Translations under genes and position numbers: made by a program
Shown here: positions 1-64,000 of the stretch, piece by piece
Position numbering within the stretch: the first letter of the stretch is position 1
Layout: each line of letters opens with the position of its first letter
Notes under the pieces: generated by a model
What the model was told of the DNA's origin: nothing
The model's database searches: none
Seen by the model: only the letters and a program-made list of their open reading frames with translations
NCBI GenBank assembly: GCA_963787125.1
Contig: CAWBBV010000001.1
Coordinates: 192,001-256,000 of the forward strand
Source of the DNA: an uncultured delta proteobacterium
Lineage (GTDB): Bacteria; Desulfobacterota; Desulfuromonadia; Geobacterales; DSM-12255
Direction of reading: 5' to 3'
Length of the DNA: 64,000 bases

Positions 1-50
1 CTTTTGCAGGGACACAGCCGGTGTCTTGATTGTATCAGGGGAAAACAGAA

Positions 51-245
51 TCAGCTGTTATGGCCCTGTACTACTGCACAACCGGCTTTTAGCTCTTCCA
101 CTAAACGATTGAATTCCGGGAAAGAAAGCAGTGACAGCAGTTCCTGTGGCGGCGTACCACTGAGATTCTCGCGATACATGTCAGCGGGTAAAACCGTTTC
201 CAGCCGCATGAGTTTAAGAAAACGTTGCTTTTTTGATCTGCTCAT
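51..245 (-). CDS. small hypothetical protein (64 aa)
   Basis: GAGGAG RBS upstream of ATG at 245 within the 51..356 ORF; no recognised domain. Confidence 0.4.
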   Translation of the reverse strand: MSRSKKQRFLKLMRLETVLPADMYRENLSGTPPQELLSLLSFPEFNRLVEELKAGCAVVQGHNS

Positions 246-455
246 GATGATCAACTCCTCTGCAGGGTGCTCCGACAATTTCTGCCATGGGAAAAACCCT
301 GACGATGAGCATGAGTTCACACAAGAATCACGCAACAGTGCATAGAACAGACGCATCTCTTTTCGAGTCCGGAGGGAAGGCTTTGCAGTCGAAATATTCC
401 TGCGCCCAAAGGCACTGAAGCAGAACTGCTGTGCAAACCCACGCAGCGGTTGTTA

Positions 456-577
456 TTCCGATTCTAAATCAAAGATGAAATCAAGGCGGCGAGGATTGAG
501 GCAACGAAGCAGTACATCAGTACGCTGAGGAGCCGAAGACAAGCCAACGAAGATAGCGCTTTGATTTAGGTTTGGAA
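456..577. repeat. MITE/REP-like interspersed element
   Basis: Imperfect terminal inverted repeats TTCCGATTCTAAATCAAAG ... CTTTGATTTAGGTTTGGAA, flanked by TTA on both sides (453-455, 578-580); non-coding. Confidence 0.5.
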
Positions 578-601
578 TTAGTCAATCGGTTTAATTGTTG
601 A

Positions 602-1189
602 TCAGGAAAGTATGACTTTCGGCGGGGGGTCAGGAGGATCGCCGTCACGTGAGGCAAGGCGCTCCGGTTGCAGACAGGTGAATTGAGTGACCGCTTGAAG
701 CGGTATTCCGGGTAAAAACCGGCAAGGGATATGCTGGGCTCTTTCTCCACCGGAAAAAGTCAGATCCTTGCCACTGCCGCAGGGACAGGTGCTGATACTG
801 ACTGCGTGAGTGTCTTTTCCGGATGATTTTTCCTCTTGAGCCGAGAGCGAAGCTTCATTTTCATGGTCAGCATGTTGCGACGGCTTGCTGCAGCAGCCTC
901 TGGCAGCTTTAGCTACAGGAAGCGCCGTTGCGGTTGGGCAGGATTTGAGATCTTCGTCATGGTGCAGAGCTTTATCTGCTGCCAGCCTCTTCTGCCAGCA
1001 GCAGCAACTGTGGGAAGCACTTCTTTCCGCAGAGCAACCACAAAGCCGGCAGTCACCGGAACATTCTTTCGCCAGTACCTGCAAAAACGGTTTTGACCGG
1101 GAACTGATTGAAGCAAGCGGAGAGAGGGTGATCAGCAGATAGACTGCTGTCATTATGAAAGAGATACTGCGTAGGTGAAATCTCTTCAT
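602..1189 (-). CDS. exported Cys/His-rich hypothetical protein
   Basis: N-terminal hydrophobic signal; CSGDCRLCGC, SCCCW, GCC and CPCGSG clusters; C-terminal DPPDPPPK. Confidence 0.7.
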   Translation of the reverse strand: MKRFHLRSISFIMTAVYLLITLSPLASISSRSKPFLQVLAKECSGDCRLCGCSAERSASHSCCCWQKRLAADKALHHDEDLKSCPTATALPVAKAARGCCSKPSQHADHENEASLSAQEEKSSGKDTHAVSISTCPCGSGKDLTFSGGERAQHIPCRFLPGIPLQAVTQFTCLQPERLASRDGDPPDPPPKVILS

Positions 1190-1273
1190 GAAGACCCTGA
1201 TAGGATACAAAGGTAAATAGTACTTATTTCCAATTAAAATAGCAGCTCCCATAACCGGAAGTCAATTGTTGAT

Positions 1274-2680
1274 TTAATTTCTAAGGAATCCAAATGCCTC
1301 TGCCGCCCCCCGGTGGGCGGCGGCAACACAGTCGTTCAGTCCGATTCCTGTATAGGAATTGCCGGTAAGAACCAGTCCCCGATGCTGTGCAAGCAGGCCG
1401 GCAAGAGCCTCAAGCCTTTTCCCGTGACCGACGGTATACTGAGGAATCGCTTTTTCGTGTCTGAAAATACGGATGAAAGAAGGGGGGGCAGAAATCCCCA
1501 TGGTGCGCTCAAGATCGTCTCTGACCCGCTTTTCGACCTCGGCATCGGAGAGCTTGATATACTGGGGGAAGCAGGCGCCTCCCATCATACTACGAAGAAG
1601 CACTTTCCCTTCAGGAGCCCGTCCCGCAAAGATGCTTGAATCCCAGAGTGTACCTAGGGTCGAGAGCTTTTCCTGTTTCGGGATCAGATAGCCGAAACCG
1701 TTCAGATCGGCCTGAATCTTCTCCTTTTCGTAACCAAAGCAGGCGATTGTCATGCTTGAGTATGGTATCTGTTGCAGCACCCCGCTGATAGCGGCATCGG
1801 TCTCTTCCAGAAACGCTGCTGAAGCGTAAGCCGGCGTTGCCAGGATGACCGCATCAGCCTGCAGCTCGCCTCGTGCCGTAATAACCCGCCACGGGACCGA
1901 GTTACCTTTGACAACCTTCACCACCTCTTCACCTGAACGAATAACGGTCATGCCGAGTTCGGCTGTCAGGATGTCGGTAAGATCCTGAATTCCGCCGCGA
2001 AATGAGGTCAGGACACCGGCTGGCCCGGCGGCGCTGCCAACAGCCTTGCCGGCCGCGACTTCAGCCTTTTTTTTCTTCGCCAGACGGATCATCGCCTTGA
2101 TTAGACCGCCATACTCCGCTTCCAGTTCTGCAATCCGCGGGAAGCATGATTTGAGTGACATGGTTTCGGGATCGCCGGCAAATATCCCGGAGACCATCGG
2201 TGCGATCAGCTTGTTGAGAGCCTCTTCCCCGAGTCTGCGTCTGCCGAAGGCTGCCAGGGTTTCGTCTGCATCGCCTTGAAACTGGGGGATAAACGGTTCC
2301 ATTGCCAGGCGAATCTTCCCCGGCCAGGAGATAAGGGAGCTTTTCAGGAATGATGGGCCGTTTTCCGGCAGCCGGTTGAGGATTCCGCCAGAGAAGATAA
2401 AGCGCTTGCGGGCATTGTCGTTACTACGCAGCAGGCGGGAATCTGCCTTCAGGTCGCGGCAGAGATCAAGCGTCTGGGGTTTACTGTCGAGAAAGCCGTT
2501 TGGTCCCCATTCGCAAAGATAGCCGTCATCCTTGATGCTCCAGATCTTCCCACCAAGTCTTGCTTCTTTCTCCAGAAGAGTGATGTTCAGCTCAAGCCCA
2601 TCCGTACGGGCTTTTTCACGCAGTATCCAGGCTGTCGCCAGTCCGGAAATTCCACCACCAACAATAATTACCTGTTTCAT
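1274..2680 (-). CDS. hemG: protoporphyrinogen/coproporphyrinogen oxidase (HemY family)
   Basis: IVGGGISGL FAD motif, EWGPNGF, AIPQYTVGH, GNSYTGIGLNDC. Confidence 0.93.
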   Translation of the reverse strand: MKQVIIVGGGISGLATAWILREKARTDGLELNITLLEKEARLGGKIWSIKDDGYLCEWGPNGFLDSKPQTLDLCRDLKADSRLLRSNDNARKRFIFSGGILNRLPENGPSFLKSSLISWPGKIRLAMEPFIPQFQGDADETLAAFGRRRLGEEALNKLIAPMVSGIFAGDPETMSLKSCFPRIAELEAEYGGLIKAMIRLAKKKKAEVAAGKAVGSAAGPAGVLTSFRGGIQDLTDILTAELGMTVIRSGEEVVKVVKGNSVPWRVITARGELQADAVILATPAYASAAFLEETDAAISGVLQQIPYSSMTIACFGYEKEKIQADLNGFGYLIPKQEKLSTLGTLWDSSIFAGRAPEGKVLLRSMMGGACFPQYIKLSDAEVEKRVRDDLERTMGISAPPSFIRIFRHEKAIPQYTVGHGKRLEALAGLLAQHRGLVLTGNSYTGIGLNDCVAAAHRGAAEAFGFLRN

Positions 2681-2789
2681 GTAGGTCAGACCTCAATTTA
2701 AATATTTTAAAGAATAGTAAAGCTGCTCCGCCTTTGTGTCAAGGTATAGCAGTCTTCACATGTGCAGGTAGATTGAGGGATTTAAATAT

Positions 2790-2826
2790 AAAAGAGGGGA
2801 CAGCCTGTTGGCTGCCCCCTCTTTCT
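2790..2826 (-). terminator. intrinsic terminator of groESL
   Basis: AAAGAGGGGGCAGCC-loop-GGCTGTCCCCTCTTTT on the minus strand, downstream of groEL. Confidence 0.8.
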
Positions 2827-2871
2827 TACTACGTTTGCATGTCCTGAACGGTGAAAAGGTTGAAAAACCTT

Positions 2872-4566
<1,695 letters not shown>

Positions 4567-4572
4567 CTAAAC

Positions 4573-4860
4573 TTATTCCATGATGCCGAGGATGTCATCT
4601 TCTCTCATAATGAGATATTCCTGACCATCAACTTTGATCTCGGTGCCGGCATATTTGCCGAAAAGAACCTTGTCACCCTTCTTGACGTCAACTGGGATGA
4701 TTTTGCCATCTTCGGTTTTCTTGCCGTTGCCAACAGCAACTACTTCGCCCTTCATCGGCTTTTCTTTTGCTGTTTCCGGAATGAAGATTCCGCCTGCAGT
4801 CATTGTCTCTTCTTCGAGCCTCTTAACGATAATACGATCCTGCAATGGTCTGAGATTCAT
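4573..4860 (-). CDS. groES: co-chaperonin GroES
   Basis: [14 protein letters not shown]...[21 protein letters not shown] before ATG 4860. Confidence 0.98.
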
Positions 4861-4910
4861 GCTTTTCTTTCTCCTTTCTTTGTGTGAAATAAGCTGGTTA
4901 CCAATGAAAA

Positions 4911-4937
4911 TTAGCACTCAAGGCTTCTGAGTGCTAA
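4911..4937. promoter_or_regulatory. CIRCE element (HrcA operator)
   Basis: Perfect TTAGCACTC-N9-GAGTGCTAA upstream of groES. Confidence 0.97.
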
Positions 4938-4946
4938 CTGGTATGC

Positions 4947-4975
4947 AATATAAACAGCCTGACCGGAAAAATCAA
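4947..4975 (-). promoter_or_regulatory. groESL promoter
   Basis: TTGATT-17 bp-TATATT immediately upstream of CIRCE. Confidence 0.6.
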
Positions 4976-4993
4976 GGGGCGTCTGGAAAAAAA

Positions 4994-7384
4994 TTATACG
5001 AGCCCTTGTAAAAAGTTAAACGGCGAGGTTTCCGGAAGCTCTCTCCCCCCGGAATAGGCGGCAAGAGCTCTCTCCTGTTCATTCTTATCGAGTCCGGAGA
5101 GGTCAACAATGAAAGAACTGCACCCCATGGCCTGCAGTTTTTCCCGAAACTGGATAATGGAGAATCTTTTTGTCGGGGTAATCTGGGTCAGTCCGTCACG
5201 CACAGTCACCCGATAACCATCCCCCCTGTCAGAGAGCACCGGCGCATCGTTTTTCACACTTTTTATGGCGATTTTCGAAGTTATTGCCGGGATTTCACAA
5301 TGCAGAATCACTCTGCGCAGCATCGGCAGGTCAGCAGCCAGCAGTCTGGAGAGATTTTCAGCATCATCCTCGATATAGAGAGTCGAAGCAACAGCGCCCA
5401 AAGCGCTCCACTCCAGCAGAGCCAGGCTGTTCAGAGAAAACAGACGATAATCGGTAGAAATCTCAACCGGCTTGGCGGCAAGGTGCAGATGTTCGCGGAT
5501 AATTCTGAAATGGGAGATATTTGCCGCCTCGAAACGATTGAAGCCCGACTCGATAAGCCACCTGACGGCGTCGCTGTACCAAGGGATATCCTGGTCAAAA
5601 ATCATAAAGGGGAGGAGCCAGAGAATCTTCTCTTCTTTTCCCCGCAGGCGCCTGCTTATCTGCTGCAATTGATGGAGATTCGCCCGTGAAAGTGGCAGCG
5701 ACACGGCGTCCACCCCTTCGCGGTGGAGCAGATGAAGATCGGCACCTTTTTCCAGCCGTACAATCAGCTCCGGCCGCCTGGAGACAACCGGCTGCCTTTT
5801 CCCCGGCAGCGACTGGAGGGCTTTCCTTTTGCGCTCCAGCCGCTCTTTTTCGAGTTTTGGCACTATCCGGGTCGCCAGCTGATCATAAAAATCCCGCTTG
5901 ATCTCTTTCAAGGTTGCCGGCGGAATCATAACTGCAGGAAACTCCGGCGCTGACAATTCCCCGAGGGAAAAGCGGGTATCTCCGGACTTGGCAAACTGGC
6001 TTCGCAGCACCTCTTCCATATCTCCGGTTCGGGAAAGTTCCAGTCCGGCAAGCGGAAAGGATACCACCTCTTCCAGCCTGCCGACTCTGGCAGCGATGAC
6101 CAGCAGGTCATCTTTAAGGGAGAACTCCAGGTCGCAGGCAAGCTTTCTCCCTTTGACGGCTTCAAGTCGCTTGCTGCAGGCATTTTCGCTCAAAGTGAAG
6201 GCGGTTTCCGAAGACACCTTGAAGATGGCATCGCCGACAGTCGCCTCAAACGGGGAGGTTACGGAGATTCTCGATTTTTCCGGGGCAGCCTTGACCGGGC
6301 GGTTATCGATAAATATCTCCCTGACGGTGAAAGCTTTACCGGCCATGTCACTTTTTGGCTGAATCCTTATCCGGTCACCGATATGGAGCCGATCCCGGCT
6401 CTCAAAATTTATCCTGCCGGCGCGAAGTGATTTTATTTCCCCAAGGAACCTTCCGGTGGCGCCCCTTAAAGAAGGTGTAGCAATATCACTCGGTGCATGG
6501 GAGGCAAGAAACCCTTTTGTCGGCACCCGGCCGTAGGAGGTCTTGATCAACTCCCGTGCTTCGACCAGTGCCGCCGGCAGCGTTGCCGGAACGGCATCAA
6601 TCACCTTACGGTAAGCGCCGACAATAGAAGCAACATATTCCGCCGACTTCATTCTCCCTTCAATTTTCAAGGATTCAACGCCCGCAGCTACCAGCTGCGG
6701 GATCATGTCAATGCTGGAAAAATCGTTGGTGGAGAAATAATACCCCTCTTTCCCTTTATATTTGTACTGTCGCCGGCAGGGCTGGGCGCAACGTCCCCGA
6801 TTGCCACTGTGTCCACCCAGAAAAGAGGAAAAGTAGCACTGGCCGGAAACAGAGAAACAGAGCGCTCCATGGACAAAGCATTCAATGCCGACCGGGCTAC
6901 CTGCAACAATCCGGCTGATCTCGTCAAGATGCAGTTCTCTGGCCAGAACCACCCGCTCAAAACCGAGTTCCGCCAGCTGAAGTACCCCGGCGGTATTGTG
7001 CACCGTCATCTGCGTGGATGCATGGAGCGGAATTGAGGGGAAGAATTCTCGCACCAGCCTGGCGACTGCCATATCCTGAATAATGACCGCGTCTACGCCA
7101 ATAGCTTCGAGCGAGCAGAGAGTATCGACGAGCAGCGGGAGTTCCGGTTCCTTTATGATCGTGTTAAGGGTTACATAGAGTTTTTTCTGGAGAGAGTGGG
7201 CATAGCCGGTCATCTTCTCCATCTGATACAGAGTAAAGTTTTTGGCTTTTGCTCTGGCGGAAAACTCTTTCAGCCCTGCATAAACTGCGTCTGCACCCTT
7301 TTCCATGGCAGCAAAGAACGCTTCAAGTGAACCGGCAGGCGCAAGCAGTTCCGGTCTGGCTGGTGCTTTGATTTGATTTTTCAT
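4994..7384 (-). CDS. peptidase U32-family protein (RlhA-like RNA hydroxylase)
   Basis: PELLAPAGS, HASTQ, FVHGALC..SGQC, NRGRCAQPCR, LKIEGRMK; long C-terminal extension. Confidence 0.88.
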   Translation of the reverse strand: MKNQIKAPARPELLAPAGSLEAFFAAMEKGADAVYAGLKEFSARAKAKNFTLYQMEKMTGYAHSLQKKLYVTLNTIIKEPELPLLVDTLCSLEAIGVDAVIIQDMAVARLVREFFPSIPLHASTQMTVHNTAGVLQLAELGFERVVLARELHLDEISRIVAGSPVGIECFVHGALCFSVSGQCYFSSFLGGHSGNRGRCAQPCRRQYKYKGKEGYYFSTNDFSSIDMIPQLVAAGVESLKIEGRMKSAEYVASIVGAYRKVIDAVPATLPAALVEARELIKTSYGRVPTKGFLASHAPSDIATPSLRGATGRFLGEIKSLRAGRINFESRDRLHIGDRIRIQPKSDMAGKAFTVREIFIDNRPVKAAPEKSRISVTSPFEATVGDAIFKVSSETAFTLSENACSKRLEAVKGRKLACDLEFSLKDDLLVIAARVGRLEEVVSFPLAGLELSRTGDMEEVLRSQFAKSGDTRFSLGELSAPEFPAVMIPPATLKEIKRDFYDQLATRIVPKLEKERLERKRKALQSLPGKRQPVVSRRPELIVRLEKGADLHLLHREGVDAVSLPLSRANLHQLQQISRRLRGKEEKILWLLPFMIFDQDIPWYSDAVRWLIESGFNRFEAANISHFRIIREHLHLAAKPVEISTDYRLFSLNSLALLEWSALGAVASTLYIEDDAENLSRLLAADLPMLRRVILHCEIPAITSKIAIKSVKNDAPVLSDRGDGYRVTVRDGLTQITPTKRFSIIQFREKLQAMGCSSFIVDLSGLDKNEQERALAAYSGGRELPETSPFNFLQGLV

Positions 7385-7511
7385 GTCTAACAGGGTAACG
7401 GAAAGTCATCCGCTGCGTCAAGCGGCTTGAACCTTTTTACAAACTCACACTTGTTGAACTGCGGCTTTACTGTTAGACTCTCTTGACATCTATCCGGAAA
7501 GGTTGCTGATT

Positions 7512-8954
7512 ATGGAAAATCCGTTGAAAATTCTGATCGTCGAGGACTCAGAAGACGATCTCTTTCTCCTTCTCCATGAGCTGCGAAAAGGGGGCTACTC
7601 TCCGGAGTACCTCTCTGTTTGCACCCCGGAAGGTATGAAGCGGGCGCTGGCCGAGCGTGAATGGGAAATTGTGACCTCAGATTACAATATGCCCGGATTC
7701 AATGCGCTGTCGGCACTTGAGCTGCTGAAACAAAGCGGGCTCGACCTCCCCTTCATCGTCGTCTCCGGTAAAATTGGTGAAGACCAGGCCGTTGCCGCTA
7801 TGAAGGCGGGAGCGCACGATTACGTTATGAAGCAGAATCTTTCCAGACTTGTACCGGCAATAACGCGAGAGATCCGTGAGTCCGGGGAAAGAAGGATGCG
7901 GCGGGAAGCGGAAGTGGCTCTGAATAGGCAGTTCGCCCAGTTCAGAACAATATTCGACGCAATGACGGCTATTGTTTATGTTGCGGACATGGATACCTAC
8001 GAGCTGCTTTATATGAATCGCTATGCGGCTGATGTTTTCGGGAGTGACTGGGAGGGGAAGGTCTGTTTCCAGATATTCCAGAGCGAACAGAGCAAAGCAT
8101 GCGAATTTTGTACAAATCATCTGCTTGTCAAGAACGGCGTACCCCAACCGTCACTAACCACTGAGCAGCTTAATACCCGTAATGGCAGATGGTATCAGTG
8201 GACCGATCGGGCAATTGAATGGACCGACGGCAGACTGGTAAGACTCCAGATAGCTGTAGACATCACCGAAATAAAGGAAATGGAGCGAATAAAAGACGAA
8301 ATGATCTCGGCCGTTAGTCATGAGATGAGAACTCCTCTTACGGCCATGCTCGGTTTCACCGAGTTTCTGCTCGACAATGAGGTCGAGAGGGATAGCAGGC
8401 GAGAGATACTGGAAACAATCCATAAAGAGACTGAGCGTTTGAACGACCTGATCGGCAGTTTTCTGGATATGCAAAGGCTTAAAGATGACAATGCCGGTTT
8501 TGCACAAGATGCGCTTTCTGTTGAAGTTATTCTGAATGAGGGGGCACGGCTCTTTGCCATCAACAAGGAGAATCACCGGATTGTCACTAACTGTCCGGAA
8601 GGACTTATGGTAAAGGGGGACAGTGAAAAACTCCACCAGGTCATGATAAACCTGCTTTCAAACGCCTGCAAATACTCCCCGCCTGGCTCTCAGATTACAC
8701 TTGGAGCAGTAGCTTCGGCTGGAGAAGTAATTGTATCGGTTCAGGATCAGGGGATCGGAATTCCTCAGGAGATGCGCCAAAAAGTATTTGAACGGTTTTA
8801 CAGAGTTGACAACTCTGACCGCAGGATGGTCGGCGGAACCGGTCTTGGACTTGCCCTGGTAAAGGATATTGTCACAGCACACGGAGGGCGGGTCTGGATA
8901 GAACCGAATTACCCCTCCGGTAGCCGTGTCCTCTTCTCTCTTCCCGCAGCATAA
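7512..8954 (+). CDS. hybrid receiver-PAS-histidine kinase
   Basis: N-terminal receiver (ILIVED...SDYNMPG), HisKA VSHEMRTPL, HATPase NLLSNA, DQGIG, GTGLGL. Confidence 0.92.
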   Translation: MENPLKILIVEDSEDDLFLLLHELRKGGYSPEYLSVCTPEGMKRALAEREWEIVTSDYNMPGFNALSALELLKQSGLDLPFIVVSGKIGEDQAVAAMKAGAHDYVMKQNLSRLVPAITREIRESGERRMRREAEVALNRQFAQFRTIFDAMTAIVYVADMDTYELLYMNRYAADVFGSDWEGKVCFQIFQSEQSKACEFCTNHLLVKNGVPQPSLTTEQLNTRNGRWYQWTDRAIEWTDGRLVRLQIAVDITEIKEMERIKDEMISAVSHEMRTPLTAMLGFTEFLLDNEVERDSRREILETIHKETERLNDLIGSFLDMQRLKDDNAGFAQDALSVEVILNEGARLFAINKENHRIVTNCPEGLMVKGDSEKLHQVMINLLSNACKYSPPGSQITLGAVASAGEVIVSVQDQGIGIPQEMRQKVFERFYRVDNSDRRMVGGTGLGLALVKDIVTAHGGRVWIEPNYPSGSRVLFSLPAA

Positions 8955-8975
8955 ACAGTATTGCCGGCACGACTA

Positions 8976-9455
8976 CTAATTGACAGTTTTAACTCGATGC
9001 TTCCCTGATTTTTTAGATTTTTTCACCTCAGCGAGAGAAAGCAGCTCTGTTCTTGCTATTCGCCACTCACCAAATTCATTGACTAGCTTGAATGATTTTG
9101 TCTTGTACTCCATCTCCCCCGGCGCATCCAATCCTATTTTAGCTCTGATAACAACAGCTGTGGGCGACTTGACGTTCGCAACGACATCCTGCATCTTCTC
9201 CCAACAGCAGGAAGGCTTGAGCTGAGCCGTTGCCATCCTCTTGCTGAAAGTCTCCCTGGTCTCTTTACCGTTGGCAAGAGTACGGTTGTACAACTCCCCG
9301 TAATTACCGGCGCGCCACAGGTCAAGAATCTGCTCAAAACCTTTGACAGCTCCGGCTTTCAATGCTTCAGAATCGGCAATTTCACGTTTAGCAGCAGCAG
9401 GCATGACAAAGAGCAGTGACATAAATGCAACCGATAGCAGGACAAGACGTTTCAT
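8976..9455 (-). CDS. exported hypothetical protein
   Basis: GGAGGG RBS; signal peptide MKRLVLLSVAFMSLLFVMPAAA; PSCCWEK motif. Confidence 0.75.
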   Translation of the reverse strand: MKRLVLLSVAFMSLLFVMPAAAKREIADSEALKAGAVKGFEQILDLWRAGNYGELYNRTLANGKETRETFSKRMATAQLKPSCCWEKMQDVVANVKSPTAVVIRAKIGLDAPGEMEYKTKSFKLVNEFGEWRIARTELLSLAEVKKSKKSGKHRVKTVN

Positions 9456-9502
9456 AATACCCTCCATGAATTCAGATAGATGCAATTAGAAACAGGGCGA
9501 TA

Positions 9503-10522
9503 CTATATACTCCGCTCGACAGCTTCGGCAACTTTTCTCATCTTCTCCATCAAAATTGCGAATTTCTCCGGCTTGAGAGACTGGGGACCGTCACTTGATG
9601 CATGTTCCGGGTCGGGGTGAACCTCTATTATCAGTCCATCAGCTCCGGCAGCGATTGCCGCCAGCGACATGGGAGCAACATATTGATGATGCCCTGTTCC
9701 GTGGGAGGGATCAATCACGATCGGCAGATGGGTCTTGCTCCTGAGTGCCGGGATAGCGGACAAATCGAGCGTGTTTCGGGTTGCTGTTTCAAAAGTCCGG
9801 ATGCCCCGCTCGCAAAGGATAACCGACTGGTTCCCTTCCGCAAGAATGTACTCGGCACTCATCAATAGCTCCTGAATGGTCATGGCCATCCCTCTTTTGA
9901 GCAGTACCGGCTTTTTCAGTTGGCCGACTTTTTTCAGCAGCGCAAAATTCTGGGAGTTGCGGGCGCCGATCTGGAGAATATCCGCATACTCTGCAACCAG
10001 ATCTGCGGTCTCGGGGTTAATGACTTCGGTCACAAACGGCAATCCCGTTATTTGCCGGGCCTTGGCAAGGAGTTTCAGCCCCTCCTCTTCAAGCCCTTGA
10101 AAAGAGTAAGGCGATGTTCGCGGTTTAAAAGCGCCGCCGCGGAGAATATCACCGCCCGCCATCTTAACAGCTTCGGCAGAGTCAATGATCTGCTTCTCGC
10201 TCTCAACCGAGCACGGCCCGGCCATAACAATAATCTTTGGCCCGCCAATGCTGACGTTGTCACTGATCCTGATAATGCTCGCATCCTTCATGACCTCTTT
10301 TGAGGCTAGTTTGTAGGGCTGAAGAATCGGTACGACGCTCTCTACTCCGTGCATCGACTCGATTGACTGCAAAATCAGCTTGCCCCGTTCGTCGCCGATG
10401 GCACCGATTACATCACGGGTAGTGCCATGAATTACATGGGGAGTGTAGCCAAGTTCGCGAATCCGCGTGAGAACTTCATCCTTCTCCTTTTTTTCAGCAC
10501 CGGCCTTCATTACGATAATCAT
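9503..10522 (-). CDS. aroF: 3-deoxy-7-phosphoheptulonate (DAHP) synthase, type I-beta
   Basis: [43 protein letters not shown]-terminal regulatory domain; AGGAG RBS. Confidence 0.95.
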
Positions 10523-10540
10523 CCATTTTCTCCTTTGGAA

Positions 10541-10625
10541 AACAAAAAGGCCGAAAGGAATAAATCCCCGGCCTTTAAAAAGATACAAAAAAGCCGGGGG
10601 CGAATTCCTCTCCACCCCCGGCTTT
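10541..10625 (-). terminator. two tandem intrinsic terminators in the aroF leader (attenuator)
   Basis: AAAGCCGGGGG...CCCCCGGCTTTTTT and AAAGGCCG...CGGCCTTTTTGTTTT on the minus strand, between the leader ORF and the aroF RBS. Confidence 0.8.
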
Positions 10626-10651
10626 CAATTTTTTTCTGATCAATATTTCTC

Positions 10652-10744
10652 TCAGTGCAAATGAAGCTGCGGAGCGGAGTCTCTAAAATAAAAGCCGCAC
10701 CAAAAGTAACAATTTGCACTGTATGAAAAATATTGAGTCGTCAT
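10652..10744 (-). CDS. aromatic-amino-acid leader peptide (30 aa)
   Basis: MTTQYFSYSANCYFWCGFYFRDSAPQLHLH: 4 Tyr, 4 Phe and 1 Trp in residues 5-20, directly upstream of terminators and aroF. Confidence 0.82.
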   Translation of the reverse strand: MTTQYFSYSANCYFWCGFYFRDSAPQLHLH

Positions 10745-10819
10745 GGAACATTCTTATGGCAGAACGGGTAAATGGGTGTCAAGAAAAAAATCAACCTTTA
10801 AGACAGTCTGGTTAATCAA

Positions 10820-10890
10820 TTGCTTCGACAAACATAACATGCTATATTAAACAACGCCTTAACCACAGGAACATTCCCTGTGGTTTTTTT
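10820..10890 (+). promoter_or_regulatory. sigma-70 promoter followed by terminator-like hairpin upstream of ABC-F gene
   Basis: TTGCTT-17 bp-TATATT with extended TG; hairpin AACCACAGG...CCTGTGG followed by T7 (10861-10890). Confidence 0.6.
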
Positions 10891-10915
10891 GTGGGCGCAA
10901 AAAAGGACTATAAAA

Positions 10916-12553
10916 ATGATCAGTGCTAACAACGTAAGTCTGGCCTATGGCAAACGGGTAATTTTCAAGGACGTCAACATTAAATTCGTGCCGGGTAACT
11001 GCTACGGCCTCATCGGTGCCAACGGCGCCGGCAAATCCACTTTTTTAAAAATTCTCTCCGGCGAGGTGGAATCTGATTCGGGAACTGTCTCCGTTGGACC
11101 GCGGGAGCGGATTGCAGTCCTGAAACAGGACCATTACGCCTTCGACGAACATACGGTCTTCAACACGGTTATCATGGGACACGCCAGGCTGTACGAAGTA
11201 ATGACCGCCCGTGAGGCGATCTATGCCAAAGCCGATTTTTCCGAAGAGGACGGCATCCGCTCGGCTGAACTGGAGGCTGAATTTGCCGAAATGAACGGCT
11301 ACGAAGTCGAGTCGGAAGCAGCGGTACTGCTGAGCGGTCTCGGCATTCCCGAAGAGCTTCGCTCCAAGCTGATGAAGGAACTGGAAGGTGGTGACAAGGT
11401 GCGGGTGCTACTGGCTCAGGCGCTCTTTGGCAATCCGGATGTACTGCTGTTGGACGAACCTACCAACCACCTGGATCTGAAAACCATTGCCTGGCTTGAG
11501 GATTTTCTCTTCCGCTTTACCAATACCGTTATCGTTGTTTCCCATGACCGTCACTTTCTCAATCAGGTCTGCACCCATGTGGCCGATATCGACTTTGGCC
11601 GGATCATGGTTTATGTCGGCAACTATGACTTCTGGTATCAGGCGAGCCAGTTGACCCTGAAACAGAAACAGGACGACAATCGTAAAGTCACCGACCGGGC
11701 CAACGAACTGAAGGAATTTATCCAGCGTTTCAGCTCTAATGCGTCCAAGGCCAGGCAGGCCACTTCCCGCAAGCGGCTCCTGGAAAAGCTGACCATCGAA
11801 GAGATGCCGGTGTCGTCACGCAAATACCCGTATGTGGTATTTAAGCCGGAGCGGGCCTGCGGCGACATCATCCTCGAAATCACTGATCTGACAAAAACAG
11901 TTGACGGCATAACGTTGCTAAAAAACCTCAACCTGACGGTACGCAAAGGGGATAAAATCGCTTTTGTCGGCAGTAACAGCCTGGCTAAGTCGACCCTTTT
12001 TCAAATCCTGGCCGGAGAGCTTGAGCCTGACAGTGGTAGTTTCCGTTGGGGTGTAACTATCACCAGCGCCTATTTCCCCAAAGAGAACAACTCCTATTTC
12101 GCTAAAGACCTGAATCTGATTGAATGGCTCGGTCAATACTCGCCTCCCACTGAAGGCGAGTCATTCGCCCGTGGTTTTCTCGGCCGCATGCTCTTTTCCG
12201 GCGACGAAGCCACCAAAAAAACCTCCGTTCTCTCCGGTGGCGAGCGGGTGCGTTGCATGCTCTCAAAAATGATGCTGGCCGGCGCCAATGCCTTGATTCT
12301 TGACGAACCGACCAATCACCTCGACCTTGAATCCATCACCGCCCTGAACAACGGCCTGATAGCCTTCACTGAAGTGATTCTCTTCGCTTCCCATGATCAT
12401 GAGTTTGTCGCCACAGTGGCAAACCGGATCGTTGAGCTCACTCCCGGCGGCGCCATTGACCGGGTCATGGGCTTTGAGGAATATCTGGAAAACGCTGACG
12501 TCGCGCTGGAGCGGGATCAGCTCTGTCAAGGGCATTGCGACCTTACCTTGTAA
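10916..12553 (+). CDS. ABC-F family ATPase (YbiT-like)
   Basis: Two NBDs (GANGAGKST; LLLDEPTNHLD-type motif twice), no TM domain, linker SSNASKARQATSRK. Confidence 0.92.
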   Translation: MISANNVSLAYGKRVIFKDVNIKFVPGNCYGLIGANGAGKSTFLKILSGEVESDSGTVSVGPRERIAVLKQDHYAFDEHTVFNTVIMGHARLYEVMTAREAIYAKADFSEEDGIRSAELEAEFAEMNGYEVESEAAVLLSGLGIPEELRSKLMKELEGGDKVRVLLAQALFGNPDVLLLDEPTNHLDLKTIAWLEDFLFRFTNTVIVVSHDRHFLNQVCTHVADIDFGRIMVYVGNYDFWYQASQLTLKQKQDDNRKVTDRANELKEFIQRFSSNASKARQATSRKRLLEKLTIEEMPVSSRKYPYVVFKPERACGDIILEITDLTKTVDGITLLKNLNLTVRKGDKIAFVGSNSLAKSTLFQILAGELEPDSGSFRWGVTITSAYFPKENNSYFAKDLNLIEWLGQYSPPTEGESFARGFLGRMLFSGDEATKKTSVLSGGERVRCMLSKMMLAGANALILDEPTNHLDLESITALNNGLIAFTEVILFASHDHEFVATVANRIVELTPGGAIDRVMGFEEYLENADVALERDQLCQGHCDLTL

Positions 12554-12594
12554 CGGTTTATCGAGTAAAGCTGGTGGCGCTGGAGGCATTAGTC

Positions 12595-13509
<915 letters not shown>

Positions 13510-13520
13510 GAGTAATCTGG

Positions 13521-13553
13521 AAAAAAGGGGCGGCGTTGGTCACAACCGCCCCC
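13521..13553 (-). terminator. intrinsic terminator
   Basis: GGGGCGG...CCGCCCC followed by TTTTTT on the minus strand, between convergent genes. Confidence 0.65.
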
Positions 13554-13610
13554 CCCCCCGGGATGATGGGATATGCAGTTTTCAGGAAACCTTTTTAGCG
13601 GCGCATACAT

Positions 13611-13862
13611 TCAGCCCTGCTTGTTATTCATACTCACCTTGTTGATCTCCCGCTTGCCAAGACTGTTTGCCAAAATGGCGTTTTTTACAAAATTCTGCAT
13701 CTCTTTCTGAACCATTTCCAGGGTTTCATAGCCGTTGTCTACCAGCAGAAACCTGCTACTTTTGCCGACCCGATCCTGGTTTTTGTTGACTACAAAGATT
13801 TCAACCACTCTGAAACTGACCTCACTCTCTTTATCTGTTGGCTTCTGATATCTGCATCCCAT
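13611..13862 (-). CDS. hypothetical protein (83 aa)
   Basis: GGAAGGTGG RBS-like sequence; co-oriented downstream of the cytochrome gene. Confidence 0.55.
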   Translation of the reverse strand: MGCRYQKPTDKESEVSFRVVEIFVVNKNQDRVGKSSRFLLVDNGYETLEMVQKEMQNFVKNAILANSLGKREINKVSMNNKQG

Positions 13863-13924
13863 GTCCCACCTTCCTTTCCGGAATTATCCGGTATTTTATT
13901 ATCCATAGCCGCTTGACTGCGCTG

Positions 13925-14644
13925 TTACTTGTTATGGCAGGCGAAGCAGAGTTCGCTTCTGCTGTTATTCATAACCAGATGGCCTTGATCCCTGTTCAGT
14001 GGATTGTGGCAGGTGAGACAGCCGACTTTGCCCTCGGCAAAGACCATCTCGCGGGAGAATTTAACGTCGCTTCTGTATCCTTTTGTGTCTACGGCAACGT
14101 ATCTGTCGTACTCCATCCCTACCGGGTGTCCGCCGATGATGTCTTCCAGGCTCATTACTCTGCCGCCAGGACTGTTTTTGATTCTGACATTGAAGCCCTG
14201 GGCCATGACGCCGTCATGGCAGGAAAGACAGTCGTTGGAAAGGCTGTCTACCGCTTTGGCCGGCTCGGTGAAGCTTCTTGCTGAAGCTCCGCCGGCGGCG
14301 ATGTCAGTTGAGTAGATCAACTCGTCATTTTCTTCGACAGCTCCGCCTCTGATGGCGCTGATTCTTGTGGTAAAGGCTGCTTTGAGGGCTGAATCGGCGG
14401 CAAGCTGTTTCGAGTAAAGGCAATTTCCGGCGGGAAGAGGCGCTACAGTGGTTGTCGATGTGGATGAACCATGACTTGCAATGGTATCGCTGGTTGTGAC
14501 CGGCGTGCCGGTAGAAGCCTGGAAAGTGATGGTTATGGTTTCTGCGCTGACATTGGCAGTCAAAGTGGCCAGCATTATGATTGCGCCGCAGGAACTTTCA
14601 GCAAGAACTTTCAGCAGCGATTTTTTTTCGATAGTGACTAACAT
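13925..14644 (-). CDS. periplasmic triheme c-type cytochrome
   Basis: Three CxxCH motifs (CLSCH, CLTCH, CFACH), signal peptide, GGAGG RBS before ATG 14644. Confidence 0.88.
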   Translation of the reverse strand: MLVTIEKKSLLKVLAESSCGAIIMLATLTANVSAETITITFQASTGTPVTTSDTIASHGSSTSTTTVAPLPAGNCLYSKQLAADSALKAAFTTRISAIRGGAVEENDELIYSTDIAAGGASARSFTEPAKAVDSLSNDCLSCHDGVMAQGFNVRIKNSPGGRVMSLEDIIGGHPVGMEYDRYVAVDTKGYRSDVKFSREMVFAEGKVGCLTCHNPLNRDQGHLVMNNSRSELCFACHNK

Positions 14645-14666
14645 GGCTCTTTCCTCCTTCACAATC

Positions 14667-14837
14667 TGTGAAGAGACAGATGCTACCAGAATTACCGGGA
14701 TAAAGTGGGATATGGTGAATAATCGTGGGAAGCCTTATTTAAAGGGAGTTTAAAGGAGATCGTCTTAACAGAATAAAAACTATTGCGGACAGATGAGAAA
14801 TTCAATTAACACCACATTTAGACAGATGGTTTAAGAA
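14667..14837 (+). repeat. left-end transposase-binding sites (L1-L3)
   Basis: AGACAGATGCTACCAGAAT (14674), GGACAGATGAGAAAT (14787), AGACAGATGGTTTAAGAA (14820-14837). Confidence 0.85.
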
Positions 14838-14842
14838 ATAAC

Positions 14843-15040
14843 CTACTTACCGCATCCTGATAACGCTCCCATCCATTGAGAAACTCCTCCATGCCCAGAG
14901 CATGTTCCAGAGCATGTCTGAGAATCACTATAAGATCCATCAACACATTTAGCGGTATGCGATGATGGATCTCCACTTCCGCACCCAGCAATTAACATCA
15001 GCATCGCTAACATCATTATTATCATTCTACTCATTTTCAT
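14843..15040 (-). CDS. small lipoprotein, DUF3761-like
   Basis: Lipobox LIAGC; TAKCVDGSYS...GTCSGHGGV motif; GGAGGT RBS. Confidence 0.75.
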   Translation of the reverse strand: MKMSRMIIMMLAMLMLIAGCGSGDPSSHTAKCVDGSYSDSQTCSGTCSGHGGVSQWMGALSGCGK

Positions 15041-15047
15041 ACCTCCG

Positions 15048-15362
15048 TCACTGAACAACAATCTTAGTAATTCTGAAAGGACCTGGATCTTTAGTCCTGG
15101 AGATAATCATATAAAACTTCTTATCACCTATCTTGTAATACACTTTAGAGGACGTAAGGTTGCCAGGGCCGGGGTTACTCGGATCACTATGAGTTAATTC
15201 GTATTTTGTCTGATATTTATACCATTTAGATATTGTAAAACGAGCTTCATCAGACGTTTGACCGACTTTAATAGTATTCCCTTTAACGCTGATTTTACTG
15301 ACTTCCGCAGCATAAGCAGAAACGCAAAAAACAAAGATCGATAGTAAAATAATAATTTTCAT
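15048..15362 (-). CDS. exported hypothetical protein
   Basis: Signal peptide MKIIILLSIFVFCVSAYA; GGAGGTGA RBS; co-transcribed behind repressor. Confidence 0.7.
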   Translation of the reverse strand: MKIIILLSIFVFCVSAYAAEVSKISVKGNTIKVGQTSDEARFTISKWYKYQTKYELTHSDPSNPGPGNLTSSKVYYKIGDKKFYMIISRTKDPGPFRITKIVVQ

Positions 15363-15375
15363 TACATTCACCTCC

Positions 15376-15930
15376 CTATGCTGGTCCCTTCTTGTCAACA
15401 ATCACACCTTTCTCCAACACACAAAGGTCTCCTGTTCTAATATTGTGTTCATGGAGAGTACTCAAAACCCCAGCCATAGAGGCAAACATCCTGTTGTAGT
15501 TATAAATAATCTCATCTCTTGAGGCCGTTGGCATATCCATACATGCTTTGTATGTATTTATTATAGTTGTAGCGGTCGTTCGTGACAGTGCCTCAATAAA
15601 TAGATCATTAGTTTTGTCGCCGGTTATACGCTGATGCTTGATCACCTCGTTAATAATATGCTCCATCAATGCCAGATCTAGCACTGGGCTTAACTCTACA
15701 GTAGGCCGCTCACCCACCTCATTCTGCTGCATCTCCCCTTCACCCGTCAGTAGCCAGTTCGCGTTAAAACCCATCTTTACAAGTGATTCGATAACATTCC
15801 CGCCAGGCATACTTCTTCCTGCCTCATAAACCTGGAGCGATGCTAAACTTACATTAATAGCCTTCGCCATATCTTTTTGGCTTAAACCAAGGCTCTCTCT
15901 TATAATTTTAAAGTTATCGGCAACGCTCAT
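15376..15930 (-). CDS. prophage repressor (XRE HTH)
   Basis: IRESLGLSQKDMAKAI...YEAGRSMP...NANWLLTGEGEM; divergent from early operon. Confidence 0.88.
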   Translation of the reverse strand: MSVADNFKIIRESLGLSQKDMAKAINVSLASLQVYEAGRSMPGGNVIESLVKMGFNANWLLTGEGEMQQNEVGERPTVELSPVLDLALMEHIINEVIKHQRITGDKTNDLFIEALSRTTATTIINTYKACMDMPTASRDEIIYNYNRMFASMAGVLSTLHEHNIRTGDLCVLEKGVIVDKKGPA

Positions 15931-15943
15931 GTATAGGTTCCTG

Positions 15944-16116
15944 AGGTAAAAGTTCTATTACTTAAACTTTTACCTCCAACTTGAAAAAACTTTTACCTAG
16001 GTAAAAGTTTAATAACAGCTTGATATTGCTATTATTTTATACTTCAACAAGTGTATTATTTTTATAAAACAACTTTTACCTAAAATTATAAATTGACACT
16101 TACTAAAATAGTAAGT
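15944..16116. promoter_or_regulatory. immunity/operator region with IHF site and early promoter
   Basis: Five AACTTTTACCT copies (15944 rc, 15965, 15988, 15999 rc, 16071) incl. a 24-bp palindrome 15987-16010; IHF consensus TATCAAGCTGTTA (16025-16013); TTGACA at 16093; palindrome ACTTACTA-AAA-TAGTAAGT 16098-16116. Confidence 0.8.
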
Positions 16117-16175
16117 ATATCTCGTTTTATCATCCTTACACGAGTAAGGATAAACGACAAAAAAAGGAGGCTGTT

Positions 16176-16337
16176 ATGCCTGTATTACTTCGCCAGATAC
16201 CCGACAACAGTTCCACTCCCGGCATGATTTACGTGGATAGCCGGGGGGTGGGGGAAGTGGTCGCCAGCAAGCTTGAAGATGCTGGGTTTACAGTTATTCG
16301 AGTTTACCCTCGAGGGTGTTCGGCACAAGTTCAGTGA
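16176..16337 (+). CDS. first early gene, 53 aa hypothetical
   Basis: AGGAGG RBS then ATG; MPVLLRQIPDNSSTPGMIYVDSRG... Confidence 0.55.
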   Translation: MPVLLRQIPDNSSTPGMIYVDSRGVGEVVASKLEDAGFTVIRVYPRGCSAQVQ

Positions 16338-16569
16338 ATACCAGGATCTTGTGAATGATCTTCTCCCCGGAATCCAGAACAATATGTTCCAGGCCAGTGA
16401 TTCTAGCAACATCCTTGGGGTGCATGGTGTCGGTCCAGGGGCCTGGATTAACAAGATCGCCTTTGCTTAAAGCCATAAATGGAGACGCTGATTCATACGC
16501 AATCCATGGATTGTAGATGCTGCCGGGCTCATAGATTTCCAGAACATATTTAGCTGTTTTTATACTCAT
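16294..16569 (-). CDS. antisense accessory gene inside early operon
   Basis: GGAGGTGG RBS before ATG 16569; 91-aa globular-looking protein. Confidence 0.65.
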   Translation of the reverse strand: MSIKTAKYVLEIYEPGSIYNPWIAYESASPFMALSKGDLVNPGPWTDTMHPKDVARITGLEHIVLDSGEKIIHKILVFTELVPNTLEGKLE

Positions 16570-16589
16570 AACCACCTCCAGGAGTTTTT

Positions 16590-16787
16590 ATGAACCGCCT
16601 ACGCTACATCAAATCATTGCTGGTCCGCCAGGGGATCACCCATACCCAGCTCGCCAAAGAGCTGGTGTGCAAGCGTGAAAACGTCAGCGGTGTTCTTTGT
16701 GGCAGCTTCAAAAGCCGCCGCGTCATGGAACATATCGCCAGACGACTAAACCGCGACTTCGAGAAACTCTGGGGTAAAGCCGCCTAA
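16590..16787 (+). CDS. Ner/Cro-like HTH regulator
   Basis: IKSLLVRQGITHTQLAKEL...VSGVL...IARRL; position opposite repressor. Confidence 0.8.
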   Translation: MNRLRYIKSLLVRQGITHTQLAKELVCKRENVSGVLCGSFKSRRVMEHIARRLNRDFEKLWGKAA

Positions 16788-16805
16788 CCTTCCGCAGGTA
16801 AGGGA

Positions 16806-16834
16806 AATATAAACCATTACCAAGGGTGCTGCAA
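16806..16834 (-). promoter_or_regulatory. putative leftward establishment-type promoter
   Basis: TTGCAG-17 bp-TATATT on the minus strand, overlapping the start of the 16834 gene. Confidence 0.45.
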
Positions 16835-17307
16835 TGACTAAAACCTTAAAAAAATCAGTCACAGATTCCGGTCAACTGAACCTGTTCGACCTATTGAAGC
16901 AAGAGCAAGCCGAGCGGCAGGAATCTGCCCCCGGCAGACTCTGCATCTCGGCCAAGTTGCTCAGCGAAATAAAAAAAGCAGTCAAGCACGCCCCCATGAG
17001 CCGGGAAACCCTGGCCGACACCATGACCAGCCTCTCCGGCAGAGACGTCACCGTCAGCATGATCAATAACTATTGCGCCGACAGCCACCCCCATCATTTC
17101 CCGGCAGAACTGATTCCCACCCTCTGCCTGGCCAGTGGCTACAACGGCCCGCTCCAGGTGCAGATCGACGCTGTCGGCATCTTCACCCTCCCCGGCGCCG
17201 ACGCGCTGCGCGCCGAGATTCAGAAGCTGGATGAAGAGACAAAGGTATTGCAGAAAGAGCGGCAGAAGCGGCTGTTATTCCTCAAGGAAATGGAGGGCGA
17301 GCGATGA
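16834..17307 (+). CDS. phage regulatory protein, CII-like
   Basis: HTH-like SRETLADTMTSLSGRDVTVSMINNY...HFPAELIPTLC; C-terminal coiled coil. Confidence 0.55.
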   Translation: MTKTLKKSVTDSGQLNLFDLLKQEQAERQESAPGRLCISAKLLSEIKKAVKHAPMSRETLADTMTSLSGRDVTVSMINNYCADSHPHHFPAELIPTLCLASGYNGPLQVQIDAVGIFTLPGADALRAEIQKLDEETKVLQKERQKRLLFLKEMEGER

Positions 17308-17456
17308 AAGTGATTCATTACAATAACGCACTGAATCCGCAAAAATTCAGTATTCCGCTCTGTAGACCCAATATTGAGGCCAAGTCATCAACTAAACGGC
17401 TGGAAGTGACCTGTAAAAACTGCCGAAAAATGTTTGATCACAAGGCGAAGTCATGA
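17304..17456 (+). CDS. small Cys-containing protein (50 aa)
   Basis: ATGA-coupled at both ends; VTCKNC motif. Confidence 0.55.
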   Translation: MKVIHYNNALNPQKFSIPLCRPNIEAKSSTKRLEVTCKNCRKMFDHKAKS

Positions 17457-19716
17457 GCGTCAAAACCCACTATACCGCCAAGGAACTGGCCGGACTACCG
17501 GGAATGCCTGAGAGCATTAAAGGTGTAATTGCACGTAATTATCCTTCCCAGCCAATTAAAAAGAAAAACGGCACAGACAGTAAATATCTGGAATACGCCC
17601 TTGCCTCCCTCCCGGCTGCCACTGTCAAGGCGCTGACCGGCAAAACCGGCAAAATAATCAAACTCCACCCTGAAATCGAACAGGCCGAAAAAGAACAACA
17701 ACGCCTCGACGCCCGTGCCCAGGGGATGGAACTGTTTAACCGTCTCCCCCTTGAAAAACAGCGCCCAGTCCAGGCAAAAATAGAACTGATCGCCGCCGCC
17801 GAGCGCTATCTGCGCAGTTGCCGGATAAACCGCACCGCCGGACAGAACGCCTTTGTTCATGAATATAACCTGGGGCGAAGCGACGCCCCCGCCTGGGTGC
17901 GTGACCATATCCGCCACCTCCACGCCAGTACCCTGCGCGACTGGATCGCCACTGAAGATTCTTTAGGGATAGTCGGTCTGGTGGATTGCTACGGCAACCG
18001 CAAAGACCAGGGGATCATTGAGACCTGGAACGCCACCACCCTGGCAAACGGCACGGTAAAAGCCCCCATGGCCGACACCCTGAGAGCTCTCCTGCTTCAG
18101 TACCCCAAGATCAACGAGAAAAAGGCCAACGAAGCGCTGCGCGGCATCCTTCCCGGAGCCCCCTATATCTCCGGCAAAACCGTCAAGCGCTACCTGGACA
18201 AATGGATAGCGAATAATGCCCAGCAGTACGCTATTGCCGTTAATCCCGATGATTACAAGAACCGGATGCAGCCCGCCTTTGGCTCCCGCTCTGAAGGGAT
18301 CGACGGCCCCAACCAGCTCTGGGAAATCGACGCCACCCCGGCGGATCTGCTCCTGATTGATGGCCGCTACAAGATCATCGGCGTTACCGATGTGGGCGTC
18401 GCCCGTCTGAAATATTACGTCACCAAAACAGAAAAAGCGCGGGACAACGCCTTTGCCATCCGCAACTGCCTGCTTGATTGGGGCGTCCCCAAAAACGGCA
18501 CCATCACCACCGACCAGGGGAGCGCCTACATCGGCGAGCACTTCAGCCGCGTCCTATCCGATCTGGATATCCACCAGCACATCTGCCAGCCCTTCAGCGG
18601 TGATGAAAAGCCGCATATCGAGCGCAGTTTCCGCACCTGGAGTCACGACCTGATCGAACTGACCCCCGGCTATTGCGGCCACAACGTCGCCGACAAAAAA
18701 GAGATCGAAGCCCGCAAAACCTTTGCCCAGCGCCTCATGACCAAAGGGGCAGAGATCGAAGTCTCTTTAACTTCCACTCAGCTGCAGGCCCAGATAGACC
18801 GCTGGATCGCCACCTATCACAACACCGTCCACTCGCGCCTGCAGAAAACACCCAACCAGGCACTTGCCCAGTGGAACGGTCAGCTCTACCACATCAGCGA
18901 CGAACGCGCCCTGGATGTGCTCCTCTGCGAAGCCGTCCGCCGGGGGGCAAACTGCCGATCATCGGCAAAAAAGGGATCAAGGTCAATGGCGGCAACTATA
19001 TCCATACGGCGCTGCATGACCGCGTCGGCGAAAAGTGCCGCGCCTTTCAGGACCCCTCAGATTTGGGGCGGATCATCGTCCACATCCTGAACAGCAGTCA
19101 CAATATCTGGGAATTCCTCTGTATCGCCGAAGACCCGGCCAGAACCGGCATCTCCATGGCCGAGGTCGCCACGGTTACCCGCCACCTGCACAACGACCAT
19201 AAAAAAGAGATGCTGCGCCTTAATCGGGAAATTAAGAAGGAGATCAAGGGGATTGATATCGTTGATAAAGTCATGAACCACAGGGAGAAAATCGCAGCCC
19301 AGGCAGCTACGGCCCAAGCGAACGTCGTCTACCTGCCCAAAAAGAGCATTGAGTACAGCTCGCCCGGCCTCACTGCCGCACGGCAGGCATACCAGGCGAT
19401 GGAAGGGCGCACCGTCATTAATCACCCCCCCGAGCTTCAGGCAAAGCGCCTGACTGCCGCCACCCAAAAGGCAGAGCAAGAGCCGGTCAAAACCATAACC
19501 CGTCTCACTAAAGTAGTGCAGCTGCCTGGCACCGAGAAATTCATCGTCCCGGAAGGGCGGCGCGAGCGCTGGAATCTTTGGCTGCAGCTGCACAACAGGA
19601 TTGTGGCAATGGACGAGTTAAATCACGAGGAAATGAAGTTTTACAGCAGTTTTAAGGGGAGTCCCATCTGGGTCAGCTTTGCCAAGCCTCTGAAATTTGC
19701 CGGCACACAAAATTAA
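17453..19716 (+). CDS. Mu-type DDE transposase (MuA), split by a frameshift at G6 run 18942-18947
   Basis: N-terminal Mu HTH (YTAKELAGLPGMP), WEIDATPAD, TDQGSAY, KPHIERSFRT; C-terminal domain continues in ORF 18673..19716. Confidence 0.9.
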
Positions 19717-19782
19717 ACCCCACCGGGTGCAACCGGAAGGGTTTTGGGGCTCACGCCCATTACTACCAAAGGAGGATCAACA

Positions 19783-20568
19783 ATGTCACAAAACCAGCAG
19801 CATGTCAATCTGGACGTCACCCTCAACCCGGCAACCGCCAACCTGCTCAATGTCAGCCTGGCCATAGAGCTGGCCGAGGTCGCCATCAACCGGCGCAACC
19901 GCAGCCTGCCCGGCGTCGTCTGCTACAGCGGCCACTCGGGTCTAGGCAAAAGTACCGCTGCCGACTTCGTCGCCCTCACCTATCGCGGCTACTATGTCGA
20001 ATTTGCCAAACACTGGCGCAAACAGGAGCTGGTAGAGCGGATCATGTTCGTCATGGGCATTTCCAAAACCAAAGAGCTGAAAAACCTCACCGCCTGCATC
20101 GATGAGATCACCGCCGAACTCAGTGTCAGTAACCGCCCCCTCATTATCGATGAATTCGACCAGCTGACCGACCGGGACAACAGTGCCGATTACCTGGAGA
20201 TTATCCGCTACATCGCCAAACGCTCCAAAGGCTCTATCATGCTCATCGGCGAGGAAGGGCTCCCCCAGAAACTGGCCAAATACGAGAAATTCCACAACAT
20301 CATCCTCGACTGGAAACAGGCCGTCACCGCCGACATCGGCGACTGCCAGATACTGGCCCGCCACTACTACCCCGGCCTTGAGATCCATGACGACCTGCTG
20401 GGCAAGACCGTGCGTGACTGCCACGGCATCACCCGCCGCATCTGCACCAACCTGGAGGCCTTTGCCACCGAAGCCGACAGCCTCGGCATCACCTCAATAG
20501 GCCTGGCAGAGTGGGGCGCACGAGGGCTCAACACCGGCGCACCGCCAAAAGTGAGGAGCCTGAAATGA
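19783..20568 (+). CDS. MuB-like AAA+ transposition ATPase
   Basis: Walker A GHSGLGKS, Walker B LIIDEFD; AGGAGG RBS. Confidence 0.9.
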   Translation: MSQNQQHVNLDVTLNPATANLLNVSLAIELAEVAINRRNRSLPGVVCYSGHSGLGKSTAADFVALTYRGYYVEFAKHWRKQELVERIMFVMGISKTKELKNLTACIDEITAELSVSNRPLIIDEFDQLTDRDNSADYLEIIRYIAKRSKGSIMLIGEEGLPQKLAKYEKFHNIILDWKQAVTADIGDCQILARHYYPGLEIHDDLLGKTVRDCHGITRRICTNLEAFATEADSLGITSIGLAEWGARGLNTGAPPKVRSLK

Positions 20569-21173
20569 AACTGGTCAACCCCACCCAAATAGACGAAATC
20601 CGCGCCGGCGTCTGGAAGATCATCCGCCGCGATAACATCGCCCATGTCACTGACATCTGCGCCGAGCTTAACCTTGATGTCGCAAGCGTCCGGGACTATA
20701 TCCGCGGCCTCATTGCCGCCGGGTATCTGCAAGCCCTCCCCAAAGGGGACAAAGGCCCTTTAGGGCCCAAGGGCCCAAAACCGGCAGTAGAGCTGTGCAT
20801 CGACTGCGGCCTGGAAGCGCCCAAAGTCAACAAACATGGCAAGCTACTCAAGGACGGCATCGAGCGCGACCAGCTCTGGCAGGCCATGGGGCTTTATGCC
20901 GGTCGCGGCCAACGCTTCACCCTGCGCGATCTCACCCTCATCACCTCAGCCAGTGAAGCCGAAACGCGGCAATATCTCCAGGATCTCTTTGACGCCGGCA
21001 TCGTCACCCGCATGGCCGGCAACGCTGTCACGCCTGCCAGCTACCACCTCTCTATCCGTAAATGGACCGGGCCGAAAACACCACAAGTGCAGCGCCTGCG
21101 CTGTATCTACGACCCGAACAACGGCGATATTACCCATCTAAAGGTGCTGGCAGTCGAGCGGGGTGGCAAATGA
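20565..21173 (+). CDS. tandem winged-HTH DNA-binding protein
   Basis: Two wHTH-like segments (VRDYIRGLIAAGYL; TRQYLQDLFDAGIV); C-terminal TGPKTP..IYDPN; typical gene after MuB. Confidence 0.7.
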   Translation: MKLVNPTQIDEIRAGVWKIIRRDNIAHVTDICAELNLDVASVRDYIRGLIAAGYLQALPKGDKGPLGPKGPKPAVELCIDCGLEAPKVNKHGKLLKDGIERDQLWQAMGLYAGRGQRFTLRDLTLITSASEAETRQYLQDLFDAGIVTRMAGNAVTPASYHLSIRKWTGPKTPQVQRLRCIYDPNNGDITHLKVLAVERGGK

Positions 21174-21526
21174 GCCCTCCTCCCTACACCTTTGAATACA
21201 TCAAACCGATACTGGAGCGCGCCATCGCCGCGCGTAACGGCGCCAACGGCAGCGGCGGCCAAGTCGCCCTGGCAACTGAGTTCGGCTGTGAAAGCAGCCT
21301 GATCTGCCAGCTATTGAGCAACATCTACCCCAATCCGCACAAGAAGTGGTGGCCGCTGATTGTAGAGCGCTACGGCAGTGAAACCGTCGAATGTCCGGCT
21401 CGTGGCGTTATCTCCCGCAAAGAGTGCGGCCATGAAAAGGCTCTCCCCCTCTCACCTTGTCCCTCCGGCAGCTATATGGACCAACGCATCGCCTGCCGGA
21501 ACTGCCCGCACGGAGGTAAATCATGA
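21170..21526 (+). CDS. HTH plus Cys-cluster phage protein
   Basis: LATEFGCESSLICQLL..Y; VECP..G.ISRKEC...ACRNCP. Confidence 0.65.
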   Translation: MSPPPYTFEYIKPILERAIAARNGANGSGGQVALATEFGCESSLICQLLSNIYPNPHKKWWPLIVERYGSETVECPARGVISRKECGHEKALPLSPCPSGSYMDQRIACRNCPHGGKS

Positions 21527-21828
21527 ATACTTCGACTCCGCTCAGCAACCGCTGCCCAAAATGTACCACCGGTCGCCTCTTCCCTGATCACAGCTACGAC
21601 GTCCCGGCCGTGCACTGCTTCTCGTGCGGCTTCCTGATCCTGGGTGAGCGGCCCGTTCTCATGAAAGGCATCCCGCCCGTCGGCAAGCAGCTCTCCATGT
21701 CCCCCGCAGCGGTCTACGACCGGGAGCTGCGCGCCCGTGTAAAAGCAAATGGCGGTCCACTGCGCCTTCGGCCCCAGAGGGTCAGGAAACAGACCCTGAA
21801 TTGCCGGAAAAAGGAGGTTAACCCATGA
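21523..21828 (+). CDS. zinc-ribbon hypothetical protein
   Basis: CPKC and CFSCG pairs; ATGA overlap. Confidence 0.55.
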   Translation: MNTSTPLSNRCPKCTTGRLFPDHSYDVPAVHCFSCGFLILGERPVLMKGIPPVGKQLSMSPAAVYDRELRARVKANGGPLRLRPQRVRKQTLNCRKKEVNP

Positions 21829-22062
21829 ACACCCTTAAGGGTACAAGCCGCATCACCCGTGAAGAAGTCGCCGTTATCACCCTTTTTGCCCTCATCTGCT
21901 TTGCGCTGGCGCCGTCAGCGGCTGGTCAACCCGGGTTGTCAGCAGCCGCGACAAATTCCTCGTCTCCACCGCCCAGAAGCATTTCAGCGAAGCTGAGTAT
22001 TACCAGGCGCAGATTAACCAGATCATTAAAGAGGGTTCAAAACCACTTAAAGGAGAGAAGTA

Positions 22063-22661
22063 ATGACCACAGACCAGTATATGACCGATGCCCATGGCCG
22101 CCTCGTCCCCGTCGAGCTTGTTAAACCGATTGACAAACTCCGCGACGAACTCGTCAAAGATCTCGTCCATGATGCCCTGATGATAGCTGCGGGATAACCG
22201 CCTTCAAACTCGCCGCCTTTACCCATATAGCCGACTTCGTCTCTGTCTCCGCCCAGGATCACGGCCTTAACTGGGGCGGTAAGAAAGGCAACATCAACCT
22301 CACCAGAGTCGACGGCAACTTGATGATCATCCGCGCCATGGATGAATACAACACCTTCAACGAGCAGCGGCAGGTGGCCGAAGAGTTGATCGTTCAGTGT
22401 ATCCACCGCTGGTCCGAAGGCTCAAACCCTCACATTCGTGTTCTGGTTCAGGATGCTTTCCAGGTGGATAAAAAAGGCCAGGTCAATATCAAACGCATTC
22501 TCGGCCTGCGGCGTCTCGATATCGAAGACGAAGAGTGGCAGGAGGCGATGAAAGCCATCTCCGACAGCCTTCAGGTGGCCGGGACAAAGGAATATTTGCG
22601 GATCTATAAAAAGGACGCGTCAGGCGAGTATCAGCAGATCAGTCTCGATCTGGCGAGGTGA
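22063..22661 (+). pseudogene. DUF3164-family protein, frameshifted
   Basis: N-terminal YMTDAHGRLVPVELVKPIDKLRDELV and C-terminal AFQVDKKGQVN...WQEAMKAISDSL in different frames. Confidence 0.75.
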
Positions 22662-22824
22662 CGCTATGGGAATTTTACTGCGTGAAATTGAAGTCGGACA
22701 GTCGGGGCTCTGAAAACATTTCTGGCCGGCCTGCCGGACGATATGGAGGTTACTGATGCCGTCGGCGAGCTGCTCTGCCTGCGTATCTTAACATCGACGA
22801 TGAGCAAGTCCTGGAGGTGCAGTA

Positions 22825-23013
22825 ATGGCCAAAACCGTCGAAGGCTACATCAATACCAGCGTCGATGACTTGCGCATCTCTCTGCCCTACGAAAAAGACC
22901 TGAGCCTGCTGCGCCGGCTCTTCACCCGCTGTCACGACCTGGCGCTTACCAGTCGGGCAAAGATAGTCGATCGGCGCATTAAAGAGCTGAAAAAGGAGAT
23001 TACCAATGGCTAG
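22825..23013 (+). CDS. small phage hypothetical protein
   Basis: GGAGGT RBS; 62-aa ORF. Confidence 0.55.
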   Translation: MAKTVEGYINTSVDDLRISLPYEKDLSLLRRLFTRCHDLALTSRAKIVDRRIKELKKEITNG

Positions 23014-23140
23014 TAAAACCTGCGCGACCTGCGCCAACGCAACCCACAAAATGACCACTGAACCGTGCGTCACCTGTATCGAGCAGGGCGATAGTAAGAA
23101 AGCGCCCCACTACAGCATGTGGACGGCTAAAGAGGCGTAA
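23006..23140 (+). CDS. small Cys-rich protein (44 aa)
   Basis: AAGGAG RBS; MASKTCATC...EPCVTC. Confidence 0.55.
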   Translation: MASKTCATCANATHKMTTEPCVTCIEQGDSKKAPHYSMWTAKEA

Positions 23141-23144
23141 TTAA

Positions 23145-23222
23145 CTGCGAAACAGGCAAATTGACAAATTTGTCAATTTGCCTGTTATCCGGAGGTGGCG
23201 CTTCGGATCTGATGAGCAGCCA
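23145..23222 (+). ncRNA. type II hammerhead ribozyme
   Basis: CTGC-GAAA-stem III (CAGGCAAATTGAC/GTCAATTTGCCTG)-TT-stem I (ATCCGGAG/CTTCGGAT)-CTGATGA-GCAG; all catalytic core nucleotides present. Confidence 0.88.
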
Positions 23223-23233
23223 AAGGAAAAGAC

Positions 23234-23491
23234 ATGGCCATGCACGCCGCTAATCTCGACGACAGCCCGCGCCTGAAAAAGGTACTCAACTACCTCCGCT
23301 ATTACGGCGTCCGCACCACCATGGAGATTGCCACCGGCTGCCATGTCTGCGCCGTCAACTCCATCATCGCCGAACTGCGGGAAAATGGCTTTACGGTCAA
23401 CTGCACGGCAGTCAAAGGCCAGCGGGGCGTCTATCAGTACCAATTGATCGAAGGCGAGCAGCCGGCGCTTTTTGGAGGCTGCAATGGATAA
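23234..23491 (+). CDS. winged-HTH protein
   Basis: SPRLKKVLNYL...TTMEI...VCAVNSIIAELRENG. Confidence 0.7.
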   Translation: MAMHAANLDDSPRLKKVLNYLRYYGVRTTMEIATGCHVCAVNSIIAELRENGFTVNCTAVKGQRGVYQYQLIEGEQPALFGGCNG

Positions 23492-23710
23492 CAATGACCA
23501 GATCGTTCCTTTAGACCCGAGAGGGTCCCGCTCAGTCCAGGGTTATGCGCTCCAGCAGGGCGGCTACGTCCCCCGCCGGGTGCTCGGTGTCCAACACCTA
23601 GCCCAGTGGAAGAATTACCGAGATGACAGTCATGCCTGGCTCTGCAAGCTGATCGGTTTCGCCTTCCAGACCTTTGTCATAATGGCGCTCACGGCGAGCC
23701 GGCTGCGGAA

Positions 23711-23986
23711 ATGCTCCCCCTGACCGCCCAGCTCTGGGTGGATGTCCTGGTCGATATGAACATTGAGGAAGAGCTGGACCGTCTCAGAGTCGAGACGGGG
23801 ATCCGCAAGCTCAACCGCATCCTCAAAGAGTGGCCGCAAGTCGCCTCTCTGCTGGCTGAAATGCCCCGGCGGGAGGCTGCCGGCGTTGTTCCCGGTACGG
23901 TGAAAGTACAACCAAGCTGCTCTCCGGAGGCGGAGGCCGCCGGGCTGGCTGCGCTGGCTGAGTGGAAGAAAGAGCGGAAGCTATAA
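23711..23986 (+). CDS. phage hypothetical protein (possibly 5' frameshifted)
   Basis: PLTAQLWVD...D..RV..G...L....EWP.VA.LL..MP.R. Confidence 0.5.
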   Translation: MLPLTAQLWVDVLVDMNIEEELDRLRVETGIRKLNRILKEWPQVASLLAEMPRREAAGVVPGTVKVQPSCSPEAEAAGLAALAEWKKERKL

Positions 23987-24010
23987 AAAAGACGCGGGGA
24001 GTGTACCAAA

Positions 24011-24275
24011 ATGACTGGTAACGAATTTAAACTAGCACGAAAGCTGCGCCTTAAATATAGCCAGGCAGAGCTGGCCATCGCCATGAAGACCTCGAAGCGA
24101 ACCCTTCAGGATATCGAGGCCCAGGGCGATAAAGAGATCAAAGGCGTTTATGCCGTCTGCATCGAGCTGCTGATCTGGAAAGGCGTCGTACTATGCAGGG
24201 TATTATCGAAAAGGTCGAACGGGATCTGGACAATAAATATCCAGGTGGCATTCAAAGCGCATCAGGTAAGGACTA
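24011..24275 (+). CDS. XRE-HTH protein (3' frame uncertain)
   Basis: MTGNEFKLARKLRLKYSQAELAIAMKTSKRTLQDIE. Confidence 0.55.
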
Positions 24276-24279
24276 ACCC

Positions 24280-24716
24280 ATGTCCACCCCCATTCAAATC
24301 AAGTTGATTCACACTTTAAAGGGCGCTTTAAGCCTTGATAACGATACCTACCGGGCCATTCTCGCCGGGTATGGTGTCGCCTCCTCCAAGGACTTGAGCC
24401 TATCCAAGGCCGGCCTGCTCCTCAAAGATCTGGAAGAAAAGGCCATTGCCGCCGGTGTCTGGAAAAATAAACAGAAAAAACCGGCCAAAGCCTGGCAGCC
24501 GCCCCAGAATATGGCCGGGGGAGAATCCCGCGCCTGCAGCTGCAGAAGATCGAAGCGCTCCTCACTATCGGCAAGCTCCCCTGGAGCTATGCCGACGCCA
24601 TCGCCAAGCAGATGCGCCTGGCCGATAAAATCGCCTGGGTGAAAGCAGCCGACCTGTACCGGATCATTACCGCGCTGACCAAAAAAGCACAAAAAGAGGG
24701 GTGGGCGCTTGTATAA
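24280..24716 (+). pseudogene. GemA/gp16 (DUF1018) regulator, frameshifted near 24520-24540
   Basis: QIKLIHTLKGALSLDNDTYRAIL...SSKDL then QLQKIEALL...W.YADAIAKQM in another frame. Confidence 0.75.
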
Positions 24717-24728
24717 GGAGCTACAGCT

Positions 24729-25150
24729 ATGAGTTGGCGCGATAATATCGATGTTTCCGAGTTGCCCGAAATCTACCGGACAATAGCCGACGCCATCGGC
24801 CCGGCCGCCATGATTCTTTTGGCAGAGCGCTGCCAGAAGATGCACCTCTATCTGAAACGGCTGCCGGCAGAGATCGACCCAGGCAACCTCTCGAAGATTA
24901 CCGCCTCGTCAGCGGCGTTATCGGCTGGGATAATAGTGTCAAGCTGGCTGCGGCGCTAACCAGTGAAACCTTTTACTTGAAAGCCGCAGATGTAGTCTTT
25001 CTCCCCGCCAAGATTCGCTACATCAGGGACAACTTCACCGGCGCGAATCACCGCCGCCTCTGCCTTGAAACCGGCCTGTCACAAGTCTATATCTACGAAA
25101 TTCTCCGCACTAAAAGCTGGGAACAACTGCCGCTGTTTGCTGCGGCATAA
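24729..25150 (+). pseudogene. Mor/C-family transcription activator, frameshifted
   Basis: LPEIYRTIADAIG...; C-terminal RYIRDNFTGANHRRLCLETGLSQVYIYEIL...QLPLFAAA; stop TAA 25148-25150. Confidence 0.75.
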
Positions 25151-25207
25151 CGGCCATGTGCTTGACCCGCCGTGCCTTATCGGGCGGCGTCCGAGCACTG
25201 GTTATCT
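25145..25207 (-). mobile_element. attC-like integron cassette recombination site 1
   Basis: Minus strand AGATAAC-CAGTGCTCGGACGCCGCC...GGCGGGTCAAGCAC-ATGGCC-GTTATGC; imperfect hairpin with extra bases. Confidence 0.7.
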
Positions 25208-25222
25208 GCGGAGGTGGATTAC

Positions 25223-25360
25223 ATGGAAGTGCAAGGCTTTGAGGTCAAGGTAGTCGATTGTTGGAATCTCAAGTGCAAATTTCGAGGCTTAGAAGGATGC
25301 ACACTGGATAGAATTACAATCGGTGGCAGTGGAACATGCAAGGAGTGTGATTATGAGTAA
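25223..25360 (+). CDS. small Cys4 protein (45 aa), cassette gene 1
   Basis: GGAGGT RBS; C....C......C....I.I...G.C pattern (DUF1540-like). Confidence 0.65.
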   Translation: MEVQGFEVKVVDCWNLKCKFRGLEGCTLDRITIGGSGTCKECDYE

Positions 25361-25583
25361 TTTGACCATGAAGGTCACGGCTGACCCTGGCTCACACCTG
25401 GACAAGGTTTGCATGGAATTGACGCGGCTGGCTACGGTTACGGGTGTCCGTGCAGAATGCCAATTCAACGGCACGGCCTTGATTGCCAAACCGAATGACA
25501 ACCCGTTCTATCTGGCAAGGGCGTTTGAGAATCGCAAGGAAGATGTCAAGTTTGTTTTTTCACACATGGGGATGCACGGATAG
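25353..25583 (+). CDS. hypothetical protein, cassette gene 2
   Basis: AAGGAG RBS; MSNLTMKVTADPGSHL...ECQFNGTALIAKP. Confidence 0.65.
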   Translation: MSNLTMKVTADPGSHLDKVCMELTRLATVTGVRAECQFNGTALIAKPNDNPFYLARAFENRKEDVKFVFSHMGMHG

Positions 25584-25584
25584 G

Positions 25585-25640
25585 AGATAACATAAAGCTC
25601 AGCTGCGAGCAGCGCGAGTCTGCTGCAGCGGCAGTTATGC
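25585..25640 (-). mobile_element. attC-like integron cassette recombination site 2
   Basis: Minus strand GCATAAC-TGCCG-CTGCAGCAGAC...GCAGCTGAGC-TTTAT-GTTATCT; typical attC layout. Confidence 0.75.
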
Positions 25641-25652
25641 CCCCGCCATAAC

Positions 25653-25721
25653 TCTTAACCCCGCATAAGATAACATTCCCCCGCTCCTGTTGTACGGTGC
25701 AGCTGCACCGGACAACAGGAG
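25653..25721 (+). promoter_or_regulatory. late promoter element copy 1 (Plys-like) with hairpin
   Basis: TCTTA-N8-TAAGA box, TACGGT -10-like hexamer, hairpin CTCCTGTTGT..CGGTGCAGCTGCACCG..ACAACAGGAG; near-identical copy at 36152. Confidence 0.75.
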
Positions 25722-25726
25722 TAATC

Positions 25727-26303
25727 ATGAACATCATCGAAGTCTTTACCAAGGTCATTTTAGCCAACGAGCTGGACGGTTCCACCGCCCACATTTACAA
25801 ATTCTCCGACCCGGATGGCATCCAGACCGGCAAGAGCGGCTGGTCGTTCGGCCTCTGCCAGTTCGACATCAACAACAATCCCACCGCCATTCTCTGCCTG
25901 CGCGACTGCGGCTTTACCGTCGATGAAATCGACCGGCTGCGTCACCAGACGCTCCAGGACATGAAGCCGATGAATATCAAACTCCTGGCGAACTGCACCA
26001 CCGTTGACCGCTACGACGATCAGCAGCTGGGGGAATGTCTCCAGGTGCCGGTCAACCTCTGTAAAAACTCCGCCATCAAGCTCGATCCCTCCGGCGTTAT
26101 CGCCCTTGCCGACTATCATAACCAGTTTTATATGAGCCGTGGCGGCAAGATGCATAATTATCTCAAGACCCTCCAGCGACCGGTCACTGCTGATGACATC
26201 TATCAGTTTATTCTCACGCTCCCCTGGGCTGAAGCGCCGTGACGACGTTGTGCGTCGCCATGAAAACATTATCCGTATTCTCAAGGAGGCCGGCAATGCT
26301 TAA
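25727..26303 (+). CDS. putative endolysin (lysozyme-like), frameshift near 26225
   Basis: First gene after late promoter; ANE and GKSGWSFGLCQFD motifs; C-terminus RRDDVVRRHENI in shifted frame. Confidence 0.6.
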
Positions 26304-26696
26304 CCCAAACCTGTACGCCCGCAAACCTATATTACCGCCTCGCCGGAAGTTCGCGCCGCCGCCGTCAACGGCTGCGGCCCCGGCGGCTGGAAGCTGGACA
26401 TCATCCCCGACAGCATCTACGGCCTGGACGTCACTGCCGCCTGCAACATCCACGACTGGATGTATACCGTCGGCGGGTCACTGGCCGACAAAGACGAAGC
26501 CGACCGGGTCTTCTTGAATAACCTGCTGCGCTTGATTGAGGCGGTTGACTCCGTTTGGCTGCTGCGCAAACTCCGCCGTGCCCGTGCCCGCACCTATTAC
26601 GAGGCGGTTCATATCTTCGGTGGCCCGGCCTTCTGGGCAGGTAAAAACGATAAACTAAACCTGGTGCCGGCAGCAGTTGCCGGTATCCGGGGCTAA
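26296..26696 (+). CDS. phospholipase A2-like protein, frameshift near 26318
   Basis: Reconstructed VNGCGPGG...ACNIHDWMY...KDEADRVFLNNL...YYEAVHIFG. Confidence 0.65.
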
Positions 26697-26708
26697 TCGG
26701 AGGTAATC

Positions 26709-27110
26709 ATGAGCTTTGCATCTTTTTTCAGGAACTTCGGGCACAACTTCAAGGCGGATCCGGCTTCATCCCTCAAAGGTATCGTCTCTCTGGCCGCCGC
26801 CGGGGCAACCGCCTACGGCATGGTCACCGGCAAAGTCCCGGTCAATGAACTCTCCCTGGGCGCTGCCTCAGCTATGGCAACCAGCGGTATACATGCCCTG
26901 GGGAGCGATACCGTTGCCGCGCCGCTCCTTGAAGGTGTCACCCTGACTTCAATCCTGGCTGAAGTCGTCCCGCGTCTCCCTACCGTTGCCGAGCACTACG
27001 AAGCCATCCGCCAGGAAGGGGGCGAAGCTGCGGCTACCTTGGCCACCATCGCCGAATGCTCCGCGCTGCTGGAAGAGATCACCGCCAAACAGGCAGCAGT
27101 CAAGCCATGA
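26709..27110 (+). CDS. putative holin
   Basis: Two hydrophobic segments; lysis-cassette position. Confidence 0.5.
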   Translation: MSFASFFRNFGHNFKADPASSLKGIVSLAAAGATAYGMVTGKVPVNELSLGAASAMATSGIHALGSDTVAAPLLEGVTLTSILAEVVPRLPTVAEHYEAIRQEGGEAAATLATIAECSALLEEITAKQAAVKP

Positions 27111-27502
27111 AAACCGCCTGCCTGCTGATACTTCTGGCGCTGGCGCTGCTGGCTGTGCCTGCGGCGGCCCTCGACCCCGGCCCCTACGATCTGACCGTCT
27201 ATGCCAATGAAGATTATGTCCTTAACTTGACCCACAAGGCCAGCGACGTCCCGGTCAATCTGACCGGCTACAGCTTCAAGCTGCAGGCGAAGAAAACCGC
27301 CGCTTCGCCGGTCTTTCTGACGTTCTCGACAGCTGTCGTCAACGCCGCTGCCGGCCAGACCCGTCACTGGCTCACTAAGGGCACAACCAGGAACAACGCC
27401 AACAGCGCCGGTATTTACGATCTCATGCAGACCGCCCCCGACGGTAAGGTCAGCTACCGGGTGCAGGGTAAAATCCGTATTCTGGAGACCGTCACCCGAT
27501 GA
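27107..27502 (+). CDS. signal-peptide-bearing phage fibre adaptor-like protein
   Basis: [29 protein letters not shown]...GIYDL...DG..YRVQG...VTR beta-sandwich motif seen in phage structural adaptors. Confidence 0.65.
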
Positions 27503-28774
27503 AACGGCGCTATGATAAATACTTCTGGGGCCAGCTTATCTGCGTTGTCCTTTTCGCCATACTGCTGGGCTGCCTGTATCGGCAGGCCTTCGCCGAGACC
27601 GTCTCAATCATCGTTGATGCCCCGTCGCAAGCTATCACCGTTCAGACCCAGTCAACAACCATCACTCCCGAAATCGTCACCGTCACCGCAGTGGTTAATG
27701 TTACCGGCACTGAAACGGTTGAGGTTGTTATTCCCGGCCCCCAGGGCATTGCCGGCGCAACAACAACCGGCACCGGCGGCGGTGGCACTTGGGGGAGCAT
27801 CACCGGTACGCTTAGCGATCAGACTGATCTGCAGGCAGCGCTGAATAGTATCGCCACTACTCCAGGATCACAAGGCCCCACTGGCCCCCAAGGGGTTCAA
27901 GGCCCGACTGGACCAACCGGCCCGACAGGTTCGACAGGTTTGACAGGTTTGACAGGTTTGACAGGCGCAACAGGTTCGCAGGGGATTCAAGGTGTCCAGG
28001 GCCAGAAAGGCTATGACGGTTATGATGGTTTAACTGGCCCAACCGGCCCGGCTGGAGCAGCAGGCGCAACTGGCGCGCCGGGAGCAGCCGGCACTAATGG
28101 CACCAACGGCACCAACGGCACCAACGGTACCAACGGCACGAACGGTGTTGACGGCAAAACCGTCAGCTGCGCCATAACCGGCGGTATCCGCTCAATTCTC
28201 TATGACAAAACGGCAGCAACCCCGCCCCGGCCATGGTTGCTTTCGGTGTTGAAATGCGTGTCGACGGTACGGTTGTAACACCGACCTGCAGCTGGAGTGT
28301 CCCCGCCTCCGGGTCGCTACTCTCCGGCTCATCTGCAGCCTGAGTTTCACCCCGACGGTCAACGGTACCTTCACCGTCTCGGCTGATGACCGCGTCGATG
28401 TCGCCGTGACATACTCCGGGATTACCTGCAATGCCACCGCGCCGATTCCAACCACGAAAATCGGAGCTGACGGTGCCCAGGGCTCTCCGGACACCAAACA
28501 GCAGATTTACACCAAGATCAACGTCGCCACTACCGGCGATGTGCTCAATACCCAGGCGGGCAGTGGTGATGTCGACAGCTTCGCTTTTCGTACTATCCGG
28601 GCGAAGGGGGGAGATATCCATAGAGCCGATCTTGCCGTCGGTCAGACCTGGTATTACGCCCGGCCAACCGATGCCGCCACCGCAGCAAAGTGGGGGATTA
28701 AAACCTCAGGAGGAACACCACTTATACAATTTAATGCCGATGGCTCATTTACTGGCACTCTGGTGATCCGGTGA
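27499..28774 (+). CDS. signal-peptide-bearing collagen-like fibre protein (two frameshifts near 28207 and 28340)
   Basis: Signal ending [23 protein letters not shown] fibre motif; about 30 G-X-Y triplets; C-terminal part in ORF 28406..28774. Confidence 0.7.
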
Positions 28775-29085
28775 AAGGCGCCTTCGATTCTCTTGACGCT
28801 GATCAGCGCTTTGACCGCCGCTATAACATGGCTATTAATGTCTGGCTGATCTGCTGGGCCATTATTATTGCCGCCATAGTTCTCTGGGCCGCACTGGCAA
28901 AAGCCTCAACCTGCATCCCCTCCGGGGTGGGATATGTCAGGCAGCACCGTCCTAACGGCTACACGCCGATTTATGATCCCAGTGGTGACCCCCGCTGCAA
29001 CCCTTATGCACGGGAAACATTGGCCAGCAATACCCCACTCTGCTTTCAGTGCCACCCACACAAATACGAGCCCTGGAGAGTTTGA
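28771..29085 (+). CDS. membrane-anchored/exported protein with CxxCH motif
   Basis: Hydrophobic WLICWAIIIAAIVLWAALAKA; C-terminal LCFQCHPH. Confidence 0.65.
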   Translation: MKGAFDSLDADQRFDRRYNMAINVWLICWAIIIAAIVLWAALAKASTCIPSGVGYVRQHRPNGYTPIYDPSGDPRCNPYARETLASNTPLCFQCHPHKYEPWRV

Positions 29086-29720
29086 TGAAAAAATACCTGT
29101 TGCTGCCACTGCTGCTGGTCCTGACAACCTGTGACCTGTGCCACGCCGGTTACAGTATCTACACCGCCCCGCTGATTCCCGAGTTCGCCACCGTCAACGG
29201 CCCCTACGGACCGGAAAGCTGGCCGAACTTTGAAACGGCAACGGTCCCGGCAGCCTATGGCCGGGAGGTCTGCCGCCCGGACAATTACAGCCCCTTTGTC
29301 GTTGAGCCACTGCGCCGTCAGCGCGTTTTTGAAAATCCCAACGGCACTGCAACAAGTGTCGATCTCTTCAAAGCCTGTCCGGGGATCCGGACGGCAAAGG
29401 AGCGTGAAATACGCTCCGGCGGATCGATACGCCTGAACGCTCTGGCCAATCCCTACAGCGCCGAGGAACGGGAGAGTTGGGCGCAGCAGCAAGATGAAGC
29501 GAAAGAATACCAGGCAAACCCCGCGTGCGAATGTGCCTTGATCCGGGCCATGGCTGGAGGCCGTGGCATCCCGCTTAATCTAATGGCCAGTAAAATCCTT
29601 GAGAACGCCGCCCTCTTCAAGGCCGTGTCCGGACAGATCCTCGGCGCCCAGCAGCGACTCCTGGACAAACTTGCCGCTGAAACCGATTTTGCCACACTGC
29701 TGGCAATTGGCTGGCCATAA
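29085..29720 (+). CDS. exported protein with tail-fibre-chaperone-like C-terminus
   Basis: Signal MKKYLLLPLLLVLTTCDLCHA; YSAEERESWAQQQDEA...IRAMA..RGI...KILENA...GQILGAQQRL. Confidence 0.65.
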   Translation: MKKYLLLPLLLVLTTCDLCHAGYSIYTAPLIPEFATVNGPYGPESWPNFETATVPAAYGREVCRPDNYSPFVVEPLRRQRVFENPNGTATSVDLFKACPGIRTAKEREIRSGGSIRLNALANPYSAEERESWAQQQDEAKEYQANPACECALIRAMAGGRGIPLNLMASKILENAALFKAVSGQILGAQQRLLDKLAAETDFATLLAIGWP

Positions 29721-29933
29721 ATGGCCGATGATATCGATCTCGCCCAGCGCCAGGATGAACTCTTTCGGGAGATGGCGCTACAGGGACAGCGCCGCTCAAG
29801 CCCAGTTCGCGGCAGTCTCAGCGAGTGCTGCATCTGTGGTGAGGATATCCCTTTAGCACGGCAGCTGGCAGCGCCGGGCTGCTGTAAATGTATTGTCTGT
29901 CAGACTGAGTATGAATCTATGCATGGCAAATAA
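29721..29933 (+). CDS. TraR/DksA C4 zinc-finger protein
   Basis: MADDIDLAQ...CCICGEDIP.AR...PGC..CIVCQ. Confidence 0.88.
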   Translation: MADDIDLAQRQDELFREMALQGQRRSSPVRGSLSECCICGEDIPLARQLAAPGCCKCIVCQTEYESMHGK

Positions 29934-29943
29934 CGGGGGATTT

Positions 29944-30387
29944 GTGGATTACGCCAGATACCAGTTTTACCTCAACTTGATGCTCGGCCTCTTTAATACC
30001 TTTATGCTCATCGGTGGCCTCATCTCCATGCGCAAGAAAGCCGCCAAGGAGCAGATCGAAGAACAGAATCGCCGTATCGACGGCATGGAGAAGCGGCTGG
30101 AAAACGTTCCTGCCAACTGTTGCAGCCACTCAAAAACAGAAGAGCGGATTGACGGCCATAACAATCGCCTCCAGCAGCATAAAGAGCTGTTAAACATCGT
30201 TGAAAACGATCTTAAACACCTCCCCAAGAACGCTGATATCGAAAAACTTCATGAAAAGGTCAACAAGGTCTCGGCGCAGGTTGCCGACCTCAAAGCCGAT
30301 ATCCGCCAGATCGCCGGGGCGATGCCGGGCATAACCCACATCACTGAAATGATGAATGAATTCCTGCTGAACAACGGAGGCAAGTAA
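29944..30387 (+). CDS. membrane coiled-coil protein (Mu gp25-like)
   Basis: N-terminal TM helix, coiled coil, LKHLP...L; position before gp26/gp27-like genes. Confidence 0.6.
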   Translation: MDYARYQFYLNLMLGLFNTFMLIGGLISMRKKAAKEQIEEQNRRIDGMEKRLENVPANCCSHSKTEERIDGHNNRLQQHKELLNIVENDLKHLPKNADIEKLHEKVNKVSAQVADLKADIRQIAGAMPGITHITEMMNEFLLNNGGK

Positions 30388-30698
30388 TGAGCAGCAAATT
30401 CGCCGAGCTGATGACGACCGATATCCGCCTGGTAATTCTCAAAGCGCTGGCTGAGGATCTTGGTTACAGCCATAACGAAAGTATCCTCCACAGTATCCTT
30501 GCTGAATTCGGCCACCAGGTCAGCCGCGATCGCGTCCGGACAGAACTGTCATGGCTCTCGGAGCAGGGGCTCTTAACGCTCAAGGATGTCGCCGGCTGTT
30601 TTATTGCCACCGTCACCGAGCGCGGCGCCGATGTTGCCGCCGGTACTGCCAGCGTCCCCGGCGTCAAGCGCCCCGGACCAAGACCCCTCGGGGCCTAA
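30387..30698 (+). CDS. Mu gp26-like winged-HTH protein
   Basis: RLVILKAL...NESIL...SRDRVRTELSWLSEQGL...TERGADVAAG...PGVKRP. Confidence 0.8.
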   Translation: MSSKFAELMTTDIRLVILKALAEDLGYSHNESILHSILAEFGHQVSRDRVRTELSWLSEQGLLTLKDVAGCFIATVTERGADVAAGTASVPGVKRPGPRPLGA

Positions 30699-30709
30699 AG
30701 GAGCTGACC

Positions 30710-31273
30710 ATGGCGCAAGCATCCACCATCGATCTGCTCCCCCCGGAAATTAAGGCTCAGCTGCAGCAGCTGCTCCAGGATCCCCGCTGCACCCAGCTGC
30801 AGGTGACCGCCAAGATTAACGCCCTCCTTGAAGCCGAAGGCCATGAAGAGCGACTCTCGAAAAGCGCCGTTAACCGCTATGCCGTGAGAATGAATGAGGT
30901 CGGTGAAGAGCTGAGGCAGAGCCGGGAAGTGGCGGACATGTGGGTCGGCAAACTCGGCGCGGCTCCCGAGGGCAACGTGGGACTGCTGGCCATCGAGATT
31001 ATCCGGACTATGAGTTTTGAGCTGGCCATGATGATCAAGCGCGGCGGCATGGATCCGGAGAACGCTCCTGAAACCATCAAAATGGTCAAGGAGCTGGCGC
31101 TTACCTGTATGCGCCTGGAGAAATCGGCCTTTGATAACATGAAGCGGGAAACGGAGACTCGCAAGCAGGCGCTGGAGGCAGCCGCTAAAACAGCGTCGGA
31201 AACAGCTCGCAAAGCCGGTGTATCCGAGGAAACCATTGAAACCATCTGGCGTGATGTATTGAGGATGCAGTGA
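30710..31273 (+). CDS. Mu gp27-like (DUF3486) small terminase subunit
   Basis: STIDLLPPEIK...LSKSAVNRY. Confidence 0.8.
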   Translation: MAQASTIDLLPPEIKAQLQQLLQDPRCTQLQVTAKINALLEAEGHEERLSKSAVNRYAVRMNEVGEELRQSREVADMWVGKLGAAPEGNVGLLAIEIIRTMSFELAMMIKRGGMDPENAPETIKMVKELALTCMRLEKSAFDNMKRETETRKQALEAAAKTASETARKAGVSEETIETIWRDVLRMQ

Positions 31274-32709
31274 GAATAGTCAAAGCCAAAATGCTACCGC
31301 CCAACCCGGACGGCCTGTTTCTCCCCTACCAGGAACGGTGGATCAAGGATAAAAGCCGCCTCAAGCTGATGGAGAAATCCCGGCAAATCGGCTTGTCCTG
31401 GTCAACCGCCTATCCCTGCATAGAGCGTACTGCCAAGCAGGGGGCCAAGTGGGACCAGTGGGTTTCCAGCCGTGACGAGATCCAGTCAAAACTGTTTCTT
31501 CTGGATTGCAAGATGTGGGCACAGCTATTCAATCTGGCGGCCCATGATCTGGGGGAAGTTGTTCTCGACGCGAAAAAGAAGATCTCAGCGCAAGTGCTCA
31601 CATTTGACACCGGCAAATCTATCTACTCCATGAGTTCCAATCCGGACGCCCAGGCCGGCAAGCGTGGCGGCCGTGTCCTGGACGAATTTGCCTTAGGGAA
31701 CGATCCCCGCATGATGTGGTCAATCGCTTATCCCGGTCTCACCTGGGGCGGCAGTATGGAAGTCATCTCCACCCACCGCGGCAGCAATAACTTTTTTAAT
31801 CTGCTAATCCGGGAGATCCTCGAAAAGCATAACCCGAAGCGGATCAGTCACCATAAAATCACCCTGCAAACCGCCCTGGAGCAAGGTTTCCTCTATAAGC
31901 TCCAGCAGTCTCTTCCGGAAGACGCTGAACAGCAGGAGATGAATGAAGCCGAGTATTTCGACTTCATCAAGAACGGCTGCGCCGATGAAGAGTCGTTTCT
32001 CCAGGAATATATGTGTCTCCCAGGAGACGATGAAACCGCCTTCCTGGAATACGACCTGATTGCCAAGAGCGAATACACTTCCCATGAGCAGTGGGAGCTG
32101 AATTCTCCCGAAGATTGTCATGGCCGCCAACTTTATGCAGGCATCGATATTGGCCGCACCAAGGACTTGACCGTTCTCTGGATACTGGAACGGCTGGGCG
32201 ACACGCTCTATACCCGCAAGGTTATCGAGCTGCGCAACATGAGCAAGCCAGACCAGGAAGCCGTCATGTGGCCGTGGGTGAATCATATGGCCCGTACCTG
32301 CCAGGATTACACCGGTCTGGGGATTGGCTGGGGCGATGATGCCAAGAAACGTTACGGAGAGTATCGCTACGAGTGTGTAACCTTCACCGGCTTTGTCAAA
32401 GAACAGCTTGCCTATCCGGTCAGAGGGAAGATGGAAGATCGTAAACTGCGAATACCTTTTTCCGGCGAAATCCGCGCCGATCTGCGCGCCGTCACCAAGG
32501 AGACTACGCCATCCGGCAACATCCGTTTCAGTGCCGAACGTTCCGAAAACGGCCATGCTGACCGCTTCTGGGCGCTGGCGTTGGCAATCCAGGCAGCAGG
32601 GACTGCGACAGGTAATACCTGGGGCGGCTCCAAGCCGGTCGGCGCAAATAACCCGTATGAGAAATACGATCACCAACGCACACGCGACCTTTTATCGGGG
32701 TACAAATAA
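31270..32709 (+). CDS. terminase large subunit
   Basis: FLPYQERW, EKSRQIGLSW, VLDEFA, GIDIGRTKD, HADRFWALALA. Confidence 0.93.
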   Translation: MRIVKAKMLPPNPDGLFLPYQERWIKDKSRLKLMEKSRQIGLSWSTAYPCIERTAKQGAKWDQWVSSRDEIQSKLFLLDCKMWAQLFNLAAHDLGEVVLDAKKKISAQVLTFDTGKSIYSMSSNPDAQAGKRGGRVLDEFALGNDPRMMWSIAYPGLTWGGSMEVISTHRGSNNFFNLLIREILEKHNPKRISHHKITLQTALEQGFLYKLQQSLPEDAEQQEMNEAEYFDFIKNGCADEESFLQEYMCLPGDDETAFLEYDLIAKSEYTSHEQWELNSPEDCHGRQLYAGIDIGRTKDLTVLWILERLGDTLYTRKVIELRNMSKPDQEAVMWPWVNHMARTCQDYTGLGIGWGDDAKKRYGEYRYECVTFTGFVKEQLAYPVRGKMEDRKLRIPFSGEIRADLRAVTKETTPSGNIRFSAERSENGHADRFWALALAIQAAGTATGNTWGGSKPVGANNPYEKYDHQRTRDLLSGYK

Positions 32710-34214
32710 TGAACAATAAAATTCACATCTCCGCTCAAGACTCCATCATCTTCGCCGAACCCGCTGGTCAGTCTCTCAGCGAAGAGATAGCCGTCCGCTC
32801 CAGGAGTCTTGATTTCTTCACCCTGGGCAACATGTATCTGCCTAACCCGGACCCCGTCTTGAAAAGCCAGGGCAAGGACATCCAGGTCTACACCGACTTG
32901 ATGATTGATGACCGGGTCGGCGGCGGCATGATCAACCGGATCCACGCGACGCTCTCCCTGGACTGGGAGATTGACAAGGGGAAGGGCGCCAAGACGCGGC
33001 AGGCAAAAGCGATCAAGGAGATTTATAGCCGCCTGGCGCTTAACCGCATCAATGAGGGAGTTCTCCGTAATGCCCGTGGTTTTGGTTTTGCCCCTCATGA
33101 AATTGTCTGGGGGAGCTGGAACGGTCTGACGGTCCCTATTGATATAATAGCCAAGCCCCAGCACTGGTTCTGTTTTGGTGCCGAGAAAAACGATTTGCGC
33201 TTTCGCTCCAAGGAGTGCCCGCTGCTGGGCGAGGAGCTGCCGCCGCGCAAATTCCTCTGCCCGACCAACGAATCCTCCTATGCCAACCCATACGGCCTGG
33301 CGCTCAATTCCCGCTGTTTCTGGCCGGTGATCTTTAAAAAAGGGGGTTGGCGCTTCTGGGTGCAGTTCTCCGAAAAGTTCGGCCAGGTCTGGCCCATCGG
33401 CAAACTCCCCCGCTCGGCCACGCCTGAACAACGCAGCGAGCTGCTTGATATTCTCTCGCAAATGGTTGCTGACGGCTGTGCAGTTATCCCGGATGACGGC
33501 TCCATCGATTTCAAGGAATCGGGCTCTAAAGGCGCTACCAGTGATCTTTACCGCGGCATCATCGCCGAAGCGAACAACGCCATCAGCACCGTCTGGCTGG
33601 GTCATGCCGGCGCCGGAGAGGCTGTCCCCGGCAAGCTTGGTTCCGATAAAACCGCCACCGACGTCCGTGATGACCTGCGTGATGCAGATAAATCACTCCT
33701 GGAAGAATTCCATAACAGTGCCATCGACTTCATTTGCCAGATTAACTGGGGTAGCGCCGATAACGCTCCGCGCTTTTCCCTCTGGGAAGAGGAAGACGTC
33801 GATACGCTCCAGGCGGAGAGGGACGTCAACCTCACCGCAGCCATGGAAAAAAGCGGCCTCAAGCTCTCACGCAAATACTATATTCGCGAGTACAACCTGG
33901 ATGAAGCCGATATCGAAGATGCACCGCTGGTAGCTCCGGTTGCCGTACAGCAACTGTCAGCGTCCACCTTTGCCGAGCAGCCCGTCCAGCCCATTGAGCT
34001 GCTGAAAGAGCGGATGGCAAAAGAAACCGCTGGTCCGGCAACAACGCTGATTGATGCTGCTGAAACGCTGCTCGATGAAGTCGAGACGCTCGAAGAGTTC
34101 CGCGATCGCTTGATCGAGCTGTATTCACAGGCGGATCCGGAACGGCTGGCAACTGTGCTGGCGCAGATGAATATGCTGGAGAATATGGCGGGAAGGGTGT
34201 CGGCTGAATCATGA
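32709..34214 (+). CDS. portal protein (Mu gp29/DUF935)
   Basis: LPNPDPVLK, NPYGLAL...FW...FKK, FSEKFG..W.IGK. Confidence 0.9.
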   Translation: MNNKIHISAQDSIIFAEPAGQSLSEEIAVRSRSLDFFTLGNMYLPNPDPVLKSQGKDIQVYTDLMIDDRVGGGMINRIHATLSLDWEIDKGKGAKTRQAKAIKEIYSRLALNRINEGVLRNARGFGFAPHEIVWGSWNGLTVPIDIIAKPQHWFCFGAEKNDLRFRSKECPLLGEELPPRKFLCPTNESSYANPYGLALNSRCFWPVIFKKGGWRFWVQFSEKFGQVWPIGKLPRSATPEQRSELLDILSQMVADGCAVIPDDGSIDFKESGSKGATSDLYRGIIAEANNAISTVWLGHAGAGEAVPGKLGSDKTATDVRDDLRDADKSLLEEFHNSAIDFICQINWGSADNAPRFSLWEEEDVDTLQAERDVNLTAAMEKSGLKLSRKYYIREYNLDEADIEDAPLVAPVAVQQLSASTFAEQPVQPIELLKERMAKETAGPATTLIDAAETLLDEVETLEEFRDRLIELYSQADPERLATVLAQMNMLENMAGRVSAES

Positions 34215-35317
34215 TCGCTGCCGAGTTTAAACAGATCTTTAATCTCCCTTTCAGTGAGGCGAGCAGCTTCTTTAAGCAGAAGCTTAATATCCCGACCAGG
34301 GAGTGGACCGATCTTTGGCAGGGCGAGCACGCCAAAGGGTTCATGTCTGCCGGTGCCTATCATGCCGACCTGCTCACCGATCTGCGCGGCATGGTTGATA
34401 AAGCCATCGCCGGGGGGGTAACAAAGAAAGACTTCCGCGATCAATTCAGGCCGCTGGTGGCAAAGCATGGTTGGCAGCTCCAGGGAGGCGGTCCGGCCTG
34501 GCGTTCTGATCTCATCTGGCAGACTAACCGGGCAACGGCCTTTGCTGCCGGACGCTGGCAGCAGCTGGAGAGCGCCGGCATCAAGTATCTGCGCTATATC
34601 CATGCCGACGGCATTCGCCACCCAAGGCCGACACACCTGGCCATGCACGGCATCGTCCGGCCCAGGCTCGATGCTTTCTGGAGCGTCAACTATCCCCCTA
34701 ACGGTTTCCGCTGTCACTGCCGGGCCGAGCCGGTCAGTGATAAAGAGTACGCCACTACCCCGCAAAACCTGAAGCAGTTGCCGCCTGACTGGCAGACCGC
34801 GCCGGACGTTGGCTGGCGTTACAATGTTGGCAGTGAAGGGGCGCAAGAGGGCTACAAGGTGTTGGCTAAAAAGTTTGAAACCCTGCCGGAAGATATCGCC
34901 AGAGCATGGCTGAGTAATTTTATTAAAGAGCCAGCCTTTGCCCAGTTCTTTGCGCAAAAGATAGCGGGCGACTTCCCGGTGGCAATTCTGAATGAGGCGG
35001 ATAAGGCAGCTCTCGGGGCTACATCCCAGACGGTCTGGTTTTCGCCGAAGTCACTGGAAGAACACCTGGTGAAGCATCCGGATATTGGTGTTGAGGATTA
35101 TCAGAAAGTGCAGCGAGTGCTTGATGAAGGAGAGGTTTATCAGAAGTCCGGCAAGGAAGAGCGGCTGGTGTATCTGACGCTTGACGGAAAACTTTACCGG
35201 GCGGCGGTGAAGACGACCAAGGATAAGGCCGAGAACTTTTTTCTGACGCTGTTTGAAACAACGGACGAAAAGAGCAAAAGAGCACTGGTAGTGGGCCAAT
35301 ACAAAAGGATTCGATAA
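34211..35317 (+). CDS. MuF minor head protein with C-terminal PBECR-like nuclease domain
   Basis: HPRPTHLAMHG...FWSVNYPPNGFRCHC MuF core; C-terminal HLVKHPDI...DY...LYRAAVKTTKD...FFLTLF. Confidence 0.82.
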   Translation: MIAAEFKQIFNLPFSEASSFFKQKLNIPTREWTDLWQGEHAKGFMSAGAYHADLLTDLRGMVDKAIAGGVTKKDFRDQFRPLVAKHGWQLQGGGPAWRSDLIWQTNRATAFAAGRWQQLESAGIKYLRYIHADGIRHPRPTHLAMHGIVRPRLDAFWSVNYPPNGFRCHCRAEPVSDKEYATTPQNLKQLPPDWQTAPDVGWRYNVGSEGAQEGYKVLAKKFETLPEDIARAWLSNFIKEPAFAQFFAQKIAGDFPVAILNEADKAALGATSQTVWFSPKSLEEHLVKHPDIGVEDYQKVQRVLDEGEVYQKSGKEERLVYLTLDGKLYRAAVKTTKDKAENFFLTLFETTDEKSKRALVVGQYKRIR

Positions 35318-35410
35318 ACAAGGTGGGTCGCCATCTCCACTAGCCCTCATCAATGACTTTTCAGTCAAAGGGGTCGGCAGGCTGTAGCCGAGCATTGTTT
35401 ATTGAATCCT
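35306..35410. ncRNA. candidate structured RNA overlapping the MuF stop codon
   Basis: 16-bp closing stem 35306-35321/35395-35410 (one G-U) enclosing three small hairpins. Confidence 0.5.
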
Positions 35411-35457
35411 GTAATCAGCATACCACCAGCTGCCGACAAAGCAAATGGAAATCAGCC

Positions 35458-36012
35458 ATGAACATCACTATCAAAATAACCGATTCCGAAGTAAAAGCCG
35501 CCCTGCAAAAGCTCTCGGCCAAAGTTACGGACATGACTCAGTGCATGGAGCGAATCGGCGTTTATTACGTCAAAAGCGTCCACGAGAATTTCGACAAGCA
35601 GCAGAGTCCGGACGGCACACCGTGGCAGAAGCTGTCAGCCACTACCCTGATGATGAAGCTGGGAGAGACCCGCACCGGCAAGAATGGTGTCTCTCGCCCT
35701 TATCTGCGTAAAGGCGGCGCACTCTCTGCCAAGGGCCGAAAGTATCTCCAGGGTAAGCGCATCCTTATTGAAAGCGGTGATCTGCGCGACTCCATTCATC
35801 ATCAGGCCGACAGCCATAGTGTTACCATCGGCACCAGCGGTATTCCCTACGCCCATGTCCACCAGTTCGGTACCGCCATCGCCGGTCGGGGCAGAAAAAC
35901 AAAGATTCCGGCCCGGCCCTATCTTGCCGTCAATAATGGCAGGGAGCTGGAGCTGGCTGCCAAGGATAAAAAAATGATCCTGGCAATCATTGAAGAGCAG
36001 TTCAAAATATAA
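35458..36012 (+). CDS. phage virion morphogenesis protein (Mu gpG-like)
   Basis: NFDKQQSPDGTPWQKLS, LIESGDLRDSI, YAHVHQFG, IPARPYL. Confidence 0.88.
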   Translation: MNITIKITDSEVKAALQKLSAKVTDMTQCMERIGVYYVKSVHENFDKQQSPDGTPWQKLSATTLMMKLGETRTGKNGVSRPYLRKGGALSAKGRKYLQGKRILIESGDLRDSIHHQADSHSVTIGTSGIPYAHVHQFGTAIAGRGRKTKIPARPYLAVNNGRELELAAKDKKMILAIIEEQFKI

Positions 36013-36151
36013 TTAACCGTTTCGCCCTAAACTCCCCCACAAAGCGCCGTATCCCCCTCAAGCCGCCTCACCCCTGTATAAAATCCTAGCGCCGGACCTC
36101 GGCAAATTTAAAGCATGATTAAAGATGGTTTTTGAGCCAAGGGGAAACAGT

Positions 36152-36220
36152 TCTTATCCCCACATAAGAGAAATGATCCCCGCTCCTGTTATACGGTGCA
36201 GCTGCACCGCATAACAGGAG
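36152..36220 (+). promoter_or_regulatory. late promoter element copy 2 (PI-like) with hairpin
   Basis: TCTTA-N8-TAAGA, TACGGT, hairpin CTCCTGTTAT..CGGTGCAGCTGCACCG..ATAACAGGAG. Confidence 0.75.
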
Positions 36221-36238
36221 TAATCAAGGAGGGGGTAC

Positions 36239-37354
36239 ATGAACGAGTGGGACCTGGTATTTCGTACCGGCACACATATCGACGGTAACGGCAATAAGAA
36301 GGTTTGGACGGTTGCCGACCTGGACAAGATCGTTGCCGGCTTTAACCCCGCCTTTCACGAGCCGCCGCTGGTAATCGGCCATCCTTCCGATAACGCCCCC
36401 GCCTTTGGCTGGGTTGACGGCATCAAGCGGGACGGCAACGACCTGCTTCTTAAATACAAGGACGTCGCCCCCCAGTTCCAGGAGTGGGCCAAACAAAAGC
36501 TTTTTAAGAAAAAGTCTATCGCCATTTATCCCGACGGCTCACTGCGCCATGTCGGTTATATGGGCGCCATGCCGCCGGCCATCAAAGGCCTGCCCGATTA
36601 TCAGTTCAGTGACGGTGATCGAGGCGCAGCCGTTACTTTCGAGTTTTGCGACTGGCGCATGGGCACCATCGGCCGACTGATCATGAAGCTGCGTGACTAC
36701 CTGGTGGAAAAAGAAGGCGCCGACAAGGCCGATACAATCATTAGCTCTTGGGATGTCCAGGAGCTGTTAACCCCGCAGCCCGAGCAGGATTCAACTATAA
36801 GCAGTTTTACCGAGGAGGAAGACATGAAAGTAGAAGAAGTACAGACCCTGATAGACCAGGCACTGGCGAAACAGGACACGAAGTTTAGCGAGCAGCTTGC
36901 AGGGATCGCCACCAGCATCAAAGGTATTTCGACCCAGTTCGCTGAGCTGCAGACCGGCAATGCCGCCACTGCCCAGGCCAATCAGCGCAAGGAATTCTCC
37001 GAGTTTCTCCTGACCCCGGCCATGCAGAAACGAATTCCCGAGGCGCAGCGCGCCGCCACCGTCAGTCACCTGATGTCCCTGTTAGCGGCACCGGCCATCG
37101 AGTTTGGCGAGGGCGATCAGAAGAAGTCAGTTTCTGCCGTCGACACCTACAGAGAGCAGCTCGGCAAACTTCCCGAAGTGGTCGAGTTCAGTGAACTTGC
37201 TACCCACAGCCGTGTCGGCACCACCCAGGTCAACGGCATGGATGCCGCTGCAATCGCCAATAAAGCGACCGAGTTCAAAGAGTCCGAAGCCAAGGCCGGC
37301 CGCGAAATCAGCTTCACCGCCGCCGTCAGTCACGTAACCGGAAAAGGAGCGTAA
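36239..37354 (+). CDS. prohead protease/scaffold (Mu gpI/gpZ-like)
   Basis: PLVIGHP..NAPAFGWV, LRHVGYMGAMPPAIKGL; in-frame internal GAGGAGG-ATG at 36824 suggests a nested scaffold. Confidence 0.85.
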   Translation: MNEWDLVFRTGTHIDGNGNKKVWTVADLDKIVAGFNPAFHEPPLVIGHPSDNAPAFGWVDGIKRDGNDLLLKYKDVAPQFQEWAKQKLFKKKSIAIYPDGSLRHVGYMGAMPPAIKGLPDYQFSDGDRGAAVTFEFCDWRMGTIGRLIMKLRDYLVEKEGADKADTIISSWDVQELLTPQPEQDSTISSFTEEEDMKVEEVQTLIDQALAKQDTKFSEQLAGIATSIKGISTQFAELQTGNAATAQANQRKEFSEFLLTPAMQKRIPEAQRAATVSHLMSLLAAPAIEFGEGDQKKSVSAVDTYREQLGKLPEVVEFSELATHSRVGTTQVNGMDAAAIANKATEFKESEAKAGREISFTAAVSHVTGKGA

Positions 37355-37358
37355 GAAA

Positions 37359-37745
37359 ATGGGATATCAAGCCGCAATCATCAACAGGCTGGCCGGTGGC
37401 ACCATAGCGGCCTTCACCATCGTCAAGAAGGGTGCTGACGATAATAACGTCGTGGCTGCTGCCGCCGCCACCGACAAACTTCTCGGTGTAACTACCGGGC
37501 CGGTGCAGCTCACCTCCGCCACTGGCGACAGGGTTGACGTTGTTGTCCAGGGAGTTGCCGAGGTATTGGCTGGAGCCGCCTTTGTTGTCGGCGACAAGCT
37601 GACAAGCGATGCTTCCGGTCGGGCCATTGTCTCTGCTGCTGCTGCCGGCACCAATAACCCTGTAGTCGGAGTTGCACTGAAAGACGCGAGCGCTGCAGGG
37701 GATATCGTCCAGATTCTTGTTTCGCCGCAAACTTACCAGGGTTAA
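37359..37745 (+). CDS. capsid cement/decoration protein (DUF2190-like)
   Basis: Ala/Gly-rich; GD.VDVVVQG...GDKLTSDASGRA...GVALKDA.AAGDIV. Confidence 0.8.
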   Translation: MGYQAAIINRLAGGTIAAFTIVKKGADDNNVVAAAAATDKLLGVTTGPVQLTSATGDRVDVVVQGVAEVLAGAAFVVGDKLTSDASGRAIVSAAAAGTNNPVVGVALKDASAAGDIVQILVSPQTYQG

Positions 37746-37776
37746 CCCCTGACATAATTTACAAGGAGATCCTAAC

Positions 37777-38706
37777 ATGAGCTTTGCCCCTTTCCCCATA
37801 ACCCCGGAACTCACGGCGATCGCCATCGCCTACAAGAATACCTCGTTGATTGCCGACAATGTCCTCCCTCGCGTGCCGGTCGGGCGGCAGTCGTTCAAAC
37901 ACCGCTTATTTGCGCTGGGCGACGCCTTCACCCTCCCTGACACCAAGGTCGGCCGGACCTCTGCGCCGAACCGCGTCGAGTTCGGTTTTACCGAAGTTAC
38001 CTCCAGCACTTCCGATTACGCTCTCGATGATGCCATTCCGCAGGCTGATATCGAAAATGCTCCTCCGGGTTACAACCCGCTTGGCCGTGGCGTCGAGATG
38101 ATCACCAGCCTGATTCAGCTCGACCGTGAAGTCCGGACAGCAAATCTGGTATTCAACACGAACTCCTACGGCGCTTCCAACAAGCAGACCCTTTCCGGCA
38201 CCAGCCAGTTCAGCGACTTTGCCAACTCCGACCCGCTGGGAATTATCCTTGCCGCTCTCGACGGCTGTGTCATGCGACCGAATATCGGCGTTATCGGCCA
38301 GTCGGTCTGGACCAAGCTGCGCCAGCATCCCAAAGTCGTCAAGGCCGTCCTTGGCAATGCCGGTGATAGCGGTGTCGTATCCCGCGAGGCGGTTGCCCAG
38401 CTGCTGGAACTGGAGGCGCTCTATATTGGCAGCGGTTTTGTTAATACCGCAAAAAAAGGGCAGACAGCGACCATCTCGCGTTGCTGGGGTAAGCACATCT
38501 CCCTGATCTATCGCGATCATCTGGCTGATTCCAGCACCGGTACCACTTTCGGCTATACCGCCCAATTTGGCAGCCGGGTGGCCGGCAGCCAGAATGATCC
38601 GGATATCGGCATGAGAGGCGGCCAGCGTGTCCGTGCCGGCGAGTCGGTTGTTGAGCTGATCACCGCCAATGATCTCGGCTACTTCATCCAGAACGCGGTA
38701 GCATAG
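37777..38706 (+). CDS. major capsid protein
   Basis: PELTAIAIAYKN..LIADNVLPRVPV; 309 aa; position after scaffold and cement genes. Confidence 0.85.
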   Translation: MSFAPFPITPELTAIAIAYKNTSLIADNVLPRVPVGRQSFKHRLFALGDAFTLPDTKVGRTSAPNRVEFGFTEVTSSTSDYALDDAIPQADIENAPPGYNPLGRGVEMITSLIQLDREVRTANLVFNTNSYGASNKQTLSGTSQFSDFANSDPLGIILAALDGCVMRPNIGVIGQSVWTKLRQHPKVVKAVLGNAGDSGVVSREAVAQLLELEALYIGSGFVNTAKKGQTATISRCWGKHISLIYRDHLADSSTGTTFGYTAQFGSRVAGSQNDPDIGMRGGQRVRAGESVVELITANDLGYFIQNAVA

Positions 38707-38770
38707 CTGCGGCTCCGCTCAGTTACCGCAGGATTGGTGGGTGAGCGGAGTCGAACCCAAAGGAGCAATC

Positions 38771-39052
38771 ATGAAATACCTCGTTATCGAACCATTGAAT
38801 CACGACCAGAAAGAGTACCCGCCCGGCTCTGAAGTCGAACTGACTGAAGCCCAGGCGGCCAGCCTGCAGCAGACCAATGTTGTCGGCCCGGCCATTGGTG
38901 GCGAAACCAGTGGCAGAGCCACTGCCGCTGATCTGATCGCCCAGATAGCTGCTGCCGAAACTGTCGATGCAGTTGACGCCATCCTCGGCACTGATGCCAG
39001 GGCAACGGTTGTCGCTGCTGCCAACAAGCGCCGGACAGAGTTGGCCGCTTAA
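38771..39052 (+). CDS. small head-associated protein
   Basis: KYLVIEPLNHDQKEYPPGSEVEL; AGGAG RBS. Confidence 0.65.
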   Translation: MKYLVIEPLNHDQKEYPPGSEVELTEAQAASLQQTNVVGPAIGGETSGRATAADLIAQIAAAETVDAVDAILGTDARATVVAAANKRRTELAA

Positions 39053-39053
39053 A

Positions 39054-39494
39054 ATGGCCTACAACACCCTCGATAAAATCAAGAAGTTGCGGATCCCCGA
39101 GGCGCTGCTGATTCAGCTCACCGATGACGCCGACCTCGGTATTATTGATGAGGAGATCGCTGCCGGTGTCATTGCCGGCAGCGACGCCCTCATTGACGGT
39201 TATCTGCGCGGTCGGCTGATTCTCCCCTTGAGTCCGGTACCGGACCTGATCCCGGAGTTAGCTCTCGACATCTATGCTTACGGGTTTTATGCCTTAAAAC
39301 CTGCCTTCGAGATGCCTAAAACCATCTCAGATCGTTACGCCGGCACAATAGCGACACTCAGGCTGATTCAGAAAGGCGACTTGAAACTCGGCGTGGCAGA
39401 GATTGAAACCCCGGCTGCAGGCGGCACTTCTGCCCAAAGTATCGCCACAACCCGAACTAAGCAGTTCAGTGACGAAAGGATGGATACTTACTGA
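39054..39494 (+). CDS. head-tail adaptor (Mu gp36/DUF1320)
   Basis: LIQLTDD...DALIDGYLRGR..LPL..VP..I...DI..Y. Confidence 0.82.
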   Translation: MAYNTLDKIKKLRIPEALLIQLTDDADLGIIDEEIAAGVIAGSDALIDGYLRGRLILPLSPVPDLIPELALDIYAYGFYALKPAFEMPKTISDRYAGTIATLRLIQKGDLKLGVAEIETPAAGGTSAQSIATTRTKQFSDERMDTY

Positions 39495-39901
39495 TGCTTA
39501 CCGAAGTCCAAAATGACATTCTCACCGCTCTCGATGGCCTCCCTGCCTTTCGGGAGCGCGGCGTCTGGCAGGGGGAGCTGGATGAACTGCTCAAAACCCC
39601 GCAAAAGCTCCCCTCAGTGCACGTCTGTCTGGTTACAGGTCAATTCGGCGGACCGAAGCTGATCCCGCCAACCGAGTCGCTGCTGAATATGGGTTGGGAC
39701 CTCATTATTGCTTACGAGTGTCTCAAAGATCGGCGGGTGTCGGCAGATCAGGGTTACGGTCTGATCGAGGCAGTCGTTGCCTGCTTGAAAGGGCTCCGGA
39801 CACAAAGGGGGCTGCTCTGGCCGGAAAGCCTCGATCTCCTCCAGTCCATCAATGGCAAAACCGTCTATGCAGTCAGGTTCTTAATCGAAAAAGAAATTTA
39901 A
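39494..39901 (+). CDS. tail completion protein (Mu gp37-like)
   Basis: Size, position and beta-rich pattern between adaptor and tail tube. Confidence 0.6.
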   Translation: MLTEVQNDILTALDGLPAFRERGVWQGELDELLKTPQKLPSVHVCLVTGQFGGPKLIPPTESLLNMGWDLIIAYECLKDRRVSADQGYGLIEAVVACLKGLRTQRGLLWPESLDLLQSINGKTVYAVRFLIEKEI

Positions 39902-39914
39902 CCGGAGGTATTAA

Positions 39915-41159
39915 ATGCAAGCACAAGGAAGTTTCAGTCAGATCACCATGCAGATGGAGAACGCCTATAAGACGCTCCCCACCAGCGTCAAAGCAAAAAA
40001 GGTTTATTTTGCCGACGGCGACCCCGGCTTTACCCAGGGGCTCGAAGATTCAAATGTCATGCGCGGCGCCAGCCGCCAGCCGACGGCACCGACTCGTGGG
40101 GCCGTCGATTCCAGCGGCAGCATCAATACCGAACTGCAGGCGACGTCGCCGCTGTTGTACGCCGCTATGGGCTCCATGGAAAGCACTATGACCGGCGGCG
40201 TCATGGGTACGGCCCTGACAACCCCGGCGGCCGTTATCGATGCGGTCAACCAGTTGGTGACCTTTACTGTTACCGCCCACGGCCTGGTCGTCGGCGACAG
40301 CGTCGAGATTCTCGCCATCACCGCCCCGACCACCCTTAATGGCAAGATCTGGCCGGTTGTTGCCGTGCCGTCCGTCAACACCTTCATTATCCGCATCGCC
40401 ATGGGGTCGACTTCAACCTTTACCCTCGGCGCGGGAACAGTGAAAAAAGTCACCACTGCCGGCATCCTCACCCACACCCTGAAAGCCGGCGGCAACCTGC
40501 CGTCCTACGTGGTTGAATTCGGCTATACCGATATCAATCAATACCTGCGCGAGATGGGGCAAAAAGTTAGTGAAATCAGTTTCTCCCTGGGGGCAAAAGG
40601 GCCGATCAGCCTGGCGACCAAATTTATGGGGGCCACCGAAACCACTGCGACGTCCCCTTTTGATGCTGCCCCGCTGGATAACGGCAAGCGCAGCTTTGAC
40701 AATCTCGGTATTGCCGCCGCCGATATGAAAGAGAACGGCTCAGCCATTGCCAGCATCCTCAGCGTTGACGGCATCACCCTCAATAACCAGCTTGACGGCG
40801 ACACTTTTGTTGTCGGCGGTCAGGGGACCCGCGGCGCGGTTAATGCCGGCGCTTTTAAACTCAGCGGCTCGGTAAAGGCGATCTTTGAAGATCTGGTTCT
40901 GTACAATAAGGCCAAGGCCCTCACCGAAAGCAGCCTGGACTTCACCATCAAGCGCGGTACCGGCGACGGTTCCGACACTAATGAGAGTCTCCAGGTCGTC
41001 ATCACCGAACTGGTTTTTGCGGTCAAGTCCCCGGCGATTTCAGGCCCCAAAGGGGTCGTTGGTGAATACTCCTTTACCGGCTACTACGATAACTCCGCCG
41101 ACGGGACCGCCTTCAAGATGATCCTCAAAAACAGCGTGCTCCCCGGAGCAATGATCTAA
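39915..41159 (+). CDS. tail tube (major tail) protein with inserted beta-domain
   Basis: LPSYVVEFGYTD...SPAISGPKGV; insert VTAHGLVVGDSVEI...LNG.W.V..V..NTF. Confidence 0.75.
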   Translation: MQAQGSFSQITMQMENAYKTLPTSVKAKKVYFADGDPGFTQGLEDSNVMRGASRQPTAPTRGAVDSSGSINTELQATSPLLYAAMGSMESTMTGGVMGTALTTPAAVIDAVNQLVTFTVTAHGLVVGDSVEILAITAPTTLNGKIWPVVAVPSVNTFIIRIAMGSTSTFTLGAGTVKKVTTAGILTHTLKAGGNLPSYVVEFGYTDINQYLREMGQKVSEISFSLGAKGPISLATKFMGATETTATSPFDAAPLDNGKRSFDNLGIAAADMKENGSAIASILSVDGITLNNQLDGDTFVVGGQGTRGAVNAGAFKLSGSVKAIFEDLVLYNKAKALTESSLDFTIKRGTGDGSDTNESLQVVITELVFAVKSPAISGPKGVVGEYSFTGYYDNSADGTAFKMILKNSVLPGAMI

Positions 41160-41185
41160 CTCACGAACTAAAGGAGATTCACCCC

Positions 41186-41973
41186 ATGGCGTTAAAAGAC
41201 CTGTGCACCGAAGAAGCCGCCGATAACGGCATTGAAATAGAACTGTACCACCCAGCCAGCGGCGCTCCCCTGGGGATCGTTGTCACCATGTGCGGCTCCG
41301 ACTCCCAAGCCTATATGGATGCCGATCGCAAGATCCGCAATCGTCAGCTGGAGCAGGCCAAACGCAAGCGCGACTTTACTGTCGGCATGGAGCCGGAAGT
41401 TGTTGAAGCCGCCCTGATCGAACGGATGAAAGCCTGTTTCAAGGGTTGGAAAGAGAAAAAAGCTGACGGCTCTTACAAAGACAGCGTCGAGTTTGACGCC
41501 GGCGTCGAGCTGGCCTCCACCAAAGAAGAGTTTGCCAAGATCATCTCGCGCCGTGGCTTTTTCTGGTTCAAGCAGCAGGTGCAGGAAGGGATGGATAAGG
41601 TGACTAATTTTTTGCCGAAGCTGCAGAGCGGATCCTCGCCTGCGCCGAGTTCCGCTTCAAATATGACTGTCCAGGAAAGGACGGAGTAACCCTACGGGAA
41701 GAACTGCAAGCGGCTGAATCCCGCACCGGCAGATCACTCCTGGAGGAGGAGCCTGAATTTCCCCAGGAGCTGGAACATCTCTGGAACTGGTTCCAGGCCT
41801 TAAGTAACACCAGGGGCGGCGGCTTCGGCCCCGCCCCGATATCATACCAGGAGATGCTTGCCTGGAGTCAGCTGACCGGCAATCAGCCAAACCCCTGGGA
41901 AGTGGACATCATCAAGCGGCTTGATGCTACTTACCTGCAGCACCAGACAAAAGAAGAGCGCACCAACCCTTGA
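41186..41973 (+). CDS. tail assembly chaperones G/GT via programmed -1 frameshift
   Basis: G ORF 41186..41689; slippery T-TTT-TTG at 41608-41614; -1 frame open to TGA 41973 encoding LWNWFQALSNTRGGGFGPAPISYQE...PWEVDIIKRLD. Confidence 0.8.
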
Positions 41974-42011
41974 TTGAAAGGGTCTTTAATCGGAGTTAAA
42001 CGAGGCTTTAC

Positions 42012-45000
42012 ATGGGTGATCTCGGCAAACTGAAACTGACACTGGAAGTTGATGGACAGGGCAATGTTACCGGAGCCATAGGTGATGTGGAGCGTTCTGC
42101 CGGGAGAATGGCCAGCTCGACCAGCTCCGCCGGCGGGCGCATGGCCCAGGATACTGCCGCGGCTTCCGGGCAGATGGTGGGGTCGTTCAACAATATCACC
42201 AGTGCTATCCAGACCGCCGTTGCCGCTATGGCTGCCTGGAAGCTGACTGCTGTTATTAAGGACACTGTTATGTTCGCAGCCAACCTTGAGATGGCAAACA
42301 GGATTTTAGCCGTAGTTGGGAACAACACGGGTAGCACTGCTGCAGAAATGTACAAATATCGCGATAGTTTAAAAGCTATAAATATTACCTCAATGGCAGC
42401 AACCAGCACAATCGCCCTGTTTGCTAGATCAGGGCTGGAGCTTGATAAAGCAATCCCGCTCGCCAGGCTGGCACAGGGTGCAGCAAGGATGGCATCACTA
42501 AGCGGTGAAACGGTATCCTCATCTGAAGCTCTGACCCGAATAACGCACGGCATTATCTCAATGCAGCCAGAAGTGCTTAAGCTCTTTGGGATTACAACTA
42601 CGCTGGAAGGCGTTATGCGTAAATACAAACAGACGACCGGTGAATCTGCGGAAACCCTTTCAGAGCAGCAGCGTCAACAGCTGTTTTTAAATGGAGTTTT
42701 GGAAAACGGTACGGCTTTAATGTCCATCTATGTGAATACTCTGGATCTTGCCGCAGCTAAAATCGCCTCATCACAGCGGCCTATTGAAGAGCTTAAAGGC
42801 GCATTGGGTGACCTGTTTCTGCCACAACTATCCGCTGCCGCCGCCGCCTTTTACACAGTTGTATCCGATGGCATGAAATGGGTGAGGCAACATACCGATG
42901 ATTTAACCGCCCTTAAACTTGTCTTAAAGGATGCCGCTGCCGGGCTCCTGTTCGCTGCCGGTGCGACAACTGCTTATACGGTCGCTGTTGGCCTTGCTAG
43001 TGTCGCGACAGGAGGACTTGCCGCTGGAGCGGGTGTTTTTACCGGCGTCTGGACTGCGCTTACTTCTGCGGTTTCATTGTCAGGAGCAGCAATGACGACC
43101 ACTGCCATCCAAACAGGCATGATGGGTGAATCGATTGCAGTTGCCTCAACAACTGCCAGCATAGGGCTTCTCTCAGTCAAGGCAGCTTTCAGTGTGCTGA
43201 CTGCCGCTTTTATCGGCTGGGAGCTTGGCCAATTGTTAAATCGGTTCGAGATCGTTCGCAAGGCCGGGGTGGTGATGGTTTACGGCATTATGGGGGCCTG
43301 GCACGAGCTTGAAACCGCTTGGGATCGCTTCAAGGTTTCGTGGAACCCGTTTGGTGATGAAGATGAACAGCAGGCAAAGCTTAAGAAAATAGATGCAGAC
43401 TATGCCGAATGGACCGCCAGCTTTAAAAAGAACTTTGCCGAGCAGATGAAGGATGTCTCAAAAGATGCGCCGTTGCCGGGAGCAAAACTATACGTTGATG
43501 ATAAAACTGCTATAGCAAAAGCACTTAAAGATAAGGCCGATGCAGCCGCTGCTGCAAAAAAAGCTGCTGCCGATAAGGCGATAGCCGATGCAGCCGAATT
43601 AGCCGAAAAGCAGGCAGCCTACAACAAACAGGTAGGTGACGCTAAAGCCGCCGTTTTAAAGACACAGGCCGACGAAGCCAAGAAACTGCTTGATGCCCAG
43701 ACTAAAGATAAACTGGCCGCCCTCGAATCTGAGAAAGAGCTGGGGCTGCGTTCGACCCAGTCATTTCTTGATGAGAAGTACCGCATCGAAACCGAGGCAT
43801 ACGCAAAACTTCAGAAAGATGCTGATGCTCAGGTAGTGGCGCGGCAGGCAGTACTCGATACGGTCAACAAAAGTAACGCGACAGATCGGATCCAGCAGGC
43901 ACAGGAAGAGCAGAAAGTCGCTGCGGCCAAAGGTGAAGCTGCCCTGGCTGCCTATAAGCTGCAACAACTGCCGGCAGAAAAGGCCCGTGATCAGGCAAAG
44001 CTGGATCTGGAAACAGTGCAGCGCAATTCTGACCTGATTGTCGCCACCACCAATAACCAGCTGGCAGAACTGACCGCAGCTGAAAAGAATTATCAAATCA
44101 GCGTGGAAGACGCCGCTACCAGACGGATTGGTCTGCTGATGCAGCAGCGTGACGCGCAGCAGGCTATTTATGACTCGATCAAAGGCACGGAAGATGTCGC
44201 CAAGTTAGCCAGGCAGAAAGCCCAGGATCAAATCGTCGCCATTAACGGCAAGCTCCTTGATCAACAGCTTATCCTCCGCGATCATAGTGCCTGGGATGCC
44301 GCCAGGGTTGCCCTGGAAGAATACGCCCGCGCCGCCATGGACTTAGGCGCGCAAACCAAAGGCTTTGTTACCGACATGCTCAAAGGCATGGAAGACGCCC
44401 TGGTGCAGTTCGTCCGCCATGGCAAAATCTCCTTCACCTCCCTGACCAACTCCATCCTCGACGACTTCGCCCGGATCGCCGTCAAGCAGACGGTCATGGG
44501 GCCGCTGGCCGGAATGCTCGGCAGCATGATGGCCGGCACGACGTCTGCTTTTGCCGCCGCCGCCCCGGCTAGCGGCTTTGATGCTGCCGGTAGTGCCATG
44601 GCATCATTCGCACCAGGTACTCTCGGGGCGATGCTGAGCGGCTCAGCCGCACCGGTAACAACTGCCGTCTCCACCGGTGCCTCCTCGGGTATCGCCACTG
44701 GTATAGTCGCCGCCGCGCCTTATCTGGCGGCTGCTGCCGGGGCATACATGGCGGTAAACTTTGCCAAGGACTATTTGGCAAGGGTGGCATGTGGGGAGAG
44801 CATACCAGTACGCAGAAAGCTGCAATAGGGGCAAGTGACTTCGCCAGTATCGGCACGCTTGGTGCCTCTTACGTTGTGGATAAACTTACCAACGGCGGGC
44901 TTTTCGGCACTACCTGGAAAGCAACCGGTGGTGGCCTCTCTCTTGGGGTCGGTGCTGATGGGCTCGAGTCCGCTAATTATGTTGAGCAGAAAAAGAAGAA

Positions 45001-48000
45001 GAGTTTCTTTCGGGGCAATGCTTATCAAACCAACTACAGCTCCGTTGATGACCAGCTGCAGGCATTCCTCTCCGGCCAGTATGGCGCAGTCACCAGCGGC
45101 ATCAAGACTGGTGCGGGAATCCTGGGCGGCTCCGGCGATCTCTCCGGTTTCACCTCTGCGGCTAAAAGATCAGCCTGGCCGGGCTCGACTCCAAAGCCCA
45201 GCAGGATGCCATTGCCGCTTATTTCAAGGGCATCTCCGACGAAGCTATCAAGAGCCTTTACGCCGATATTGGCGACTATGCCAAGCTGGGTGAAGGTGCA
45301 ACTGAGACGTTCCAGCGTCTGACCTCCTCTCTCCAGCTTGTAAATGAGAATTTCAGTCTGCTGGGGGTCAAACTCAATCAGCTCGGCCTGGACGGCGCGG
45401 CCGTTGCCGATACTCTTGTCCAGGCTCTCGGTGGGCTACAAGCCGCCGGGAAGATTTTCAGTGATTACTACAGTAGCAGCCTCTTTACCGCCGCCGAACA
45501 GAACGCCCTCAAAATGACTGCCGCGCAGAATCAGGTAGCAGCCACCTTTGCAACTCTCGGCCTGACTATGCCGAGAACCAACGACGAATTCAAAACGCTG
45601 GTCAATCAGCAGCTGGCGCTTGGCGCCGCCGGAGCCGACACCGCTGCCGCACTTCTAAAAGTTCACGGCGCTTTTGCCACCGTTACTGAATCCGTGCAAA
45701 AGATGGTTGACGACCTGACTGCCGCTGACCAGAAGATTGTCGATGCTGCGGGGAAGGCGCTGTTAAGTAGTGTCTCTACTGCCCAAAGCCTCCTCGGTTC
45801 CCTCAAAACCATTTTGACCGGGCCACTGGCAGGTCTCTCGCCGACTGATGCCTACAACCAGGCAAAAGCTCAGTGGGCAACAGCCGATGCCAGCAACGCC
45901 GGTGATCGTGGGCAAGCGCTCCTGGAAGCGTCCCGCGGCATGAACGCCTCCGGCAGCAGTTACCAGGCTGACTTTGCCGCCGTCACCGCCAAGCTCGCTA
46001 AGCTGGCCGAAGTCGCGCCGACGCTCTCCTTTGTCGAGCAGCAGATCAAACTCCTGGGCGAGATCAAAACTGCCGTCGAAACCGGCGATGCTGCCCAGGC
46101 CGCCGCGCTGCAAGTGACGTTTAATGCGGCTCAAATCGATATGGGGACAGCGGGTAATTCTCTTTCTCAAGCATTGACCGGCATCCAGTCCGCCCTTGAT
46201 ACCCGCATCACCGAGGGGACTTCCAAAGCCGAGATTCAACAGCAGATCAGCCTGCTGCAAGCCCAGCTCAATACCGGCGTCACCGGCACAGCCAAGGATG
46301 CGATTAACAACTCCATCGGCGCGCTGCAACTGGCCATGAACGGCACCATCTCCGCTGCCACCGCCAACGCCGCCATCTACGGCACTTATGCCGCTGTCCA
46401 GGGAGCACTTGACGGCACTATCAACGGCACCACAGCCGCCAATAGTATCGCTACTCAGGCGCTGACTATCCAGCAGACTCTCAATAGCACTATCAACGGC
46501 ACCACCGCCGCCGGGCTGCTCGCCACGCAATCCGGCTTGATCCAGAGTGCCGTCAGCGGCGCAATAGACGGCCCGACTGCGCTAACTGCCCTGATACCCA
46601 GAGCGCCCTGATTAACAGCTCCCTTAACGGCTCCATCAATGGCGCGGCTGTTGCCAGTGTTATTAGTGGCCAGGCCGGGATCGTCGCCCTGGCGCTGAAC
46701 GGTGCCATTAACGGCCCGGCAGCAAAAACCGAGATATATCTCCAGGCACAGATCATCAAAGGGGCACTGGCCGGGACGGTGATGGCGCTTCAGCAAAAAC
46801 GGCTATCGACATCCAATCCCGCTATATCGCCGTGGCTGTTACCGGCCTGCAGCAGTCTGTCGGCGCGAATATCAATACAGCGGTGTCGCCGACGCTGGCG
46901 CTGGGTAGATCGAATCTGCAAAATGAAATCACAGCGCCGATTCTTTCCGCGACGGATGCCTCACTCGAACTCGGCAGATACCGTCTCCAGAATGAAATCA
47001 CTGCGCCGATCAGTGCGGTCACCGACCCTTCCCTTGCTCAAGGCCGGGAGAATTTAGCCGCTCAGGTCGAGGTGGGGCATTGATCCCAACACCGACCCGT
47101 CACTGGCTCAGGGTAGAAATAATCTCAATGCTCAGGTAACCGGCGGCATCAACCCCTATGCTGATATGTCCCTGTTTAACGGACGGATGAATCTCCAAGC
47201 CCAAGTCACCGGCGGGATTGACGCCACCACCAGCAGCAGCCTTGCTATCGGCAGAGCAAATCTCCAGGCACAGGTTGGCGCGGGGATTGATGGCACACCC
47301 AGCTGGACACTGGCGCAGGCTCGGCTGAATCTCCAGAATGAAATCGCAGCTGCTATTAATCCTGCAACACATCTGTCTCTTACTCAAGGTAGATTGAACC
47401 TACAAACAGAGGTTACTTCAGGAATTAACCAAAACCCTAGCTCTACGCTTTGGATGGGCCGTTATAACCTGCAAACTCAAGTGACTACAGGGATAGCGAC
47501 TCAAACCGATCCTTCGTTGGCTGCTGGGCGTAATAATCTCCAGACGCAGGTAACTACCGGCATTGATCCCACAGTCTCCACCACTTTTGCCAGCGGCAGA
47601 GCGGCTGTTCAAACAGAACTGGAGAAGGGTTTTGCCACAACCCCGGCAGTCACTAATATCGACAGCGCGTTTGGCTCGGTTAAAACCGCTCTTGATAGTG
47701 GCCTGAATACCGGCACAAACTCGGTGGCGGCAGTCCTGGCCGCCTTTAACCAGGCGCTGGCTAAATCGGCAGCTGATACCTCCAAAGGGCTGACTAATTT
47801 TATCACCGCCATGGAGGTCATGCAGACCTACCCCACTAAAATGACTGATTATAATAATGCTGAGGCTAGTTTAAAGAATCAGTATGTTAATGGCAGTGTA
47901 TCTACGACTGACTTTGCAACGCAATCACAGGCACAGTATGCACCTGTTAAATCACTTTATGATAAAGGGGTCGCTGCTGGATTAACTACTTTAACTGCAC

Positions 48001-48542
48001 CTGACGACCCGGCAGCTTCCAAAGCCATGATAGATGAACGTATGGCTATTTATGCATTGAGTAATCTGAATAGTCCTGCATATCGTCCTTTCTGGGGAGG
48101 CCCCGCTTACAGTGCCATGCAAATGATGAACATGGGTTTAATGCCATATTCACAAAATTTGGACCTGAATCGTGATGGTGTATTAAATGCTGTTGATGCA
48201 CAATCTTGGGCAGGTATACAAAATCGTTCATTGCCGTATTCATCCCTCGGTCTCCCTGCCTTCGCCCTCGGCGGAATCACATCCGGACCATCTATCGCCG
48301 GAGAGGCCGGCTATCCCGAAGCGATTGTGCCGCTGCCGAATGGCCGCAGCATCCCGGTGCAGATGACCGGATCTGCTGACAATCGTGAAACCATAGCTGA
48401 GCTTAAAGAGCAAAATCGACTTCTCACCGCCGCCGTGAAAGTGCTGCAAGCAGGGTTTACGGCTCTCGTTGATGGCCAGACAGAAGGTAACAAATCACTC
48501 AAATCTGTAGAAAGTGGTGCTGAGTTAAGGATGGCAAGCTAA
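42012..48542 (+). CDS. tape measure protein (~2170 aa reconstructed; several frameshifts)
   Basis: Ala-rich helical ORFs 42012..44828, 44789..45322, 45514..46611, 47166..48542 joinable by single-base changes; C-terminal FALGG...AGEAGYPEAIVPL. Confidence 0.8.
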
Positions 48543-50974
48543 TGGCAACGATCAAGCTCATCGAAATAGACGGGTATGATGCCGTTTCCGCCACTGTTAA
48601 AACCAGCTACTTTTGCACCGGCAACGGTTTCATCTCCGGCACTACAACCTATCTGCCCAGGATCAAGCAGCCGGGGAATATCAAGGTCGCCATGTTTGCC
48701 GACGGCACAACCGGCGGAGCTTCTGAAATAAACAAGGGGATCATCTCCCTGGTTAATCTGGATGGCGCGCTGGATTATCTCAACACCTACGGCTTTGACG
48801 GTAGACGGATATCGCTAAAGGAGGTCGATGAATCAGGCCGGATTGATACTCTCTTTGTCGGCACGATGGAGCAGCCGGTTTTTACCTGGGAACTGATCAG
48901 CTTCAGAGTGCGGGATTTCATGGCGTTGATCAATGTCCCGCTCCAGAGTGTTAAATATTTGGGCAACAATGTCTTACCGGATGGCCTTGAAGGCGGAGAC
49001 GATATCAAGGGTAAAGTCAAGCCGCTCTGCTTTGGCTCTGTTTTCAACGTCAGCCCGCTGCTGGTAAATACCGCCAAACTCACCTACCAGGTTCACGCCG
49101 GCAATGTGGCGGCAATCGTTGTTTATGATATGGGCGTTGAACTGGCCGCCGGGGTCAATTATGCAACCTCGGCACTGCTGCAGGCGGCGATGCCTGGCGC
49201 CGGGACGTATGACACGTGCATTGCTGAGGGGTATTTCCGTCTAGGATCTACTCCCGCCGGTGATGTGACCTGCGATGTGGATGAAGGGGGATCTGCTGCC
49301 AATAACTCCACCGCTCAGGTCAGTAAGCGCATTGTCAGCCGGGCGGTGCCTGCTACTAATATCTCGCAAAAAAGCATTAATGACGCCGACTTGTTCAACG
49401 CCACGCCAGTCGGTATCTGGGTAGATAGTGAAGCCAGGGTGAACAGTGTTCTCGATGAGATCGTCAACAGTATTGGCCTCTGGTATTCCTTTGATACGAC
49501 TGGCGTCTGGGAGCTGAAGCCGCTGCTCACCCCCAGTACCACAGCGGTCGCCATCCTGACTGATATGAAAAGTATCACCAAGCTGCCGACAAATGATGCC
49601 GGCAGAGGAGTTCCCCCGTACAAATATATCCTCGAGTATCTGAAAAACTACAGCGTCCAGAAAACTGTCGGCGGAGCGTCGACCCGCCTGCCGTTTGCCT
49701 CGCTGGAATATCGCACTGCTGCCCCGGCCATTGATGCCGCCGTGCAGGTAAAGCATCTGCTGGCGGGAGAGCTGCGGGGATCAACTTACATTATCACCCC
49801 GGCAGCTGCTGACGCTGAAGCGCTCCGGCGGCTGAATCTGCAAAAGGAAGATCGGGAACGGCTGCAGATCACTCTGGAGCGGCCCCTGCTGCAATATCCT
49901 CTGGCCGGTCATTGGGACAATGCAGCAGTGTCGGAGTTACCGACCAATATCCAAAGCCATTGCGCCATTGTAGTTGATGATTACTTATACGTAATTGGTG
50001 GCTGTACCGGCTCGGCGGTAACAACAGTAACCGCCGCGGTTGTTCGTTTGGACATGAAAAATCCGGGCGGTATTTGGGAAGCTAATGCCAGTTGGAATTT
50101 ACCCGCCGCCATGTATGGCATGGGTGTCGGTGCCTACAATGGTAAGATTTACCTGACAGGCGGGCGTGGTGGTGGCGGCGCGCCGTTCACTTCCCGCGCC
50201 GTTTATGTGCTGGATACTGCCAATCTATCTGCCGGGTGGGTGGATCAAACCGCCTTGGCAATGCCTTACGGCAACTATAATCATAAATCATTTATCAAAG
50301 GCAGCATTCTTTATGTGATCGGGGGCTTGTTTACCCAGCCGTGGTTTATTGACCTCGCGGCAACTACCCCGGCATGGGATACCACCACCCTGCCGTTTTT
50401 CTCTGATGTCCGGATGTCGTATCTCGGCATAGCTGTTTGGGGTAGCTATGTTTACCGGATTGGCGGCCTGAACGGCTCTATTGGCGTGGTTTACACCCAT
50501 CGCCTTGACTTGGATAATCCGACCTCCTGGGATACTACGGCTATCGCAGAACTGCCCGCTAACAGGTTCGGGGTAGCTACTGCAATTCTAAACAATTACC
50601 TTTATATTCTGGGGGGGATAATTGGCTCCAGTAGTGCATCTGCCACCGTTGTGCGGATAAATCTCAATGATACGACAGCTGTCTGGGAGGATATTCTGAT
50701 TGCTGATCTGCCGGTTGCCCTGGGTGTCGGTGCGGCAATTGTATATAACGGCGATATTTATATGATCGGGGGCTTTAATGGCAGTGCTGTCTACGACAGT
50801 ACCTACGTTTATCGCAACAACGAAGCCAGCTCAAAAGCCAATCTCTATAATATGGGGAACACCGTAACTGTCCAGCTGCCACGCTATGGCTATAATGCCG
50901 GCAAGAACTTTGTGGTGATCGGCACGGAAACCAACTTTGGAACTGATGAAATAACTTTGGATTTGTGGGGTTAA
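48542..50974 (+). CDS. tail tip/hub protein with inserted Kelch beta-propeller
   Basis: GKVKPLCFGSVFNVSP N-terminal part; six YxIGG/YxTGG Kelch repeats; C-terminal PRYG...G..F.VIG...LDLWG. Confidence 0.78.
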   Translation: MATIKLIEIDGYDAVSATVKTSYFCTGNGFISGTTTYLPRIKQPGNIKVAMFADGTTGGASEINKGIISLVNLDGALDYLNTYGFDGRRISLKEVDESGRIDTLFVGTMEQPVFTWELISFRVRDFMALINVPLQSVKYLGNNVLPDGLEGGDDIKGKVKPLCFGSVFNVSPLLVNTAKLTYQVHAGNVAAIVVYDMGVELAAGVNYATSALLQAAMPGAGTYDTCIAEGYFRLGSTPAGDVTCDVDEGGSAANNSTAQVSKRIVSRAVPATNISQKSINDADLFNATPVGIWVDSEARVNSVLDEIVNSIGLWYSFDTTGVWELKPLLTPSTTAVAILTDMKSITKLPTNDAGRGVPPYKYILEYLKNYSVQKTVGGASTRLPFASLEYRTAAPAIDAAVQVKHLLAGELRGSTYIITPAAADAEALRRLNLQKEDRERLQITLERPLLQYPLAGHWDNAAVSELPTNIQSHCAIVVDDYLYVIGGCTGSAVTTVTAAVVRLDMKNPGGIWEANASWNLPAAMYGMGVGAYNGKIYLTGGRGGGGAPFTSRAVYVLDTANLSAGWVDQTALAMPYGNYNHKSFIKGSILYVIGGLFTQPWFIDLAATTPAWDTTTLPFFSDVRMSYLGIAVWGSYVYRIGGLNGSIGVVYTHRLDLDNPTSWDTTAIAELPANRFGVATAILNNYLYILGGIIGSSSASATVVRINLNDTTAVWEDILIADLPVALGVGAAIVYNGDIYMIGGFNGSAVYDSTYVYRNNEASSKANLYNMGNTVTVQLPRYGYNAGKNFVVIGTETNFGTDEITLDLWG

Positions 50975-50977
50975 GCA

Positions 50978-52405
50978 ATGGCTAACAAAACATTCACTAA
51001 TCTGTTGCTGGTTACAACCTCTGGGGTCGCCAAGTATCTAAAAGCGTTAATTACCGGCAATCTTCTCAGTCTCAAGAATGAAGACGATACTCTGGTTGAT
51101 GTAAATATAGGGAAGGCTTCTGCAACAACACTTAACCTGTCAAGCGAACCAATCCCTGTAGTTGTGCCAAATATAACTGCTGGCGTTCTAACTTATGACC
51201 AAACTATGTTCGCCGCAGTTTCAACCATTAATCCATCAGCACCTTATGCCTCGGTAACATCAGCAACTAAAAGTACAGTTGGTACCCATACAACTATGCT
51301 TCCTGTAGCTACCGCCACAGGAAAAGCTTTTCCAATAGGATCATATGTAATGATGCTACCATCGGCTCCTGATAATACAGCAGCTTGTGGGGTAGTAGGG
51401 TATATGGCAATAGCAGCACGCCAACTACTTTCTGATACTTCTAATTCCACCAGTAATTACCAAGTCGGTGCCAGATTCATTGCGGGTCACTATGTAATAT
51501 CTCCAACAGCTCTATCTAATACAGCTTATGGCGCTCAAAATTATACAGTCAATTACAGTGGAATCATAAACACTGCCTGTGGTGCATTAAATGCTTTATA
51601 TTTAGGGGTTACAGGTAACGCTGGTGCAAACACTACGGTAACTGCACATGCCACACTCAGCAGCGTTTATGTTGGACATGGCACCTCAGGGGCGATATCA
51701 ACAGTAACTACTCTTGTAAATTATAATTCAACAGCAACACTTAATAATGGTTCCAGAGTCACCGATTACTATGGCTTACGTCTTAATGCTCTTACACTGA
51801 ATGGTGATGCCACAATCTCAGGTATTCGCAGGGGAATCTCTCAAGAAGATACCTTGAGTGATAACTGGTTGGTAGGCAAAACCAAGATCGGTGGCAATGG
51901 CTCGCCTGTCACAAATGCTCAACTTGAGGTCACTGGTGACGTTTCTGCCACAACAGGAATGCAGTTTGGTAATTCTTCTCAGGCTGGGGCAAATGTTCTT
52001 GATTGGTATGAAGAAGGTACTTGGACGCCAACCTTATCCGCAATAATTCCTGGTGACTTAGCTGTCACATATGGATTACAGGAAGGCCAATTTACCCGCA
52101 TAGGGAACATGATTCATCTATCCTGCTATCTTACCTTGACAACATTTACCCAAACAACTGCATCAGGCAATCTTGTTATCAATGGGCTCCCTTACGCAAC
52201 CGCACAAGCTTATGCTCAGTATGGCACATTTGTTTATACTGGTATCACTAAGGCTGGGTACACTCAATTCAATGCCCGCTTGATAGCAGGTTCACAAATA
52301 ACAGTCTCTTGCATGGCTTCAGGAGTTGGTGTTGCTACTATGGCGATAGGGGATGTGAGTTCAGGAACAGCGAGTTTTCGTGTCAATATTTCATACAGGG
52401 TTTAA
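50978..52405 (+). CDS. tail fibre / receptor-binding protein
   Basis: LDWYEEGTWTPTL...G.FTRIGNMIHL...INGLPY; Thr/Ser/Gly-rich; AT-richer than flanks. Confidence 0.75.
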   Translation: MANKTFTNLLLVTTSGVAKYLKALITGNLLSLKNEDDTLVDVNIGKASATTLNLSSEPIPVVVPNITAGVLTYDQTMFAAVSTINPSAPYASVTSATKSTVGTHTTMLPVATATGKAFPIGSYVMMLPSAPDNTAACGVVGYMAIAARQLLSDTSNSTSNYQVGARFIAGHYVISPTALSNTAYGAQNYTVNYSGIINTACGALNALYLGVTGNAGANTTVTAHATLSSVYVGHGTSGAISTVTTLVNYNSTATLNNGSRVTDYYGLRLNALTLNGDATISGIRRGISQEDTLSDNWLVGKTKIGGNGSPVTNAQLEVTGDVSATTGMQFGNSSQAGANVLDWYEEGTWTPTLSAIIPGDLAVTYGLQEGQFTRIGNMIHLSCYLTLTTFTQTTASGNLVINGLPYATAQAYAQYGTFVYTGITKAGYTQFNARLIAGSQITVSCMASGVGVATMAIGDVSSGTASFRVNISYRV

Positions 52406-52416
52406 AGGGAGATAAA

Positions 52417-52719
52417 ATGGATACCCCAAACTATAATGAAACAAGCATTACGGGTACGCAGTGGCCGAGAATTTTCCGCTTTCAGGGTGAGAATCCTTTA
52501 GGTGGTAGACCTACCCTGGTACTCAATGAAGAGTTGGCGATGGTTATGGGAGAAACAACTATAACCAAACCTATCAGCCACTTGAGTGTTACTTTTGATA
52601 TAAACAATCCAAAGCATCTTGCCGTCTATGATGCAATCAATGCAGTTTATGTAGAGGAGCGAGAGAAGAGGGATACTTATGTTGCACCAGCTCCGGTTGA
52701 TGAGGAGTTCAATCCATGA
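52417..52719 (+). CDS. small tail-fibre-associated protein
   Basis: AGGGAG RBS; PNYNETSITGTQW.R. Confidence 0.6.
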   Translation: MDTPNYNETSITGTQWPRIFRFQGENPLGGRPTLVLNEELAMVMGETTITKPISHLSVTFDINNPKHLAVYDAINAVYVEEREKRDTYVAPAPVDEEFNP

Positions 52720-53576
52720 GTAATTGCATCCTCGCCTTTCCCGATAAAACCCTGACAGCCTCTCTGTCCGCCGGATCATGGCAAGCAGCCTTTCCCCTCT
52801 CGAATCTGGCGGTCGCTGCCCTGGCGCTCAAGAGCCGCAGCACCAACGCCCTGGCCGCTTCCACTAAATTTGACATCAATCTCGGTGCTGCCACCAAACT
52901 GCGCGTCGTCGCCCTGGTCGGCCACAACCTCAGTATTGCCGCCACCATCAGAGTCCGCCTGTCAACGGTTGCCGATTTCGCCTCCAATGTTTACGACTCC
53001 GGCACGATCAACGCCTACCCAAATTATTATGACGATACCAGCCTCGACTGGGGCCAGCCGGTATTGACAAATAATAAGCCGAGCACAGCCGACGCCATCG
53101 CCATGCGCTACCCGCTGTTTTTTACTACCCCGGCTATGGTCACCGCCCAGTATGCCAGGGTTGAAATCACCGACACCGCTAACCCGGCTGGGTATGTGGA
53201 GATCAGCCGCTGTTTTGTGGCGCCGGGCCTGGAGCCGTCACTTAATATGAAATACGGCGCAAACTGGGGACTGGATGGCCGCACTAAGTCAGATGAATCC
53301 TTGAACGGCACCTCCTACTTTAACCGCATCGAAGCAAGGCGCAGCGTCAACTTCACCCTCGGCTCCATCACGCCTGAAGCCGGTATGGGGCAGCATCTGG
53401 AAGCACAGAGATTCCTCGATCAGGATAAAGAGCTGTTCTTCGTCGCCGATCCGGCAGCGACCTGTATAAGTATGCGGCTGCAGTCATTTATGGGCCGGCT
53501 GCGGTTGTTGGCAGGTTATGAATATCTGGCATGGAACCGGGGAGATGTTGGCTATCAGTTGGTAGAGAGTCTTTAG
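52716..53576 (+). CDS. tail structural protein
   Basis: ALVGHNLS..ATIR, ARVEITDTANPAGYVEISR, NMKYG; last structural gene. Confidence 0.7.
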   Translation: MSNCILAFPDKTLTASLSAGSWQAAFPLSNLAVAALALKSRSTNALAASTKFDINLGAATKLRVVALVGHNLSIAATIRVRLSTVADFASNVYDSGTINAYPNYYDDTSLDWGQPVLTNNKPSTADAIAMRYPLFFTTPAMVTAQYARVEITDTANPAGYVEISRCFVAPGLEPSLNMKYGANWGLDGRTKSDESLNGTSYFNRIEARRSVNFTLGSITPEAGMGQHLEAQRFLDQDKELFFVADPAATCISMRLQSFMGRLRLLAGYEYLAWNRGDVGYQLVESL

Positions 53577-53808
53577 AAACGGCAAGGGGCGAAAAGAGAT
53601 GATCTATCGGAACTGGTGACGAGCGAGGATGACTAAGAAAGTATCTTCCTAAGCCGCTAGTTTGATAAGAGTCAACCCGAAAAATGCAATCCTGAGCCAT
53701 TCTGGCTAGCGGCTTCAATATTTAATTTCTGGGTTGGCTGAAAAGTTAAATAATGATTAAACTGTTATAATATTAGTAGGCGAAATGTGGAGGCGTCGAG
53801 GGGGCAAA

Positions 53809-53964
53809 TTGAAAGGATCAGCAGTGAGAAAAGTAGCTCTTGAAAATAGGTTTAAAATGGCTTTTATAGAGCGTAGTCAGATATGGCTTGAGTCGAAAAA
53901 AGCGATCCTGATCCATCCTGAGAGCCTGTTGCAATTTCCATTTTTCAGCTACCCCCTAAAATAG
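53809..53964 (+). CDS. possible 51-aa moron gene with own promoter
   Basis: TGTTATAAT extended -10 at 53763-53771, GAGGGGG RBS, TTG start. Confidence 0.3.
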   Translation: MKGSAVRKVALENRFKMAFIERSQIWLESKKAILIHPESLLQFPFFSYPLK

Positions 53965-54075
53965 AAAATAGTATAATGTACCACTGACAAAGCCTGTACA
54001 AAATATGGCGGTTTTACAGAAGCAAAAAGGGGGCTTAAAGCCCCCTTAAATTTACCTAAAAAAACGGCTTACAAA

Positions 54076-54122
54076 TTCTTAAACCATCTGTCTCGATTTC
54101 TGAAACCATGTGGCGCGTTACA
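54076..54122 (-). repeat. right-end transposase-binding sites (R1-R2)
   Basis: Minus strand TGTAACGCGCCACATGGTTTCAGAAATCGAGACAGATGGTTTAAGAA; 18-bp exact match to 14820-14837. Confidence 0.88.
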
Positions 54123-54147
54123 CAATCATTGCTTTCACTTTATTAAT

Positions 54148-54202
54148 TACACGGATGGTGCCATTCCCGCCGGCAGGAGTTTTTATTGGCAACAGGCTGA
54201 TA
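54148..54202 (-). promoter_or_regulatory. sigma-54 promoter and IHF site, originally for the cytochrome gene
   Basis: TGGCAC-CATCC-GTGTA (54163-54148; non-canonical -12) and IHF-like TATCAGCCTGTTG (54202-54190). Confidence 0.6.
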
Positions 54203-54493
54203 TTTAACCGTTTTATGCACATAAATAGCTTTCAATTCCCAAAGTGGCACATAGAGCCTCTGTTTGAATACTGAACAGCGATCACCCCCTGATTAGCGTG
54301 CTGAGCCGGTTACTCCATGGTGTAAAAGCTGATCAGCATTACTTATTTTGATCAGCTGCAGATTGGTTTCGACGTGGGAGGAAAACAACGGAAGCTACTG
54401 TTCAACATTTGAGCAGTTTTGATTGATATATTTATATAGGCAGGGTATTATTGTTTCGTTCGCTGCTAATCATTTTTTTGATCGGAGCCCCAG

Positions 54494-55939
54494 ATGAAGC
54501 CCAGATTACTTATAATCGAAGATGATCCGGCTATACTCGGCTTGTTGAAGCTGGTTTTTGAAGATGAAGCGATAGAAGTCCTTGCCGAGGTGAATGGGGA
54601 GTCGGCCGAAAGGATTGTTGCTACCCAGCACCCGAATGCAGCAATTATCGACATCGTTCTCCCCGGCAGATCCGGCCTGGAAATCCTCTCTTCCATTAAA
54701 AAAATCGATCCCGGCATAGCCGTAATAATGATTTCAGGGCATAACAACACTAAATATGCAATTGAGGCCATGAAATCTGGCGCTTATGATTTTCTCACCA
54801 AGCCGCTCGATCTCGTAAAACTCAAATCAATCTTGGCAAAAGCCCTTGAATGCAATCAACTGAGCAGAAAAGTTCATTATACCAAAGCCGACGAACCTGA
54901 AAAACTTGATGACAGTAACGCAGATCTTATGATCGGCTCTTCACCCGAAATGATCGAGATCTGGAAAATGGTCGGCAAGGTAGCCCAGACAGATGCAACT
55001 GTTCTCATTCAGGGTGAGAGCGGCACGGGCAAGGAGCTTCTTGCCAGAGCCATCTACAACAATTCGCGACGGATGAATCGCCCGTTCATGGCTGTCAACT
55101 GTGCGGCAATTCCTGAGAATCTGCTTGAAAGCGAACTGTTCGGCCATGAAAAAGGGGCTTTTACCGATGCCCATTCCAGAAGGATCGGAAAATTTGAACA
55201 GTGTCACGGTGCTACTCTTTTTCTTGACGAAATCGGAGAGATGAGCCTGGCAAACCAGGGAAAACTTCTCCGTGTTCTGGAGAGCCAGACTTTCGAGCGG
55301 GTCGGTGGCAATGAAACCATAAAAGTGGATGTAAGGATAATTGCTGCGACAAACAAGAGTCTGGTAAATGCCGTAAAAGAAAAAAGTTTCCGCATAGATC
55401 TGTTTTACCGGCTGCGCGTAGTTTCTTTCTTTCTCCCGGCCTTACGAGACAGGATTGAAGATATTCCCCTGCTCGTAAACTACTTTACAACCCTTTTTGG
55501 CAGAAAATACGGCAAGAAAAATTGCGGGATCGCTCCGGAGGCAGCGGATATGTTTCTGTCACAGAAGTGGGAGGGAAACATCCGGGAATTGAAGAACGTT
55601 ATCGACTCGGCAACTGTCATGAGCAAAAGCAACATCCTGATGCCGGATGACATTGAGCCATTCATGCAGACGAAACCAAAAGGTCAGCAGCCTGGCGTCC
55701 AGACAGACACAGATAACTATTACGCGATCTTCAGAAACCTGCTTGAACCGGTTTTCGACAGGATCTGCCTAAAAGACAAAGGAACTGTTTTTGAAAACAT
55801 CAACACCGGTCTTGAACGAGCCGTAGTAGAGATGGCGATGGAGAGAGGTAACAATAACCAGGTGCTTGTTTCCAAGCTTCTCGGTATAAGTCGTAATACC
55901 CTAAGAGACCGGATCGAGCGATTCAGCCGCGGGAATTGA
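54494..55939 (+). CDS. NtrC-family sigma-54-dependent response regulator
   Basis: Receiver domain, GESGTGKE, ESELFGHEKGAFTDA, WEGNIREL, C-terminal Fis-like HTH. Confidence 0.95.
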   Translation: MKPRLLIIEDDPAILGLLKLVFEDEAIEVLAEVNGESAERIVATQHPNAAIIDIVLPGRSGLEILSSIKKIDPGIAVIMISGHNNTKYAIEAMKSGAYDFLTKPLDLVKLKSILAKALECNQLSRKVHYTKADEPEKLDDSNADLMIGSSPEMIEIWKMVGKVAQTDATVLIQGESGTGKELLARAIYNNSRRMNRPFMAVNCAAIPENLLESELFGHEKGAFTDAHSRRIGKFEQCHGATLFLDEIGEMSLANQGKLLRVLESQTFERVGGNETIKVDVRIIAATNKSLVNAVKEKSFRIDLFYRLRVVSFFLPALRDRIEDIPLLVNYFTTLFGRKYGKKNCGIAPEAADMFLSQKWEGNIRELKNVIDSATVMSKSNILMPDDIEPFMQTKPKGQQPGVQTDTDNYYAIFRNLLEPVFDRICLKDKGTVFENINTGLERAVVEMAMERGNNNQVLVSKLLGISRNTLRDRIERFSRGN

Positions 55940-56315
55940 AAATTTATTTCGCCCTCTTGCTGAGCCTGAAAATCATCTCTGCTGCAAAATTGTTTAAAAT
56001 TAGCTACTTCCTCAAGCAGCGGTCTTCATGCAGGATCTCTTGCCAACATTACCTTGCCGACTCGGCCTTTTGTCAGGGCCAGTAATCGGCTAGCCTCCCT
56101 TGCTGTTCAATCCATGATCAGTCCTTGTCACAGCTTTTCCAGCTGAATCCAGTTTAACCCACTGTTGTTGTTACGTTATCGCTTTTGCAAGCAAATCATT
56201 TGTTCACTAGTTGAACTTGCCTCAGACTTGTCCAGACGTTCATTATATCAGCTCACCTACAAATTTATCTCTTATTTTCAGCTAGTTAGCTACACATCTA
56301 CTCTTTTGTCAAATT

Positions 56316-56330
56316 TGGCACTTTAGTTGC
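56316..56330 (+). promoter_or_regulatory. sigma-54 promoter
   Basis: Consensus TGGCAC-TTTAG-TTGC upstream of the 56425 gene. Confidence 0.8.
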
Positions 56331-56424
56331 GAAGCCTATTACAAAGACATTCGCGAAACATCGGCAACCATTGACAACTTACCAGCAGCTATCAATTTTA
56401 CGAAAACTGCGAAGGGGGCATGAG

Positions 56425-56922
56425 ATGAGATTTCAAAACTGGTTAAGCAGTGTGGCAACAATGGCGGTTCTGCTTATAAGCGTACCGGTAATGGCACAGA
56501 TTGTCCCTATCAGCGACGAGGCACTGGGGAGCGTAACCGGACAGGCAGGAATCGCTATAAGCACAAGTCACCTCGGCTTCGACATCAAGGCTGATACCAT
56601 CTATTACAAGGATGGCGACGGTATCGGACCCGGCACAACCGCTGGCTACTTAAGCCTTACAGGTGTAGCTCTCAAAGGCACTGTCGATTTTGGTACGCCG
56701 ATGACAATGGATATAGTGACGAGCAGGGATTCAAACGGCTTCACGGAAATAAAAAGCGTATTAATGAAAATCAGTGACATGACCCTTAAGATCGACTCCT
56801 TCTATATAGACGCAATCCGCCTTGGCAGCGCTGCAGGCAAGGGTGCCAGCCTCGGGAGTTTCGGGATTGAAAATATGGTTGTGAAGATGACTGGTGGGAT
56901 AACAATCGCCGCAACAAAATAG
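56425..56922 (+). CDS. exported FilA/DUF6160-like protein
   Basis: Signal peptide; PISDEALGSVTGQAGI motif; SLGSFGIEN C-terminus. Confidence 0.7.
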   Translation: MRFQNWLSSVATMAVLLISVPVMAQIVPISDEALGSVTGQAGIAISTSHLGFDIKADTIYYKDGDGIGPGTTAGYLSLTGVALKGTVDFGTPMTMDIVTSRDSNGFTEIKSVLMKISDMTLKIDSFYIDAIRLGSAAGKGASLGSFGIENMVVKMTGGITIAATK

Positions 56923-57031
56923 CAGCTTTACTACGCAAGCCTCCGGATTGTCATTAGATCTGAAGGCTTCTTAGTGTTCAGATCATTTTTACGGGGAAAT
57001 TTTTATTGTGAAGCGGGCCTGTGCAGCTCTG

Positions 57032-58216
57032 TTATTCAGGCAATGCTTCATTGCCGTCACGACACTCATGCTCCCAGATTTTCTTACACGAGCAGTCAGG
57101 TATTGCGGAGTGATCAAGCAGTGACGCTATGCTGCCATGCTTTCTCCAGTCATTAAATAAATTCAAGATAGCTGGAGTGCAGCTCAAACAGTTTGCCGGT
57201 GAAGCAACAGGTGCGGGAATTTCATTGTCCCAAGGGCCCATCATAATCTGCATTTTCAGCTTGTCCACCCTGGAAAGTACTTCCAGAATACTCCACAACC
57301 AGGGAGGACGGACTAAGCCTTGCTGCCAGGCTCTGTACATTAGGCCATCATCCGGAGATACATATAAAGGTTGCAGCTGAACTTCATCAACTCCAAGGTC
57401 GTCTAAATATTTGATAGACCGGACGCACTCATCGATCGCGGAATTTTCCTTTAAGAGCCAGTGCCCTTTTAGCATCACATAGCAGGTAAGCCTCACCCCT
57501 GCTCGCTTGGCAACTTCAACAGCTTTTTCAAACCCTGATAATGTCAGCCCCTTATTCATCAAGTTATTTCGGATATGGTCGTCTTTGGTTTCAAAGCCAA
57601 TTGCCAAATCGAGTCTGGAACCACCTGCTGCAAGAATCTGATTAAGCTGGTTAATATAATTCTCGTCAAAATGCTGCACCCTGGATTCAAGTCTTAGCCA
57701 GCGTACTTTTGGAGCTTTGGCTACTGCTTTGGCAATGGCGACAAGAGTTGCCTCAGGAATTTCAGATCGGTTAAGTGCGCTGCCTGCGGTAAAATATGCG
57801 AGCATATCCGCTTGGTTAGACATTGTATGAAACCCGGAAAAAAAGAGCGCCTTAAACTCTCTTGCGCTTAAAGGCAGATTCCCTACATAATTATTGACGG
57901 CTTTTTCAAATGAACAGAACGTACAGCCGCCATGTCTAAAAGATGCCCATTCACAGCCACCGGGAGAATAAATGATCCCCATGGCACCTGATCTATTATC
58001 CGGCATCATCCGTTGATCCATAAGAAAGACAGGATCACCTGCTATTTTGTTGAGAATACTGCGGGTGCTATTCGGAAAAACAAGAGCAGATGGTTTTACT
58101 ATGGGTGCCATTATGTAGGTAGGCAGACGGCGCAACCAGAATTCCCTGGTTTTCCAGGAAGATTGCGGAAATGAAACCTGAGCGTAGGATTTGAAGGTAA
58201 CGGGGCTGTTCTCCAT
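57032..58216 (-). CDS. radical SAM protein, RaSEA/TIGR01210-like
   Basis: GCEWASFRHGGCTFC extended Cys motif, FTAGS, LESR, IGFET, RPPWLWSILEVL, C-terminal NCLSC...CSCKKIW. Confidence 0.78.
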   Translation of the reverse strand: MENSPVTFKSYAQVSFPQSSWKTREFWLRRLPTYIMAPIVKPSALVFPNSTRSILNKIAGDPVFLMDQRMMPDNRSGAMGIIYSPGGCEWASFRHGGCTFCSFEKAVNNYVGNLPLSAREFKALFFSGFHTMSNQADMLAYFTAGSALNRSEIPEATLVAIAKAVAKAPKVRWLRLESRVQHFDENYINQLNQILAAGGSRLDLAIGFETKDDHIRNNLMNKGLTLSGFEKAVEVAKRAGVRLTCYVMLKGHWLLKENSAIDECVRSIKYLDDLGVDEVQLQPLYVSPDDGLMYRAWQQGLVRPPWLWSILEVLSRVDKLKMQIMMGPWDNEIPAPVASPANCLSCTPAILNLFNDWRKHGSIASLLDHSAIPDCSCKKIWEHECRDGNEALPE

Positions 58217-58217
58217 G

Positions 58218-59345
58218 TTATAGCTTTGGATAAACCATCCATACATTGGGCTCGACGTAATGAGCCAAATTATCTTCCATTCGGACATCAACCGGCACAA
58301 GCCCTTCTGGTACAACCTGAAAACCGCTTTTGGTAAATTCTACACCGGTCCATGCTTTCCACTGGTCTAAGGTGGCTGTAGTTACGACAGAATTCATACA
58401 GGGCTTGATCATTTTCGCCCCTAGTCTCGTATGAATTCGCAGCCAGGGATCCCGAGGCTCTCCATCGTTATTATTCCAAACCATATAATCCAGAATAGGC
58501 ATTTCGGGGTGGAGACATTTCTGGTTGGGTCTGACTGGAGCAACAAAAAGAGGAATTTCTTTCTTTACTGCAACTTTTTTCATAGCCTCAATTATTTTGG
58601 AACCAAGGCCAAACGCCCGGAACTCTTTTGGCACAGTTGCAGCCAGTGCGCTGACACAATTAGGCTTCAATCTTTTATCATAATCATCCATCCCTTTGGA
58701 TATAGCCCACTGCCAGCCGTCATCCGGCAAATCTGTGCCCTTACCAACCCAGTTAAAAGGAATAGAGTTGCCAACTCCGACCACGGTGCCGGAGACTCGA
58801 TCTCTCAAGATAACCTGATGTTCGGGGAAGCGCTGATAGATATCGAGCCAGTATTTCGAGCCGACATTATCATTCAAAATAAATGCAGGCCAATTTTCCA
58901 GCATTATTTCATACACCTGATCGGCAAGTTCAGGATTAGCAGATAAAGTAGTGGTGATCAAGTTGTCCGGATCAATATTTGAATTAACCTTCTGGCCACT
59001 CTTTGCGGGTTTATCGTGCGGGAAAATCATCATCAGACGATCAGCAATCAGGATTGACCCCTTCACCTTAAGCCTGCCAGTCAAGGCCGCCATTATTCCC
59101 GACAACTGATTATTGCAAATCTTCAACCAGTTTTTCTCTTCCAATTGCAAAGCTACAACAGGGTTGTCACAACCCCCTTTATTTATCGTACAGCTTTTAT
59201 TGCTGATGATAATTTGCCACACTGACGTTATTTTCTTATTTTGAGTTAATGTTATCGAGTAAGTTGCGTTCAGATCTTTTGCCGCTTCCGGGTCAAAATG
59301 ATCAGGCAAGGCAGCGAAGGTAGCTTCTATAGTCGTATATGTCAT
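58218..59345 (-). CDS. SCP2 lipid-carrier / GNAT-like fusion
   Basis: N-terminal FDPEAAKDLNA...AALTGRLKVKG (SCP2); C-terminal VPKEFRAFGLGSKII, APVRP, DPWLRIH.RLGA. Confidence 0.75.
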   Translation of the reverse strand: MTYTTIEATFAALPDHFDPEAAKDLNATYSITLTQNKKITSVWQIIISNKSCTINKGGCDNPVVALQLEEKNWLKICNNQLSGIMAALTGRLKVKGSILIADRLMMIFPHDKPAKSGQKVNSNIDPDNLITTTLSANPELADQVYEIMLENWPAFILNDNVGSKYWLDIYQRFPEHQVILRDRVSGTVVGVGNSIPFNWVGKGTDLPDDGWQWAISKGMDDYDKRLKPNCVSALAATVPKEFRAFGLGSKIIEAMKKVAVKKEIPLFVAPVRPNQKCLHPEMPILDYMVWNNNDGEPRDPWLRIHTRLGAKMIKPCMNSVVTTATLDQWKAWTGVEFTKSGFQVVPEGLVPVDVRMEDNLAHYVEPNVWMVYPKL

Positions 59346-60133
59346 CACATCACCCAATCCGCAATTTTTCTTATGATTTTAAAGTTTTTATTTATCCGCT
59401 CTTCGCCGATCCAGCGAAACAGAGGGGCCAGGGGAAAGAATGGATTCTTGGCACAGATAATTGCAGCATAACCGTCTGACCCCGGATACGGAAAGTAGTT
59501 CTCCTTAATCGCTACAGGCTTAAAGCCCAGCTGTGAATAGTAATTGAGGTGGGAATCACGGTACCTTTTCTTGCCTTCTATAACTGTTTTCTTAAAAACG
59601 TATTCATTTACATCAACATCGGGGTGCTTATTTTTGTATTCTACCAAGCCTGACAATGGTGAACCGAGATAAACTTCTTTAATTCCATTAAGCAGCACTT
59701 TGACTGAAAAGCGGGTTAAAACATCATCTACAGCTTCAGAATTAATGCCGGCAAGACTAATGCCGAAGACAACTTTTGAAGCAGGATCATGAAATTGTGC
59801 CGTTCCCGAATCTGTTGTCTCATACCAGTCTTTTGCAAGTTCAAGCTTGCTTTTTGATATTCCCATCATAAATGCCGATGCTTTAGCATTATTGAAATCA
59901 TCATAAGCCGCCCAGCAAAACCCCTTGGTATTTTTTATTCGTTTTTCCAACATAGGAATTGAGGCAGCTTCATCTTTCCACACTTCCTGTTCCAGTTCGA
60001 AAAGGCCATAAGCATCAGCAGATATGAGTTCGCGCGTAATAAAGTTATCCCTCGCGACTGTTTTACTTTCGGCATTATTTTTTGCAATTTGCGAATATTC
60101 ACATTGCGAAATTCTTGATCGCTGAACTTTCAT
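59345..60133 (-). CDS. GNAT-like hypothetical protein
   Basis: ELEQEVW...AS..ML..RI; VFGISL; D.HLNYY..LGF....ENYFP...SDGYA. Confidence 0.6.
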   Translation of the reverse strand: MKVQRSRISQCEYSQIAKNNAESKTVARDNFITRELISADAYGLFELEQEVWKDEAASIPMLEKRIKNTKGFCWAAYDDFNNAKASAFMMGISKSKLELAKDWYETTDSGTAQFHDPASKVVFGISLAGINSEAVDDVLTRFSVKVLLNGIKEVYLGSPLSGLVEYKNKHPDVDVNEYVFKKTVIEGKKRYRDSHLNYYSQLGFKPVAIKENYFPYPGSDGYAAIICAKNPFFPLAPLFRWIGEERINKNFKIIRKIADWVM

Positions 60134-60237
60134 AAATTCCCTTTCAAGTTTTTAATAACCCATACAGATAATCGATGCTTACCGTTTTCCCATGGTAGAT
60201 TAAATTGCCCCTGTTTTTTAGGTTAACCGCTGGGAGT

Positions 60238-61170
60238 TCAGGCGCTGCGGCTGTGCAGCCACTGTACTACGTCCTTACTAACCTCCGTACGCATGCTGTC
60301 ATTGAGGAGTTCGTGGCGACCGCCTTGATACAATCGGCAAGTGACGTCACCTATGCCGGCGTTCCGAAAAGATTCGCATACCTGTAGCACCCCCTTGCCA
60401 TACTTCCCCACAGGATCATTTTCCCCGGAAACGAACAGTATCGGCAGATGACGCGGAATATTAGCGGTATTTACCTTGCCGGTGCTTTCCATGACTCCGG
60501 TGAGGAGGTCGGAGAAAAAGCCGGTAGTCGGCAGAAAGCCGCATTTGGGATCATCAATATAACGGTTCACCTCAACATCGTCGCTGCTCAGCCAGTCAAA
60601 GGCGGTTCTTTGTGGCTTGAAACGGGCGTTAAAGCCGGCGAAAAGCAACCTGGGCACAACAGGAAGCCTCGCTCTCATGCCGTATCTACGCACCAGCACT
60701 TTCGCTAAAACCTTCCCGGCGCTCCCCTGCAGGCCGGGATGCGCGCCGCTGCCGGAAAGGACTACCCCTTTAAGAGCCTGATGTTGCCTTGGCAGGGAAT
60801 TCCTTGCCAGAAACGACCCCATGCTGTGACCAAAGAGAAAAAGCGGCACCCCCGGGTTATCTTCGGCAATTAGCCGCGAAAGCCTCAGGATGTCATCAAC
60901 AGCTGCGTTCCAGCCGTTATTGTCGGCAAAATGGCCAAGGTCCTCAGCAGTAGCCGCGGTACGCCCATGGCCGCGGTGGTCGGCGGCATAGACAAGAAAA
61001 CCTTCCTGCGCAAGGGATTGGGCAAACTGCTCATATCTGCCGGCATGTTCTGCCATGCCGTGCACAATCTGCACTACCCCTCTGGGAATGGTACCCTGTG
61101 AAGGCAGCCACCTGTAGACAAAGACAGCAGAGCCGTCAGTCGAGAGAAAACTGAAGTGCCTGGTTTGCAT
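60238..61170 (-). CDS. lysophospholipase/monoacylglycerol lipase (alpha/beta hydrolase)
   Basis: HGMAEHAGRY, DHRGHG, GHSMG nucleophile, RHELLN. Confidence 0.9.
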   Translation of the reverse strand: MQTRHFSFLSTDGSAVFVYRWLPSQGTIPRGVVQIVHGMAEHAGRYEQFAQSLAQEGFLVYAADHRGHGRTAATAEDLGHFADNNGWNAAVDDILRLSRLIAEDNPGVPLFLFGHSMGSFLARNSLPRQHQALKGVVLSGSGAHPGLQGSAGKVLAKVLVRRYGMRARLPVVPRLLFAGFNARFKPQRTAFDWLSSDDVEVNRYIDDPKCGFLPTTGFFSDLLTGVMESTGKVNTANIPRHLPILFVSGENDPVGKYGKGVLQVCESFRNAGIGDVTCRLYQGGRHELLNDSMRTEVSKDVVQWLHSRSA

Positions 61171-62257
61171 CAAACGCATTCCCCCTTTCATCGATCATTT
61201 CGATTCTGTTACGACCCCTTCTTTTAGCCAGGTAGAGTGACTGGTCAGCACGGTCAATGGTTTCGGCAATATTCTCCCCTTGAAGATATTCCGTCAGCCC
61301 GATTGAAACCGTAATCCTGAATGTCGGACTGGCCGTCAGCAGTTCGGCTTTTTCAATCCGGTAGCGCAAGCGTTCGCAATATTGCCAGGCGCCGACCGGG
61401 GCTGTATGGGGAAGAACCAGCACGAACTCCTCGCCCCCGTATCGGGCCAGATAATCGGTGCTACGCAGGCCATCACAGGCAATTTTGGCAAAAGATTTCA
61501 AAACTTCATCGCCGCAAAGATGGCCAAGTGTGTCGTTGACGTTTTTAAAGAAATCGATATCCAGCATACAGATGCAGAATGAATGTCCGGCACGATCAAC
61601 ACGGTTTTTCTCATCATCCAGTTTTTCCATCAACCTGCGCCGATTAAAAACCCCGGTCAACTCATCATGACTGGCCATCTGCTTTATGATCTGGAGACTC
61701 TCTTCCAGCTTCCTGCGAATACTGTTGATGTAATTGGCCATCAGCGCAAAAAACGGCAGCATCCCTGAAAAGGCGAGCCACTGAAACACCTCCTGCTTGA
61801 CATAGATATCGCTTTTATTCTGTACCAATAGGGCGACCATGGCGGCATAACCGGTAATTGAAAAGATGACGACAATGAGAAACTGCCCGCTTCTGAGGCG
61901 AAATATCCCGAAGAGGAACACCACCATGAACATGGTCACAAATACCCAGCGGATCTCGTCACAGTTGTACATCATGACCAGAATTATAAAGACGGAGATC
62001 AGCATCTGCGTCATCGTCAGGCTCGGATCGCGCAAGCGGAGATTCAGACCGCTGCGCAGAATCGTATAAAAGACCAGATAAAGCAGGGTAGTGCCCGCAG
62101 CAAACCAGAGGAAAGTGCTGAACTGGAGCAGTCCCATCCTGATGGCAAAACAGAGAATCAAATAAGCTATCAGGTAAAAACCGTACGCCATCAGCGTGCG
62201 GTATAGCCTCAAAACCTGATGCGGATTATCTTTGGGTAAGAGCGTAAAGGTAGCCAT
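61136..62257 (-). CDS. membrane-bound diguanylate cyclase
   Basis: Six N-terminal TM helices; HDELTGVFNRR, RYGGEEF. Confidence 0.92.
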   Translation of the reverse strand: MATFTLLPKDNPHQVLRLYRTLMAYGFYLIAYLILCFAIRMGLLQFSTFLWFAAGTTLLYLVFYTILRSGLNLRLRDPSLTMTQMLISVFIILVMMYNCDEIRWVFVTMFMVVFLFGIFRLRSGQFLIVVIFSITGYAAMVALLVQNKSDIYVKQEVFQWLAFSGMLPFFALMANYINSIRRKLEESLQIIKQMASHDELTGVFNRRRLMEKLDDEKNRVDRAGHSFCICMLDIDFFKNVNDTLGHLCGDEVLKSFAKIACDGLRSTDYLARYGGEEFVLVLPHTAPVGAWQYCERLRYRIEKAELLTASPTFRITVSIGLTEYLQGENIAETIDRADQSLYLAKRRGRNRIEMIDERGNAFDANQALQFSLD

Positions 62258-62277
62258 CTATAGTACCTTTTTAGAAT

Positions 62278-63174
62278 CTAGACTGTTGCCTCTACCAGGT
62301 AAAATTCATTGTAAATCGGTTCCGGTACAATTTTTATCCCTTCGTCGACTTTGAGACGGGCGGCGACGTCCGCTATATAGGCAATCTGCTCATTACCATA
62401 ATTATGCTGGGCAAGCATCGTCCTGACCTCATTAACCGTGCCGCCCCAAAGCAGCGGTTCCCCTTTTTTCGCCACATATTTTGCGGTAAGGAGCAGTTCG
62501 CGACTCGGGATCCGCCCATTGATCTTGGCCGACGGCACCGAGTCGAAAATAAGACTGCTTCCAGGGGCAAAAAGTCTTTTGATTGCGTCAAGTGTGTAGT
62601 GAACTGCCGCCCCTTTCAGGTAGTACGAAACCCCTTCCCAGATAATAAAAGTCGGCTCCGGCTTGATTACTTGCGCCTGCAGCACCTGATTTGCCCAGTC
62701 GTCGTGAAAATCAACCGCGACATACTTGATCCGCCCATTGGTTTTGTTGGCATGTTTTTTAAGGAGTCCCAACTTCCCTTCCTGAGTTCTGGGGTGGTCT
62801 ATTTCGATAAAGTGGACATCCTGATACTCATCCCGGTGCCCGCGGTAATCATAGCCGGCGCCCAGTATCACCACCTGCCTGATGCCGCGTTCATAAGCAG
62901 CCTGAAGACGGTCATCAATATGGCGGTAGCGCAGGGCGACCAGTTCAATAGTGCCGCCATAGCCGGTCAAGCGGTTGGAAATAGCTCGCCCCAGATGATA
63001 GGTAAACGGCTTCAGCCAGGCTCTGGAAAAGAGCGGCTCGCCCCACGCCCACGGCCAGGGGAGCATTTTCAGGGAGAGTTTATCAACCATAATCCTGCTT
63101 GTTACCGGTGCAATGCTTGATAATGCCCGTAAAGCAACCACATCTGCCGCAGTTCTACTCGCCTTGTCTTTCAT
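62278..63174 (-). CDS. class I SAM-dependent methyltransferase (LCM-like)
   Basis: ASRTA...A.RA, QVVILGAGYD.R, EIDHP.TQ, IWEGVSYYL. Confidence 0.88.
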   Translation of the reverse strand: MKDKASRTAADVVALRALSSIAPVTSRIMVDKLSLKMLPWPWAWGEPLFSRAWLKPFTYHLGRAISNRLTGYGGTIELVALRYRHIDDRLQAAYERGIRQVVILGAGYDYRGHRDEYQDVHFIEIDHPRTQEGKLGLLKKHANKTNGRIKYVAVDFHDDWANQVLQAQVIKPEPTFIIWEGVSYYLKGAAVHYTLDAIKRLFAPGSSLIFDSVPSAKINGRIPSRELLLTAKYVAKKGEPLLWGGTVNEVRTMLAQHNYGNEQIAYIADVAARLKVDEGIKIVPEPIYNEFYLVEATV

Positions 63175-64000
63175 AATGCTCCTTCTTTATTGGACGCTTC
63201 CGGTTTGGGTGCAGGTGGTGCTTTCGCAAACCAGTTGAATGGATTTAAAAGCTTGAAAACCTTGTGAATCGCCTCTTGTTGATGATGCATCATCTCTTGC
63301 ATAACGGTCAGCGGCATCGTGACTTTTACCGAACCCATATAAGTCTCGGTCTTCTGCTCGTAATTCAGGCCGGCATAAGGGTTATAAACCGGCTTGGTAA
63401 AATCAGTCGAATTGAGATTAGCGCTGCCGTTATTCTTGACCTTGTATGAGGTGTTTACCAGATAGCCGGCAGCCAGGTCGACCACCATACCGTTCTTCAA
63501 CTTGATCCCCACACCGGCGCCATAGGAGTCCAGATCCGGCAGGGCGTACAGGAGGTCAAAGAGCGCCCCTTGAGTCGAACTTGTTCGATTCTCATAGCCG
63601 GCCCGCAGCGCCAGCCAATCCAGCAGCTGATACTCAAACCCCACACCCCAGTTCCAGGTGTCTTTGAAATTGCGCTGTACCTGGAGGACATTATCACCAC
63701 CGTTGTAGCCCAGAACTTTGACAAACTGCAGCAGCTGGATTTTCTGGTCAAAAATAATTTTGTCGCTCTTTATTACCGACCAGTTAGCCCAGTGGATATC
63801 CGTAAGAATGCTCAGTTTGCTGAAAGGTTTGACTTTAATCCCGAAATTAACAATCTGCGGATACTCCATGTCCTGAGAAACATGGCCGCTCTGCTGTGGC
63901 GTCGCCTTGTTCGGCAGCCCCAGCATGCCGGAGATCACCTGCAGAGTCGGGGTACTGCCGAACCAGTTAACCATCTTCTGCCAGTCATCGCTGTAGGTCA
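63171..64000 (-). CDS. FadL/OmpP1-family outer-membrane transporter (5' end outside window)
   Basis: FKDTWNWGVGFEYQ..WLALRAGYE beta-barrel motif; frame open to the window edge. Confidence 0.8.
   Translation of the reverse strand, partial: TYSDDWQKMVNWFGSTPTLQVISGMLGLPNKATPQQSGHVSQDMEYPQIVNFGIKVKPFSKLSILTDIHWANWSVIKSDKIIFDQKIQLLQFVKVLGYNGGDNVLQVQRNFKDTWNWGVGFEYQLLDWLALRAGYENRTSSTQGALFDLLYALPDLDSYGAGVGIKLKNGMVVDLAAGYLVNTSYKVKNNGSANLNSTDFTKPVYNPYAGLNYEQKTETYMGSVKVTMPLTVMQEMMHHQQEAIHKVFKLLNPFNWFAKAPPAPKPEASNKEGAL

Follow-up and report, generated by a model that had tools for sequence, protein, structure and literature searches.

A probable integron-type cassette beside a recurrent phage hairpin in a Mu-like prophage of an uncultured delta proteobacterium

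We describe a 440-bp unit of two small genes in a Mu-like prophage of an uncultured delta proteobacterium. The unit occupies positions 25151-25590 of a 64,000-nucleotide stretch of genomic DNA (the window; coordinates refer to it unless another contig is named), and we consider it probable that this unit is an integron-type cassette, inserted by an IntI-type tyrosine recombinase into a hairpin site of the prophage. Integrons are known mainly as bacterial platforms for resistance genes and, more recently, for anti-phage defence genes. Read together with its relatives, the sequence of this locus suggests that Mu-like phages swap accessory genes through the integron recombination system.

The carrier has the gene set of a transposable Mu-like phage: a MuA-type transposase, a MuB-type ATPase, GemA, and a Mor/C-type activator. 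The main features are as follows.

Mu-like prophage genes recognized by profile matches: HTH repressor, MuA-type transposase, MuB-type ATPase, GemA, and Mor
17453-19716: MuA-type transposase (HTH_Tnp_Mu_1, rve, and Mu-transpos_C), in two overlapping frames
19744-20568: MuB-type ATPase (AAA_22)
24280-24642: GemA
24729-25150, + strand: mor/C-type late transcriptional activator gene (phrog_836), in frames 24729-24959 and 24977-25150
25144-25150, + strand: left half-site GGCATAA, which remains with the phage; putative crossover at 25150/25151
25145-25207, + strand: hairpin 1, attC with cores GCATAAC and GTTATCT, matched by covariance model R1
25151-25590, + strand: proposed mobile cassette of 440 bp, comprising the attC, ORF1, ORF2, and the end AGATAA
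25223-25360, + strand: ORF1, 45 aa, Cys-rich, with GGAGG upstream
25353-25583, + strand: ORF2, 76 aa, with AAGGAG upstream
25585-25641, + strand: hairpin 2, proposed recipient site with cores AGATAAC and GTTATGCC, S-type family
25644-25726, + strand: late promoter region, motif ATAAC ... AGATAAC ... CCCCC and then a hairpin, directly before the next gene
25727-26242, + strand: first gene after the site, 171 aa, no family match, at the position of the lysis module
161732-162667 of host contig C4, + strand: host integron integrase (intI)

A single frameshift near 24885-24900 splits mor, which is single-frame in relatives; both pieces match phrog_836 (profile positions 9-52 and 87-132 of 133), and the stop codon, TAA at 25148-25150, falls within the left core motif. 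MuA, gemA, and mor alike are read in two frames, and given these interruptions the window prophage may be decaying. The cassette may have been inserted into a resident prophage rather than during the phage life cycle; its uptake may be an active phage strategy, or an event that struck the prophage while resident. Downstream of the site, the late promoter region contains a hairpin at 25684-25721 with 19-nt arms (z -6.1 against shuffles). A second copy of this region, 85% identical, lies at window positions 36152-36226, and a motif similar to it precedes the lysis gene of locus L035. The 171-aa gene that follows is conserved in 8 related phage loci at 39-60% identity. The stretch between mor and the lysis genes is variable in all relatives.

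The original prediction, made from the window sequence, named four core motifs, and all of them are in place: GGCATAAC at 25144-25151, GTTATCT at 25201-25207, AGATAAC at 25585-25591, and GTTATGCC at 25634-25641. The cores close crosswise between the two hairpins: GGCATAA together with C25151 is complementary to GTTATGCC at 8/8 positions, and the inner cores GTTATCT and AGATAAC chain at 7/7. A cut at AA|C releases exactly 25151-25590, in agreement with the unit of about 440 bp that was proposed to lie between the hairpins. Its excision would restore one site with 8/8 core pairing and with the mor stop codon inside the core, again as had been proposed. The insert also differs in composition from its surroundings: its GC content is about 0.47-0.52 versus 0.54-0.58 in the flanks, and its GC skew is positive where that of the flanks is negative.

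The core exchange had been put forward as exactly what cassette insertion predicts. The exchange is there, but its statistical weight was overrated: crosswise 7/7 plus 7/7 closures occur 169 times in the 4.2-Mb genome, or about 2.6 times per 64 kb, and 52 of the 169 have both AAC/GTT-constrained hairpins at -7 kcal/mol or below. Because closure alone is common by chance, the core argument needs independent support. Thermodynamic stability adds none: on either strand, the single-stranded folds of the two hairpins are no more stable than those of shuffled sequence (z -0.5 to -1.3, with 18 to 54 of 200 shuffles folding at least as well). When 17 other attC matches of the genome were searched for core-complement far ends, 3 had a 7/7 far end, one of which was merely the next attC of an array. 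Another candidate in the window, the perfect palindrome at 23139-23190, was rejected as an attC: a 7/7 complement of its core exists at 23486-23492, but the configuration does not close and the stem takes up the G of GTT.

An enzyme of the required kind is encoded by the host. The window was said to be free of an integrase, and no TIGR02249 match lies within its 64 kb; a search of the host genome for intI, as the original prediction advised, revealed two integron integrases, which score 341 and 338 bits against a curated TIGR02249 cut-off of 265. They reside on other contigs, C4 and C23, the latter at C23 positions 106715-107650. Each frame is open without stops, and the conserved HxxR, GH, and Y box appear in an alignment of the host integrases with the phage enzyme. 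The C4 integrase accompanies a 33-kb array situated upstream of intI, with long cassette ORFs on the - strand and AAC...GTT hairpins between them; host array cores are GCATAAC, GTTATGC, and GTTATAC. Three group II intron reverse transcriptases lie on the plus strand of this array.

The host array provided the means to judge the window hairpins. R1 is a covariance model built from 15 host C4 integron sites only, picked by a hairpin scan. RNAalifold predicted no structure on the MAFFT alignment of the host sites, and the consensus structure was therefore drawn up manually from the folds of the individual sites. R1 represents a narrow family: sites of the related phage G023 that obey core chaining score only 4.9-12.6 bits. 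In the C4 array the model strand is the intI strand, opposite to the cassette ORFs, and it therefore corresponds to the bottom (recombining) strand.

Hairpin 1 matches R1 at 40.7 bits over model positions 1-69 of 69 with no broken pair, and with E-values, rough for a model of this construction, of 3.1e-7 in the window and 2.0e-5 in the genome. With filters off, the window search returned nine matches at E<=10, of which only hairpin 1 is significant; the runner-up reaches 10 bits. Genome-wide, R1 matches 40 sites at E<=10; the C4 array region accounts for 19 of these, and hairpin 1, which ranks 21st overall, is one of the other 21. When the host attC sites are modelled as an HMM of sequence alone, hairpin 1 reaches only E 0.16 genome-wide. 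The consensus of attC cores is RYYYAAC and GTTRRRY; hairpin 1 has the AAC and GTT, with GCATAAC agreeing at 6/7 positions and GTTATCT at 5/7. On the + strand it is the 3' arm that carries the bulges, and the site aligns to the two 3'-arm bulges of the R1 consensus. By the full-length model match, hairpin 1 is an attC, as originally proposed, and shares its family with the chromosomal integron sites of the host.

The same match gives direct evidence on the strand. R1 hits the + strand, and in the host array this orientation opposes the ORFs, in accord with the claim that canonical attC polarity lies on the minus strand and that the genes are inverted. Since the + strand is the recombining bottom strand, the direction of ORF1 and ORF2 is the reverse of that in canonical cassettes. 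The usual rule, an ORF on the top strand followed by its attC, thus fails here: ORF1 and ORF2 lie on the strand of the R1 hit, and host cassette ORFs lie opposite to it.

The two genes overlap by 8 bases, and both have good Shine-Dalgarno sequences. Neither has a match in Pfam, PHROG, or NCBIfam, nor a paralogue in the genome. ORF2 has six database matches: five are all 76 aa long and gapless, at 72-95% identity, and the sixth is a 48-aa fragment; no relative occurs in the genome_contigs or viral_contigs sets. Its AF2 model (pLDDT 74.8) has a small alpha/beta fold with no Foldseek match in the PDB at E<=0.001, and the atlas clusters closest to it, at 0.86-0.88 and hence short of the 0.9 level, consist of viral hypothetical proteins. 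The arrays of the host do not contain the cassette. An antisense ORF at 25289-25501 shares third codon positions with ORF2, and because these positions are common to both, the substitution pattern between two ORF2 copies fits either frame and cannot separate them. The + strand is favoured by the Shine-Dalgarno sequences, the conserved 76-aa length, and the orientation of domain-bearing genes in other phage arrays. As no promoter stands out inside the cassette, transcription of ORF1 and ORF2 probably comes by read-through from mor.

A second copy of the cassette provides support that is independent of the core counts. A metagenome contig with a copy of ORF2 (L073) aligns with the window in two blocks: 3774-3841 against 25148-25215, which contains the attC (94% identity over 68 nt), and 4001-4239 against 25353-25591, which contains ORF2 (90% identity over 239 nt). 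The flanks are unrelated, on the left up to TAAC (25148-25151) and on the right from the base after AGATAAC (25591). These directly observed breakpoints are the points expected for a + bottom strand, AA|C at 25150|25151 and 25590|25591, and differ from those expected for the opposite polarity, 25201 and 25634. The expectation of a unit that breaks at GTT/AAC cores is thereby borne out on both sides: a discrete cassette that ends at the AA|C crossover is present in two contexts. ORF1 is replaced in L073 by an unrelated 52-aa Cys-rich ORF.

In L073 the unit belongs to an array of seven R1 matches, all on the gene strand. The array genes encode HNH, NADAR, and Dam proteins, followed by a small terminase subunit. 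Judged from its gene content, L073 is a phage-like region with an attC array and inverted genes; it is not a Mu-like phage in the part seen.

Hairpin 2, at the other end of the unit, is a different kind of element. Its 10-bp stem is interrupted by a single bulge, a G in the 5' arm of the + strand; sites of the host attC family have two bulges on the 3' arm, and hairpin 2 has no extrahelical bases there. Its spacer asymmetry (10 nt versus 4 nt) resembles that of the host family (7 versus 3). A related Mu-like phage, L074, whose Mor is 56% identical, carries a homologous hairpin at 3873-3929, and the similarity between the two is limited to the core-to-core stretch. A degenerate pattern derived from the window and L074 hairpins found copies in four IMG/VR contigs, one of them the record of L074 itself, and in one MAG. 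An HMM of this hairpin family, here termed S-type, was built from the five non-window copies; searched against the 4.2-Mb genome, it matched window positions 25587-25640 on the + strand (E 1.6e-4, 23.3 bits), its only match below E 0.9. Membership of hairpin 2 in the S-type family is thus directly supported.

The same is true of its place. In the window, L074, L083, and L085, an S-type hairpin closely precedes the lysis module; in L082, L081, and prophages of related genomes, one lies in the early region near gemA. In L082 it stands in an array beside a 37.6-bit R1 site. The family is bounded by AAC and GTT cores, a G-T pair in the stem favours folding of the + strand, and the cores chain at 7/7 in the window and in L074, though not in L082. 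The phage was proposed to keep a docking attC between mor and the lysis promoter, and the original prediction is upheld as to the conserved place of the hairpin in relatives and not as to an attC model match. A check with an attC covariance model, here the host-built R1, likewise divides the two hairpins: it recognizes hairpin 1 and fails on hairpin 2 (3.6 bits on the + strand, -2.1 bits on the - strand). At the mor end, R1 has no match in the eight loci found via the downstream gene or in the G003 and G017 prophages. From its family and position, we read hairpin 2 as a phage-resident attC-like docking site, which no general attC model confirms.

Relatives had been expected to show an empty or an alternative cassette at this place, and both situations have candidates. 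In L074 a different cassette lies 5' of the hairpin, in which an attC-like site (3033-3093) accompanies a radical-SAM gene, and its cores chain at 7/7 (GTTATAG and CTATAAC). In L085 the hairpin is present, no credible attC lies between mor and the hairpin, and by sequence the site looks unoccupied. A near-identical phage with an empty site was not found.

One relative carries an integrase of its own. G023, the IMG/VR record behind L010 and L080 (43 kb, estimated completeness 91%), is a Mu-like phage with MuA, MuB, GemA, and Mor. Directly upstream of its gemA is an integron integrase (TIGR02249, 390 bits) that is 42% identical to the host C4 enzyme. Five attC-like sites precede the integrase, one of them at 34 bits with R1, and 7/7 chaining links their cores across three junctions in a row. 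Integrase and sites are arranged in the canonical way, but the genes, MazG among them, lie on the model strand. The domain-bearing genes of L073 and G023 (HNH, NADAR, MazG) are therefore inverted in the same way as the window cassette. Among 70 IMG/VR loci with IntI-like genes, G023 is the only record with gemA beside one.

The proposed sequence of events would start from a circular cassette composed of hairpin 1, ORF1, ORF2, and the end AGATAA|C. Its partner would be a phage recipient site composed of GGCATAA|C, hairpin 2, and GTTATGCC, which would fold and act as an attC. An IntI-type recombinase would join the two by bottom-strand exchange at AA|C, and crossovers at 25150|25151 and 25590|25591 would generate two hybrid sites while the mor stop codon stays untouched. 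In this manner, the cassette genes would come to lie 3' of the attC on the bottom-strand side, so that they run, and are presumably expressed, with phage transcription from mor. The enzyme would most likely have been one of the two integron integrases of the host, acting in trans. Whether the case is general is, in our estimation, an evenly balanced matter: Mu-like phages of this group may run an integron-type cassette economy of their own, with phage-specific attC hairpins kept at two set positions, one ahead of gemA and one ahead of the lysis module, bottom-strand-side genes read with phage transcription, a pool common to unrelated phages, and IntI supplied by the host in trans or, in at least one lineage, encoded by the phage in canonical geometry.

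Other readings of the locus have to be weighed against this one. The cassette could be a real IntI product that entered a secondary, non-attC site with an AAC, hairpin 2 being a terminator-like or regulatory phage element after the middle operon. The 3.6-bit score of hairpin 2 and its bulge on the unexpected arm fit this account; relatives that lack an S-type hairpin carry a terminator there, between mor and the late promoter, and ATAAC is also part of the late promoter repeats. We nevertheless regard it as unlikely. The left flank is complementary at 8/8 positions to the 3' end of hairpin 2, as would be expected of one folded site, and the S-type family is bounded by AAC and GTT cores at which homology stops. 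Its members lack a T-run and also occur inside attC arrays elsewhere in the phage genome (L082; L021 of G017). Weak sites of G023 that obey core chaining have equally low R1 scores, at 4.9-12.6 bits.

Alternatively, the unit could result from ordinary phage-phage recombination, that is, moron exchange by homologous or illegitimate events, with the attC sites as passengers or short patches of homology. We think this quite unlikely, although phage genomes are mosaic and the mor-to-lysis region is variable in all relatives. The two cassette copies share both ends and differ in ORF1, and for this reason some exchange inside the unit must have bypassed the cores. Against such an origin of the unit as a whole, both its ends lie on AA|C cores, within 4 and 7 shared bases, and the hybrid sites close crosswise at 7/7 and 8/8. 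The L073 carrier is not Mu-like in the part seen, and there is no flanking homology to drive an exchange. That two small phage genes came to be surrounded by hairpins and matching cores merely by chance appears extremely improbable. The 169 closed core configurations in the genome and fold energies within the shuffle range would allow it; it is contradicted by the 40.7-bit R1 match, the HMM match of hairpin 2, and a second copy of the unit with exact breakpoints. By the R1 match, the family membership of hairpin 2, and the L073 breakpoints, all drawn from sequence comparison, the site is beyond chance.

Insertion by an IntI-type recombinase, if it is the correct reading, has consequences for both partners. 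If phages keep IntI docking sites, cassettes could travel from host arrays into phage genomes and back. Phages could in that case gain, lose, and exchange morons, and perhaps counter-defence genes, by a defined site-specific route. The inverted orientation of the genes would offer a simple sequence rule that separates phage-adapted from bacterial cassettes. The system is also small enough for direct testing: one 440-bp unit, two sites, and two candidate integrases.

One known system for comparison is the sedentary chromosomal integron on host contig C4. The window site resembles it in attC family (R1), crossover position, and the cores GCATAAC and GTTATGC. In contrast to it, the window site has no adjacent intI or attI and holds a single cassette, with its ORFs on the bottom-strand side rather than the top. 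Cassettes can also insert at non-classical genomic sites (secondary sites, attG), where one crossover takes place at a GTT/AAC triplet. Like these insertions, the window cassette lies outside an integron platform; unlike them, its recipient has a matching 3' core, a stem, and a family that recurs in related phages. These sequence properties suggest that the partner was a folded, attC-like site and not a plain double-stranded one. Phage morons are accessory genes inserted between conserved phage genes. The window cassette is similar to them in its small genes of odd composition, situated at a module boundary and read with phage transcription, and differs in that its gain is attributable to a defined site-specific mechanism with recognizable recombination sites.

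Integron parts in phages are themselves already known from published work (Qi et al. 2023, Front Microbiol, PMC9892861). That paper reports three complete integrons, one In0, and 17 CALINs, making up 21 of 10,705 phage genomes; it demonstrates recombination by IntI1 of attC sites taken from virulent phages, and suggests that cassettes may be transferred by way of phages. The integron-bearing prophages that it names are Vibrio phages, a P1 phage-plasmid, and Shewanella prophage M16-3, which is described as P2-like in PMC8541194. Gene direction in two virulent phages is given as typical (PMC9892861). A CALIN is defined there as at least 2 attC sites without a nearby integrase; at the window locus, one site matches the attC model, the second matches only its own family HMM, and the window has no TIGR02249 match. 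Full-text literature on integrons or attC and Mu-like phages, surveyed by titles and abstract openings, yielded no integron in a Mu-like phage, and the supplementary tables of PMC9892861 may list further cases.

The window locus and the cases in PMC9892861 are alike in having attC sites and cassettes in phages without a nearby integrase. They differ in the carrier: no Mu-like phage is among the prophages named there, and the window carrier is a transposable Mu-like phage. The window locus differs further in its site, a hairpin of a family specific to phages that stands at a set position ahead of the lysis module, in the inversion of genes relative to attC in every phage array seen, and in the occurrence of one cassette in two contexts. 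What goes beyond the published cases is the conserved phage-side docking hairpin, the uniform gene inversion, the shared cassette with exact breakpoints, and the Mu-like relative with an integrase of its own.

The Mu-like prophage in the window carries three genes that are each split across two frames: the MuA-type transposase gene (17453-19716), gemA (24280-24716), and mor (24729-25150). These splits reflect either decay of the prophage or indel errors in this stretch of the assembly. Three further elements lie within the window:

23139-23190: perfect 32-base palindrome between two small genes, with flanks AATTAAC and GTTATCC
27499-28278: phage late-region ORF that contains long Gly-X-Y repeats of the collagen-like type, together with consecutive GTN repeats
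36152-36226: second copy of the late promoter region and 19-nt-arm hairpin, 85% against 25653-25727

The palindrome is 83% conserved in a prophage of the same genus (L021) and is probably an operator or terminator rather than an attC site; the second copy of the late promoter region is probably a further promoter that depends on the late activator.

Common to relatives, between mor and the late promoter, is a promoter-like element (TTGACA followed by a TA-rich stretch) and then an intrinsic terminator; the window lacks this pair. It lies directly 3' of mor in L033, L034, L010, and L035, and directly 3' of the S-type hairpin, the family of Mu-like phage hairpins that includes window hairpin 2 (25585-25641), in L074, L083, and L085. 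Together, the two elements possibly specify a small RNA.

The host's chromosomal integron lies beyond the window, on contig C4 (126000-162700), and comprises about 19 attC sites. It includes a group II intron reverse transcriptase (446 aa, RVT_1 and GIIM) in three copies, all on the other strand from the cassettes. The covariance model R1, built from 15 attC sites of this integron, has about 20 more matches beyond the C4 array, likewise outside the window, on contigs C1, C5, C6, C12, C14, C16, and C18; four of them, for example, fall at 23.7-36.9 kb on C5. The matches represent attC sites, scattered or in small clusters, with no integrase nearby.

On L073, the metagenome contig with a second copy of the window cassette, seven host-family attC sites (1-4400) are interspersed with plus-strand phage-type genes (HTH, HNH, and NADAR), every gene being on the bottom-strand side of its own attC. 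This array is immediately upstream of Dam and terminase genes.

An integron integrase gene (10389-11444; TIGR02249, 390 bits) is present in the Mu-like phage record L080, the IMG/VR record behind L010, with gemA directly downstream. Preceding the integrase gene, in a region that together with this gene spans 8703-11444, are five attC-like sites, whose cores chain 7/7 at three junctions, and small plus-strand genes, MazG among them. Relatives of this phage integrase are encoded at 70 IMG/VR viral-contig loci (L086-L155), only 1 of which has gemA adjoining; about 50 of the 70 relatives share 39-67% identity with the phage integrase across most of the length.
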